Shown one piece after another: positions 1 through 64,000 of a DNA stretch of 64,000 nucleotides. Every line of letters begins with the position of its first letter. The first letter of the stretch is position 1. The translations under genes were made by a program, and so were the position numbers. Location of the stretch: contig CDMY01000493.1 of NCBI GenBank assembly GCA_001179505.1, positions 1 through 64,000 of the forward strand, in the 5' to 3' direction. The notes beneath the pieces were generated by a model, which did no database searches, was not told the DNA's origin, and was given only the letters and a program-made list of their open reading frames with translations. This stretch comes from Vitrella brassicaformis CCMP3155. Taxonomy: Eukaryota; Protista; Chromerida.

Positions 1-333
1 CGGCCTTTTTCGCACATGTCCAACATGAAAACACGCACCCTAACATGCAACCCGGACACGCAACACGCAGCACGCAGAGGGCAGATGCAGCAGACAGGAG
101 GATATGCAATGCGCTGCGAACGACGGCAACATACAGGCAGGCAGGCACACAACGGCGCACACACGCCACCCCAGCAGCAGCTTGAAGGCGGCGTGCATGC
201 GTGCATCCTGCACCATGACTCCATACGGCTTGATCTGCGAGCTCAAATAGGCTGGAAGTCAACTTCGCAGATCTGGCTGTGTAGTGGTGCGCATTCTCGT
301 TGCGGATGTTGTGAGTGAGGCATTGCTTCATTC

Positions 334-1115
334 ATGGCGTTGAGAGTGGCGAGGCGGCTGTGTGCGCCAGCCCCGAAAGGCCTTGGCTTGGAGGAGAGCT
401 ACGCAGCTGGATGGACGAGGGCACTCAACGATCTGCGCAGGTACGTTCATGACCTGGTCTGCAGGGGCGATGCTGCCGCTGACAGGCGCTTTGTCGTGTG
501 TGTGTGGGTGCAGTTTCAGTTTCCGCGGCTTCTTTGAGGAGCGCAACTTCTGGCACACGGGCTCGACGGGCGGCTTCTGGCTCATCGTCTTCACCGCGCC
601 ATTGTGGTACCCTGCAGCCAAGGTTGGTGCAGTTCAGACAGACACAGAAACACCTGACTGGCTCCGCACACAGAGAGGCCGCTGTCTGTGTCGTGTGTGT
701 GGGTGTTGGTGCAGGAGTTTTACTGGACGGGTCAGTACAAGCAGTACGAGAAGCAGGAGATCCTCTCAGATAGGTTCACCTGGCTGCACGAACGAATGCT
801 GGTCAGTCTGTCGCGGGTGGGTGGGCTGCGCCACAAGAAGGCACCAGAATGCGTCGAAAGGTGCTCTGTCTGCCTGCTGTCTGTCTGTGTGTCAATGCAT
901 TATTATGTATTTGTGCAGGAGGATGAGATTGAGAAGGTCCTCATGAAGCAGGTGCCGAGGGAGGGATTCCAAACGCCTGCGCTCTCTCTCGGTGGGCAGG
1001 CAGGCAGGCAGGCAGGCAGGGAGGGAATCGCTGCACCATACAGGCGACATGTGTGCTGGGTATGGCTGTTCGCTTCGATGTTTGTTATGGTTGTTCAGGG
1101 CCGGATGAACCATGA
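334..1115 (+). CDS. Small (~130 aa) hypothetical protein with probable mitochondrial presequence and one hydrophobic segment, 5 exons
   Basis: GT-AG introns at about 441-513, 623-714, 802-918 and 992-1098 join in frame: MALRVARRLCAPAPKG...GGFWLIVFTAPLWYPAAKEFYWTGQYKQYEKQEILSDRFTWLHERMLEDEIEKVLMKQ...GPDEP*. The N-terminus is Arg-rich and has no acidic residues in its first ~19 aa. Confidence 0.75.
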
Positions 1116-2023
1116 GTCTTACTGAGTGTTAATCGGCATTGCCAGGCAACAGGCAGCCCCACCCACAAGTCATGACTATGAGACCACGTGTGGCAGTCGT
1201 TGCGTTCTTCCATTGCCATCGGGAATCGGCATTCCTCGCTCGACTCAAGCATCTGAGCGGGAAATGTGAGATTCTTGAAGGTAATGGCAGTCCGACGAAG
1301 ACGGCAATGTGTGAGTGACAGTGGTTATGGACGTCTGCGCATCTTGATGAGTATGGCGATGCGCTGTACGGACTTGAAATGATTGAAATGACAACTGTGT
1401 CCTAGTGTCAGACACCACAATCAATCCCCACAGTCGGTCGTCACTGCAGAGTGCATCTGCATCGGCCGCCCCTGGGCATCCATCATCAGTCATCTTGTCC
1501 AAAAGTCGTGCACTGACCTAACGTAGCCAGTGCCATGACAGATCCGATAAATGTCGATGGAATGACATGCAGCGAGTGAGTAGGCGAGCGTAAAGCATTG
1601 GCTCAGCAAACCAGCTCACTCTGCGCGTGTCTTCCTCTCTCCCTCTCTCTCTCTCTCTCTCAGACACACACACACACACCCCACCACTACATGCCTCTCT
1701 CCGCTTCCTTCTTGCCGTGTCTCGCATGCTGCTGCTGTGAATGACGACAGCCAGCTGACCCTTTTAATTATGGTCACCGCCATTTTGGCCCATACCACCG
1801 CGACCTGTCGTTTCTGAAGCCGGTAATTGCAAAACCGCAAAATCGGCCCGACACACACCACACACACACACAGGACAGACCACCACACTCACATCGACAC
1901 ATCAGCAGCGCAAAAGCATCAAGCCCAAAAGTCAGCAGACATATACGGCACACCACAGACCATACCCAGACCCACCAAGGAACCGCTCGGCCGACAGGTT
2001 CCCCCCTGTGGCTACCGAGACAC

Positions 2024-3088
2024 TCAGTTAGCGCTCCAGGTCTTGGTCTTGGGGGGAAGGTCGTTGAGGAAGTCGAACCTCGGCCCGATGTAGCAGGGAT
2101 CGTCCGCCGTGCCCCAGTTGCTGATGTAGGGCGCGTGCACGTCTGATATGAAGAGTGCCCGCTGGCAAGGGTCCGTCTCATCCTGTATGCCGGTCTCGAT
2201 GGACGGACCATGGCCACACTGGATGTCGTTGAACCTGATGCATGCATGCCGATCGCACCACGGACAACACAGGCAACGTGTAAGCAAGGTGATGAGAGGC
2301 CTTGCTTGCTTACACGGCTTCCACTTGGAAGTCCTCGCCCTGTATGGCGGCGCGCTGTTCGCAGAGCTCCCGGATGCTCCACTCCCCCGGACCAGCAAAA
2401 CCCCCCCTGAGCAGATACATACAAGGCAAGCGATACGGTTTCTCTGAGATGCCGTCGCTTCTTCTACGCTTCCATCCCACCATCCACGGTGACCTACCGA
2501 AGGTTCAACTTGCCGACATCGTGATCGAAGGGCGTAGGATGATCCGTCGAGTAGCTGCAGATGCCTGCAATGAATGCACGACAAAACAGGCCCCGCTGCT
2601 GGCTGCAAGTGAGGGATTTGGTCTCTGGTGCATGCCTACGTACATCGGCCGTTGATGACGACGCTGACACAAACACACCATACACAGGGAGGGAGGGAGG
2701 GAGGGAGGATTGCTGCACTTTGGTTGCGCCACGTGTCGATCCTGTTCACCTGTCCACCATGAGCCACATGAAGTTGGTCACCACGCGCGGATGTCGATAG
2801 CGATTCGGATCTTCGCCCGTCATGGCAGGGTCTTGCCACAGTGGTGGCAGCGACTTGATGTACCTGTCAGACATACGTTAACTCATAGCGCAACGGCAGG
2901 CAGAGTCTGTCGGTCTCTCATGAAACGAACTGCGTGATGTACCTGTCCACCGCTGTCCTCCCGGGATTTTGCCAGCCGGGATCCTCCCAGGGAGGCGGGG
3001 CGACGACAGCCCAGTGGGGTGGTTGTGGAGCGCTCACCGTGGCCAGCACGAGAAAGAACACGGATGTGGCAAAAGCGTGGACAGCCAT
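2024..3088 (-). CDS. Secreted cysteine-containing hypothetical protein (3' end may extend to ~1770 or beyond)
   Basis: ATG at 3088 opens a signal-peptide-like MAVHAFATSVFFLVLATVSA. GT-AG introns (e.g. 2864-2942) join in frame to ...NFMWLMVDSVVINGRCICSYSTDHPTPFDHDVGKLNLRGFAGPGEWSIRELCEQ...FNDIQCGHGPSIETG...ALFISDVHAPYISNWG. Confidence 0.65.
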
Positions 3089-3293
3089 GCTCTCGCCGGA
3101 AGCCGCCAGAAAGAAAAGGCCGTCACCCAAAAGAAAAACGAATGAAGAAAAGAAAACACCAAAGTCGACAGAGGAGCCCTGCGCGGCGGCCGGAAGAGCA
3201 AATTCCGTACCCGCATGCAACGGTTGAGGGTCAACGGCTTGGCCCCCAGTCTCGAAATCGGGGGGTTCGGATCGCTCAAGAGTGTTGACGTTG

Positions 3294-5514
3294 ATGGCTG
3301 ACGTATCAGCGCGGCCGACCCCCGCCGCTGCTTGTGCCGAGCCGGTTCAAACCATCACGTTTGAGTCCCCCGTGCATGAGCCGCACGAGGCCGCCACCTT
3401 CCGCCTCGGGTCTTCCCGGAGTCACCACCACGCAGACGATGTGCTGGAGGCGATTGCCGAGGAGGCTGCTGACGTGCCGACCTTACATGCAGTGACGTCT
3501 TCATTGCAAGAGAATCATGGAGACGCGGAGAAGAAGACTGGCGGTGCCTCTGGTCACGACTCTAGTGGTGTTGTTGTCAATGCCGATTCGGATGAGCCTG
3601 TGGTGACGAAACTCATTCCTGATTCAGCCAGTGGCACGCACTCATCCCTGCCGATGATGTTCTGCCAGCCTCATGATTATTGCGACGAGGAACTTGTGGG
3701 AGAAGTGGCTGCTGCTGAGAAAGAGGCGGCAGAGGTGGAGGTGCGGCTGGACTCGCCTCGAAAGGATGATGTCCTCGACGCCAAGCAGGGACACAGTCGA
3801 CCCCTTGCCCAGCCCCATGCTGTCGCTGCTGCTGCCGCGTCCGTGAGCGTGCGCGGGCCGCCTGTGCAGCAGTCTGATGTGTTGCAGAACCTGCTGGATG
3901 CCTATTCTCGTGAGGAGGGCGACAAGTGGGGCAAGGGAGGATGGCAGGCCTCAGCGCCAAGGTGGGTGAGATCTGTCAGCAGCACGACACTCTTCTGCAT
4001 TCATCGATATGTGTGCGCGTACTCCCTCTCGTCCACTCAGGGTGCCGACGAATCGCCGCCTTTCCTTCGTCGACCTTCGCTCAGCGGTCCATCGAGAGGT
4101 GATCCATGAGATGGAAGAAGCGGCCAACAAAGAAGACGCGACGACCAAGAAGAAGCCTCCCGCCACCCGGCGCTTCCTCAATCCTCGAGGCCTCACACCC
4201 AAGCTGACCAAGCAGGAGGACCTTCTCCCAGCCCGCACACGGTCTCTCCACAGCCCTCCTCCACCCAGGTCCGCCACCAGACCAGCGCCAAAGAAGCCGC
4301 CTGTGCGTCGTTTGTTCGGGACGGTAATAGAGCAGCGCACGAGTGTGCTGGAAACCAGGGAGAAAGAGGACAACCGGAGGAGCGCACGGGAGAGGGGCAG
4401 GAGCAGTGTGGGTAGGAAGAGGAGTCCCACCGCTCCCCTACCGTCACCTCAGGCGACTGGGCGCCGACTCACCTTGAAGGACGAAGCAGGAAAGGTAAGG
4501 AGACCGATAAGGACATCATGTCGCTTTCATGGCTATGTCTCTCTGTTCTCAGACCGCAGCGACCGTAGCGAGCACGTCCGTCACGCTGCGATGGCCTGTC
4601 AAGAACTCTCCCGAAGGCTTCCGCTGGCCCAATCGCATCGAGCCCATCTCCCTCGACGACCTGACCAGCCCACGGTCCGAGGACGTCGCCACGCAGAAGC
4701 TGCCCCCGACTCGCGAGAAGAAGCCATCCTTTTTCGGGCCGCTCAGGACGGTGGTGCTGGACACACCTGCAGTGAAGGACGCTGTTCCCAAGGAAGCCAG
4801 CCAGACCCCGCCGAAGGCTCCCATCCCCAACAGCAACGAGGCCCCAGCCAACACAGAAAAGGCAGAAGGAGAGGGAGAGGGAGGGATGGCGGAAGGGGTG
4901 GTCTCCACCCCCGTGCCGCCCATCCACTACCCATATGTGTGTCCGCCTTTCCCTGGTGTGCCCCGCCACTCGTTTGCTGCACCCCGCAACGTGTCAACGC
5001 CCCACCTACACAAGGCTGTCCCCGTCGCCGTCCCGCCTGCTGCGGCTCACGCGATTGTCCCCCCGAGACGGTCGGAGACGGGCACGAGAGTTGTGCGGAT
5101 GCCGTCCCATGGGCCGCCAATGCGCCGCCCACTCAGTCAAGGAACTTCAATGCGGCGGGCGCCCAGCCTGCCTCGGTCTGGCTCTCTTGGTGGCTTCTTC
5201 CAGATGCCTGTGTCTCGACCCCCGTCTCGCCACCACCATTTGCCGCTCCCCCTGCCTCGGCCTCACTCGCCGCGTGTCAAGAGCAAGCCCCAGGCTGGAG
5301 TGCGGACGTGGGTGGTGATGGGGCAGCCCCGTGTGCTTGGAGTGCGTCGTCTGCCGGCGGTGTGGGCCAACGGCGGCTGGCAGGCAGCACCCACAGAGGC
5401 GTCCTTGGTGCAGAAGCAGGGCAAAGGCGGCCAGGAGTGATGGAGGACAACTTCGGAAGGGCCACCTGGTTGCATGTCGCAGGGACGCCCAGCCTCATGC
5501 ATGCCACCTTCTGA
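3294..5514 (+). CDS. Low-complexity Pro/Ser/Arg/Glu-rich hypothetical protein; may be the 5' part of the IQ-motif gene
   Basis: Long ORFs 3282-4109, 4009-5514 and 4529-5440 link in frame via introns at about 3962-4040 and 4495-4551. No recognisable domain. Confidence 0.55.
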
Positions 5515-5793
5515 ATGGATGATGCGTGAGATTTTGTTTGGACGGATCCCGTGACTGACAGAGGATGAGACAGAACGTGCAGCGAATCAAATGGATTGAA
5601 CTAATCACCATTCGACGGGACATATCACCAACATCATCAGGGATGCCACCATGCAGGAAAACTGCTCGTGGCGGCCTTGACTTCTCGGGGTCCGGGACAG
5701 CAGGAGCTCTGAGCTCGCACATCGTTTACCGGTCTTCTTGGTTTTCCCGCCGCTTGGAAGGCACTGAGGGACAGAAATTGAGCAGAGCTGATC

Positions 5794-7834
5794 ATGAATC
5801 ATTTGGTAGGACACCAAACAGCCTGCATCAACGCTCGATGTGTTCATTTTGGGGGTCTGCTTGTTGTTGACGTTTGTGCAGGTATCGTCCAGCAGGGCAA
5901 TTGAGGGGCTCAAGGCAGCCATAGGTGACCCTTCCACCCTCACGCAACTGCCCCGGTGGGCCCTCACCAAGGCGGAGCCTCTCATCCGTCATTGTATCGA
6001 GGTGCCAATTGGCCAAATCGCACAGTGGCCGGCCGACAGCATTGTTCAAGCCCTCAGGCTGACGCAGGTGAGGGGAACATGGCCAAGGGGAGTGCGGCAA
6101 GGAATGGCCTCTGTGCGAGTGTTGCAGCTATTGCTCGCCAAGTTGTTTGACGAACTGCTTCTTCTCAAGGTGAGACAAAGGGTCGGCTCGCGTCACCCTC
6201 GACTTCCTGATCCGTGGGTGGCTGTGTCAGAGATATTTCACAAAGTCTGGGCAGCAGATCAACAAAATACAGGTGTGGATGGATGGGCACACATCAATCA
6301 CGCTCCCGTACCAACCTGCCTTCTTGCAACATGACGATGCAGGCTGACTTCCAGGGCGTCCGCGCCATCCACGAGCAGAACGAGCTCCTCCGCTCGTGCA
6401 TCATCTATCTGGTGCCCCCGTCCGTCAAACACATCCTCGAGCACAGCAACATCCCAAACATGCCCAACCTGAGAGACAAACCGAGATGCACCCACCCGGC
6501 CCTCCTGAAGCTGGTGCGGTACTCTCTCTCAGCGAACAAGAGCTCCGCTGCCGCGCGTATACAGGCTATATGGCGGGGGAAGGTCGGAAGGCGGAGGCAT
6601 CGGGATCAACTGCGAGACATCGTTCACAAGGCCGAGGCCAAGCTGAGAGTCAGTGAGAGTGCATTGATGTCAGGAGAGCGCCGTTCGATGAGTCTCTTTG
6701 TGTTGTCTTCAGGCAATGGTGCAGGAGTCCGGCTCCCCAACCGCGAGCCCCTCTCGCGCCATCATGGGCACTCCCACATCAGCTTCCACAGACCGAGACG
6801 ACAGCCAGCTGTCGCAGCAGCAGTCGGCCCTCATGCTCATTCAGCACATCACACCCAGACTCACCAAGATCGGGCTCACCATTGAGGGCGTGTTCCGCGC
6901 TGCTGACGTCAACTGCGGGGGTGAGGTGTGGCTGTCGGCCTTGATCGCTTTCATGAGGCAGTCGTGCCGAGTGCCGCTCACACTGGGTGATGCTCTGAAG
7001 CTGCTGGGGCTGTTTCGATCGCCGACGGGCCGCAACGTTGCTGCCAAGAGGGACTCAGCGACTTACGCAGAGTTTGCCGGTGAGTTGACATCGATGGTGG
7101 AAAATGCCGTTAGTTACATCTGTATGTCTGTGTGTCTTGCCATTGCTCACTCAGGCAGCTTCCGTCTGCTGCTGACTGAGACAGCATGCCAATACACCGT
7201 GACCCACCTGAACATCCAGCAGCTGGCGTACGCATGCGGCATCGCCGAGTGCGAGACCACATCCACCGCCAGAGGCCCATCAACACCATCACCACACCAT
7301 GCAGGGGCCCCCTCCCCTTCCCACAGCACCCTCGGTCTCCCGGACCGGAGGAAGTCGCTCACTAAGATAGCTATCCCGTCTCTGTGGGATGTGACTACAT
7401 GCCTCAAGGCCCGCTATGGCAGCGGCTTCACCTGGGGCAGCCTGGTGGACAGTGCAGAGAGGGCCAGGTTGCAGCGGCGGATTGAGCACCTCCGGGGTGT
7501 GAGGCGGGGGGAGGCCTGGGGGGGAGAGAGTGGGGCGGGGGAGGAGATGGCCATGCTGAGACAGCAGCAGAGCAGCCCTGCGCCACTTACACAGGTGGGG
7601 AGGGCCACGGCGGACCCATGTGTGTGAATGTTGGTCGATGTGGGTGTGTTGGTGGGTGTGATGATGTGTGCAGGTGCCGAAAGATTGGTTGACGTACCAC
7701 TTGATGAGTCTGCGGTTGCCTGCGCCGCCCGTGGTCATATTGGCGGCGATGGAGGGGCTGGCAAAGGGAGATCAGGACTTAATCAGTGTGGATGCCATCA
7801 AGCATCTGCTGACCATCAATGTTGACCCCACGTA
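5794..7834 (+). CDS. IQ calmodulin-binding motif protein with an EF-hand-like region (5' end uncertain)
   Basis: IQ motif AAARIQAIWRGKVGRR at about 6550-6600 and an EF-hand-like loop FRAADVNCGGEVWLSAL at about 6895-6945. Several GT-AG introns. The last exon reads VPKDWLTYHLMSLR...HLLTINVDPT*. Confidence 0.65.
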
Positions 7835-8034
7835 GACAGACATAGAGATATATATTGTATAATAGGCACATGGAAATGTGAACACATACACACACACACG
7901 TGTCTCGCGTCTTTCTTGCACATCCACATATACGAGACACCACACGAAAATGGATGGATGGACTCTTGTACACTCACTCACTCGTCACATCTGTGTGTAT
8001 CTATATGAATATACATGTCTGTTGTGTGTCACAT

Positions 8035-10293
8035 CTATGCACTGCTGCTGCCGCCCTTGCCTCGCTTGAGCAGGTAGTTGTAGCTCTCAACGGCACGCTT
8101 GAAGCGCTCAGATGAGGCGTCCTTCTTTTTGGGGTCCGACACCTATATACACAGACACATACACATACACATACACACGTATATACGCAAACACCAACGT
8201 GGCGCGCAGCCACGTGTGTACCTTACCTTGTCAGGGTGGTGTTTGAGTGCGTATCGCCTGAAGGCATCTTTGACCTCCTTGGCATTGTGGGAGCGGGAGG
8301 GATCCAAACCTGACCCGCACCACACACCATGCATGCACGACACACACCATTAATGCATGACCTGGGCACACGCGGACATACACACAACACAGGGAGGGAG
8401 TGTGCACCTACCGAGGTTGCGGTAGTGCTGCGACAGATCGTCCTCATCAGTACCAAACCTGACAAGACATCGAGGGATGGCGGGAGGGAGGGATGAATGG
8501 ATGGGTGGGTGGATGTGTTCAACACACCAGTAGTTTTGGTCGGCTCTCTCCTGCTCGAATGCTCTCTGATGCTCGGCCTCCTCGAACGCTTGAGCACGCT
8601 CACGACCGCGGGCAAACGACTCTGCACACAATGAACACACACGGTGGCTCGGTTCTCCGGTGCATCCATGCCATGTGTACCCGAGTCAGAGTGTTCATAG
8701 CTCGCGTAGCCAGCGGGGTTCTCACGGAGAAAGTCGGCGTGCCGCCGCATCTGCAGGCAGGCAACACACCAGCCACAACAGACAGACACCCGTCTGTATG
8801 CCTGTCCCCTCCCTCCGTCAATTCATGGACACACCCACCTCCTGTTTGCGAAAGAAGTCACCGATGTCGCTCTGAATGGACGGCAGGTAGTGGGTGAAGA
8901 CCCCCGCAACCACCGAGATCAGCAGCGACATCGGCGAAGACAGCACCGTAAGCAGCCGAAGCCGTGACAGCAGCATCAAGGTGCCAAACAGCAGGAATGA
9001 GATCTTGGTCCCAGAGAGGTGGTAAATGCCCGCCGGTTTAGCCGTGAAGCCATGCACCAGGGTGGTGAACTTCCTGTCGAACCTCGAGTACTCGAACACG
9101 TAATAGGGGCACCACACGTTGTGCCGACGGATGTTGTGAATCTGCAACGACTGAACCGCAGTGCGCATGTCGGGCTGAAACCCTGTCAGGGCACCTACAC
9201 ACACACACACACACACACACACAGAGAGAGAGAGAAACGTTATCCACCTGTCTCTGCGTGTCGTCCTCTGTTTGTTTTGTCCCACTCACTTTCCAGTTTG
9301 CTCTTTGCTGTCAGTCGTGCGTATTCCTTGAGCTTGTCAGGGAGCGCGAAGTGGATGGCATAGTCTGGCGACACGCTGAATGGTAATACAGTCTCATCAT
9401 CCTACTATGTGTGTTACCACACACACAGCCACACCCACAGATGCGACAAGAGCAGTTCTGGGTGGGGTGGTGGATGGTGGGTCTGCGTCTGTAACTTACG
9501 TCTGTCACTCACTCACTCACCTGCAGGATTTCATCGATCGGCACGGTCTGCACCACAAAGTCCCCTGCCAGCCTCTCGGCTACGGACCGACCTGATGGAT
9601 GAGCAGGTGCACAGACAGACAAGGGCAGATATAATCGTGTAGCTGTGTGTGTGTGTGCTTACTTACGGTGGTCGAAGGTGGCCAAGATCTGCGTGTATGG
9701 CGACGAGAAGTCGACACTGTGGTTCCGTAGGTGCACAAACTCGCTCACACGACGCCTACATATATCCAGACCCAGCCAACAGAGAAGAGCCAAATGCATT
9801 GGTTTGGCTTGTGTGAATGAACGCATCCGGGTGCTCTGCTTACGGTTTGCCGAGCGGCGGCGTGTAAGTGAATTCGCACTCGACAATCGCACTCATGACC
9901 ACATCGAACGCATAAAACGGCAAGAACTCCTTCCGTACAGCGGGGGGAAACAGCCTGCACACCAAGCGTTACATCCACACAAGCATGCATCTGCGTTTCG
10001 TACGTCACTCACTCGGTGAAGTTGGACACACTGAACATGCCGCCGATTCCCTTCAACATGGCCGCCTGGGCCTCCTTGTCGCTCACTGCAAACGGCACCG
10101 CAAGCCGCGGGCGGCCTCTCGACTGCCACCGTATGAACGTCGTCTGATGGCATGGGCGCCGCTGCAGCTGCGGTAGATGCCGCGTGAGCCGGATGAGTGC
10201 TGCGCACGATGAGTGGAGCGCCCGTGAGTGGATGGCTATGGCGGTGAGGCACCGGTGGACGGGGTGGACTGCTGCTGCTGTCGACAGCTGCAT
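8035..10293 (-). CDS. DnaJ-domain protein (C-terminal J domain) with N-terminal organellar transit-like sequence
   Basis: J-domain EVKDAFRRYALKHHPDK|VSDPKKKDASSERFKRAVESYNYL with the HPD motif. The first exon MQLSTAAAVHPVHRCLTAIAIHSRALHSS is basic and lacks acidic residues. A hydrophobic stretch lies at about 8900-9000. Confidence 0.8.
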
Positions 10294-10928
10294 TCTGTTG
10301 GTGCCTCATTCATCCGTGTCAATCACCACGCCGCCTCATAAGCGACAAGTGGCAAGAGATCCGTGTTCATAAGCAGCGAAATGCCGGAGATCTACCACAA
10401 TCGTCCTCTTCCCCTGCGAGCTTATCAGCAGCGGTTTCAGGGAGCACCCTAGGCGCTCACGATTTGCGAGCGCCCCAGACCCATGTACTGCTGCAGTTGG
10501 GTTGGTGCTGCCCTGCCCTGCCCGCTGTGTATGTGATGTATTGACTGACACATATGAATGGCTTCAACCACCGACACACCGCATGTGATATATGTGATGT
10601 CTGCCAGTCACCGCTGGCTGCGTTCCCCCACCCGCTCCCTCCCAAGTTGATCGATTGACCTGCACTGCACATGACCGACACGGCCGGCCGCCATAAAAGC
10701 GGCTACACCTACCTTCTGCATCAGCACACACATATATAAACATACACACATACGTACGAATGGCCTATACTGTATAGATAAGTAAAGAGAGGGCGGACGC
10801 CTACACACAACTGGACAAACTTTTTCAAGTAGCACCTGGACTCCTTCCTACTCACTCAGCCGCATGAGTCACACAAGCTAGTCAATCTACCTTCGCGGCT
10901 CCTCACTATGACTAAGACTAAGAAGGCG

Positions 10929-12669
10929 TCATGTATAACATACGTCGTCTGACTCGTCTGCATCAGAATCAGACGCCAGAGGGTCGTCTTCAAGGGCCTC
11001 CAGGGCCTCCATGGCGCTCATGCTGATGCGTCGCTGACAATGGGGTCCTCAGCGGCCTCCTCGATCCACTCTTTGCACCCGCCCTGCATACATGGATGGC
11101 ATTCACACATACAGCAACCAGAGCCAGCCACACACATTACCTTGCGGCGGCTGCTTATGTGTGTGTGGTGAGTGCACTGCACTGGGACCGACCGTTCTGA
11201 GGATGGTGGCCTTTGCTTGCTGCCGCAAATTGCCACTGATCGATTAAGACGCAGCAAGACAGCATCCCATCCACAGCGACACGTTTTTTGTGGAGCGTGT
11301 CCGTATGAGTGCACGTGTGCACACCTGAGGAGGGATGTGAAGGAGTCTGCGATGAGAGTGTCCAAGAAAGAGCCTCTAGAAGGCAGCCCACGCGCGAACA
11401 TACACAACGTCTCAGTGCACTCCTGGTCAGCTGCGTAGATTTGCTGCATTGCATCCCACACACACGTACACACAGAGTTGCTCAGCACTGCCGTGCTTGC
11501 GGTCCCGCTTTTCCCTGCCCACCTGTGTCTCATTTCCCTCGCGAATCAGCAGGGCGCACCCACTAAGATGTGTTAGCATATACTCGGCAGTCATGTCGAC
11601 GCCTTCGCTGCCCGAGCACGGCAGTACGGGAGCACGGGCGTTCGGAAGTATGCCTGCATCGATGATGGTCTCGAGAATGGCTGGCTGCGACTCGGGCACC
11701 GTGTCTGATCACGCACACGGGAGGCATCACGTGGTTCGGTGGGTGGGTGGGTGGGTGGGTGGGAGGGTGGGCGTGTGGGTGTGTCCGTCCGTCTTACGAA
11801 TGGTGCTAGATATGGAAAGCAATGTCGATGCAAGCACGTTGGCCGCGTTCTCACGCGTCTCCTCGTCGGGCGATATCAACAATGGTGAGAGCTTGGACAG
11901 CAAGCCGTCTTCGAAGAAGGTATAGGCGAGCCGCGACGGGATGACTTCGGCCGGCTCCTTGGGCGCTGCAATCAAAGCAAACGAGACGTCCAGATCTATT
12001 GGTGTCAAGATGAAGATCCTCCTGGGCGTACCGTAAAAAAACTTTCTGAGGATGGTGGTTGCGGCTCTCTTGACCATCAGCTGCTGGTGGTCCAGCAGCT
12101 GCACGAGCGGAGGCAGCCCGTCAGCCTGGATCAATTCGCCCGCCCACAGCAAGCCGTTCTCATCGGCCGCAGCACAACTTGATGCAGCGGCACAAAAGGA
12201 GCCGAGGCAAGATCTATATCAGGCAGCTCTATGGCACGCTTGAGCGCCTCTATCAGGGAAGATATGGCACCCACCCTGACATAGACACACACACACACAA
12301 TGCTCACGGCGGTCAGTCAGCTGGCATGCCTTCTTCCATCTGTATCAACACTTACCGTATGAGTGCCTCCACTGCCTTCGTGTCCATTCTCCCGATTGAC
12401 GTCAGCAGCTTCGATGCCTCCTGCTGCACAGCCCACTCAACATGCTCGCCCAGCAGAGAAATGACAGCCGCCCCGAAACGGTCAGCAATGACAGCAGCAG
12501 CGTCACCCGGCCGTGTGCTGTTGGCGATGAATGCAGACATTGCCCGCAGAGCACTCAGCTGCTGCCACTTGTTGCTGCTCTCCAGCTGCGTTGTAAGGCT
12601 CGACGCCTCAGTGTCTTGCGAAGCCACTGCCGCCAAGCACAGGAACGCGAATAGGACAGCCGACAACAT
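10929..12669 (-). CDS. Armadillo (ARM)-repeat protein with N-terminal signal peptide
   Basis: Leader MLSAVLFAFLCLAAVASQ. ARM-like units include LIQADGLPPLVQLLDHQQLMVKRAATTILRK, FEDGLLSKLSPLLISPDEETRENAANVLAS and IIDAGILP. The acidic tail is most likely RRISMSAMEALEALEDD...CYT*. Confidence 0.7.
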
Positions 12670-12906
12670 CAGACGACTCGTGAAATGAAATACGCGTAGA
12701 TCTGAACCAGTGACGCTTTCAGGGACTCGCGAGTATGACACTTCCGGTGAGTCGTCCTCCGGAAGGCGATCGTCTGCACGTTTCACGAGGCAAAATTAGG
12801 GCACGGGTGGAGCAAAAGGGACGGCTGCGCCAAGCAACACTGTATGCCGGCTCTACGAAGAGGCCTACTACCGCAGAATATAGACAGATCTACCGATTGC
12901 TCTATC

Positions 12907-13494
12907 ATGACGTCCATCAGTGTCTTGCTGATGAGTCTGTTGGTGGTCATCAGCCCTGCCGAAGCAGTGATGGACGCCAAACAGGTCAGTCATACAGCGG
13001 AAGAACAAATGGGCAGCGCTTCTCATGTATGTGTGCCTGTCGTGCAGTCTGCCGGTTTCGTCCTCTTTCGCCGTCCCATCCCGCCCATCAGTGTGCCCTC
13101 GTCGGCCAACCGCATTGCGTATCGCCGCGACCCCAAAGTGACGGTGGCCAGCTCAACCATGGACCTCCTTCATGCCTTGACCGCCTCAGTAGACGTGAAG
13201 GTCTGGGTGAACATCACTACCAACAAGAGGAAGAGGGGCACGTACGGCGTCAAATGCACTCCCGACAAGCCTCTTGGCATCGTCCTGGACCGGGCTTGTG
13301 AGGAGGAGATTACCTCGTCAATCCTCAAAGGTCTCGACAGCTATGCCTTCGTGTACAACGGGACGCAGCTGGCTGTGAGCGACACTGTGGCCGAGGTGCT
13401 GGAGAGGGCCGGCAACAACGCAGCCAACGCCATCACACTCGAAGTCACCAAAGCACCGAGTAAGCCAACCAGCGAGGCAGCCAGACAGCCGTAG
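12907..13494 (+). CDS. Ubiquitin/SUMO-like (beta-grasp) domain protein with bipartite signal plus transit leader
   Basis: Signal peptide MTSISVLLMSLLVVISPAEA, one intron at about 12985-13047, then a basic transit-like segment (AGFVLFRRPIPPISVPSSANRIAYRR). The domain reads VKVWVNIT...YGVKCTPDKPLGIVLDRAC...YAFVYNGTQLAVSDTVAEV...ITLEVT. Confidence 0.7.
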   Translation: MTSISVLLMSLLVVISPAEAVMDAKQVSHTAEEQMGSASHVCVPVVQSAGFVLFRRPIPPISVPSSANRIAYRRDPKVTVASSTMDLLHALTASVDVKVWVNITTNKRKRGTYGVKCTPDKPLGIVLDRACEEEITSSILKGLDSYAFVYNGTQLAVSDTVAEVLERAGNNAANAITLEVTKAPSKPTSEAARQP

Positions 13495-13646
13495 GATGAT
13501 GCAGGGAGGTGGCGGGAGGGGTCATGGGAAGAGCGGGAAGGAGACAGAGGACGGGTAAGTAACATACGGACACGTGTGTGTCTGTGTGTGCGTTCGTGTC
13601 AGCGAAGGCACGTGTGAACAGACGACGCGCGAGGCGCCGCTTCAGG

Positions 13647-13742
13647 GGCTCGAGCGTCGATGAAGGGCTTTATGAGGCTCTCATAGATGACAGAGGCTCG
13701 AGCGTCGATGAAGCGCTTTATTATGCTCTCATTTGTGATGAT
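13647..13742. repeat. Imperfect tandem duplication, 2 x 48 nt
   Basis: ggctcgagcgtcgatgaagggctttatgaggctctcat... at 13647 and ggctcgagcgtcgatgaagcgctttattatgctctcat... at 13695. Confidence 0.9.
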
Positions 13743-14911
13743 GATTGATCGCTTGGTACTGAATCTGCCCGGCTCCAGCTCTACGGCTACAGGCTCGACC
13801 CGCAAACAATCGCCCCAATCCGGCCTTTCTGTCTGCTTGCTGACCACTCTGATGTCGGCTGCCATCTGTCTGTGTCTGCAGTGCCTGAGGCTTTACGCGG
13901 TAGCGATGCCGCCGGCGAGTTTGGCATTGAGTGCGCCAGGCCGCTGCTCATGGGGCCTTGACGACTACTGCAACCTGACGACTTGGGCGTCCGTCCATGT
14001 GTTGCTTCGGGTGTGAACTGAGGAGGACAGCTCGCCAGACAACTACCACCTCAGCCTGATCTGGTTGATGGCTTCACACACACGCAGGCCGCCTGACTAT
14101 TTCACATGTGCGGATCTGCCATCAAGTAGGGGCGGGAAAGGAACGGATGTGTAGTGTAGTGTGAAACACGAAGGTTTTTCGTTTGTATATTATGTGCGGC
14201 CCATCCTGCCTCTCTGTGTGTGACTGACTCTCTCGACTGATGGGTGTTCTTAGTTTGTCGACCAGTGAGCCGGTCTTCCTTGGTTGGTGTGGTGTGTGGT
14301 GTGTGTGGGACTCGGCGAGTGAATGAGTGCACACATGGCATCCGGCGGCCGGCCGTGACGACAAAGTGAAGGATGTCTGTGGGGTGTGATTGACGTCTGT
14401 GTGATGTGAGGGTGAGGTCAAGTGACAGACAGACAGACGGGCAGCCCTACACGTGTGGACATCGTCGAATGGAATGGGTGAAGGCATGCATCATTATTGT
14501 GCAAGCTTGACTGATATTGAGTCGGTTGACACACATGTCAAGAGTCACGCACATGCACCACACACACGCGCCACTCTGTCTGTATTTCTGCCGACTCAAC
14601 CAACCACTCATTCATTCACTCATTCACTCAGTCCACCGTTGTGTCAATGAAGGCGTCCCACACCAACCACACAACGAGGGAGAGAGAGCACCAAACCGTC
14701 TCGCATCCATCCATCCGTCCATCACAATCAAACCATTACCCATACCATTCCCATACACACATCAACGTCGACAACCAAAGCGAGACGGATGGCGGCCGTC
14801 GCGAAAACATCCGCGGAAGCCTCCAATCGCCTGTCTGTGGCTGTCTGTGTCGGTGTGCTGTGTGGTGCATGGCATCGATCCATGGGTGTCTGTTTGTCTG
14901 TGTGTGTCAGG

Positions 14912-15159
14912 TCATCTGAACTGCGGCCTCTGCTGGTAGCCGCCGCCGGGTCTGGGGCCCTGGCCCTGCTGAGTGGTCGAGATGATGTGGATGTTGGGCA
15001 GATCCATCTTCAACTCCCTAGCGAGGGACGGACAGAGGGACGGAGGGACACACCAAGAAGACCGTCACCATGTGGATGAATGGATGGATGGATGGAAGGA
15101 TTGCCCTATCGGCGGATCTGTCTGCCTGTCTGTCTGTCTGTCTGTGGGCCTGTGTGTGC

Positions 15160-15191
<32 letters not shown>

Positions 15192-15765
15192 CCCTTCCTC
15201 CCTCTCTACATACTTGAGCATTTCCTTGGTGTCTGCGTCGACGTGGATGGAGTCGGTCTCGACCTCTGACCGCTCGGGGATGAACTCCATCCGCCGCTCC
15301 CGCTCCTCCTCCTGGAGCTTCAAAGAGATGCCTCGCACGGGTCCCTTCTGGATGCGCTTCATCAAATGCTAACACACACACACACACATGGCAGATATCA
15401 GCAAAGCGAGGCTCTCGTATGGTGTGGCGGCTGGATTGGGTGTGGTCGTTCGTACAGTGACGAAGCCGGCGATTTTGTTCCTGAGTCGCTTGGAGGGGAT
15501 GATGCCCACCTCCTCCGAGATCTTCTTGTTGATCTGGAAGTCCAGCGTCAGCCTACACACACGCACACGGTAGATCTGTCATCTGCGGCGGCGGGTGCGT
15601 GTCTGTGTGTGTGCTCACTTGGAGTAGTACTTCTCCACTATCATCCGCGCGGCCCTCTTGACCGTCTTGGTGCGCACACGACCCTGACACACACAACCAA
15701 CACACAGCAGACGACAAACGGCGAGATTCGGACTCGCTGCAGGCTGCGTGCCTGTGGCTCACCAT
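14912..15765 (-). CDS. RPS17: 40S ribosomal protein S17 (eS17)
   Basis: M|[22 protein letters not shown]|[32 protein letters not shown]|[36 protein letters not shown]. The first coding exon is the ATG alone. Confidence 0.97.
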
Positions 15766-15968
15766 GGTGGTTCACACACAGGCGTTGCTGCGTTGGCGCG
15801 TCGATGCCAAATTGCGAGCTCAGCCGCGCCTCAGTTGCGAGCTAAAGCTCAGAGGGAGATCTGCAAGCGAAGAAAGAAAAGGAAAATAGAACAGCTGGAG
15901 CGTTTGTAGACGACGTGATTTGATAAGATGGAGGTGAACTTGAGTTGATCGGAGATTGCCCTTCCGCG

Positions 15969-17776
15969 ATGGTGCACTGCTCATCGTCGAGCCTCAGGCT
16001 GACCCTGTCGACAGGCATGTCCTTCATGCACTCGTTCGTGCTGCTGCTGGCCCAGGTGCCCGCCACCAACGTGCCCCGGTGCCCGCCGGCCTTTCTGGTG
16101 CCCTGGTGGGAGAAGGGCGCTCTGCGGCAGAATGGCAGCGCTTCGCGGCAGTGGAACAACGTGCAGGTGGCACACACACATGACATAACCATACACACAA
16201 ACATACATACAAAGAGGAAACGGTGTTGTTGTTTGGTGTGTATTGACTGTGTGTGTGTGGCTGTGCAGGTGGTGGTGGATGTTGACGACACCATCAAGTC
16301 CAGCGGCGGATGGCGGATTCTCAACATTCCCATCGGCGGCATCGACACACAGTGAGAGAGGAGAGGACCCACAAGGAGATCTCGAGGGCAGAGGGAAGGA
16401 AATGATGCCTGCCTGTCTGTCTGCCTGTAGGTATGACCGTGGCGTCTTCTACCCCGGTGCATCCCAGTTTGTGTTTGAGCTGGCGACCCACCAGCCGCGG
16501 CCGTCCAGCCCGCCTCGAAAAATCGGCAACAGTGTCAAGCCCCTGCCCCTCGCTGTCCTCACCGCCCGCATTCCCCAGGTGCCCATCAAGCGCACCTCCA
16601 CTGTCTTCCGGCGGTTCAGGGAGATTGCCAATGAAAACAACTATGCCGAGTGGGGAATCGACCTCAGAAATGGGTGCGTGACGGAGTGGTGGGACAGACT
16701 GATGGGCGATGGATGGATGGATGGATTGTGTGTCAGTGTGTTGTATTCGACGCTGAAGCAGTGGGTGTTTCAGTGGACCAAGGGGGACCGTAAGTTTGAG
16801 AACTTCGAGCTCCTCAAACAGAGACGGAGGCGGCAGTTTGGACACGACAAAGTCAAGTGAGTCAGGATTGACCCATTGCAGCATGGAGCAGACACACGGA
16901 TATTCAGACAGACAACCCCTTTTCTCTCTCTGTGCGCTGTGGTTTGGTGTGGTGTGGTGTAGGTATGTGTGGGTGGGCGACACGGGCGAGATGGACAGAG
17001 AGGCCGGCGAGATGATGGCCAGGAAGCACCCCGAGAGCATCCTGTAAGCATTTCAATGACAGCAAACATCCATCCATCCATCCACCCACCACCCATCCAT
17101 CCATCCAATCAATGAATGAGTGTGTGTTCGCCTGTCGCCGCGCTGTTCAGTGCCGTTTTTCTGCATTATGTGTCCGAGCGACACCATCTGCCCGCCGAGC
17201 TGCCCGAAGACTACTCAGTCAACGGCACTCCCATCTACTTCTTCAGGTGCCCTCCCACCACACACACACACATATCCCATCCACCCCTCCCCATGTGTGT
17301 GTATGTGTGTGTGTAGGACTTACATCGGTGCGGCCAGCAAGGCGGCTGCCAGCAGCCTGATCAGCGGCGACTCCTTGGTGCGTGTGGTCAACCGTGCGGT
17401 CAAGGACCTCGACCGCATGAACGTCAGGGCCACCTCTTCCAAGTGGAGGGACCTCAGAATGGACTTCGAGGTAAGCACACACCATTCCCTTCCTCCCACC
17501 CTGTCTGTGTGTGTGTGTGTGTGTGTGTGTCAGGAGGCCGAGCGGTTGCTGGGCCCGTGGCGGAAGTTCAGAGACCCCGCATGGCTGGAAGCCAAGAAGG
17601 CGCTTGAAGACAAGTTCAACCCCACAGTGCTCGCAGACAAGCAGCGGAAAGGCAGCAGCAGTGGGTCAAGGACTTATCGACCTGTGTCAGCACAGCAACC
17701 GCCCCCACCCCCTCCCCCTCAGCAGCCGCCACGGCCACAGCAGCAAGGCGCTGCCTTCGCCTTCGTGTTCGAGTGA
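15969..17776 (+). CDS. App1-like (DUF2183) HAD-family phosphatidate phosphatase homologue with targeting leader
   Basis: HAD motif I VVVDVDDTIKSSGG, motif II LAVLTARIP, and motif IV YVWVGDTGEMDREAGEMM. About 8 exons. The start could be 15969, 16017 or 16026. Confidence 0.8.
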
Positions 17777-18656
17777 TGATTCGTATCTTGATGGTTGATG
17801 TGCGGCCGAATGTGTCTGAGTGATGTGCTGTTGTGTTGGGAGGCTTTTTGGTCAGCCAGTCAAGTCTGGTGTGTGTTACTTAGTCAGTTAGCCCTTCCTT
17901 CTCGCTCGCAAAGATGGCCTTTTTGTGTCTGGTGGGCGGTGGGCGGCGGGGCGGCTGGTGGCAAGAGGTATTTGTTTGTTGTCCCGGCCGTGCGAGGAGG
18001 GAAAAGAAGAGAGCGGCTGTGTGAATGAATGGAGAGCCTGAGAGGCTCAGTTTTGCCTTCTTGGTTGCAGATACCTGCCGGTGGGTACCTAGATTGACTG
18101 ATTGGCGAGAATGAGATGGATGGATGGATGCGTGTGGGTTCACGTGGGTTTTGGCATATCCACTGTTAGAAGAATGCACGATTGCCGTGGCTGATCGATC
18201 GATCGGTTCAAAACAGGCCGGTCTGTCTGTCTGCACCGCGACACGAATGCACTCACGCGTTACCACCTACCTACCGAGAGCACCTCACTCACACAACACT
18301 CACGCTCACGCCACACACACACACACCACACACATGGTTCGATTCAGGCACGCTTTGCGCGTGGATGCGTAGCAGATGGATCCGGCCGGCCGGCCAGCCA
18401 GCCACACTAAAAAGATAACAGACAGGCACATTGATTCGTTCATTCTTTCCGTCCCATGGCCACAGCGTCCGTCCGTCTAGGCAGTCCGCCCCGCCCCGCC
18501 CGCCGCCCATTGGGGCATCACTCAATCAACCGACCAACCAAGCAGCCCACCGGAGAGAACAGGCAGATAGATAAAGTCCCCTCCCTCCCTCCTCCCTCGG
18601 CGTGTCTGTCTGAGTGAGTGTGCCTTGATCGGTCTGATCTGATCGGTCTATCTAGA

Positions 18657-19494
<838 letters not shown>

Positions 19495-19680
19495 TCAAGG
19501 ATCGTTAGGGCAGGGTCGATGACAGAAATCGCCTTTGGCAGTCCCCTCTCGGTGATCCGTCGTCGGCTTCTGGTCACCCATAGCAGCCTGAAGAGTGTGG
19601 AGGACGACTGTGACACCCGGCTGTCACGTTAGGTGGCAGGGACGGGCGCTCTGGAGCCGTCGACGCCTCAAGGTGGTGAA

Positions 19681-22600
19681 ATGGGTGACGGCGAGAGCGG
19701 TGGGGGCTCAGCAGACGACGACCCCTCCGCCGTATGTCACTTCGAGCGCCTGGGGCAGCCGGCCGATTGCCTGTGCTTGGTCTTCCTCACTGCAAGGTGC
19801 GCGCGATATTGACGAATAACAACTCCACACACAAAGGAAAGGCCCCAATATGGGTGTAATTGCGTGTGTGTGCGTGTGTGTGTATGAGTGTGTTCAGGGA
19901 GTTGGGTCGGATGTGCCGGACGTCACGCGCCTTCTGCCATGGGATAGTCCCCGGTGCGTCGGAGCTCATCATCAGCCTCAAGTACGGCTACGCAGCGGCC
20001 GACCTTCCCTCCCCTGAGGCACTCCGCACCACTCGGGCCGCGACCACGATCCTCCCCCTCTCATTTGCGTTTCCCTGCCCATCGCCCTCTCGCCAGTCGC
20101 TGCTGACACTGCTGCCGGCGTCGTTGCGTGGGGCTGGAGGTGGTTCGGTGTGTGTGGATGGCACCAGCAGCACCAGCAGCAGCAGCGGCAACGGGAATAG
20201 CAATAGCACTGGTCGGCCGGCTGTGGCTGAGGCGGCGGTATCTTTGTGTCGGCTGAGATTTTTGGAGTACTGCCACACAAGGCAGCCCACACTGCAGGGT
20301 CAGTCAGTGACAGTGACTTTTAGCTTAGCTAGCTGAGCTGGTGTGATTGAGTGGCAACGGTCCGTTCCGTGTGCCGTTGATTGTATGTCCGTGTGTGTGT
20401 GTGTGTCTGTGTGTGCAGGGGGGTTGAACTATTCGGTGTTGGTTGACGGCAGCCGAGGTCGTGTGCTGAGTTTCGGCGACGGTGCGTGCGGCAAGCTGGG
20501 GCTGGGCGACAGAGTCGACCGCACAAGACCCACACACATCGGTATGTGCACACACACGTAGCCAACCGACCAACCAACCAAGGGCAGCATTGTCAACGAG
20601 TGTCATGACGCTCTCTCTCTCTCTCTCTCTGTCTTTCCGCTTGTCCAGAGAGGTTTGGTTCTCGTACTGATGGTGGTGCCGGTGACGGTAGTGTTGGTGT
20701 CGGTGTCGTCGACGAGTGTGTGGGCATCAGCTGCGGCGACTTCAACACGGCAGCCCTCACAAAGGACGGACGGCTGTTCACCTGGGGATACGACTGCACA
20801 GAGAAAAGTACACACACACACACACACAGAGGCACACCAAAGACAAAACCGACCATGCCATCTGTGACAGCAGATCGTGCAAGCGGCCCCTTGTACGCCG
20901 ACCACCTTGCCCCAGTGCCTGTATCGCTCCCCCGCCCCCAGCCTGGCATGATGACCACCGCCACCATTACCCAGGTGGCGTGTGGCGGCGGGCACACCCT
21001 CATGGTGTCGGCCGACGGGCGGGCCTGGAGTTTCGGGTGCGGCGTGGACGGACAGCTGGGGCTCAACGAGCGGGCCGACAAGCTCACACCACAGCTCGTA
21101 CACGTACCCGCTGCTGCAGATGCCGCTGCTGCTGCCGCCGGTGATGAGAGTGGCGAAGTGCAGCAGGGGAATGGGCGGCAGAGAGTGGTGCAGGTGAGTG
21201 ACTGAGTGAGTGAATGGGGCAGAGAGCGCAACACAGAGACGGGCGGATGTGTCGGTGTGTCATGCATGTGTGTGGTGTGTGTCGTGTGTGCATGTTTTTG
21301 TGTGTGGGTGACAGGTTGCGGCCGGTCGTCGGCACAGTTTGCTGCTGACGCTGGTTGGTGAGGTGTACAGCTTCGGCGAGGGGTCGCACGGCCGACTCGG
21401 ACTGGGACACAGGCGAGACGCACTCATTCCCACGCGCATTCGACACATACGCGGTGCGCACTCACTCCCAAGCCCGGCCAGACACACGAACACCCATTCA
21501 ATGTGTGTGATGTGTGTCTGCTGCATCAGACACCAGTGGCACCTCGACCCCCAGCAGTGCGTCAGCGTCGAGTGTGCCGACGTCGGCCCTGTCGCCCTTT
21601 GTGTCCATCGCAGCCGGCGGTTTCCACAGCGCCTTCATCGACTACGAGGGCCACATGTACACATGCGGCAGGGGCAACTATGGCTGCCTCGGACACGGAG
21701 GCGCCGAAGAGGTCAGTCCAGTCAGTGACCAACCCCCCATACACACAACACACGTGTCCTCCTTGTGTGTGTGTGTGTCAGGATGAGCTGTGTCCGCGGC
21801 ATGTGGTCTCCCTGCGGCACACCCCCATTGCCACAGCGGCCCTGGGCGCCCACCACACGTTGGCCCTCACACGTGCCCGGCAGGTCTTTGCGTGGGGTCA
21901 GGGCGGCTTCGGGCGGCTGGGGCTCGGCGAGGGCGCCACCGACACTGTGCTGCCGCAATTGATTCGGGCGCTGCGGGGAACGGTACATATACCGTGGGAA
22001 GTGCGTGTGTGGGCGCCATCACGATTGTGTGTTGTGTTGGGTGCAGCGTGTGGTTGAGATAGCCGCTGGGGACTATCACTCCCTGGCCAAGACGGAGCAA
22101 GGCCGGGTGAGCAAGCGAGATGTTATGACACTTAACACACAGATAGGCGCCTTGTGTTGCTTCATCTCATCTGGTATGGTATGGTGTGGGTCGTGTGTCA
22201 GGTGTACACGTGGGGTAGGGGCTCTGAGGGCGAGCTCGGCCACAACGACGCCAACAACGAAGACCAGTATACACCCAGGTACACACAAACAACACAACAC
22301 AACACAGCCGCAAAACCGCACATGCCATTCATTCCCTCTCATTCATTCACAATAATCATCCTCAGGCTCCTGCGTCTGTCCGCCCCCGCCCCCTCCCAGC
22401 ACCACCCCCGCTCCCGACGCAAATCGTCATCGGCCACCACCACCAGCGAGCCATCCAGCAACAGCAAGCAGGCCCCCGTCTCCCCACCCACCCCCCTCTA
22501 CCCCCTCATCTCTCCCAACGGCGAGCCCTCCACAGCCATGCGGCTGCCGCAGTCGCCCTCACTGATAATGGGCTCGCCGCTGACGTGTAAGAAGCGCATG

Positions 22601-23050
22601 CCCAGAGACCCTCAGAGCAGCGACCACGATGGCGCATCCGAGGGCCCATCCCGTCCCTTCTTCTCGCCGCCATGGAAGCGGCCAGAGAGGGAGGCGGTGC
22701 CGCCACCGGCCTCGCCATTGCCGGCGCTGCAGCAGGAAGCGCCAGACTCCCCGGGTGTGGGTGTGGGTGGGGATGAGGGCGGGCAGCCGTGGAAGCTGCC
22801 CCCGCACCCCCACGCTGCTGCTGGCGCCTCTGGGTCGTCTTATTTTGGTATCAGTAGTCTCTTTGCGGGGGTGCTGGGGCGGGGGTTTGGGAAGAGAGAG
22901 AGTGAGGGTGACAGTGGTGCCAGGGAGGGAGAGGTGGGGAGGGACGTTGTCCTTGTAGAGGGGAACGGTATCGGTGAGAGGGCAGGGGACGATGGTGACG
23001 GTGAGGGTGACCTTGATCGCAGCCCGCGAGTGTGTCTGTGTCACCACTAG
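19681..23050 (+). CDS. RCC1-repeat (beta-propeller) protein with an F-box-like N-terminal segment
   Basis: Multiple RCC1 repeats (VLSFGDGACGKLGLGD, AWSFGCGVDGQLGL, VYSFGEGSHGRLGLGH, VFAWGQGGFGRLGLG, VYTWGRGSEGELGH). The N-terminus reads LCLVFLTAR|ELGRMCRTSRAF. Confidence 0.9.
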
Positions 23051-24497
23051 CTCGTTGTTGCCGGACAGACGGACAGACGGACAGACGGACGGGCGATACG
23101 TGAGTGACTAGTCAGATAGGCAGTCAGGTAATTGTATTGTCATTGGTGTTGGTGCTGGTCTTTTTAACACACACACACACACATCCACTCAGTCGTGGCA
23201 TGTTCGTGTTGTGCCAATAATACAACAAGCGTAGATACAGCATAGCATACACAGTCGTGGATACTTTCTTCTCTCTCGACACACATCCATTCACACACAC
23301 ACTATCGGTGTGTTGTGTTGTTTGCTGTGTACATAGTAGCCGTGTGCATATTACAGGGAGGGAGGCGCGGGGGGAGGGATGGGGGGGCACAATGGCAGAA
23401 TGGCTGGCACACACATGTGTGTCCTGTGTAAGCACTCGAGGCACTCGCTGAGAGCTCTGTCTCACTGGACGATGGATGCTCGATCCCACTCTTTTGGGTC
23501 GCCTGTGATGATTTCTTGCCCGTCTCACGGTGTCTTTTGATCCCAGAGCATCTCCTCCATTCTTGCCGCTTGTGCAACTGAGCGGCGAGGACCGAGAGGT
23601 GGCTGTGGACCAAAAGGACACCGTGACGGCAAGGATACATCAGGCAATTGTGAGATGAGGACGGGGGAAGAACTGTCGACGGTAATGTCATTGGATGGAT
23701 GGATGCGGGACCTCCTGGATGCATGATCTGTTTCACTGCTGTCTGTCCGTCTCTCTGCGTGTCGTCCGGGTGGATGAGATGCGCTGCCTGTTCCCGTTGA
23801 CAGGGGAATGGGCAGTCCCTCGACGCCAGCCGGGCTACACGCCGAGAGACAGACAGCAGGGAAGAGCTGACGATGATGTGTGCTATGCCCCTCTCAAGCC
23901 ACCACATGAGTGTGCTGTTGCTGCCTGTCTGGGTAAGTATTACGTGTAGCGAGTGCGTAATCGTATATACTCACACAAAGACCAACACATGCATGTGTAA
24001 CATGCTGCTGCAACTATTACACAGTAGGGGGTCGATCCAACCAATCGGTGCATATTTTCCTCGCGAGACCGAGTTGGATCGACCCCTCCCCCCTCCCACA
24101 CACACCTTCTCTTCGCCTGAGTCAGACAGACAGAATTCGTAAGTCAGGGGCCGGGGGCCTTCCCTGCCCGTGTGCCCTGTGCTGTGCTGTGTTCGGTGTA
24201 CAGTCAAAGCCACCCATACATTCACTCTAAGATTCATTCAGTCAAGGGCCGATCTCGCATACGTGTGTATGCGTGTGTGTGTGTCGTGTGTGGATGCGAC
24301 CACTTTTTCAACTGACGGTGGGTGAGGTGGGCACATTACACATGTGTTTGTATGTGTGTGTGGGTGCCCCGAGTACGTGTGTGGACAAACACATTGACTA
24401 GATGGCTGAAACCCTCCAGTGCCAAAAAACAGTAACGTACACAGAACAGCAAATGCCTCAACACACACACATCACACACAGATACCTCAAGGAATAG

Positions 24498-27355
24498 CTA
24501 GTGTAGTACATGCAGGTCATGCTGCTGCCTGAGCCTTCTCAGGTAGTGTAGCAGCAGCTGCCCCACCCTCTCTAGCGAGTACCTCTCCACCATCACCGCA
24601 CGACCCCTCTCGCCCATGCGCCCGTAGCCAACCACATCGCTCTCAGACAATGACAGCATCTCCTGCACACATATCAACCCACACACACGACCTCACATAA
24701 GTACATGTCTCTCTCTCCCTATTTCTCTGTTGCTCACCCTCAGTCGTGTCTTGAGGCTTTCCCTGTCGACCTCAGCCCATCTGTGTTCCTTGTAGGGCCC
24801 ACTGTTGATCTGGCTAAGACCGCTGAGGGCCACCTCCATGGCACACTCACTGGTGAGGTACGCCGAGGGGCCGCCCCAGAAGTGCGTTATCACCCGCCGC
24901 TGCATCGACAGCGACTCAACCAGTGGGCGGCCCCACCCCTCCCCCCTGCACACACACACACACAGAGAGAGAGAGGACGAGAGACAGAGATACCATGCAC
25001 CAGAAACCATTCACACGGCCTTCTCGTCTGTGGGTTAGCCACCGTGCCGTATGGACAAGGGCGGTGCTGATTGTGCCATAGAGCGCCCTCAGCTGCCGGT
25101 CGCTGACGCGGTTGACAAACACTACCGACGGCAGCCATGCGGACAAATCGCCCGAAGACGACTGCGCCGTCAGCTTCCTCTCAATCAGCGGCTGGTAGGC
25201 CGCATAGTGCTGGTCGACGGCACGCAGAGGCTCGCTGTCGGGGTGGTTGCCGAATAGGTTGGCGACCACCACCAGACAGATGTCGCCGGGCCTGATGGCG
25301 GCCGTGGTGTTGCCTGTGGTGTTTGCTGATGCGAAGGCGAAGGCCTCGATAAAGGCGGGGATCATCAGGTCGTAGGCCTTTCTCGGCTCCCACTTGCCCA
25401 CAGCCAGGAAAACCTTCCTGCAGCTGCCAGAACTCATGGGCACGCGAGCGCCCTCGCCCTCAGTCTGCACCTCCTCCCTCTCCACCAAGCTCTCTCCCTT
25501 GTCCTCGCGCACGACGCCATTTTCCTGTCCACGCCCGCCGAAGGCAGTCTCCTTCTCTGCATGGTACTCGACATAGGTGTCTTCGTCCTCGCTGAACGGC
25601 GACACAGGCGATGGTGGCTGACGAGAGATGGAGCCGTTGGCGTGCACCAGGAGAGACATGACGTCCACCAGGCTCTGCTGTGTGTGGTTGGCGGAGGGGC
25701 GGACTGTCTGGGAAAGGGAAATAAGAGAGGGGGCGGATCCTCCTGCTGCTGCTGCTCCTGCTGCTGCTGGGGGGTGGCGGGGGGTAAGAGGGAGAGGAAG
25801 CGCCACTTGCCGGCTCTTCCTGGCATCCTGTTCTGCTCGCAGCCTGACCAACAAAAGATACACAGGAGTGAGCGTAACAGATGCAAGAGATGGAATCCCG
25901 CCTGCTCACCTTTCTACCAGTTTCCGCGTATCTGCAATGTCATCATCAGTGACTCTCCCCGGGTCCCAGAAGGTGGTGTCCACCTGCTTCAACAAATGGA
26001 CACTCTGGCGGCTGCAGCTCCACGAGCGACGCGCAAAAGCAGCGCGACCACATCGCGCTTACCCCCTCGGGAAGGACCTGTATGCGGGACAGTGGCACCC
26101 CCGCCGCCGCAAACACACTCGCACTCCAGTTGGTCGGCACCCACAGCTCTTGCAGGTCACGGAGACGGTCCAGCCAGTCGATGGGCACACGATCAGTCTC
26201 AAACATGGTCCTGCAGGCGCACACACAGAGAAGAAGAGACGGATTGCGTGCACGCGTCGTGTTCGTATGGACCGGCCGACAATGATGGTGTCGGGATCAG
26301 AGGTCGAGTGGGCTCGGTGGGCATGGTGCGAGAGGGAAAAGGCGCTTCAGAGCCACTGGGCTGTCTCGCCGGGACACCCATGCGGGCGGCTGAGAGTGGC
26401 AGATAACAATGGCAGGGATTGAGAGATCAGTCACGGACGTCACGGGGGAGCCGCCTGGCCCGTCCCTCTGTGTCTGCAAGTGCCAGCCGCCGTCATAGCT
26501 CCATGGCCGATGGGCGAACGGGCCGCCACCCACTAGACGGACGAACACCACAACATACACAACATGCAGACGGATCTAGTGTCTGTCTCACACCGAGTGT
26601 TCTCCAGACGTCGTCAATAGTGGTGGGAGTTGTGTCCCGTCTCCTCTCCTCCCTCATCTGCAGGTCGCCTGGCCGCAGCACCAGGGGCGCCAGCCGTGTG
26701 AGCGACGATTTGAGGCTCTCGACGTAAGCTCGGTCGACGGCGCCGCCGTGCTGCAGGATGGAGAGGTCGAACTCTTGTGTGAAGGCTGGCTGGTACAGCA
26801 GGGACAGCACGTAGGAAGTGGCCTCTGTGCAATAGCCTCCCCCTGAACACATCCATGACCAGAATGAATGAATGAATGACTCCCTCCCTCCCTCCCTCTA
26901 TATAAGTAGGCGTCATTTGTTTTCTAACCTGTGAAGAACGGTGCGTGCCAGTAGACCTGGCACTTCGTCGACGCCGTGCCGCCCCTGCCGCGAGCGTCCA
27001 ATGACATCCGATGGCCTCTCGCCCTGTCCAAAGCCACCATCAGCACTGCAAAGTGTGCCACGTTCTGCCACTTTCTGCCACGTGGTGGGTCCTCTCTTTT
27101 CCTTCGTCGTGGTGGGCCTGGTGGTGTTGGGGCAGTAGCATCAGGTTCTGCTTCCAGTGTGTGTGCAGAGGAGCATGGCGGCGGATGTGTGGCTTGGCAC
27201 TGTGCGGTAACGCACACAGAAGAGGGTTTGCAGTGGTGCAAGGAAGAGGGGATGTGGGCCTCTCTTCTTGACGCCATGTCGGGGCTGCTTCTGCTGAAGT
27301 TCAGCGCATGCATCGCTCCGAGTCTTAACGCTGGGGGTGACATGGGGGCTCGCAT
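24498..27355 (-). CDS. Glycosyltransferase family 4 (GT-B, group 1) protein; 5' end uncertain
   Basis: Motifs YWHAPFFT|GGGYCTEATSYV, IVICHSQPPAW, MFETDRVP, ELWVPTNWS, FLAVGKWEPRKAYDLM, EGWGRPLVESLSM and HRWAEVD, typical of a plant/algal GT4 subfamily. Confidence 0.88.
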
Positions 27356-28519
27356 GCATGCCAGTTGAGACTGCCAGTGGCCATGTCCACGTCTTTTGCT
27401 TGTTTGCCCAGTTGGGCCTCGTCGTTCTTGTCTCTTCCCTCCTCACGAAGCTCGCTAGACAGATCCAAGTAGATAGAGCAGGTCGTTGACTGGTCGATTG
27501 ACTTCCCTTTCGATCGGCATTGTGCAGCTGCAGCCAGCCAGGCCTCCTGACTCTCCATGGCATATATATGATTGGGTGCGTGAGTGAGTGCGTTGTGTGA
27601 GTGCGCGTGTGTTCTCTTGGCGGTGCATAGCTGTGAGGCGCGTTTGTGTAGTGCCTGCAGCTGAGATGAGACACGGACCCGCCCCCGCGTGTGTCACGTG
27701 AACCAATCGTTCTTGAATGAATCTGTGAGCTTCACCAGACAGCATCGAAGTCACTTGCCGGATAGCATTGCGTGCACGCAGGACCTTAGGGCTTTCCTGT
27801 CTGTCTTCTCTGTGTGTGCTCGTGCGCAGAACGGTCCCCGCCGCATTCATGTCATGCAATCCCAGCGACGACCTGTAGGAAACAAGAAAGGTCACACTCA
27901 GTCTCAGACATGACGAGGAATCAAAAACTGGACACAGTCTGCAGCGAAAGGCTACACACAGAAAAAATGGGCATGCAAGCCGGCTCATCTGGGGCGACGC
28001 CGGTTGGCCCACGCGGAAAAAACCCTCCGGACGACACACACACACACAAAGTTACAGACCATTCCCACCCCCCTGGCGCCCACCCATGCAAGTGCTGTCA
28101 GGAGATGGACTCAGGCCATCTGTCTAGGACACTGTCTCTCTGTTTGTGCGTCAAAACCCCCTTGCAAGTGTCTGTATACGCAATGCATATGGGGGAAAAG
28201 AAATCATGTAAGTAAGTACGAGGTGTCCCGCTGCGAACTGGGAGGCGGGATCGGTGTCCATGCTGATTTGCTGGTCATTGGGTGGAATGGCTTCAGCTGC
28301 AGGGGCTCCACTGTTGCCGAGCGGGTGCGCTTACGGCTGCATGTAAGGAGCGGAGACACAAACCAGTGGGAGCTATCTTCGTGTCTCTGGCTGCATATGT
28401 GTCTGTATCGCGCACTCGTATTCGAGAAAACTCCCCGTCCGCACCAGACCCCACCATTGTATATATCTGGCACACACACGTGTGTCGAGAGGGAGGCCCG
28501 TATGACGGTTGTATGTCTC

Positions 28520-29593
28520 CTAGTTGAGTCTGGCTGACCGGATGATGGCGTTGTTGAGATGGGTGAGATCGTCTTTGCTGAACAATGGCCGCAGCACTGA
28601 GAGCCTTTTGGAAGGAGATACAGGCGGCAAACCTACAAGCAACACTGAAAGAGCAGACAGAAGAGACAAGGACGTGTTCACATTCAAACCCCAGTCACTC
28701 ACCATCCATGCTGGCCAGCTTCTGCATCATCTTCCTGCTATGCCCCGCAACCGGCGCCCCCTTCTTGGGGTCCTTGATCGTCCGCGATAGGTCCATTTTC
28801 ATTCGCTCAGCGACAGGAAACCTTCTTCTGTGGTCGTCTTCCTCGTCGATACATGGGGACTGTCGGGGATCGAGGTTGAACCGCAGGGCAGGCGGGGTGG
28901 TGCTTTCGACGACGCGAAGCTTCGACAGACACGAGCAGATGAGCTCCACCAAAATCACAAACACCTCCACTGCAGGTAGGGGAAAGGGTAAGCACCACGC
29001 CTAAATGAACCCTACTGAGGGGGTTGGCCGAGTGCTGCGCATACTTGATAGCTTCTCTTGCGGTTCTATCTTCCGGAGCACGTCGATTTCCTCGAAAGCT
29101 AAAGAGAAGTTGGATATCGGATACGCCAACAGCTGCACATCGGAACAACACAACACAACACGCCGCCTTCACGTGTTTCGTGTGGCTCTCTCTTTGCCTT
29201 TCCGATGAAAACCACTGCGTTGACGTGAATCTGGTAAGAGGGGGGAAACAAGACAATCAGCAAACCGTGCAGTGCTGCTTTCATTGTCTTACCTGGTCAC
29301 AGAGCCTCCCAAAATCAGGCAGCGAAAGGCGGACCTTAACACCACCCAACCACACACAAACATTGACACACGAAGGACCCTCTCTTCTCCGCTCCCTCCC
29401 ACACGCACCTGGCACTCAAGAGCGATAAGGAATCTCCCACACGCTTCGTACTGTTCGCAAAAGTGCAACAATCCTTCTCTCAGCGACGCTGGGGGAGGCG
29501 GGGGTGAGAGCAGGTGCCACCGACACACATTGGACCGTATGTGCTCCTTCTCCACCACAGCCACAGGCGCCGCCCCACCAGAGGCCGACTCAT
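28520..29593 (-). CDS. Hypothetical protein, possibly mitochondrion-targeted
   Basis: Exons join in frame: ...ASLREGLLHFCEQYEACGRFLIALECQ|VRLSLPDFGRLCDQ|LLAYPISNFSLAFEEIDVLRKIEPQEKLS|MEVFVILVELICSC...|GLPPVSPSKR...SARLN*. The best ATG (MSRPLVGRRLWLWWRR) needs a 47-nt intron. Confidence 0.6.
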
Positions 29594-29734
29594 CTGTCGA
29601 CAAGGAATCAAGACTGAGTGTGCCGCTTATTCCTCGCGAGGACCTCCCCGCTGGTCGGGCCCCCAGATCGGTGCCCGCCGCGGTTGGGGTTTCTCCCTTC
29701 CCTCCCTTCTGAAGTTTTCTGTCCCGAGAGAAAG

Positions 29735-30106
29735 ATGAAGAGGGCCTCCACGTCAACACAAGTCGGCGTCAAAAGCCTAGCCGAGCTCTTCGCCGAAGCC
29801 AAGTGCGTCGGCAGCGCTCACGAGTACGAGGCCGAGTGCGTCGCTGGCGGCCTGACGCTGGATTATTTGCTCGCTTCGAAGGTGCTGATAGAGGACTTCC
29901 CCAGGGTTGTGTGCCACAGTGATCGGATGGCAATATTGGCGGCACTAGAGGGCACCAAGCGGATCAAACGGGGAGAGACCAATGTGGCGCTGGGGGAGAG
30001 TGGTGGGTCTGCTGCTGCTGGGAAGGGGGAGGGGCCAATCAAGCTGAGGTCTGCTGACATGGTTGATGTTAAGCCGGTCAGTCGACACTGGGCCTACCCT
30101 CGATGA
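29735..30106 (+). CDS. Short hypothetical ORF with a SAM-like helical segment (possibly a first exon or a fragment)
   Basis: ATG at 29735 and strong third-position GC codon bias on the + strand. Sequence LAELFAEAK...LTLDYLLASKVLIEDFPRVVCHSDRMAILAALE. A possible donor gtcagt lies at about 30077. Confidence 0.45.
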   Translation: MKRASTSTQVGVKSLAELFAEAKCVGSAHEYEAECVAGGLTLDYLLASKVLIEDFPRVVCHSDRMAILAALEGTKRIKRGETNVALGESGGSAAAGKGEGPIKLRSADMVDVKPVSRHWAYPR

Positions 30107-30341
30107 AAGATGAGCCAAGGGATCGTGGTGGGTATGGTGAATGGACTCACAGACATGATGTGTTCGGTTCGTGTCGCCTGACCTTACTGAAGTTTCTACG
30201 GCCGGATGAGACGCATAATGCTGCAGCCCAGCCCCATCAATCTGATCTATACAGAGAGAGGCAGGGCAGGGCAGGGCAGGGCAGGGCGTGGCAGGGCACT
30301 GCACTGCACTGCACACATGCACCCAATAATTGACTGAGACG

Positions 30342-32500
30342 TCAGCCGGTCGCTGAACTGTACATCTCCCTTGTCGCCTCTGAAGTCACACCATGATCGA
30401 GACCCCTACCATCCTCCCAAGCATCACGCAGTGCACCCTCATCCCCGGGCTCATCTCCCTGCCCGTTGTCGGGCACGGCCTCCATCTGTGTCGGCTCTCC
30501 TTCTTGTGTTCGTGTCTCTGTCATGGCAGCTTTCTCGGCATCTGCATCTGGCTGTGGTGGGTGGGTGTGTTGTTGTCGTTCTGGAGGGTGTATGTTGTCG
30601 TTGTTAAGCACCGAACGAATGGCCGCGATCAGCTCATCTTCGGTCGGCACATCTGACAATGAAATGAGTGAACGGACAGGGTGGGGACATGGATGTGCAG
30701 GAAAAGTTCCAAAAGTTACCAATCAAAGGACAGATGTCGTGCAGGCGGCCAACGATCTGCACTCAGGCAGACAGACGCATTCCCATGATGGATGCGATGC
30801 GCGTGAGTGGAAGCTGGGCAGATGAGTGCCTCTGTCTGTCTCACCTACCTCTCTGAACAGCGGCACGTACTTCGACCCCATCGCTGCCAGGTCGCAGGCC
30901 ACCCGGGCGATGTCGGCCTGGGGGAAGGCATCAACGAGGCTCTCAGCACGCAGGGCCAATGCCTGACGCTCACACATACACAGATAAAGAGAGATAAAAT
31001 GTTGGCTCATTCGGAAGAAAATGTGTGTGTCCATCCACTCACTCACCTGTGTGACATCGTCGTTGGCCATGTGCAGCTGCCGGAGCGACCTGGCGATGCG
31101 AACAACAGCGCGATGCCTGGTTGGACACCCGAAGAGACACATAGGGGCACCCGGCAACACACAAAGACATGCATGTGTGGCTGGTCAGTCTTTCGATGTC
31201 AAGATTACGTGAGATAGGGGCATCTGGGCAGGACGCCTTGGGTCAGCACGGCATCCAACAGCTCCCCCGGCTGCACAGTACATGCATACACACCCACACA
31301 CATATGCCATCGACCAGACCAGTGTGTCTCCCCCCTTGCTCTCCTCACCGCAATGCCGATGATGGGGAGGGCTTCCAGCAGATCGACCGTCTCCCACAGC
31401 GTCAACAAGCCGCCCTAGATGAACCGAACACACACATCCATGTCGATATGATGCGGCCCAGGTCTATGTCATCTGTTCACCTTTGCGCAACTGTTGAGTG
31501 CCCCCACGGCCGCTTGCAGCATCTCCACTGCCAGCCGCTCAGCATCGGTATCGCCGTCCACTGCGTCAGCCTCTGTGCCCCCATGTTGCTCCTTCCTCGC
31601 GTAATGCAGCTGCAGGAGAGCGAGGCTCGACCCACGCAGCAACGTAATCGCCCCTGCAGTGCACCGGCACGCCCACACAACACATCACATGCATGACAAA
31701 AGATTGCGTGCTTGTTGGGGCGCGTGCATCACACTGACTGACTGACTGGCTGACTGACCTCTGGGTGTGAGCTCATTGCACCTCTCCCTGAAGCTCTCGG
31801 CAACCACTCGCAACAAGCCCCCCATAGGCAGCCCACAAGACGCGCCGGCGTGCAGCCACCCCACCAGCACATCATACTCACACCTCTGCGGATCCAGCGC
31901 CGTCAGCGCATTGTCCAGCCGTGCCGACAACGCCTCAGTGAAGAACGCCAGCATCGCCGGAGAAAGCCCTTGGAGCCGCTGAAACATGTTCAGACACCCG
32001 GCCAGCCTCGTCCAGGAGCACCATTCCACCTGGTCGAATATCGAGCGGTACAGACACTGCAGCACATCGGGGTCGTCCATGACGGCCTCACTGCCCTCCT
32101 TGCTGTCCGCCAGAGCCCGCAGCAGCTTGTGGATCTCATCGGGGCGGAAGTCGGCGGCCTTGGCCTGCGCCTGGAAGAGGATGTCTTTCCAAATGGACGC
32201 GCCGGCTCGCTTCTGCATGTCCGTGTGTCGGCTGAGCTTGTGTGCGTAGTGGGCGAGAACTCGAGGGCGCATGTCGAACACGGAGAGATCAAACGCTGAT
32301 CTCCTGTGTGCAGGGGGATGGAGAGGGGGAGCAGGTACGGCCTCATTGGGGAACGGGGCGCCCGTAGCAGCCGTTGTGAGAGGGCGATGGTAAGCGTGAC
32401 ATGTTGAAGGGAGGAGAGCAGGAAGCAGCGTCAGGTCAGACGGAGCCCAGATCTTGGTCAATCCCCAACATGCCCTCTTCGCCGGTCGCAGTGATGTCAT
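30342..32500 (-). CDS. Alpha-helical repeat protein (RAP/FAST/HPR-like organellar RNA-binding type) with mitochondrial-like presequence
   Basis: Leader MTSLRPAKRACWGLTKIWAP. Repeated Leu/Ala helices (FRPDEIHKLLRALADS, CSWTRLAGCLNMFQRL, LTLWETVDLLEALPII, FPQADIARVACDLAAMG) across about 8 exons. Confidence 0.6.
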
Positions 32501-33067
32501 TAGATCTTCTCTTTGTCAGAGCTAAGCTCGCAGCCGGATCGGCGTCACCGTTGTCCTCCTCCCCCCCTCTTTCCTCCTCAGAGGAGCTTGTGCGATGCGC
32601 AAAGCAGCTAGACGGCCAAGAATATCATGAATTGATTCATTCATTAGCTTTCTTTTTCTGACACACTGTGCTCGTTGTCCTCGGCGACATCCGTGACGCA
32701 TTGATCCATGGCAGACAGACACGCAGACATCGAAGCGTCCTTTGTCGTCTGCACTTGTCTGATGACGACTTCATTTCCCATACGCGGCCACAGAAAAATG
32801 GCCTAGAAACTCAATCAATGTACGAATTGCATCCCACGCACACCGGCCCTCCACCCATCCTCCCACCCCAGACGGATAGCACAGTACAGGAACCGCCGGC
32901 AGCATGTGTGTGCGCGTCTCAAAACACCAAAAACAGACAGCGAATCGACCGATTGACTTACCGCAAACGAGGCAGCGACACGCGACGTGCATTGCAAATA
33001 AAGAGCAGATGATGAAAAACATCCCAGCCCTCCCCCCTTCTCCCCCCTCCCCTCCCCTCGGCTCTGC

Positions 33068-35903
33068 TCAGGTTGACGGCACAGTGACTCCGAGGATGTC
33101 TGAAGCAATCTCGCTGATGTCTTCGATGCCCAGGATGGCGGCAAAGTCGGGGACGAGGATGTTGTCAGGAAGAATCTCACTCTCCCACACGTAGGTGAAC
33201 TTGCCCACGGTGATGGAGTAGAGGAACAGCCGGTCGCCCCCGTCGTCGATGAAGTCCACACCCACACCCACACTGCTCGTCTCCACCTCGGCGGACCCCT
33301 GCGGGACGCCGTCGTCGCCCACACCGGCACCGATCTGGGCGTAGACCTTGCCCAGCCGGCCGAAGCCTACTTGGCCGAATATCTCCTGACTTCCCTCGGG
33401 GTCATCGTCGGGGAAATCGCCGTTGAGCACCAGCTGCCAACCGTCACCCCAGTTGCCTGAGTGAGTGGAGAAATGCAGCAACGAGTTAACAATGTCTTGT
33501 CTAAATGCGTTGATGTCTGTCTGTCACTGTTCGTTCACCTTGAAAGTCAGTCTCTCTTTCGTCAAAGTCTCTGAGGACGGAGAACTGCCTCCCCAGTGTG
33601 CCGACGCTGACGGCGTACTCGGTGTCGTTGACGTCGGCACCGACGGCGACTGAGACGCTCCTCCAGCCCACAAACACCTCGGTGGCCAGCTCCTCATCGT
33701 CGTCGGTCGACGGGTCCTGCACGTCGTCGAAGTCATGCCGCACGGCCACCTCCACGTCGCGCACCTTGACCCGCTGGCCGTAGTCTCTGTCGGAGAAGTC
33801 GATGTTCGTCCCGGACTCCACCCCCCGCGCGACCACCTCCACAGCTGTCTGGGCATCGTCGAAGTCACGGTCGACTCTCACACCGTACGCGCCGTAGGAG
33901 ACGCCCACACCGCCTTCAATGTCCGATTCGTCGGTCGACACGGACACCTGGGCCTTTCCGAAGCCGACGTTGGTCGATGTCGCTCGGTCTTCGAGGCCGA
34001 CACCCACACCCACGTAGCCGTAGTCATTCCCCACCTGCACGGCCGTCTCTCTGTCCTCGAAGTCGCGGCCCCACGTGACCGCCCAGTTGTCGTACACAAT
34101 CTCGTTCGACACCTCTTTAATCGGCTTGCCGCCCAACTCTTTGTCGGAATCGTATCGGAGCGTGTTGCTCCCCAGGAAGGCCGCGGCGAGGAGTGCCGCG
34201 GACACGGCCGCGCGGTCCTTCTCGTCCACTGTGTTGAGGAAGGTGCTGATCTGGCTGACGTCGCCGTTGGCCACCGCGAGGGCGGTCAGGATTTGCTGTC
34301 GCTCCTCTGGGGGGATCTGGTTCAGAAACGCCGCGATGTCCTCGGCCGCGGCGTCGTCCTGCAGCATCTTTGTGACGACGTCGAGGGGGTCTTCTGTCAC
34401 GCTTTTCGACGTTGACAACATCCGCTTCGCTGCGAGCACCGAGCCGGGCTTGAGGGGGCTGAAAGGGTTCTCCCTCTCCACTGTTCGCGTGGCTCCCAGT
34501 TTTCGCATTGATCCGAACTGCGCGAAGGCCGTGGGGCCCATCGCTGCTGCTTGGGCGAAGTGCGATTTCGGCTGTCGGCCCCAGGCACAGATGCTCTCGA
34601 CAGACGGCTTGGTGACGAAGGTGGCCATCATGCACGAGATTGTGTAGCGGTCGTAGTCCTTGAACATCATCGGACGCAAACTGAAGACAATCTCAGCTTC
34701 TGCCAGGAAGACACAACACACAGAGAGAGTGGAATGCACATATCATATGGACGATCTGTGTGTGCGTGCGGGCTGGTGTCGATCAGCGCACCTGAGTCCT
34801 CCGTCCCCCCGCCACTCTGCAGCTTGATGACTTTGAAATGCACGTCCTTGTTGATGGGACACCCATTGAGAATCAGATGGTACACGCAACGCGGGTTGCT
34901 CGACTGTCGGCCCTCCGGACACACCGCCGTGCACTCCATCGGCCACGGCCAGACGTCCTCTCCCGCACCGTTGACCGTCGATTCGAAAATCATCCCACTG
35001 ACACGAGACGGAGAGACACAGACAGAGAGACGGGACAGATGAGGGGAGAGTGGCGGGCGGTCGCGTCGTCTGTCTCGCTCACTCGTCGTCATTGGTGGTG
35101 GCAGTGTTGAATTCAGTGCCGCCGATCACCCCGGCAGAGAGCATGTGTCCCGTCACGGCGGCCTTGACGAACTTGGGCATCTTCTTGCTGCCCTCGTACG
35201 CCTCCTTCGACGTCGTCTTGTGCTCCCACTTGGCCGTCGCCAGACATCCGCCCGAGCCATCGCCCACCGGATCCGGCCGGTTGTCGTTGGTGCTCTGCAG
35301 CCGCCTTCTGTCCCCTTGAGCATTGGTGGTGCGTGGGCATGCGCATGTGATAATGGCGTTGTTCTCAGGGCCATGGACGCGGAGAACGTTGACATAGTAC
35401 ACGTACCTGTCCGTGACCGTCTTCTTGGTCTTGCACCCGTCGTACGTGGTCGAGGCCGCCAGTGCGTGTCGGCCCGGCCCGTAGAAGTCCTCCACCCAGT
35501 GGGCCACGCACCTCTTGTCGCTGATGGCGTCGTGGAAGCCTCCAGGGAACTTGCCCTCAAACGCGGGGTTGCGCGCCATGGGGACGGCCGCCGTCATCTT
35601 CTCGTCGGAGCACCACGCGCCTGGCGGCACCTTCTTGGGCAGGCCAGTCCTTTCCAGCCTCTCGCGATGGGAGATGTACTGGCTGGGGTCGAATTTGGCT
35701 TTCTGTGGCCCGCGCAGCTTCGGCCCATCTGGCTCGGGGACGCCTTTGATGGGTGGCGGTGGCGGTGGTGGCGGTGGTTGATATGGGCGGTCGGGGGGTG
35801 GAGGCGGCATGAAAGGACCGAGGAACGAGCCCCTGCCGGGGTCTGCACGGGCGATGATGGGCAGCAGGAGAGGCACGAGGACGCTGACACGGAGACGGCC
35901 CAT
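33068..35903 (-). CDS. Large secreted protein: signal peptide, Pro-rich arm, ZP-like module, C-terminal beta-strand repeats
   Basis: Leader MGRLRVSVLVPLLLPIIARA. Four exons join ORFs 35079-35951, 34667-35092, 33501-34739 and 33068-33481 in frame. The Cys pattern matches ZP-N and ZP-C (see findings). Confidence 0.85.
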
Positions 35904-36611
35904 GGCTGCCGGCGGGAGAAAGAAAGAAATTTTCAAAGTTGAACATACCACAATTGTCCCCCAAGTTGAGCTCGCAGTCCCTCCAGCGGATTCTCCGAGA
36001 GCCGTTCAAGCAGTGCGTCGGTCCTTCCCCTTCTTCTCCCGTTCCCCCAACTGTTTTCCTGCTGCATGCAGTCACTTCCACCAAGTCACGTGCCAAGAGA
36101 AAGTGACAGCAACGAGCCAGCCAGCCAGCCAGCCACTTAGTCACACTATGACACGCACCAAGTGGATGGATGGACGGATGGATGGACATACAGACAGACA
36201 GCAGGATTACAAACAAATACACACACACACATACACATAGACACCCTTCCCCGAGTCACGTTACGGTATCGACATGAAGACGCATGCATGAGCTACCTAC
36301 ATACACGGGAACGCATCCACAGACACCCACTCATACAGACAGACAGACAGACAGACAGACAGAAAACACGACAGGCAGGCAGGTAGAGAGACACGCAGAG
36401 TCGGCTGACGTGACAGACGACGCAGAGACAGACGGGCGCTTTACCTCGCCCTTCCACCCTCACGCCTACCGCCACGTCTGCCGTCTGCGTGTCAGCCTCA
36501 CTCGTTGGTCGGTTAGTTGAAAAAGAGCAAAAAGACGCCACACCCACACAAGACACCAGCACCAGCAGCAGCAGATCCATGTCCCTCACCCACCCCCAAC
36601 ATAGATAGCAT

Positions 36612-37254
36612 CTACACGATCACCCCCTCAACGCATTTCTTGGCCTCCGCCACGACCGTGTCGGCATTGCCTGCACAGCTGGCCCGCACAAAGGCCTCCG
36701 TCTTCTGCGCCACCAGCTCCCATATGGCCTTCTGGTCGGCCAGCCGGGTGTGCAGGTACGCCACGACCAGTGCTGACAGCAGCACGGCGTCGTCCACACA
36801 CCCACCCACGCCGGCCTTGAGCTCATCGTACTTGGCCGCAGACACGCCCATGACCGACAGCAACTGAGGGGACAACCGGGCAGAGAGGGAGAGAAAGTGA
36901 GAGTCATCTGTGGGCGTGTGCTGTGGGGAGGTACCTTGTCTTTGTCGTTGAGGCTGTATGAGCCGTTGAACTGCTGCATGTCGACCAGCAGAGTGAGCGC
37001 ATCGGTCTCCTTGGCCTTGGCCTTGTCTTGGGGGCGGTCGGCTTTTTTCTGCTCCACCGAATCCATCATGATGTGGTCGGTGTCATCGTCTGCCAACTCC
37101 TCCTCCTCGTCTCTGTCGACCATCGCGCCCTCCGCCCTAACAACATCAATCTCATCGGCCTCAGCAGCCTTGGCCCGCTCGCCGAAGCCTGCGAAGCCAA
37201 AGATCTCCCTGACAAACACAGGCCAAAGCGTCAATCAGTCTCTCCGCACATGTG

Positions 37255-37287
<33 letters not shown>

Positions 37288-40200
37288 ACCCTCTCGCGTC
37301 CATCTTCTTGTGTTTCCCCTTCCGCGCGCCGCCACCCCCGATCCCGAGCGCCATGCCTCGCGGCGGCCCGGCCATCAAACGTCTCGGAGCGGCGCCCCTG
37401 AGGAGAGAACGCGCCACGGGCATACCGCCAGGGGCCATGGGGGCCGCCGCCATGGCACACATCGCCATGGGCATCGCCATCCCGCCATACTCGTACTCGC
37501 CAGCCTGCATGAGAAGCACACAGACAGATGCAGACAGGAGTGGATGAATGAATGGACGGATGGATGGATGGATGGCAGTCGGGGCGATGCAGGGAGGGAG
37601 GACTTACTTGTGGCACCACAACTGTCTCGGGTGGTGGCTGCAGGACGGTGTGGGTGCGTTTCTCGATGGCCAGGTAGGACGTCCACTTGGAGGCCAGACC
37701 GAACGTCACACCGAGGGCGATCGCCTCAGCCTTCACCTGACACACATCCACACACACATAAACACAGACACACACACAAGTGTACCCACAACACCACCAT
37801 GGGCATCCTGGTCTTCCCGTACGTGGCTCTCGAGTTCGGGGCTAGGCGGTCTGCGGCCATAGCGGTGTCTCTGGCTCGGCTGCTCCATCGCCTCAGCCTT
37901 GTCGTGCAGCAGCGAGGTGCCCTCCTCCAGATCACGCAGCATCACACGGGCAGCTAGACGATGCAGCTGCACACACCATACAAACACATCACAGAGAGAA
38001 AGAAAGAGAGAGAGTGTGGCTGTGTAACGTGGATGGGCACGTTTGTTTCTACCATGCCGTCTTGCTGCTGTTCGTTGCCGTCGTCCAGCGGCAACCGCAG
38101 CTCGATCGGCCCCTCTGGCGAACTCGCCTTCAGCAACACATGGGTCTGACACACACGCACCCACACAAACACATGCACATACATTCGCACCACATGTGTG
38201 TGTGTGCATCTCTCTCCCGTACCGGTTTGGTGGTGTCGTGGAAGAGTGCGTAGGCCACGTAGTGCGACCCCGAGAACACAGGCGGGTTGTGGAAGGGCGC
38301 GCGCCACACGGGGAGGTCGGACGTCGACAGAGTTGTGGCGGGGGCGTGTGTGCCGTGTGTGGCCTCGAGGGCCTTGTCCTTCTCGCCAGCCTGCTTGGGC
38401 GCGAAGAACGACAACGCACCCTGTTGGCACAAAAGAGAGTGAGTGAAGTTGACATCTATCTATCTATCGTGGGTTGGGCGACGTACCAGTATGCCGGTCT
38501 TTTTGGGCTGCTCTGGCTGTGGCTGTTGCTGCTGCTGCGTGTCGGTGCCCGTGGTTGTGGGTGTGGGTGTGGGCGCAGGTGCAGGTGAGGGCTTGGGTCC
38601 CTCCCACTCGATGGTGAGGTTGGCTAGAGCCGGCTGCAGGGCTCGTTTGAGCTGACCGATCACCGCCTCACGCAAATCCTCAGTGTCCGTCACAAACTAC
38701 ACACACACACACACACACGTATACACACATGATGCAGAGAGAGATGTTGTTTATGTGCGTCCCTTCCCAACCATATACACGTACCTGTGCGTCGCCGTTG
38801 CCGTTTCTGGCGATGCCCTTGACGAGGTAGGTGCTGACGCCGCTCCCGATGCCCAACGAGAACACACGGGGCGGCTGGTGCTCGCCAGCCGATGGCGACG
38901 ATGGGTTGGCCTCCGTCTTGACGAGCTGCACCACCTCCGCCTCGTTGCTCACCTGACCGTCCGTCAGCACAAACACCTGCCTGCAACCAACACACATACA
39001 CACAGAGAGGGAGAGATGCAAGAGATCAGCGCAGATGAGTGTGTGTGCGTGTGCGTGTGTGTGTGTGTGTGTTGGGGCCACCCACCCGATGGCTCACCGT
39101 GCGTATCCCTGAGTGGGCTTCATCTTCTTGAAGAGGTGCTCCAGTGGCTTGAGGATCTCGGTGCCGCCCATGTCGGCATCGACCGTCGACACGAAGGCCA
39201 GCGCCTCGGCGACAGTGGCCTCGCTGGACTTCACCGATGAAGGCTTCCACACACTGATTGATTGCACCACACACCCACAAGCATCCACAGCGCACAGAAA
39301 GCCAGTGTGTCTTGGGAACGCTTACCTGAAGGAAGATCCGAAGGAGATGAAGCTGAAGTAGCAGTCCATTGGCAGCGACTTGAGGAAGATGGTCATGGCC
39401 TTCTTGCTCTGCTCGATACGCGAGCCGCCCATCGACCCCGAGCGGTCCAGCACAAACACCAACTCGCACTTCTGCTCATCCAGCGTGAACTGAGACACAC
39501 ACACACACACACACACCACACAGAGATGGTCTCTCCCCGTTCTCATGTGTGTGTGGTGTGTGTCTGCTCTGCTCACCTTGGGGACGATGCTCATCATGGC
39601 CGCGCCGCGGTAAGGGCAGCACGCCTTGACATCGACCTTGTCTCCCTCTTTGTCCTTGTCGACCTCCATTTTGTCGTCCTTCTTGCCCCCGCCCTCTGTC
39701 TGGTCGGCCAACGCCAGGCGCTTCTCTCTCTGCTCTTCGAAGTATCGCTCGGGCAGCAGCTGCCAGAAGACACGCGGCGTGTGCAGGTCAACCACGTGCA
39801 CCTGGATGATGATGTCGGCCGCTAGGAAGACTTCCGGCAACGCCAGGGTGACCTCAGCCGACCTGACAACACACGGCATCCATCAGTGTGTGTGCGTCTT
39901 TCTTCCCACCTCTCTCTCTCTCTCTCTGTGCCGCGTGTGCGTGCTCACGTTCCCTCCATTTTGGAGACTTTGATGGGGTGCGACGGCGACTCGATGCTGT
40001 CGATCTTGCTGGGCATGGCCATCTTGGCGGTTAGAGAGAGCTTGGCGGCGTTGGCGCCCATGTCAGGGGTGGTGCCGGGCGTGACGTAGGTGACGTTTTG
40101 CGGCACCTCGGACGCCGGCTGGTGCTCGGGTGTGTAGCGGGGGGCGATGTGCGTCGGCAGGGTGAAGCGGATGCGCTTGTCGAATATCGACAACTCATGG

Positions 40201-41238
40201 CAGTACTGACACACAGATAAGGAATATGGGTGGATGTGCGCAAATCTTCCCTCCCTCCCTCCCTCCCTGTGTGTGTGAGGGTCACCTTGACGAAGACCTT
40301 GACGGTCTTGCCTGGGAGTATGTTGCCGACGGAAGCCTGGAAGATGTCGGGCCGCTCCTGCTCCATGAGGTAGGCGCCGTGTCCGGCCGATATGGCCTCG
40401 TCGTACTCCTTCTTGGCCTGCACCTTCTCCTTGACGATGCCCATGATCTCTTTACCCTCACTCTCGGCCCAGAAACCTGTCACGTAGCCAGATGGACACA
40501 CACAGGGGAGAGGACACATTGTGTGTGCCCGTGTGTCTGTGTGGGGGTGGGTGCGTACCAGTGACGGCAGAGCTCTCGACCAATGGGAAGCAGTACTTGG
40601 CCTCGATGGGCTTGTCGCGGTCATTCATGTAGGTCTGGCAGAGCACCGTCTCGGCCACAGTGTCCAGCACGTTCGCCTCGGCGTGAACACTCACCTACAC
40701 ACACACACACACAGGGGGGGGGNNNNNNNNNNNNNNNNNNNNNNNNNNNNNNNNNNNNNNNNNNNNNNNNNNNNNNNNNNNNNNNNNNNNNNNNNNNNNN
40801 NNNNNNNNNNNNNNNNNNNNNNNNNNNNNNNNNNNNNNNNNNNNNNNNNNNNNNNNNNNNNNNNNNNNNNNNNNNNNNNNNNNNNNNNNNNNNNNNNNNN
40901 NNNNNNNNNNNNNNNNNNNNNNNNNNNNNNNNNNNNNNNNNNNNNNNNNNNNNNNNNNNNNNNNNNNNNNNNNNNNNNNNNNNNNNNNNNNNNNNNNNNN
41001 NNNNNNNNNNNNNNNNNNNNNNGGGGGGGGGGGGGGGGAGGGGCACGACAAAACACCGTGTTTGTGCGGCCAGCAAGACATAAGAGTGTGTGTGTTGGTG
41101 TCCACTCACCAGTGGCACACGCGTGGGTGGCGGGGCTGGCTTGTCGTCACCCTTGCTGATGACGGTGTCGGTGATGACGCCAACCGGGTGGACGACGAAC
41201 AGTCCGCAGTGGGAGGCATAGTCGAATTTCTTGACCAT
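36612..41238 (-). CDS. VIT (vault inter-alpha-trypsin) plus von Willebrand factor A domain protein, VWA5A-like; spans an assembly gap
   Basis: VIT segment: VHAEANVLDTVAETVLCQTYMNDRDKPIEAKYCFPL and FQASVGNILPG. vWA segment: ELVFVLDRSGSMGG (MIDAS), MGGTEILKPL, VFVLTDGQVSNE and RVFSLGIGSGVS. The C-terminal LAITLGVTFGLASKWTSYLAI-type region follows. Confidence 0.92.
40723..41022. other. Assembly gap (300 N) flanked by poly-G, inside an intron of the VIT-vWA gene
   Basis: Run of N with G homopolymers on both sides. Confidence 0.98.
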
Positions 41239-42059
41239 GGTGGCAGCTGTTGTTGTTGTTGTTGTTGCTGATCCCGATGGATGACAGGTAGGGACAGGCG
41301 ATGAGTAGCAAAGATGCTCAGAAGCAAACACTGGAATAAGAACAAACACGCTTGTGTCACGAGACTATTCGAAGGTATGCGGAACGCACAGAACTAGGAA
41401 AAACAGAAGTGGTTGGGGAAGTTGACGCGATGCCGAGTGGACGTCCACTTCCACATCCACTTCTCGGGTTTCAGGGTTAGGGTTTGGATGAGGGTGGCGA
41501 GAAAAGGGAGACTTGAAACGGCATCCCAAAACTTGGCTGCGGCCGAGGAGGCTGGCTGGGACATCGACACGGCCACACACTAATGGCACGGCAGCGGTGA
41601 CATGTGTTGGCACAGTAGCTGACCAGCAGACGAGAAGGCCCTCAAAAAGGTCAGCACAGGGTGGGCGGGCACACGTTAGATTTGTTGACGTGTTGCTTAA
41701 CGCAGGTCGGGTCCGAATGTGTAGTCGGCATGGTGGCCCATCCTGGCTCCAAGCAGTACAACGGCGGTGTGCTGCGTGCGCCCAAATCGTGCCCCGGCCT
41801 CCAGTGTGACCAGCATCTCGCGGGGTTTGCGGCGCTCTGCATTGCCACGTTTGCCGCCCTCACCTCGGAGCTACTCGTCTACCCCATCCACGACCGCCCT
41901 CATCCACCATCGCCCGAGGAGCTCAGCATACGGGCGCAGAAGGGGGTCGCCACCCGTCGCGCCCGCTACGGCACTGCCTCGACATACGCCACCCGTCTCG
42001 CCAACCATGGCCCCGCCCGCATTCGTGAGCAGCAGCTGCATATCCTGCAGGGCTGTAGC

Positions 42060-42263
42060 GGGTGATGCAGCATCTTGGTATCGCAATGCACATCACGGAC
42101 GACACATGTATTTGTGTTGCACTTGTGGAGGAAGAGGAGGGCGACGGTGAGCGGACAACACGAGACATCCGCAGCTGTCAGGGCATTCCATCTCTGTACC
42201 GATGCAGGAAGTGATCGACCGTTTAAAGGAGAAGGCAGTGCTTGAGGAGGCGAAAAGACTGGT
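42060..42263 (+). repeat. ~200-nt dispersed direct repeat (second copy 45189-45391), including a shared small intron
   Basis: ggtgatgcagcatct(t/c)ggtatcg...gaagaggagggcgacggtgagc...gcagctgtcagggcatt...gatgcaggaa...gaggaggcga(a/g)aagactggt occurs in both copies. Confidence 0.9.
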
Positions 42264-45200
42264 ATTCAACAGGGCCCGAGAGGTATCCAGCTGGAGAAGG
42301 ACATGCCGAAACCAGCACCTGATTCTTCTATGCAGCCCCCTGACACCGAATCTTCTCATCGGAGACCCCCGGGCAGCCCGAGATCGAGAGGTCCTCCTTG
42401 AGAACAAAGTATGCATGAATCAACCGTGTACGTAGGTGTGCAGAATACTCTGTTGAGCTGCTGTTGAGCTGCTCTCCTTGGTGCTGATAATGGGTCGCCA
42501 CGGCATGCCTAATACACAAGTAAGTGTGTGCACGTGATGTCTCCTTCGTTCTTTGCCGTGCAGAAGAGATCGGTGAAGAGAGCGACCGGGCCTGGGGGAG
42601 CGACCAAGCAGCATTTGAGGAGTGTCGACGACATGACGCAGACGCATCTGGTGCACCGGTTGTCGGATTCGGCGGGGTGTCGGGCATGAGAGGGTGTGTC
42701 TGGTGGACCCCTCACATGCCCGTGTCAACAGGCCGGGTGTGTGCGAGGTGCTCCAGCTCCGTGACCAGGGCGGGAAAATGAAGATAATGAAATGGATGAA
42801 GGACGACGGCCTTGAGCCCTGGCAGGAGCCCTTTCAGGACAGGAGCTGGCGCAGGCCAATGGTGTGGGTCACGAACGAAGGTATGAAACGAAAGAAGTGA
42901 GAGCGACTTTTGTCTTTCCCTCTGTGTGTTTGCATCAGCGATCAATTTGTCCAGGCTAAGCCATCCCAACATCAGCGGCTGCGAGGGCATCATGCTGAAC
43001 AACGGCGTTACTGCCGTCTTCAGGGCCGCAGCCTGGACAAAACGGTGACAAAGCACCTGCCCACTTCCTTCTACCTGCATATCACCAGGCAGCTCCAGTC
43101 GGCCCTTGTCTACATGCACTCACGCGAATGCCTGCATCAAGACATCAACCCAGGTAGGTGTGAGGCGCATCCAGCAGGTGCATAAGAGGCATGCATACAC
43201 ACACTCTCTGTGTATGCATGCATGTATCCATCCGTCAGATAACATACTCCTGGAAGACGGTACGAACAAGGTGCGTGTGCCCACTGGACTGCCTCAAGAG
43301 GCCCGAGCTGTTTCACATGGTTCCGCCAGCCATCCTACCGCTTCTAGAGCAACTCGAATCGTTCCCGTCGACCTTATTCGATGCCAACTGGTCGGCTTGA
43401 CGATTGGCGGTTGGCTCACGGAGTTCAAGGAGAAAGAGAAGGTAGCAGCATTCATCGGTGGGGCGAGGGGCGTGGAGCGGGAGACAGGATACACAACGGA
43501 GTACGTGCCGCCCGACACCAACCTCTTGCCACCTGCACAGGCCGGCTTTCCAAATGTCCCCCGGCAGCCGCCTCAGCACCAGGGTGGCCCTGTGCAGAGA
43601 AAGCGAAAGGATGGATCCATCCATCGCTGCTTGCATTTTATATTTGGAGTCTCTGCAACGGTGGCATTGTCCAGATCAACGACCTAGTAGTGGTCATCTA
43701 CTTTGCGGTGTTTGGCATGACCTACTTCACCATAAGAGCTATGGGAGAAGATGGAATCAGCGTCGAGCCCTATTGCTCACAGCTAGACGTGGTTCATGGT
43801 GTGGCCAATGGTGTTGTGCTTTGGCTGCCAATGGTGCGGCCAATCGGCTGATCTGGCTTCAGCTGATGGGCACCAGTTCGCAAGAAGGAGACTCGGAAAG
43901 CTATTTGGTGCTGGCACGGGGTGGAACAAGTGGCGGCTGTCTGGATTGGCCTCACGCCTCCCCGAGCGCAACCCAGACATGCAAGTCGAGTACCAGCACA
44001 TCATCCACGCCCTGAAATCGATCAGTAGGCATGTTCTACACGACTGACATACAGACACAGCCCGTCAATGTCTCTCTTCCCTCTTCCACGCGTAGCACGG
44101 GAAACTGCAGAAAATCTTCGCAAGACAATCTCCCAACTCAAAGAGAAGCTCGAGAATACCCAAGTAGACCCGTGGGGCTGCCTCTATGAGGACGCACAGG
44201 AAGAGATGGATCGCTGGGAGTTTGTTGCTCAGCTCGTCCGAAATTTGCAGCGCGCGGGGCTGCAGAAGCTTATGCGTGAGGTCGGAGAGGAGGCAAATAT
44301 CAATAACAACACACACATGAGACACGTCTTTGCATTGCACGAGGTAAGCAGAGAGATAAGGTACGCGCAGCCTTTTGTCTGTACTGACTGGAATAGGAGG
44401 TTATTGAGAGGCTGAGGAGGGAAGCCATATCAGAGGAGGCAAGTGATTAGTCTGGAATCGGTCGAGAGAGGTAAGTAGGCGAAAGAGGAAGATGAGACTA
44501 TCTTGGCTGAAGACATCCGTGCAACCCATGACTGGGAAGTCATCAAGTGCTGCTCGATGTACAACCAGTTCATCCACGTGCTCTTCTCTTGGGCCCGCCT
44601 CACCGCGTTCACCGTCGCCTACTTCATCCATCAGGGGAATGACAAGACCAAAGCTTTCCTTAAGCTAGAGAAGACCAAAGCAGAAGGTGAGAGACATGCA
44701 GGCAAGCTACAGGGAGACACAGGCTGCAGAGAAACATGCAGACACACCATACTTGTGTGTGCATCTCTCCCATGTGCGTCTCTCGTAAAAAGAGATTGCC
44801 ACACACTTAGACATCCAGGTAAAAATGCCTCAAAGCGCTTGCAGCATACCGTATACTTTGCGAGTGTCGATGTATGCTCAGCTCACGGAACTCATTGAGT
44901 TGCACGATTTCGAAGAATGCAGCTCCAAGATTCGGCGGGCCGCCTTGACACATATCGGTAGGCCCCGCAAAAGATGAGACGCATCACTAGTAGGCCTGCA
45001 ATCAGTATGGCGTGTCTCCCTCCTCTTCCATTATGAGTCTGTAGGGCATTTCATAGACTGCAGAACCAGCTCGAGGCCTTTCAAGTCGACGAATGGCTGC
45101 CCATCTGGCAAGACGCAGATGAGGAGACCGAAAATTGGATGTTCGTCAGCGAGACTATAAGAAATCTCAAGCGGGAAGGGCTGCAGAGGGTGATGCAGCA

Positions 45201-45700
45201 TCTCGGTATCGTAATGAACATCACCAATGACACAATGATGACGCATATATTCGCGTTGCATTTGTGGAGGAAGAGGAGGGCGACGGTGAGCAGACAACAC
45301 GCAGCTGTCAGGGCATTCTCTCTGTACGGATGCAGGAAATGATCGACCATTTGAAGGAGGAGGCAGTGCCTGAGGAGGCGAGAAGACTGGTGAGGGACAT
45401 GCCGAAACCAGAACTGTTTGTTCTATGCTGATGTGCGATCTGCAGGAAGATGGGTTGCGAAAGCTGGTGCACCATTCGCCACGAGAAGACACGGGTCAGA
45501 CACATCTTTCAATGACACTATGGCAAAGGAGGAACAACAGGGTAGGTGGGAAGGATACACATACTCACTAAAGGCACACACTCGTGCGCTGATACAGGAG
45601 AGGATAGAGCAGCTGCGAAAGGACTCACTTGAGCAGGACGCGAAATCTTTAGTGTTGAGTCGCGCAAGAGAGGTAAACAGGGAAACAGAAATATGATGAA
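42060..45700 (+). pseudogene. Degenerate Ser/Thr kinase-like locus with repeated helical domain (frameshifted)
   Basis: Kinase remnants: GVCEVLQLRD...KIMKWMK, LSHPNISGCEG, QLQSALVYMHSRECLHQDINP|DNILL, GYTTEYVPPD and SQLDVVHGVANGVVLW. There is a frame change near 43020, no DFG, and further frame breaks near 43850. Confidence 0.6.
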
Positions 45701-46403
45701 AGGCGGCACATCATATGTCGTGCCAATGCATGTAGGCACCGGGGCCGTATACGGTTGTCACGGATTGTTTGCTGGTTGTCATTTGAGTCAGGTATGGCAG
45801 CTAGACAGAAGAGGGCAGACAGACACATGGAGAGACGCATGGACAGACAGATAGAAATTTGTCTCTTCTCTTTCAGAACCGAGTGAGGATAAGCTCCTGG
45901 CTGACGACGCTGCGAGAAATCAAAGTGGATCACATGAGGAGCCAGGTATGTCACATGAATTGGAAGGAGTGGCGAGCGGGATGTGTGAGTATATGGCTGG
46001 GAAGAGAGGCGATGACGTGTCATGTCATGTGACGTGTTCATGTAGCTGAAGAATCGCTGCCTATATTTTATATTGCGACTGAGTGTGGTGGCTTAGGAAT
46101 GGCTGAGAGCACCTGTCTTGAGTGATGCCCGGGTTTGCTGGGTGCGCTGGGCTGTGACTCTGGCTATGTGTATGGGTACGACAGTAAAGTGACAGTAATG
46201 CGATTGACGGATTCATGTATTCACGTACTCAACATATAATCATCCTGGCCATCCAACTGTGGCGCGTCCATTTGAATGCACTGTCCATCCAGCCCACTGA
46301 AGCATGCAATCCGCACCCACACACACACTATCACAACAGCACCGCCCAAATGACACTGGGGAAGGCCCGGCCCAAACGGCTGGCGCCACAGCCAAATCGC
46401 AGC

Positions 46404-47856
46404 CTACGCATTCAGCACATCCTTGACCACACCACGGACGAGTGCCACTGTGCGTGGGTAAAGCGCTGCGCCCCTCTTGCCGCGAGCGGATCGCTCCGTT
46501 GTGAAGACAGAAAAGCACGTGCTGCCGTACACCGTCAAGTAGACAGCGAAGTCGTCGATGGACTTGTCTCCACACAGAATCACAATCGTCTTCTTCCTTT
46601 CCTCGATCTCGGCCGCCTTGTGATAGCCTCGCCAGGTGGGGCTCGGCGGCGCGCCCACCTCCGCAGCCAGCTGCTCCTCGGCACCTCTCGTCATGAGGAC
46701 GTCCCCATCCAGCAGGTTGATCATGACGCGCCCGTCGTGCCGGTCACGGTAAGCTGAGTGGACTATGAGGTCGGTGAACGATGAGTACGCTCTGTTTCCA
46801 GCTGCAGGCAGACAGGCAGACAGACAGGCAGGCACACAGACCAACACGTCGAAGACCAGGAAGATCACATCGCCTTTATGTGCTGACTGGCTTACATTTG
46901 GTGGGCGGGTCACATGCGGCAGAAGGCACCACACCGGGCGTGTGGTATGTCATAGGCTGTGAGCTCGACCCCAGGCAGTCTTGATTGTCATCACGGCCCA
47001 CTCGGAAGGTGGAGATCAACCGACGGCTGAAGAGTGAGTACTGCCGCACCGCTCCCGGCCGCGCGTCAAACACGGCCCGGCTGCCCACCGCCTTCAAGTC
47101 ATCGGCAGTAACGGCGATTGGCAGAGACGCCATCATCCCGCAGTTCTTCATGAAGTGGATGAGCGGCACGATGGGCTCCCAGCAGCCTCCCTCCTCGATG
47201 ACGTACAGCAGCCGCATAAGGTACTCGATGTGGCTCATCCCCTTGTCAAGCCCGATTGCCAGCCGCAGGCCACCCCACACGAGGCGAGCGACCCACACGA
47301 AGGCGTCCTCAAAATACATCATCTTCTCCATCACCGTGTCCACATCTCGCCGTGCCCACTCCGTAATGAATACCCGCCAATGAAGGATCATGCCCACAGG
47401 AAGCCCGACAAAAAACGGAACAACCCACTTGGACGTGGCAGTGACCAGCCAGTGATCCGCTACGAAGATGGCAAGGATATTTCGTACCAGCCACTGCATC
47501 GGCAACAGAATGACAGCTATCAGGATGCCGACAACGATGAAGAAGCCAATGATCATCGCAGCGAGGGTGCCGAGATGGCCGATGGCAGTTGAAAGGGCGC
47601 TGCAGGCGGCCTTGACAGAGTGCCGGAGGAACGCCTGAGCCGTCTTGTGTCGCTTGCGGTAAGACAGCACGGAGTCCAGGCCGTTGGTGCGGATGGCGGC
47701 GTCGAGGCGGCCCGTGAGGAAGTCCTCACTGACGAGATGCCAGCCGACGCTTCTGGACGTGGCGCGGAGGGCGCCGAAGCTGTCGGCTTTGAGATACCTC
47801 AGCAGCTGGAGGGAAACATCGTCAGGAAGGCCAAGCAGATAGCTCCGGTCGCCCAT
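46404..47856 (-). CDS. Member of a lineage-expanded hypothetical family (F-box-like N-terminus, central hydrophobic helices); apparently intact
   Basis: MGDRSYLLGLPDDVSLQLLRYLKADSFGALRATSR...MSHIEYLMRLLYVIEEGGCWEPIVPLIHF...; one intron 46802-46895; ends KDVLNA*. It is an inverted paralogue of 59173-60659. Confidence 0.8.
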
Positions 47857-48258
47857 TGCTCGACAAGGAAACACCCAGTGGAGGCCTTTGCTCTATAATC
47901 CGTCCGAAGCCATCCCCAGGTGCGAGCTTCGGGCCTCTCCTGCGAGCTAAGCTTGAGAGCGTAGGTTTTTCCTCCGCGGAGAGGACGAAGAGTGAGCTGA
48001 CTTTCTGGCTGTATGTGAGCCTTCCTGTTCGCTCCTCGATAAGCGAGATCTCCAGGTCAGTCAGAAATCTCGGCGGAAGGAGAAGCCGCGATACCTGAGG
48101 GAAGGAATACCCTGCTGTGTTGTGTTGTGTTGTGTTGTGTGACTTCAGGTTGACGCTGGGCATCAGATAGCCCACAGCGGATAAGAAGGAAGGGTGACAG
48201 ATCTCCTGAGTCGAGTCAGTCTGGCGTGTGTTGTATCCTCTGATGTGACGTCACGACG

Positions 48259-50688
48259 ATGATTGACCTCTGCCACACAACACTGGTACCACACCGCGGA
48301 CCAACCTGAACACACACAGCCTATCGGAGTGTGATGTGTGTGTGTGCGTGTGTGTGTATGTGTGTGCAGGTGTGCCTCTTCGGGGTGCACGCGGCTTCGG
48401 CCTTAATTTTCTTTTTCCCCATCAACTTGGCGCCCAAGCGGCTGCTGATCCGGCTGGTCTCCAAGTCACATTTTCCCATCAAGGCCCTCACAGTGGCCGT
48501 CGTGGCGTCCTTGTCGCTGCTGGTATGGTGCATCGGCCGCCTCAACCACTGGGTGCCGACTCTGGTCACACCTGACAAAACAACACTGGTACACACACAC
48601 ACACACACACACTCACACACAGACACAGACACAGAGAGAGAGAGAGAGAGCGCTCTTGTGTTGCTGTGCTGGCTGTTTGTCCGCTCAGGTGGTGGATATG
48701 TGGCTGAGTGCATCGAATGTGTTTGCGTTCGGGGTGCTGCGTCAGCTGTGTTACCTGTGCTATCACAACGAGGAGGCCGTCATGCAGATGGAGCAGCTGG
48801 CGGCCTCCCGCGACATCCTCGAGTGGCAGCCGCCCACATTCGAGACGCTCGCACCCATACTCGTCCCCTACAAGTGGCTCGTGTCGCCCAAGGTCAGTCA
48901 GGCTGCAGACACACACACAGACCGACACACACACCAGTCAGACAGTGAGTGCATTTCTTTGTCGGTGTGTTGGTGTGTTGGAAGTTCTATGGGCTGGATC
49001 GCATTCCTGACGAGAAGACGCACCGGCTGCTGTTTGTGAGCAACCACGCCCTGTGGGGCCTGGAGATGCCACTGCTCATCGAGGGCGTCTACAGGCTCAA
49101 GAACATGTTCCTCAGAGGCCTTGGCGGTCAGCCCACTCCACACACACACACACTGTGACATCCAGACATCACATGCATGTTTGTGTGTGTGTGTGGGCAC
49201 ATACAGACCGGGTGCATTTCTATCTGCCGGGCCATCGTCACCTGTTCGAGATGATGGGTGCGGTGGAGGGCACCCGCCCCAACTGCCGCCTGATGCTGCG
49301 CCACGGTTTCAACGTTCTGGTGTACCCTGGGGGCGCTCGTGAGGTGTGGAAGAATAAGAAGAACCGCAAGTACGAGCTGCTGTGGGGCAACAGGGTGGGG
49401 TTCGCCAAGATCGCCATCGAGGAGGGGTGCACTATTGTGCCGACCTGCTCGGTGGGGACCGAGGATATGCTCGAGATACTCCGGGTGGGGGAGAATGAAT
49501 GGATGGACCAGAGGAGAGAGGGGGGGGAAGCGCTGCTGGATGGATGGATGCTGTGGATGGGCATGTGTGTGTGTGCAGGACATCCCGATCGACTGGCTGA
49601 TAGGCCGGTCGGGGCTGAGCATTCCCATCTTGAAAGTACCCACGCCAGCAGAGACACAACGGGTCTACTTCTGGTCAGTCAGCGTGACAGCCAGCACGCA
49701 CACAACAGGCACCCTGCCTGTCTGTCGGTCTGTCTGTCTGCCTGCTTAACGCATGTGGTGGTGTTGTGTGGTGTGGTGTGTTGTGTTGTGTTGCGCGTGT
49801 GATCAGGTTTGGTGATCCGATCAGCACTCATGAGTACAAGCGTGAGCTGGGCGAGTGCTCCATTAAGGCGTCATTCGCCAACGACGAATACGACGAGGTG
49901 TGCACCACACCACACCACACCCCGACAGACACACACACGCTTATCCATCCAAACAGACACACACATATGCCGCCCGTCCGTCTCTCTGTCTGTGTGTGGT
50001 TTGTCTACAGAAGCTGCAGCGCTTCGCAGAGGCCCTCCGTGACAAGACAAAAGCAGCCGTCGAATCAGGTACGCATAGAATGTCCCCCGCCCCCCCTCAG
50101 CCCCGCCACCTCTCACCCTCCCTCCCTCCCTCCCGTCACACAGGCATCAGCTACCTACAGAAGGTGCAAGCGGAAGATTGCGAGCGGCTCCTCCCCGACC
50201 GTGTCAAGCTCACAGCCGAGGCTATCAAGGCGGCCATCACCGCCCAAGTGGAGCGGTCTCTGAAGCCCTTCACCAACAACGACGGCACTGGGGGCGGCAC
50301 TCCTTTGCGATCGAGGTCACCTCTGCACTCGTTCCTCTCGAGCCTGTCGGGGCGGTCGGGCTCCTCTCCCGGCAAGATGTCGCCTGCATCGTCCTTTCCG
50401 CACATGTACGCATAGCCCCCCCCCCCTCCCTCCCTGACATGACAGCACTGATCGATTGCGAGAATTCTCTCTGTGCTCTGTGTTTGTCGGGCGGTCAGTG
50501 ATGAGGCGGATGACGGTCGTGAGGATTATGAGTGCGGTCATGATGATGACACCGAGGAGGGCGGGTGGGAGGGCGGGCCGCAGAGGGCGTCAGTCGACAG
50601 CGGAAGTGGGGCCACCGACACCGACACAGAGGCAGCAGCAGCCGCGAGGAGGCGGTCCTCACCACCCAAGGGGCGAGACGACTCATAG
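48259..50688 (+). CDS. DGAT2/LPLAT-superfamily acyltransferase (TMEM68/phytyl-ester-synthase-like domain)
   Basis: FYGLDRIP...LLFVSNHALWGLEMP (catalytic His motif), VLVYPGGAREV, LLWGNRVGFAKIAIEEGCTIVP, RVYFW|FGDPIST. N-terminal hydrophobic segments; about 10 exons. Confidence 0.88.
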
Positions 50689-52495
50689 TGCGTCTGTCTG
50701 CCTGTCTGTCTGTCTGTGCGCGGGCGCATTGACGCGTGTGTGTGTATGCTATGTATGCATGTGTGTGATGTCTTTCATTTCTTCCTTGCTTCCTTCATCT
50801 GTGTGCGACCGAATCGGTTCTCGCGCGAGCGGGGCCGCATGAAGTTGTCCATCCATATACATCCATCCAGCAACGTTTCCTTCATGCTTCGGGGAGGGGA
50901 GGGGAGGGGAGCGGGATGATTTCGTTTTTCTTTCACATATGGATGCATGGCATGGTTGCGGCTAGGGTGGGTGTTTTGTGTATGTGTCTTTGTGAGGGTG
51001 TGTGCAGGTAGGAGGTGTGTACTTAGGTCGGATTGAGTGATGTATTGATTGGTGTTTGTGTTGCTGTTGGTGTTGGCCATGGCTTTGGTGCTGTTAATTT
51101 AATTAGATAGAGCGAGAGGGAGAGGCAGGGAGGGAGGGTGGGCGGGAGGGGCAGATAGCCCCAGGATGACTGACCATTTTCTACGCCATATGGGCGCCCC
51201 TGCCTGCCTCTTTGTCTGTCTGAGTGTATGTCTGTGTGTGTGTGTGTCTTTGTACGGTTAAAGATAATCCCTGCTCGCCCATAGGCACCCACTCATCCCC
51301 TCTGTCCCTCACACAACACTGGTTCTGTATAGGTTTCCCTCTCCTCCTTGCTGCACACATACACACACAACACAACACACCATTATGCCAATCCTTTCTT
51401 TCCGTTTCTTTGATGCGTTTCCTTCATACTGTTCATTGAATGCAATGCAGCTGCAGACTTTTGGGCCAGCCAGCCAGCTCAGCCAGCCCGCCAGCCGACC
51501 AGCAGCGGCCGTGAGGCCCTGCACTCTGGTCCACCCTGCCATGTCTGCCATGTCTGCCTGCCTGGCAATGATATCTGAGTGCCTGTTGGTTGGTTGGGTG
51601 AGTCAACCAAGTAAGTACGAGTAGAGGAAACAAGATAGCACGGAAGACAGGAAGGAAGGTGGTAAGGGAAGAAGAGGTAGTGAGTGGGTGTGGATCGATG
51701 TTGCTGCCCTTGGTCTGCTGCCGCTGGTGTGGAGACGGTGGCGGGGTGCTGTGCGACAGACAGGGCCAGAACGAGTCACCTTTCGGTTCGTTTCGTTCCC
51801 TGTAGCAGAGCGCTGCGCCACCCCCTTTACCAAGGGGGCCGCGGCAGACAGGCAGCAGATGACGGCATGGTTTGTAAGAAGTGTTGGTGGAGAGAGAGGG
51901 GTCTGCACACATACATGCCTCCTCTTTTGTCGCATCAATCAGTCGCCCATCGAGGGAGGTAACGGCCATCTGTGTGTTGCATTGCCCCTACGCAACTAGA
52001 TGTCTGTGCAGCCGACGAGCTGGCGCAGGTGTGCAGCTGCATGAGGGCGTCGCGAACACAGACAGCCGACATGGGATGATCGCACTGCTGACCGACCGAC
52101 GGGCGACCGGACCAGCAAGGGCACTTTTCCAGCACTCACTCTGTGGGAGTGCGATGTGTGTGAGTATGAGGGTGAGAGTGTGAGTGTGAGTGTGCGGCTA
52201 TCGCAATATGTCGATGCGGTATCTGGTGATGTCGTCTCTGTGGGGGTGTGTTTGTCTGCTCGTGTCTGTCTGTGTGTCCATTTGATCATCGTGATGTGCA
52301 GACGCGTCCATGTGTGCGTGTGTGTGTGCTCACATGGCGTTTTTGGTCAAACAACGTCCCTCCCTCCTCACTCACACGCAGACGCTTTCACGGAAGGATC
52401 GTATCGGTGGCGCACAGCACACCCAGTCAGCACGTTCACACCACACATACGCCGCCACGGGTGTCTGTCTGTCCGTTTGTCTGTCTGGACGTCTC

Positions 52496-54261
52496 TCACC
52501 CATCGTCCATCCCACAACACTCTCTCAAGAAGTCGTCCAAATCCTGCTGATCTGCAGTCTGCTGTGCCGGCGCAGCAGCCTGGCCGCCCCCACCCTCACC
52601 ACCCCCACTGCTGCTCATCCCACCACCGGCAGCCATCGACACCTCACCACCGCACTCATTGACACCAGCAGCATACGGTCGACTCACCATGTGGGAGGGG
52701 GGCGGAGGGGGTCTCCTCACACCACCAGCACCCAACTGCGGTCGAAATGGGGGTCTCTGTGGGGGTCTCTGTGGGGGTCTTTGGTGCGGTCGGAAGGGGC
52801 GAGGAGGACCGTGGCGGGCCGCGACGTGACGGAAAGGGCCTGGCCCCCCACGCACCACCGGCATCGCCATACCAACAGCAGCAGGGGCGGGCGCATCGAA
52901 TGGGTTCGGTTCCGCATCAGCACCGTCGAAAGTCACCCTCTTCCTCTTGGCCTCCTGCTCGTGCTCGTCCGCAGCCTCCATCATCCCATCGCCGCCCTCA
53001 TCTCTGCTCCTCCCGGCCTTCATCGCACTCTTCAGGGGACGAACGCTGCCACCTGCTGCAGCAGGGGGAGGTGGGAAGCGATGCTGGTGCTGCGTGGGCC
53101 CGTTGGGATTGCGATTTGGGGGAGAGGGGAAACGATGCTGCTGGTGCTGGTGGATGGGGCCGCTGGCATTGACATTGAGGTGAGGGCGAGGGGGGAATCG
53201 GTTCGGCTGCGGCCGCTGGATGCGGGGGCGTGGGGGATTGGGCGGCATCGTCATCTGTTGCTGGTGGTGGAATGGCCGGTGGGGCTGTCCATTGTGCCGA
53301 GGGGCTGGTCTGGGTGGTGCCGGGGGTCTGCGGTAGACAGGCACAGCTGCCGCCGCAGCAGCAGGAGGTGGTGGTGGTCCGAATTCGGGGTAGTGGCCAG
53401 AGATGCCCGGCGGCCGGGGGGAGGGATCCATGCCGTCAGCAAACATGTCACCATCACCGTCACCGTCCTCTGCGTCTGCTGCCGCTGCTGCTGCCGCTGC
53501 GTTGGCGCCCTCTGGCGACTCGATGAAGCCAGCTGCAGACAGACAGACAGACAGAGAGGAAGATATGCATGTGTGACTGACTGATGGGCGGGGGGATGGA
53601 GAGAGGGGGAGGGGGGAGGGGGGAGGGAGGGGGCTCCCTCCTACCTTCTTGTGCGAATCGTGAGGGCATCAGTTGGCCCATGCCCTCCTTGAGACAGCAC
53701 GTCACCACCAGACGCATCTTGGCACGGGTGAACGCCTGCACGCCACAGAGAGATGGGCGCGTGGCGTGGAGGGCGCGTGGCGTGGAGGGGGAAGCGGTCT
53801 GTCTGTCTGTGTCAGGTGTCTGTCCTTCATACGCACGCACCACGTATGCGACTCTCCTCTCCTCGTCTATTTTCTCGTGGGAGTCTATCATGCCCGACGG
53901 CAGCACACCCTGATTGACCGTATATCGATAAAAGGGCAGAGACCATTCCTTTCTGCCTTCACGAAGGTGGGTGTCTGTGCGTATGTCTTTCTCTCCCTAT
54001 GTCTGTGCGGGCCGACCTCATTGAAGCGCGCCAGGAAGACTGTGTGCCACTGATCCGCACACCCAAAGAGACAGAGAGCAGAGACAGAGAGATCAGGCGT
54101 ATGCGTCTGTGGTGGGGGCAGGTGAGGTTGGCTGACCTCCAGGCCTTTCGCCTGGTGCACAGTGCTGAGAGTGACGACGTTCTTTTTCTTCCCCTGCTCA
54201 AACAAACCGGATGTCACATCCCGGAGGAAGCACACCAGACAGTCACGGCCAGTCGGCTATG

Positions 54262-54310
<49 letters not shown>

Positions 54311-54765
54311 GGACAGAGGGATAGAGAGAGAGGTGTAGAGGGAGGCGCTTGTTTGGTTGGCTCTTCTTGTTTCTTACTTGTGTGTCGTTGGGTTTGTATT
54401 GGTCAGCGAATGAGAGGACGGAGAGGATGGCGTCAAGGGCCTCCATCTCCTTCTCCTCCTTGGTGGCCCTCTGCTGCTGCTGATCGCTCATCGACGCAGC
54501 CGCACTGGCGCTGCTGCTGCTCGCCCCACCTACAACAGACAGACAAACAGACAGACAGACAGAGAGAGAGATGGGTGTGTGTGTGTTTGCATGCGTCTCG
54601 CAGCACTCACCACGGGCGTGTCTGGTGCCTGTGGCGCTGAACAGCTGTGCTGCGAGGGGCAGCTGCATTGCGATGTAGTCTGTGTCCTCTATGATCTTCA
54701 GCAACACGCCACGCACACTCATTCTCTGCACACAATGCCACACACACACACACACACACACACAA

Positions 54766-54798
<33 letters not shown>

Positions 54799-57700
54799 TG
54801 CACACACATATATGCCACAGACGCACTTGTCTGTAAAAGCTATCTTACAGCCTGAAGGCTCTCCTGAATGTCGTCGATGAGGTTGATGAACTCGCGCAGC
54901 CCCCGAGTGGCTGTGCGCATGGCCTGCCTGCTCACGCCATCCACCTCCATCTCATTGTCGCCACCCACACCACCACCAGCACACAGTGAACGCGCAGCAG
55001 ACATCAATGATACACCCTTCACACAACACACACACACCAGAAGGCATATGTGTTGCTGATCGTCTTACGTGTTTTGTGTTTTGTGGTCCGTTTACCTTCG
55101 TCTGTTTCTGCTGGCCGCCGGCCCAAGCAGCAGCTGCCGCAGCCGCTGCTGGCTGTTGTTGCTCCTCCTCCTCCTCGTCCTGCTGCTGCTGCTGCTGCTG
55201 TGTCTGTGTGGCAGCGATGGCCTGCTCGAGCAGCCACTCGGCGAAGCCGTCCGTGGGCTTCTTGCCGCCACCACCCTTGTTCGTGTCGACACACGCGCCA
55301 TACAAACCTATATTGGAAACACACACACATACACAGTGGATTGTGGGTGTATTGTGTTGTGTTGACTGGATGGTTACTTACTGAGTGCTTTGAGGGCAGC
55401 CTTCCCGAGTTGGCGAGAGGGTCTGTTGAAGACACGCAGGAATGAAGGGTCGTGGTCCTCGTCGAGCAACAGACGGCAGTAGCCCAGGATGTCCAGCACC
55501 TGCATACCCATACCGATACACACACAAAGAGACAGACAGACAGACAGGCCATCCAATCCACGGGCGGGGTGCGTATTCGGTGTGTTGTGTTGTGTTGTAT
55601 GTCACCTCAGCTCTGTTGAATGCGCTCATGTGTCTCCGTTTGCTCGACTTCTCCAGCGGGATGCTGCCCTGCCCGCCACTGATGGGTGCGTTCTCGAGCA
55701 CACGCTCGATCTCGTCCAACACGGCGTTGGTGCGCGCCAGGATGGCAAAGTCGCTCCACGCCTGTAGACACCCACACACTCCACACACACACACACACGC
55801 ACACATTGGCCCAACTTACGAGTTGTTCATCCCGCTTGATGGTGAGTATCTTGTCGGCAATGTATTTGGCCTCGGTGGTGGCGTGGCTGAGGATGTCCCA
55901 CTCGACGGGCGGGCCGCTGTCGTTGGTCGTGTGCAGGTCCTTGGGGCTACGCTCCTCCGACATGGTGTGGGAAATGAGAGTAGACGAGGTGTGCACGATC
56001 TCGGGTGTGGACCGCCAGTTGCCTGGGTGTTAGTTACAGGTGCAGGCATAAGGAGAGGGAGGGGAGGGGAGGGCGAGAGACAGAGAGGTATTTATGGGGC
56101 AGGTGTGGTGTGTGTTCTGGAGTGTCTCTTTCTCGCTGTCCCTCTCTCCCATCCTCTCCTCTCTGAGCGGTTTAGCTGGGTGTGGTTTGTTGCGTGGGCG
56201 TACACACATGATAGGTTGAGTGTGATGTGGTTCTCAAACCGTTCTTTGAACTTCTGAAACACCTGCACACAGCCGTTCCAACACACAGACACCCATGGCG
56301 GTTGGTTATGTGTGGGGTGTGTGTGTGTGTGTGGCCCCCCGCCCCCCCACCTACCCGTCCCTCAGCGCCCCGCCAGGCGTAGATGGCCTGGTCGTCGTCG
56401 CCAACCACACTCACACTGCCACACTGGGGGTTGAACACCTAGAGAGAGAGGCCAAGCACACGGACAGACGACACACATAGAGACGGACATACACACACAC
56501 ACACATATACATATATATATATATATACACAGACAGACAGACAGGCAGGCAGGCAGGTGTTGTTCGTTACGTTTGCGATGATGCTGAACTGGGCAAGGCT
56601 TGTGTCTTGCCACTGAATCGATTCGACGCACACATCACATCACATGGGGTGGGGGATATGAATGCACACGCCCATCGATCGACAACTGTGCATATGTGCC
56701 TGTCGAGCTGACCTCGTCGCAGAAGACGAAGGGGAACTCGCGCTGCACCTGGCCACGCACGTCCGCCCTCTCCAGCAATTTCTCCGTATACCTACACACA
56801 CCACACCCTCTCTCTCTCTCTGGGGGGTGTCTCGTCTTGTGGATGTCACACACATGATGAGGTCGGTCTGGTCAAGCAGCCTCGGGAGGTTCTCCCTGCA
56901 CACACACACACACACACACACCATCCGTGCAGTGCAGCCCATTGTCAAGCTGCAAGTGTGCCCATTGCTCGAGCGCGCACTTGAGCTTCTTGTTGTATTG
57001 CTGAAATATCTTTAACTCGGTGCTCTTGCTATCCCTGGCCTGGGCGCGCCGCTGCGGATCAGTCTTGAGCCGCTTCACGATCGCCTGATTGAGACACACA
57101 CACACACACACCACCTCACTCACATGTGTGTGCACAACACGCACAGCCTCTTCCTCTCTCTCTGTGTGTGGGGGGGGGGGGGGGGGGGGGGGNNNNNNNN
57201 NNNNNNNNNNNNNNNNNNNNNNNNNNNNNNNNNNNNNNNNNNNNNNNNNNNNNNNNNNNNNNNNNNNNNNNNNNNNNNNNNNNNNNNNNNNNNNNNNNNN
57301 NNNNNNNNNNNNNNNNNNNNNNNNNNNNNNNNNNNNNNNNNNNNNNNNNNNNNNNNNNNNNNNNNNNNNNNNNNNNNNNNNNNNNNNNNNNNNNNNNNNN
57401 NNNNNNNNNNNNNNNNNNNNNNNNNNNNNNNNNNNNNNNNNNNNNNNNNNNNNNNNNNNNNNNNNNNNNNNNNNNNNNNNNNNNNNNNNNNNGGGGGGGG
57501 GATGGCGTTATGTATACCAGGACGGCGTTGATTTCCTTGGCGGTGACCTTGCCGCTGTCGCGACGGGGGCGTGACTCTGCCACGATGTTGCCGTCATGGT
57601 CGTCATCGATGAGCTCCTCCTCTTGCAAATCATCTGCAGAGATGCACAACAGACATGCGCACAAATGGAGTGTGGGTGTATACGACACGATGGCATTACA

Positions 57701-59064
57701 TAATACCGTTTTCGGCTTGTGTGAGTGCACGTCTGACGTCGCCTTGTTGGACGTCGCCCATGGCCCGCACCTCTGTGTGCACCTCCTTGGCGTACTGACG
57801 CGCCTGCCAATTTGGAATGATCTGCATCGAACGAACGCAGCCGCCCAGCCACATCACACCACACACAGAGAGACAGACAAGGAGAGATCGGATGGATGGA
57901 TGGAGGTGTGTGTGTGTGCAGACGCGGAAGTTGGGTTGCACGTCGATGCGCGAGCCGTGTTGGCGGAGGAGCTTCATCGAGAAGGCATGGATGGTGTCTG
58001 ACGTGATGGATGCGTCCACACACACATACACACACACACACACATCTGCGTAGGTGGGGCGGTGTGTCGGCTGGGGTGTATTGACTGACGTACTGATGTA
58101 GAGTTTGTCCTGTATGGTGAGGACCGCCTCCCGCTGCGACGTGGCGTCAGACAGACCTCCGATGCAGTTGCCTGCAGGACCGATGTGGATGCGCACGCGT
58201 GTGTGTGCATGTGTGAGGCCCCGACTGACCTATCTCCACCATCAGACGAGCCTTCACTGCACAAACCCACACAGACAGACACAAGATGACGATCGCCGCT
58301 CTAAAAGTCTCTCTCTGTGTGTGTGCCATGTGTGTGTGTCATATGTACTTTCGTCCGCAGCCTTTCGTGTGAAGGTCAGGGCGGCGATGGGATACGACCC
58401 CTCTCGCTGCGCACACAAACACACAGACATACGCACATTCACAGAGAGAGATCACATGGCATCCCTTCCCTCTCTCCCCCTCTCCTCCCTCTCTTTGCAG
58501 GCCCACCAGGAACCGTATGATTCGGCACAGCATGGTGATGGTCTTGCCGCTGCCCGGCCCGGCCACCACCAGCAGCGGCCTGTCCATCGGCGCATCCACA
58601 ACCTGCACACACACACACACACACACGAGCGCATAGATGTGTATATGGCGTGTGGATGGGGCATGCCATGCCCACGCGGGTTCCCACACGCACACCGGTA
58701 CCTGCTTCTGTTCGTCCGACAGTCGTCCGAAGAGCATGGAGGTCTCGAGCGCCAGCCCCTCCATCTGCTGCTGCGATGACATGTTCGACATACGCCGGGC
58801 TCCTACAGACGGATGCAACGCGCCAACACGACCACGGCGAGCGCCTCCGTTGCTGGCTGCTGCTGCCGCCGCTGCTGCTCCCGATGCTGCCGGGGCGTAG
58901 TGGTGGTTGTGGCCATCATAGCCATCATCCTCTTGCCAGTCGTCGCGTTGGTTGTGAAGGTATTGGTCGGGTGCCTGCTCTACGGGCGGCAGCTGCTCGT
59001 CCGAGTTGAATGGGTCATGAGATGGGTCAATGCCATCCGTAGCGTCCCACGGGTTCCCATCCAT
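52496..59064 (-). CDS. uvrD: UvrD/PcrA/Rep (Srs2-like) superfamily 1 DNA helicase with long disordered C-terminal tail; spans an assembly gap
   Basis: Motifs LVVAGPGSGKT (I), LTFTRKAADE (Ia), SDTIHAFS (Ib), VFCDE|FQD (II), VVGDDDQAIYAWRGA (III), NWRSTPEIV (IV), AILARTN, TLSTVHQAKGLE (V) and EERRVAYV|AFTRAK (VI). Confidence 0.93.
54739..54798. repeat. Intronic (CA)n/(GA)n microsatellite, one example of dozens in the window
   Basis: cacacacaca...acagagagagagagagag. Similar tracts occur in most introns. Confidence 0.9.
57193..57492. other. Assembly gap (300 N) flanked by poly-G, inside an intron of the helicase gene
   Basis: Run of N with G homopolymers on both sides. Confidence 0.98.
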
Positions 59065-59172
59065 GGCCAGCTGTTAACTCACACAACTCAGAGCAGCTGT
59101 CATCCGTAAACTCTGACGAATGTTGAGCTCGCGGCCGCGACAAAGGACCTTCCGGTGTTTCCTTCTCGACCA

Positions 59173-60659
59173 ATGGGTGAGCGGAGCTATCTGCTCGGCC
59201 TCCCTGACGACGTTTCCCTCCACCTGCGGAGGTATCTCAAAGCCGACGGCTGCGGCGCCCTCCGCGCCACGTCCAGGAGCGTCGGCTGTCATCTCGTCAA
59301 TGAGGACTTCCTCACGGGCCGCCTCGACGCCGCCATCCGCACCAACGGCCTGAGCTCCGTGCTGGCTTATCGCAAGCGACACAAGACGGCCAAGGCCTTC
59401 CTCCTTCACACCCTCAAGGCCGCCTGCAGCGCCCTTCCAACCGCCATCGGCCACCTCGGCAGCCTCGCTGCGATGATTGGCTTCGCCGTCATCGTTCTTG
59501 GCATCCTGTATGCTGTCGTTCTGTTGCCGATGCAGTGGCTGGTACGAAAGATTCTTGCCGTCTTCTTAGCGGATCACTGGCTCGCCACGTTCAAGTGGTT
59601 TGTTCCAGTGTTTGTCGGGGCTCTTCCTGGGAGCGAAATCCTTCGTATGGTCTTGCATGCGGCGCTCAAGGCGGAGTGGGCACGGCGAGATGTGGACACG
59701 GTGACGGACATGAGTGTGTTCTTTGAGGACGCCTTCGTGTGGCTTGCTCGCCTCGTGTGGGGTGGCCTGCGGCTGGCAATCGGGATCGACAAGCGGATGA
59801 GCCAAATCGAGTACCTTATGCGGCTGCTGTACGTCATCGAGGAGGGAGGCTGCTGGGAGCCCATCGTGCCGCTCATCCACTTCGTGAGGAACTGCGGCAT
59901 GATGCCCCTAAAGTACTGCGGCATGATGCCCTCACTGCCCATTGTTGTCACTGCGACTTGAAGGCGGTGGGCAGCAGGGCCCTCTTTGACGCGCGGCCGG
60001 GAGCTGTGCGGCAGTACTCACCCTTCAGCCGTCGATTAGTCTCCAGCCTCCGAGTGGGCCGTGTTGGCAATCAAGACTGCCTGGGGTCGAGCGCACAGCC
60101 TATGACATACCACACGCCCAGTGTGTTGCCTTCTGCCGCATTCGACCCGCCCACCAAGTGTAAGCCAGTCAGCACATCAAGGCGATGTTGTCTTCCTGGT
60201 CTTCAACGTGTTGGTCTGTGTGCTGCCTGGCTGTCTGCCTGTCTGCCTGCAGGTGGAAACAGAGCGTACTCATCGTTCACCGACCTCATAGTCCACACAG
60301 CTGACCGTAACTGGCACGACGGACGCGTCATGATCCGACATCTGGGTGCGGATGTCCTCATGACGAGAGATGCCGAGGAGCAGCTGGCCGCGGAGGTGGG
60401 CGCCCAGCCGAGCCCCATCTGGGGGGGCTATCGCAGGGCGGCTGACATCGGTGAAGAGGAGCCTGAGAGAGAGACGATTGTGATTCTGTCTGGAGACAAG
60501 TCCATCGACGACTTTGCTGTCTACTTGACGGTATTCGGCAGCACGTGCTTCCTTGTCTTCACAACGGAGCGCTCCGCTCGCGGCAAGAGGGGCGCAGCGC
60601 TTTACCCACGCACAGTGGCACTCGTCCGTGGTGTGGTCAAGGATGTGCTGAAGGCGTAG
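59173..60659 (+). pseudogene. Frameshifted paralogue of the 46404-47856 family gene
   Basis: MGERSYLLGLPDDVSLHLRRYLKADGCGALRATSR... Relative to the other copy it has a 24-nt tandem duplication (CGMMPLKYCGMMP) and a 4-nt loss near 59955, giving a stop at 59961. The homologous sequence continues in another frame to KDVLKA*. Confidence 0.75.
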
Positions 60660-61000
60660 GCTGCGATTTGGCCGTGGCGGCAGCCTTTTGGGCCGGGCCT
60701 TCCGCACTGCCATTTGGTTGATGCTGTTGTGATAGTGCGTGTGTTGGTGCGGATTGCATGCTTCAGTGGGCTGAATGGACAGTGCATTTGGACGCGTCAG
60801 TGCGTTTAAGAGAAGGCGACAGACGACGCCCAGGCAATGATTAGATATCAAGCGGTCAGTCAAGACGCCGAGATCAAAATCCCGCCATAAACCAAAATCG
60901 AATCGACAGATCGTCGCGCACATCCACACACACCTCAGCACATGGACACACAGCCGGGGGAAAAAGCTCCCTGTCTGCTGCGCTGCTCTTCACTCGATGC

Positions 61001-62015
61001 TTACCCTCTCCTCTCATCCGGTTTGACATAAGAGCCGTCGTCATGGTAACACGCTATCATCTCCTGCTTCTCTATCACGCCACGCTGAGGGTTCAACTGC
61101 ACCCACACACGCCACACATGATGCCATGCGATGCGCACACCCCTTCATTATACACACACACAGATGTCTTCCTCCGAATAGAATACGCACCCGTGAGCAC
61201 ACATAGACGTTGGCCACGATGCGCAGCAAAAGGGTGACGGTGGCTGGGCCGGTCTCCATCGGAGGGGGCGTGATGCAGGGGGTCGGGGTGGGTGTGGGGG
61301 AGCTCTCGCTGTCACGCGAGGCGTCATGTGTCGGTTGCTGGGCGGCCTTCATCCGCTGCTCGAGAGTGTCGATCAGGTCAATGGTGTCCGTCAGGCCCTC
61401 CTCATCTCGCAGCACCTGGCGCAGTGAGTCCACGGCAGCCCCGTCGCACATATTCACCACGCCGCCAGTCTCCATTCTCAGTCTTGACGGCTCTCTGAGA
61501 GTGACGGGTGCCTCCAGCAAGACACTGACCTGCTCCCTCTCGTACATCTTCGGCACACCTGCATCCATCACAGCACATGGGGGAGGGGCACCACACACAG
61601 TCTGCAAGGAAGGGCATCAACGTGATTGGGGTTGGTGTGAGTGAGTGTGTCACCCTCAAAGTGGTCCTGACACATCAACCACATCAATCACACCGACCAA
61701 TCGCCAGGTAGCACATCAGAGATCGAAGCATGACACCCCCCCCTCTCTCCGACTGTCTGCCCATGCACTTACCAGGAATGCCATGGCGGCATCGTCACAC
61801 AGGTACACCTCGCCATGGACGTGGTGCCCCTCCTCTTTCTCCGTCGGCATGAACAGGTAGGGAATGCCGTACCGCTCGTCCAGCGACAGCCGCTGCTTGA
61901 GTGCCGTCCGCCCCGTGCCGATGAACGTGGCCTTGATGTCATCCATCACTCGGTGGTTGGGCTCCTTTCTCTTCAGCGTCCCGAACACAAACACCACATG
62001 CTGGCGCTGCACCAT
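61001..62015 (-). CDS. Gamma-glutamylcyclotransferase-like (GGACT/AIG2-like) protein
   Basis: HVVFVFGTLKRKEPNH, YGIPYL, VHGEVYLCDDAAMAFL|DHFE|GVPKMYERE (catalytic Glu region). Ends ANVYVCSR|LNPQRGVIEKQEMIACYHDDGSYVKPDERRG*. Confidence 0.85.
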
Positions 62016-62270
62016 GGATGGATGGTGCTCGCTTCGCTGGTCGAGTCCTCTGTTGTTTGATTGGTGCCAGTGAACAGCAGACGTCAGATCTGCAAGAGGA
62101 GAAAGGTCTTAAGCAATGAAAGGCACAGCAAAAAGGGAAAGCAGATGTAAGCTCGCAATTCCAACGATCGCATTCGGCGTTTCTGCGGCGTCTGGGCTTC
62201 CACTCCAGCAGGATCATCCGTGTGTGAAGAGGTCGTCAGTGATCTAGGTTTGTTTAAGGAAGATCTGGTG

Positions 62271-62747
62271 ATGGCGTCATCTCTGAGTGGCAAGATGCCG
62301 GCGTTTCTGCTGGACAAGGAGAACCCCATCGGGTGGGCCTTCCAGGGCATGAAGGAGTTCACGCAAGACAGCGTGAGACTGGTCAGACGATGTACCAAAC
62401 CTGACGCCAAGGGTAACTCAACACGACGCGACTCACAAGGACAGAGGAAGCCATAAGAAGGCAGCCAGCCACGTGTGTGTGTGTGTGTGTGTCTGGTGGC
62501 TATACATATACTTCAGAGTTCCGCAAGATAGCGCTAGCGTGTGCGATTGGGTTCGCCATCATGGGGTTCATCGGGTTCTTTGTCAAGCTCATCTTCATCC
62601 CCATCAACAACATCATCATGTATGTGTGCTGCAGTGCACCACAACCCAATCCAACCACGCTCGAGTGTCTGACCTTCATTTGCTGCTTGCCTTGTCCTGT
62701 CCTGTCCTGTCCTGTTTGTTTGTCGTGGGTGCAGGGGAGGCGCGTAG
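62271..62747 (+). CDS. SEC61G: Protein translocon subunit Sec61 gamma
   Basis: [19 protein letters not shown]|[35 protein letters not shown]|GGA*. Confidence 0.96.
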
Positions 62748-63524
62748 CCACAACGACCACTGTGAAGGCGTCAGTCACATCTCCATCCATCTATAGGCAG
62801 GGAGGGAGGGAGGGACACATCTGAGGGCCTTGACACGGCCGGCCATCAATGGCCGGTCCTTCCTGGCTTCGTCTATGCATCCCTTGGTGGGAGGGCGGAG
62901 GGGCGGGGGCGCGGGTCGGTGGGTGCGTGTGCGTGAGGTAATTTGAGAGGGGTCTTCTCTTTGATATCAGCAGACTCAGGTGGGCCGGGGATTCTGTAGA
63001 GAGGCAGGGAGGGAGGCAGGGAGCGATGGAGGGGGGAAGGGCAACACTGCGTGTGCTGGTTGCGTGGCGTGTTGCCTTCAATGCTGCACGGTGCGTGTCG
63101 AATATGTGCATGGCTGAGAAGATGGCTGGGCTGGATGGGCTCTCGTAAGAGAGGGACCCAGACGGACGTCTGTATGTCTGTGTGGACGCTGAGTGGATGA
63201 ATTAGCGGACTGATGGCTGATTTAAGCGATGCAGCGGCAGGGAGAGATGGATCGATCAGTCATCAGTCACACACAGACACACTCAAATCATCGCCAGAGC
63301 AAGAACTCATCGCAAAAATGCACAGCACATGACATGCTCTGTTCGAGCAATTCATCCACATACCCACCACACGAAGAGAAAGAACAGACAGACATGCACA
63401 CAACACACGCACGCCACACAAGACTGACTCACAGACAGAAAACACATGGACAGGACACCCTACCCTACAGGCCTCTCTGGTCTGAGCTGAACCTTTCTTT
63501 GCAAACGTTTTGACTGCCTGCAGG

Positions 63525-64000
63525 TCATCCCGCGGCCACAACTGCACCCACTGGCTGAGTCTCCACCGAAGCATCATCGTCTTCCTCGGGCCGGCTCACG
63601 CTGCTGCTGCCCTTGTGGTCGCCATCGCCTTCTGCCGCCTGCCACTCGCCTCTCGCCGCCTGGCCTGCTATCTCGAGCTCCTTCAAATAGAGACCTGCCA
63701 TCTCGTCCAGCTGCAAAGCGCCTTTCCCCCTGCACAACTCCAGCAAAGGCAGCTGCAGACAACAAGAGAGAGAGACAATGGCATGGCACACACGGATCCG
63801 ATCGTCACGGCTGTGTATCCATGCATCCATGCATCCTTTCACACCTGTAATGCCTGGCTCCATGAGAAGGACAGGTTCCACGGCCCGCTCCCTTTGGCCT
63901 TTTTCAGCCGATTGATCGCGTTCAGCCTCGCCGCGGCCGCCGTCAGGTCTTGCCCGCCGCTCAGGTAATTGGCCCCCTTCATGGCAACCGGGAAGGACTG
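63525..64000 (-). CDS. 3' part of a divergent class I fructose-bisphosphate aldolase-like protein (runs off the window edge)
   Basis: NYLSGGQDLTAAAARLNAINR...GPWNLSFSWSQALQ|LPLLELC resembles the class I motif FLSGGQSEEEA..NLNAIN..PW.LSFSYGRALQ. Intron 63753-63844. Confidence 0.8.
   Translation of the reverse strand, partial: VLPGCHEGGQLPERRARPDGGRGEAERDQSAEKGQRERAVEPVLLMEPGITGVKGCMDAWIHSRDDRIRVCHAIVSLSCCLQLPLLELCRGKGALQLDEMAGLYLKELEIAGQAARGEWQAAEGDGDHKGSSSVSRPEEDDDASVETQPVGAVVAAG

What the first reader, a model, noticed from the sequence alone, without database searches (positions are those of the whole stretch)
33068..35903. Apparent complete zona pellucida (ZP-N + ZP-C) module in a secreted protein of a unicellular alveolate-like alga
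Seen in sequence: after a signal peptide and a Pro-rich arm, 35612-35334 encodes CSDEKMTAAVP...KRCVAHW...YDGCKTKKTVTDRYVYYVNVLRV...AIITCAC. After a linker containing RRRLQ, 35130-34585 encodes VIGGTEF...WPMECTAV...YHLILNGCPINKD...EIVFSLRPMMFKD...YTISCMM...SIC. Established knowledge: ZP-N follows C..d.M.v.v / C / CGT..Y.N.v.v / i.f.C, and ZP-C follows C.At / Y.lI.nGCp / rFsf..F.F / vy..C. ZP modules polymerise into extracellular filaments (egg coats, uromodulin, tectorins, cuticlins) and are regarded as mainly an animal feature. Inference: this may be a filament-forming coat, cyst or sporangium wall protein in a non-animal lineage. The introns have the host's CA/GT style, which argues against animal contamination.
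Basis: partly seen in the sequence, partly recalled or inferred. Interest (0 to 1): 0.8.

Follow-up and report, generated by a model that had tools for sequence, protein, structure and literature searches.

The report
Egg-coat-type ZP module in alga
A spliced, transcribed gene of the alga Vitrella brassicaformis, a free-living relative of malaria parasites, encodes a secreted protein very probably carrying both halves of the zona pellucida module that animals use for egg coats; a 2026 review still calls this module animal-only.

Summary
The minus strand at 35903-33068 carries a four-exon gene of about 858 codons. All three GT..AG introns are backed by spliced contigs in public runs, so both halves lie in one reading frame.

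The genome is Vitrella brassicaformis CCMP3155. The protein has a signal peptide, a Pro-rich arm, a 12-cysteine module, a helical spacer, and a Cys-free acidic C-terminal domain of about 320 residues.

**ZP-N, tested on the window's own exon 1.** An AlphaFold2 model was compared with 48,161 solved chains. The ten best matches are all ZP-N domains (uromodulin Z 9.0, ZP3 Z 8.3). The best non-ZP match scores 4.9.

**ZP-C, tested only through a paralogue.** It is split over three exons here. The paralogue is 44% identical and all 12 window cysteines have counterparts in it. Its model gives ZP structures as the 26 best Foldseek matches (E 4.5e-8; ZP-C Z 8.0-8.4).

**Sequence evidence is weak.** Pfam ZP-C scores E 0.08. 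The family profile's only PDB hit is the ZPD egg-coat chain, E 0.015.

Seven more loci in this genome match exon 1, and relatives occur in gregarines, colpodellids and other early apicomplexans. Six of eight Vitrella copies carry RRRR-L after ZP-C; this copy has RRRLQ in the interdomain linker instead.

The scan has already noted ZP modules on other DNA of this genome. UniProt names two paralogues "ZP domain-containing protein". No paper found describes them.

The parts
35844..35903 (-). Start codon and signal-peptide-like N-terminus (residues 1-20, MGRLRVSVLVPLLLPIIARA)
   Evidence: Translation. It is the most hydrophobic 19-residue window of exon 1. No signal-peptide predictor was available, so this is read from the sequence.
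35745..35813 (-). Pro-rich arm (residues 31-53, PPPPPDRPYQPPPPPPPPPIKG)
   Evidence: Translation.
35334..35624 (-). ZP-N domain (residues about 94-190). Cysteines are C98, C132, C157, C187 and C189.
   Evidence: The AF2 model of window:35085-35672:- has pLDDT mostly above 90 over this core. An exhaustive VIA search gave ten ZP-N domains as the ten best matches: UMOD Z 9.0 (3.1 A over 92 residues) and ZP3 Z 8.3 (2.4 A over 89). The best non-ZP match scored 4.9. In Foldseek the top 31 matches are all chains of ZP proteins.
35172..35333 (-). Interdomain linker, with a 30-residue insert specific to this paralogue. The insert carries RRRLQ (35309-35295) and is followed by the family-wide motif C-x-A-T-A-K-W-E-H (C220).
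   Evidence: Alignments A1 and A3. pLDDT is below 60 over most of the insert (piece residues 117-140), while the motif strand 144-149 is modelled more confidently.
35083..35171 (-). Tail of exon 1. It corresponds to the first part of the region that aligns with ZP-C structures in the paralogue model.
   Evidence: Mapped onto the P0016 model. VIA ZP-C alignments start at model residue 146-155.
34998..35082 (-). Intron 1 (85 nt, GT..AG)
   Evidence: Spliced contigs in X1 and X7. Boundaries.
34792..34997 (-). Exon 2, the core of ZP-C (FESTV strand, WPWPMECTAV, YHLILNGCPINKD). Cysteines are C296, C300, C311 and C320.
   Evidence: Pfam PF00100 ZP-C scores E 0.083, 13.4 bits, below the cut-off. It is 54% identical to P0016 ZP-C. 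The paralogue's ZP-C scores Z 8.0-8.4 against UMOD, betaglycan, GP2 and ZP3.
34700..34791 (-). Intron 2 (92 nt, GT..AG)
   Evidence: The loose end of an X1 contig at 34702 continues at 34795-34810.
34584..34699 (-). Start of exon 3, the end of ZP-C (EIVFSLRPMMFKD, YTISCMM, SIC). Cysteines are C365 and C380.
   Evidence: Translation. Aligned to strands 241-246 and 258-266 of the P0016 model.
34122..34583 (-). Spacer of about 150 residues. It includes a two-repeat helical-looking insert (34170-34391) that the paralogues lack.
   Evidence: Alignment A3. Weak MgtE_N hit at E 0.12 only. The paralogues go from ZP-C to the C-terminal domain in 50-130 residues.
33540..34121 (-). C-terminal domain, first part. 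It is Cys-free and V/D/G-rich, with four [RH]-D-F-[DE]-[DE] motifs.
   Evidence: It is 67-80% identical to the Vitrella paralogues and 31-53% identical to apicomplexan relatives. No credible Pfam or PDB sequence match: the best was DUF2333 at E 0.013, below its cut-off. Composition.
33457..33538 (-). Intron 3 (82 nt, GT..AG)
   Evidence: Spliced X1 contig. Boundaries.
33068..33456 (-). Exon 4, the second part of the C-terminal domain, plus the stop codon. There is no hydrophobic anchor.
   Evidence: Translation. Alignment A5. Hydropathy maxima are below 1.4.

Best explanation
**What it is.** This is an expressed four-exon gene of Vitrella brassicaformis for a secreted extracellular protein. 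After a signal peptide and a Pro-rich arm it carries a divergent but genuine zona pellucida module. The module is a ZP-N Ig-like domain, a flexible linker and a ZP-C Ig-like domain. A spacer of about 150 residues follows, then a Cys-free, acidic, probably beta-rich C-terminal domain of about 320 residues with no known relatives.

**Family.** It is one of eight matching loci in this genome. The family (ZP module plus this C-terminal domain) goes back at least to the common ancestor of chrompodellids and Apicomplexa.

**Shown:**
- the gene model and its splicing;
- the predicted ZP-N fold of this protein;
- the predicted ZP-N and ZP-C folds of a close paralogue;
- the conserved cysteines;
- the taxonomic spread.

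**Inferred:** by analogy with uromodulin and egg-coat proteins, the module probably polymerises. It would do so by exchanging linker strands between subunits, giving extracellular filaments of a cell, sporangium or cyst wall.

**Inferred, processing.** In most paralogues a protease would cut at RRRR-L just after ZP-C and detach the C-terminal domain. The protease could be furin- or subtilisin-like. It could also be an ASP5/plasmepsin V-like enzyme, because the RRL core resembles the Toxoplasma TEXEL motif. That resemblance is from my own knowledge and was not tested.

**Inferred, this copy.** Here the motif sits in a variable loop of the ZP-N/ZP-C linker. This subunit may therefore keep its C-terminal domain and be processed differently.
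For: - **Gene and splicing:**
- **Organism:** 72.7 Mb genome in 1064 contigs. The paralogues are named Vitrella brassicaformis CCMP3155 by NCBI.
- **ZP-N on the window's own sequence:** pLDDT is above 90 for most of the core. In Foldseek the top 31 matches are all ZP proteins, best E 6.4e-4. An exhaustive search of 48,161 chains gave only ZP-N domains in the top 10, Z 9.0 down to 5.2, against 4.9 for the best other fold.
- **Whole module in paralogue P0016:** pLDDT 72, pTM 0.67. The 26 best Foldseek matches are all ZP modules, E 4.5e-8, with 259-303 alignment columns for the 17 best, which cover both domains. VIA gave ZP-N Z 9.0 and ZP-C Z 8.0-8.4, with generic Ig domains at 4.7 or less. All ten listed ESM Atlas rows are animal PF00100 clusters.
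- **Transfer to the window:** 44% identity over 294 columns, with all 12 window cysteines matched in the paralogue.
- **Sequence level:** PF00100 on exon 2 at E 0.083. PF23344 ZP-N in 2 of 8 paralogue pieces at E 0.005. The family profile's only PDB hit at E 10 or better is chain 28yj_A, the ZPD egg-coat filament entry whose molecule is named uromodulin. The E-value is 0.015 and both halves align in the right order.
- **Database naming:** UniRef names paralogues P0001 and P0016 'ZP domain-containing protein'.
- **Family and spread:**
- **RRRR-L after ZP-C in 6 of 8 copies:**
Against: - **Weak sequence statistics.** No Pfam model reaches its cut-off on this gene or its paralogues. Profiles of single halves find nothing in the PDB.
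- **ZP-C not folded directly.** The window's own ZP-C was not modelled because it is split over three exons.
- **Disulfide pairing unchecked.** No model coordinates are available.
- **Cysteine count departs from the canon.** The family has 10 conserved cysteines and Vitrella copies have 12, not the canonical 8 or 10. The extra pair lies right after ZP-N.
- **No EHP strand.** In the paralogue model the stretch after ZP-C is a helix and then disorder.
- **No membrane anchor**.
- **No post-ZP-C cleavage motif** in this copy.
- **No direct functional evidence.** Nothing speaks to polymerisation, location or life-cycle stage. Some animal ZP modules, such as endoglin and betaglycan, do not polymerise.
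Confidence: 0.75

Rival explanations
1. A tandem of two generic Ig-like beta-sandwiches that only resembles a ZP module by convergence. Under this reading there is no common ancestry with animal ZP proteins and no ZP-type polymerisation.
For: - Pfam models stay below their cut-offs.
- hhalign against a Pfam-positive ZP protein of the same genome gave nothing.
- Identity to animal ZP structures is only 9-20%.
- Z scores of 8-9 lie in a range that the tool's own note calls common.
Against: - Both domains pick ZP structures specifically, in the right order, well above immunoglobulin folds: Z 8-9.7 against 4.9 or less.
- The family profile's only PDB hit is a ZP protein, with both halves colinear.
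- ZP-typical motifs are present: C-G-T...Y-x-N in ZP-N, and C-x-A, L-I-x-N-G-C-P, F-S...F and C-M-M in ZP-C.
- UniRef's naming of two paralogues as ZP domain proteins is independent of my analysis.
Confidence: 0.1
2. A true ZP module that does not polymerise. It would act as a soluble or surface ligand-binding or adhesion module, as in endoglin and betaglycan. The conserved C-terminal domain would be the functional part.
For: - No EHP, membrane anchor or post-ZP-C cleavage motif in this copy.
- The C-terminal domain is far better conserved than the ZP module: 31-80% against 20-45%.
- Betaglycan ZP-C and endoglin are among the matches.
Against: - The best matches are polymerising ZP proteins: UMOD, ZP3/ZP1, ZPD and GP2.
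- Six paralogues keep a basic cleavage motif exactly where animal polymerising ZP precursors have theirs.
- Eight matching loci in a walled alga fit a structural matrix role.
Confidence: 0.14
3. Contaminating animal DNA, or a recent transfer from an animal.
For: ZP modules are otherwise known from animals.
Against: - The window is 57% G+C, and the gene's three short GT..AG introns are spliced out in contigs of runs that hold this DNA.
- Seven more loci on seven other contigs of this genome match exon 1.
- Relatives with the same two-part architecture occur in chrompodellids and several apicomplexan lineages.
- The search of 1.84 billion representatives found only 13 relatives at E 0.001 or better. 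The nine that carry an organism name are all from Vitrella or other chrompodellids and apicomplexans.
Confidence: 0.01

Closest known systems
Uromodulin (UMOD) / GP2 / ZPD polymerisation region
   Same: The order is ZP-N, then a flexible linker, then ZP-C. It gives the best structural matches for both domains (Z 9.0 and 8.4). ZPD is the only sequence-profile hit. Shared motifs are C-x-A, L-I-x-x-G-C-P and F-S-x-x-x-F in ZP-C. Most paralogues carry a basic motif right after ZP-C, where UMOD has its cleavage site.
   Different: - Identity is only 12-17%.
- There are no EGF or D8C domains.
- There is no GPI anchor.
- No EHP strand was recognised.
- An extra cysteine pair lies right after ZP-N, and another lies inside ZP-C.
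- A 320-residue Cys-free acidic domain follows.
- In this copy the basic motif lies in the interdomain linker.
- The organism is an alveolate alga.
ZP3 (type I ZP module, egg coat)
   Same: The ZP-N superposes at 2.4 A over 89 residues, Z 8.3. ZP-C scores Z 8.0. The C5, C6, C7, C8-like spacing in ZP-C is of the simpler, type I kind.
   Different: - There is no ZP-C subdomain.
- There is no transmembrane helix.
- The domain context is different.
- Identity is 12-16%.
Membrane-anchored ZP protein elsewhere in the same genome (G000:C553, locus L013)
   Same: It is from the same organism and is extracellular. Its ZP-C passes Pfam's cut-off (27.7-29.9 bits).
   Different: - It is a different family: hhalign shows no significant link.
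- It has a transmembrane helix and a canonical C-x-x-x-C tail.
- It lacks the acidic C-terminal domain.
Choanoflagellate 'ZP-like' domains
   Same: They are another claimed non-animal occurrence (review PMC13361971).
   Different: The review calls those incomplete. The module here is predicted to have both domains and a full set of cysteines. It also lies far outside Holozoa.

Membership tests
Zona pellucida (ZP) module | ZP-N: Ig-like beta-sandwich distinct from other Ig sets | tested here: met
   The window's own exon-1 model gave only ZP-N domains in the top 10 of 48,161 chains. Z runs from 9.0 to 5.2, and the next fold scores 4.9. Foldseek's top 31 matches are all ZP proteins.
Zona pellucida (ZP) module | ZP-N cysteines C1-C4 on strands A, C, E'/F and G, paired C1-C4 and C2-C3 | tested here: inconclusive
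   C98 lies on the first strand, C132 just before the strand 135-142, C157 before the E/F hairpin, and C187/C189 on the last strand. These are the expected places. Pairing could not be measured because no model coordinates are given out.
Zona pellucida (ZP) module | ZP-C: second Ig-like domain with conserved cysteines C5-C8 | tested here: inconclusive
   Met for paralogue P0016: Z 8.0-8.4 against UMOD, betaglycan, GP2 and ZP3 ZP-C. The window's ZP-C pieces are 43-54% identical to it, with all cysteines kept. The window's own ZP-C was not folded because it spans three exons and the joined step was left out.
Zona pellucida (ZP) module | Sequence-profile membership (Pfam PF00100 ZP-C, PF23344 ZP-N; PROSITE PS51034) | tested here: not met
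   - PF00100 on exon 2 scores 13.4 bits against a cut-off of 24.6.
- PF23344 does not hit this gene. Two paralogue pieces hit it, best E 0.005.
- PROSITE could not be run.
- UniRef names two paralogues 'ZP domain-containing protein'.
- This lowers confidence in membership by sequence rules. It does not lower the fold assignment.
Zona pellucida (ZP) module | Cleavage site after ZP-C, followed by an external hydrophobic patch and a membrane anchor | tested here: not met
   This copy has no polybasic run after C380 and no hydrophobic anchor. No EHP strand appears in the paralogue model. Six of eight paralogues do have RRRR-L at the canonical place. Not all animal ZP proteins have this feature either (review).
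Zona pellucida (ZP) module | Polymerisation into filaments | not testable with these tools
   This needs EM of the native or recombinant processed protein.
Chrompodellid/apicomplexan 'ZP module + acidic C-terminal domain' family (unnamed) | Shared architecture and conserved C-terminal domain | tested here: met
   Exons 3 and 4 are 31-80% identical to the C-terminal domains of Vitrella, Rhytidocystis, Cardiosporidium, Siedleckia, Alphamonas and Piridium proteins. Most of these also carry the ZP-like module upstream.

The most novel reading that the evidence does not exclude
The ZP module is not an animal invention. A complete ZP-N + ZP-C module was already present in the common ancestor of chrompodellid algae and apicomplexan parasites. 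It arrived there either by descent from an early eukaryote or by an ancient transfer to or from animals. In that lineage it builds filaments of cell, sporangium, cyst or oocyst walls together with a new acidic domain. If so, the polymerisation mechanism of egg coats and uromodulin would also underlie parasite transmission-stage walls.
Probability: 0.35. Interest if true: 0.85.

Novelty: new variant of a known kind. Interest (0 to 1): 0.68.

Why it matters
A 2026 review still describes the ZP module as a metazoan synapomorphy (PMC13361971). Full-text searches for 'zona pellucida' with Vitrella, and for 'zona pellucida domain' with Apicomplexa, found no paper on the subject.

A two-domain ZP module in an alveolate alga, shared with gregarines and other early apicomplexans, would change where and when this polymerisation module is thought to have arisen.

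It would add ZP to the animal-like extracellular domains of apicomplexans. That remark is from my own knowledge and was not checked here.

It would also point to a candidate structural component of walls or cysts. Chromerids are becoming open to genetic manipulation: transfection of Chromera is reported in PMC12407925.

The fused, strongly conserved, Cys-free acidic domain is itself an undescribed domain.

Two caveats apply. UniProt's automatic naming has already flagged two paralogues. This scan has also reported ZP modules on other pieces of this genome, so this locus is one more member and not a first sighting.

Tried and rejected
- **Word search with exon 1** found nothing. Its length filter excludes the full-length relatives.
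- **Word searches with the P0001 C-terminal domain and with the full-length alignment A6**. The first added Vitrella paralogues, an Alphamonas and a Siedleckia protein and a metagenome copy of a Vitrella paralogue. The second listed only Vitrella family proteins already found. Both scored only the 8000 candidates sharing most words. They say nothing about Toxoplasma, Cryptosporidium or Plasmodium, so I could not confirm earlier notes that name Toxoplasma and Cryptosporidium.
- **The window's own annotated protein** was never returned by any search, so no database copy of the spliced protein was available.
- **Half-module profiles (A1, A2, A4) and exon 2 alone against PDB sequences** gave no ZP hit.
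- **Pfam on 20 family proteins** gave no ZP hit at E 1 or better.
- **hhalign of the family profile against the Pfam-positive ZP protein of contig C553** gave probability 0.4, which is not informative against a single sequence.
- **ESM Atlas feature search for the C-terminal domain** gave no usable hit.
- **PDB profile search for the C-terminal domain** gave noise only.
- **No complex prediction was run.** Strand-swapped ZP polymerisation is not what that test is built for.
- **Animal contamination** was rejected, as set out under the rival explanations.
Full report
**1. The observation**

I built a four-exon model from reading frames and GT..AG boundaries:
- exon 1, 35903-35083
- exon 2, 34997-34792
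- exon 3, 34699-33539
- exon 4, 33456-33071, followed by TGA at 33070-33068

The model has about 858 codons, with introns of 85, 92 and 82 nt.

Contigs of public runs that hold this DNA skip exactly 34998-35082 (runs X1 and X7, from two studies). They also skip 33457-33538 (X1). An X1 contig that ends at 34702 runs on with 16 letters found at 34795-34810, which is the junction 34699|34792. The gene is therefore transcribed, and spliced so that both halves of the module are in one frame.

I never joined the exons.

**2. Organism and family**

The assembly has 72.7 Mb in 1064 contigs. The paralogues retrieved carry NCBI names from Vitrella brassicaformis CCMP3155.

Exon 1 matches seven further loci on seven other contigs of the genome, at 36-51% identity. 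The same loci also match exon 2 and the C-terminal half of exon 3. That makes eight loci that share the whole architecture.

A profile of the ZP-N and linker region (A1) was scored by HMMER against 1.84 billion representatives. It found only 13 proteins at E 0.001 or better.

The species named by the sources for these hits, and for those of a later word search, are:
- Vitrella brassicaformis
- Selenidium serpulae
- Blabericola migrator
- Rhytidocystis pertsovi
- Cardiosporidium cionae
- Siedleckia nematoides
- Alphamonas edax
- Piridium sociabile

There are also unnamed contigs from sequencing runs. Two of those lie on compact, gene-dense eukaryotic contigs as single ORFs.

The family is thus confined, as far as HMMER sees, to chrompodellids and Apicomplexa. 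No animal is among the nine hits of that search that carry an organism name.

**3. Is it a ZP module? Sequence evidence**

This evidence is weak but points one way.
- Exon 2 alone hits Pfam PF00100 (ZP-C) at E 0.083, 13.4 bits, against a cut-off of 24.6.
- Two of eight paralogue pieces hit PF23344 (ZP-N), best E 0.005.
- A profile of the whole module (A3, 20 rows) has a single hit among 177,635 PDB sequences at E 10 or better. It is chain 28yj_A, the ZPD egg-coat filament, whose molecule is named uromodulin. The E-value is 0.015.
- In that hit the ZP-N segment aligns to ZP-N and the ZP-C segment to ZP-C, in order.
- UniRef names two paralogues (A0A0G4FWT2 and A0A0G4FAV0) 'ZP domain-containing protein'.

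Half-module profiles and whole-protein Pfam scans find nothing.

**4. Is it a ZP module? Fold evidence**

*(a) The window's own sequence.* I modelled residues 78-273 (window:35085-35672:-) with a 17-row family alignment. pLDDT is above 90 for most of the ZP-N core and the mean is 75.5.
- Foldseek against the PDB put only ZP proteins in the first 31 places, best E 6.4e-4 at probability 1.00.
- A search that does not lean on Foldseek aligned the model to 48,161 representative chains. The ten best were all ZP-N domains.
- Those ten include UMOD (Z 9.0, 3.1 A over 92 residues), ZP3 (Z 8.3, 2.4 A over 89), ZP1, ZPD, ZP2 and abalone VERL.
- The best unrelated chain scored 4.9.

*(b) The whole module.* The window's ZP-C lies on three exons, so I folded paralogue P0016, residues 70-410. 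pLDDT is 72 and pTM 0.67.
- The 26 best Foldseek matches are all ZP-module structures: UMOD, ZP3, ZP3/ZP1, ZPD, endoglin and GP2. The best E is 4.5e-8.
- The 17 best of these cover 259-303 alignment columns, which span both domains.
- VIA-align gave ZP-N Z 9.0.
- VIA-align gave ZP-C Z 8.4 against UMOD, 8.2 against betaglycan, 8.0 against GP2 and 8.0 against ZP3. Immunoglobulin Fc domains follow at 4.7 or less.
- All ten listed rows of the ESM Atlas search are animal PF00100 clusters.

*(c) Transfer to the window.* The window's pieces map onto that model at 44% identity over 294 columns.
- All 12 window cysteines have counterparts in P0016.
- The cysteines are C98, C132, C157, C187, C189, C220, C296, C300, C311, C320, C365 and C380.
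- They sit on or beside the strands where ZP cysteines are expected.
- All cysteines of the protein lie in the module.

**5. Departures from a canonical ZP precursor**

- The family has ten conserved cysteines. The extra pair is the second Cys of C-A-C and the Cys of C-x-P-T-A-R-W-E, right after ZP-N. Vitrella copies add another pair inside ZP-C.
- No EHP-like strand is modelled after ZP-C. The paralogue model shows a helix and then disorder.
- There is no transmembrane or GPI-type tail.
- Six of eight Vitrella copies, and one relative from a compact genome, carry RRRR-L or KRRLL just after the last ZP-C cysteine. That is the place of the animal cleavage site.
- This copy has no basic run there. 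It carries RRRLQ (35309-35295) in a 30-residue insert of the interdomain linker, between C189 and C220.
- This copy also has a helical-looking two-repeat insert of about 75 residues, within a spacer of about 150 residues, ahead of the C-terminal domain.

**6. The C-terminal domain**

It covers residues about 535-858, at 34121-33540 and 33454-33071.
- It is Cys-free and rich in V, D and G (15, 13 and 12%).
- It holds four [RH]-D-F-[DE]-[DE] motifs.
- It is better conserved than the ZP module: 67-80% within Vitrella and 31-53% in apicomplexans.
- It has no credible Pfam, PDB-sequence or Atlas match.

I did not fold it.

**7. Mechanism**

*Shown:* a secreted-type N-terminus, a ZP-type two-domain module, expression, a family of eight matching loci, and conservation across chrompodellids and apicomplexans.

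*Inferred from established knowledge of UMOD and egg-coat filaments:* ZP modules polymerise once the C-terminal propeptide is removed, and linker strands then complete the domains of neighbouring subunits. Vitrella cells and sporangia are walled, so a wall or coat matrix is the likeliest place.

For most paralogues the RRRR-L motif would release the C-terminal domain. The conserved Leu makes an ASP5/plasmepsin V-type 'RRL' site as plausible as a furin-type one. This is from my own knowledge and untested.

For this copy, cleavage would fall in a linker loop that may be closed by a C189-C220 disulfide. That would leave the halves joined and the C-terminal domain attached. This is speculation.

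**8. Comparison and novelty**

The closest known systems are the polymerisation regions of uromodulin, GP2 and ZPD, and ZP3.

A 2026 review calls the canonical module a metazoan synapomorphy and treats choanoflagellate ZP-like domains as incomplete (PMC13361971). Full-text searches pairing 'zona pellucida' with Vitrella, or 'zona pellucida domain' with Apicomplexa, found no relevant paper.

Set against this, UniProt's automatic naming has already flagged two paralogues. This scan has already reported ZP modules on other pieces of this genome: 17 notes, including paralogues with the RRRR site and the same C-terminal domain.

I therefore file it as a new variant of a known kind. It is a ZP module in a non-animal lineage, with an unusual cysteine complement, no anchor and a new fused domain.

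**9. Verdict**

It is not shown for a cleavage site after ZP-C, an EHP or an anchor.
- The function as a polymerising wall or coat protein remains inference.

Noticed in passing
window 35295-35309 (-) compared with L005:2100-2620, P0016, P0001, P0015, P0017, P0018: The motif RRR(R)LQ follows the last ZP-C cysteine in six of eight Vitrella paralogues. In this gene it sits in the ZP-N/ZP-C linker instead, in a similar local context (RRRLQSTND here, RRRLQTWND in P0016). The always-present Leu recalls the apicomplexan RRL (TEXEL) site of ASP5, more than a plain furin site.
   Followed up: partly
window 34170-34391 (-): A helical-looking insert with two similar units (DIAAFLNQIPPEERQQILTAL and QISTFLNTVDEKDRAAVSAAL). 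It is absent from the paralogues. The only hit is a weak one to MgtE_N (E 0.12).
   Followed up: no
window 33071-34121 (-): A Cys-free, acidic, V/D/G-rich C-terminal domain with four [RH]DF[DE][DE] motifs. It is better conserved across apicomplexans than the ZP module and has no credible Pfam, PDB-sequence or Atlas match. Its fold was not predicted here.
   Followed up: partly
L013:862-2667 (G000:C553, around 146929-147222): Another Vitrella gene whose ZP-C passes Pfam's cut-off (27.7-29.9 bits). It has a canonical QCYATP..FDGC..RFPVFRM..IYCEVALC pattern and a transmembrane helix. It belongs to a separate ZP family in the same genome. Two weaker PF00100 places lie on C227 and C272.
   Followed up: partly
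L016 and L017 (contigs of sequencing runs that carry P0004 and P0010): Relatives of the family are encoded as single uninterrupted ORFs on very compact eukaryotic contigs. One intergenic gap is only 27 bp, next to a DEAD-box helicase gene. The organisms are not named.
   Followed up: no
window 36100-36400: The stretch upstream of the gene is full of short low-complexity repeats, including (TGGC)n, (CATC/CGTC)n and (CAGA)n. The introns are also CA/GT/CT-rich.
   Followed up: no
window 33636-33661 and 34043-34096: Short contigs in the DNA-type runs X3 and X4 differ from the window at 3-5 clustered places within the conserved C-terminal domain. They are most likely pieces of paralogues laid on this copy, not alleles.
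   Followed up: no
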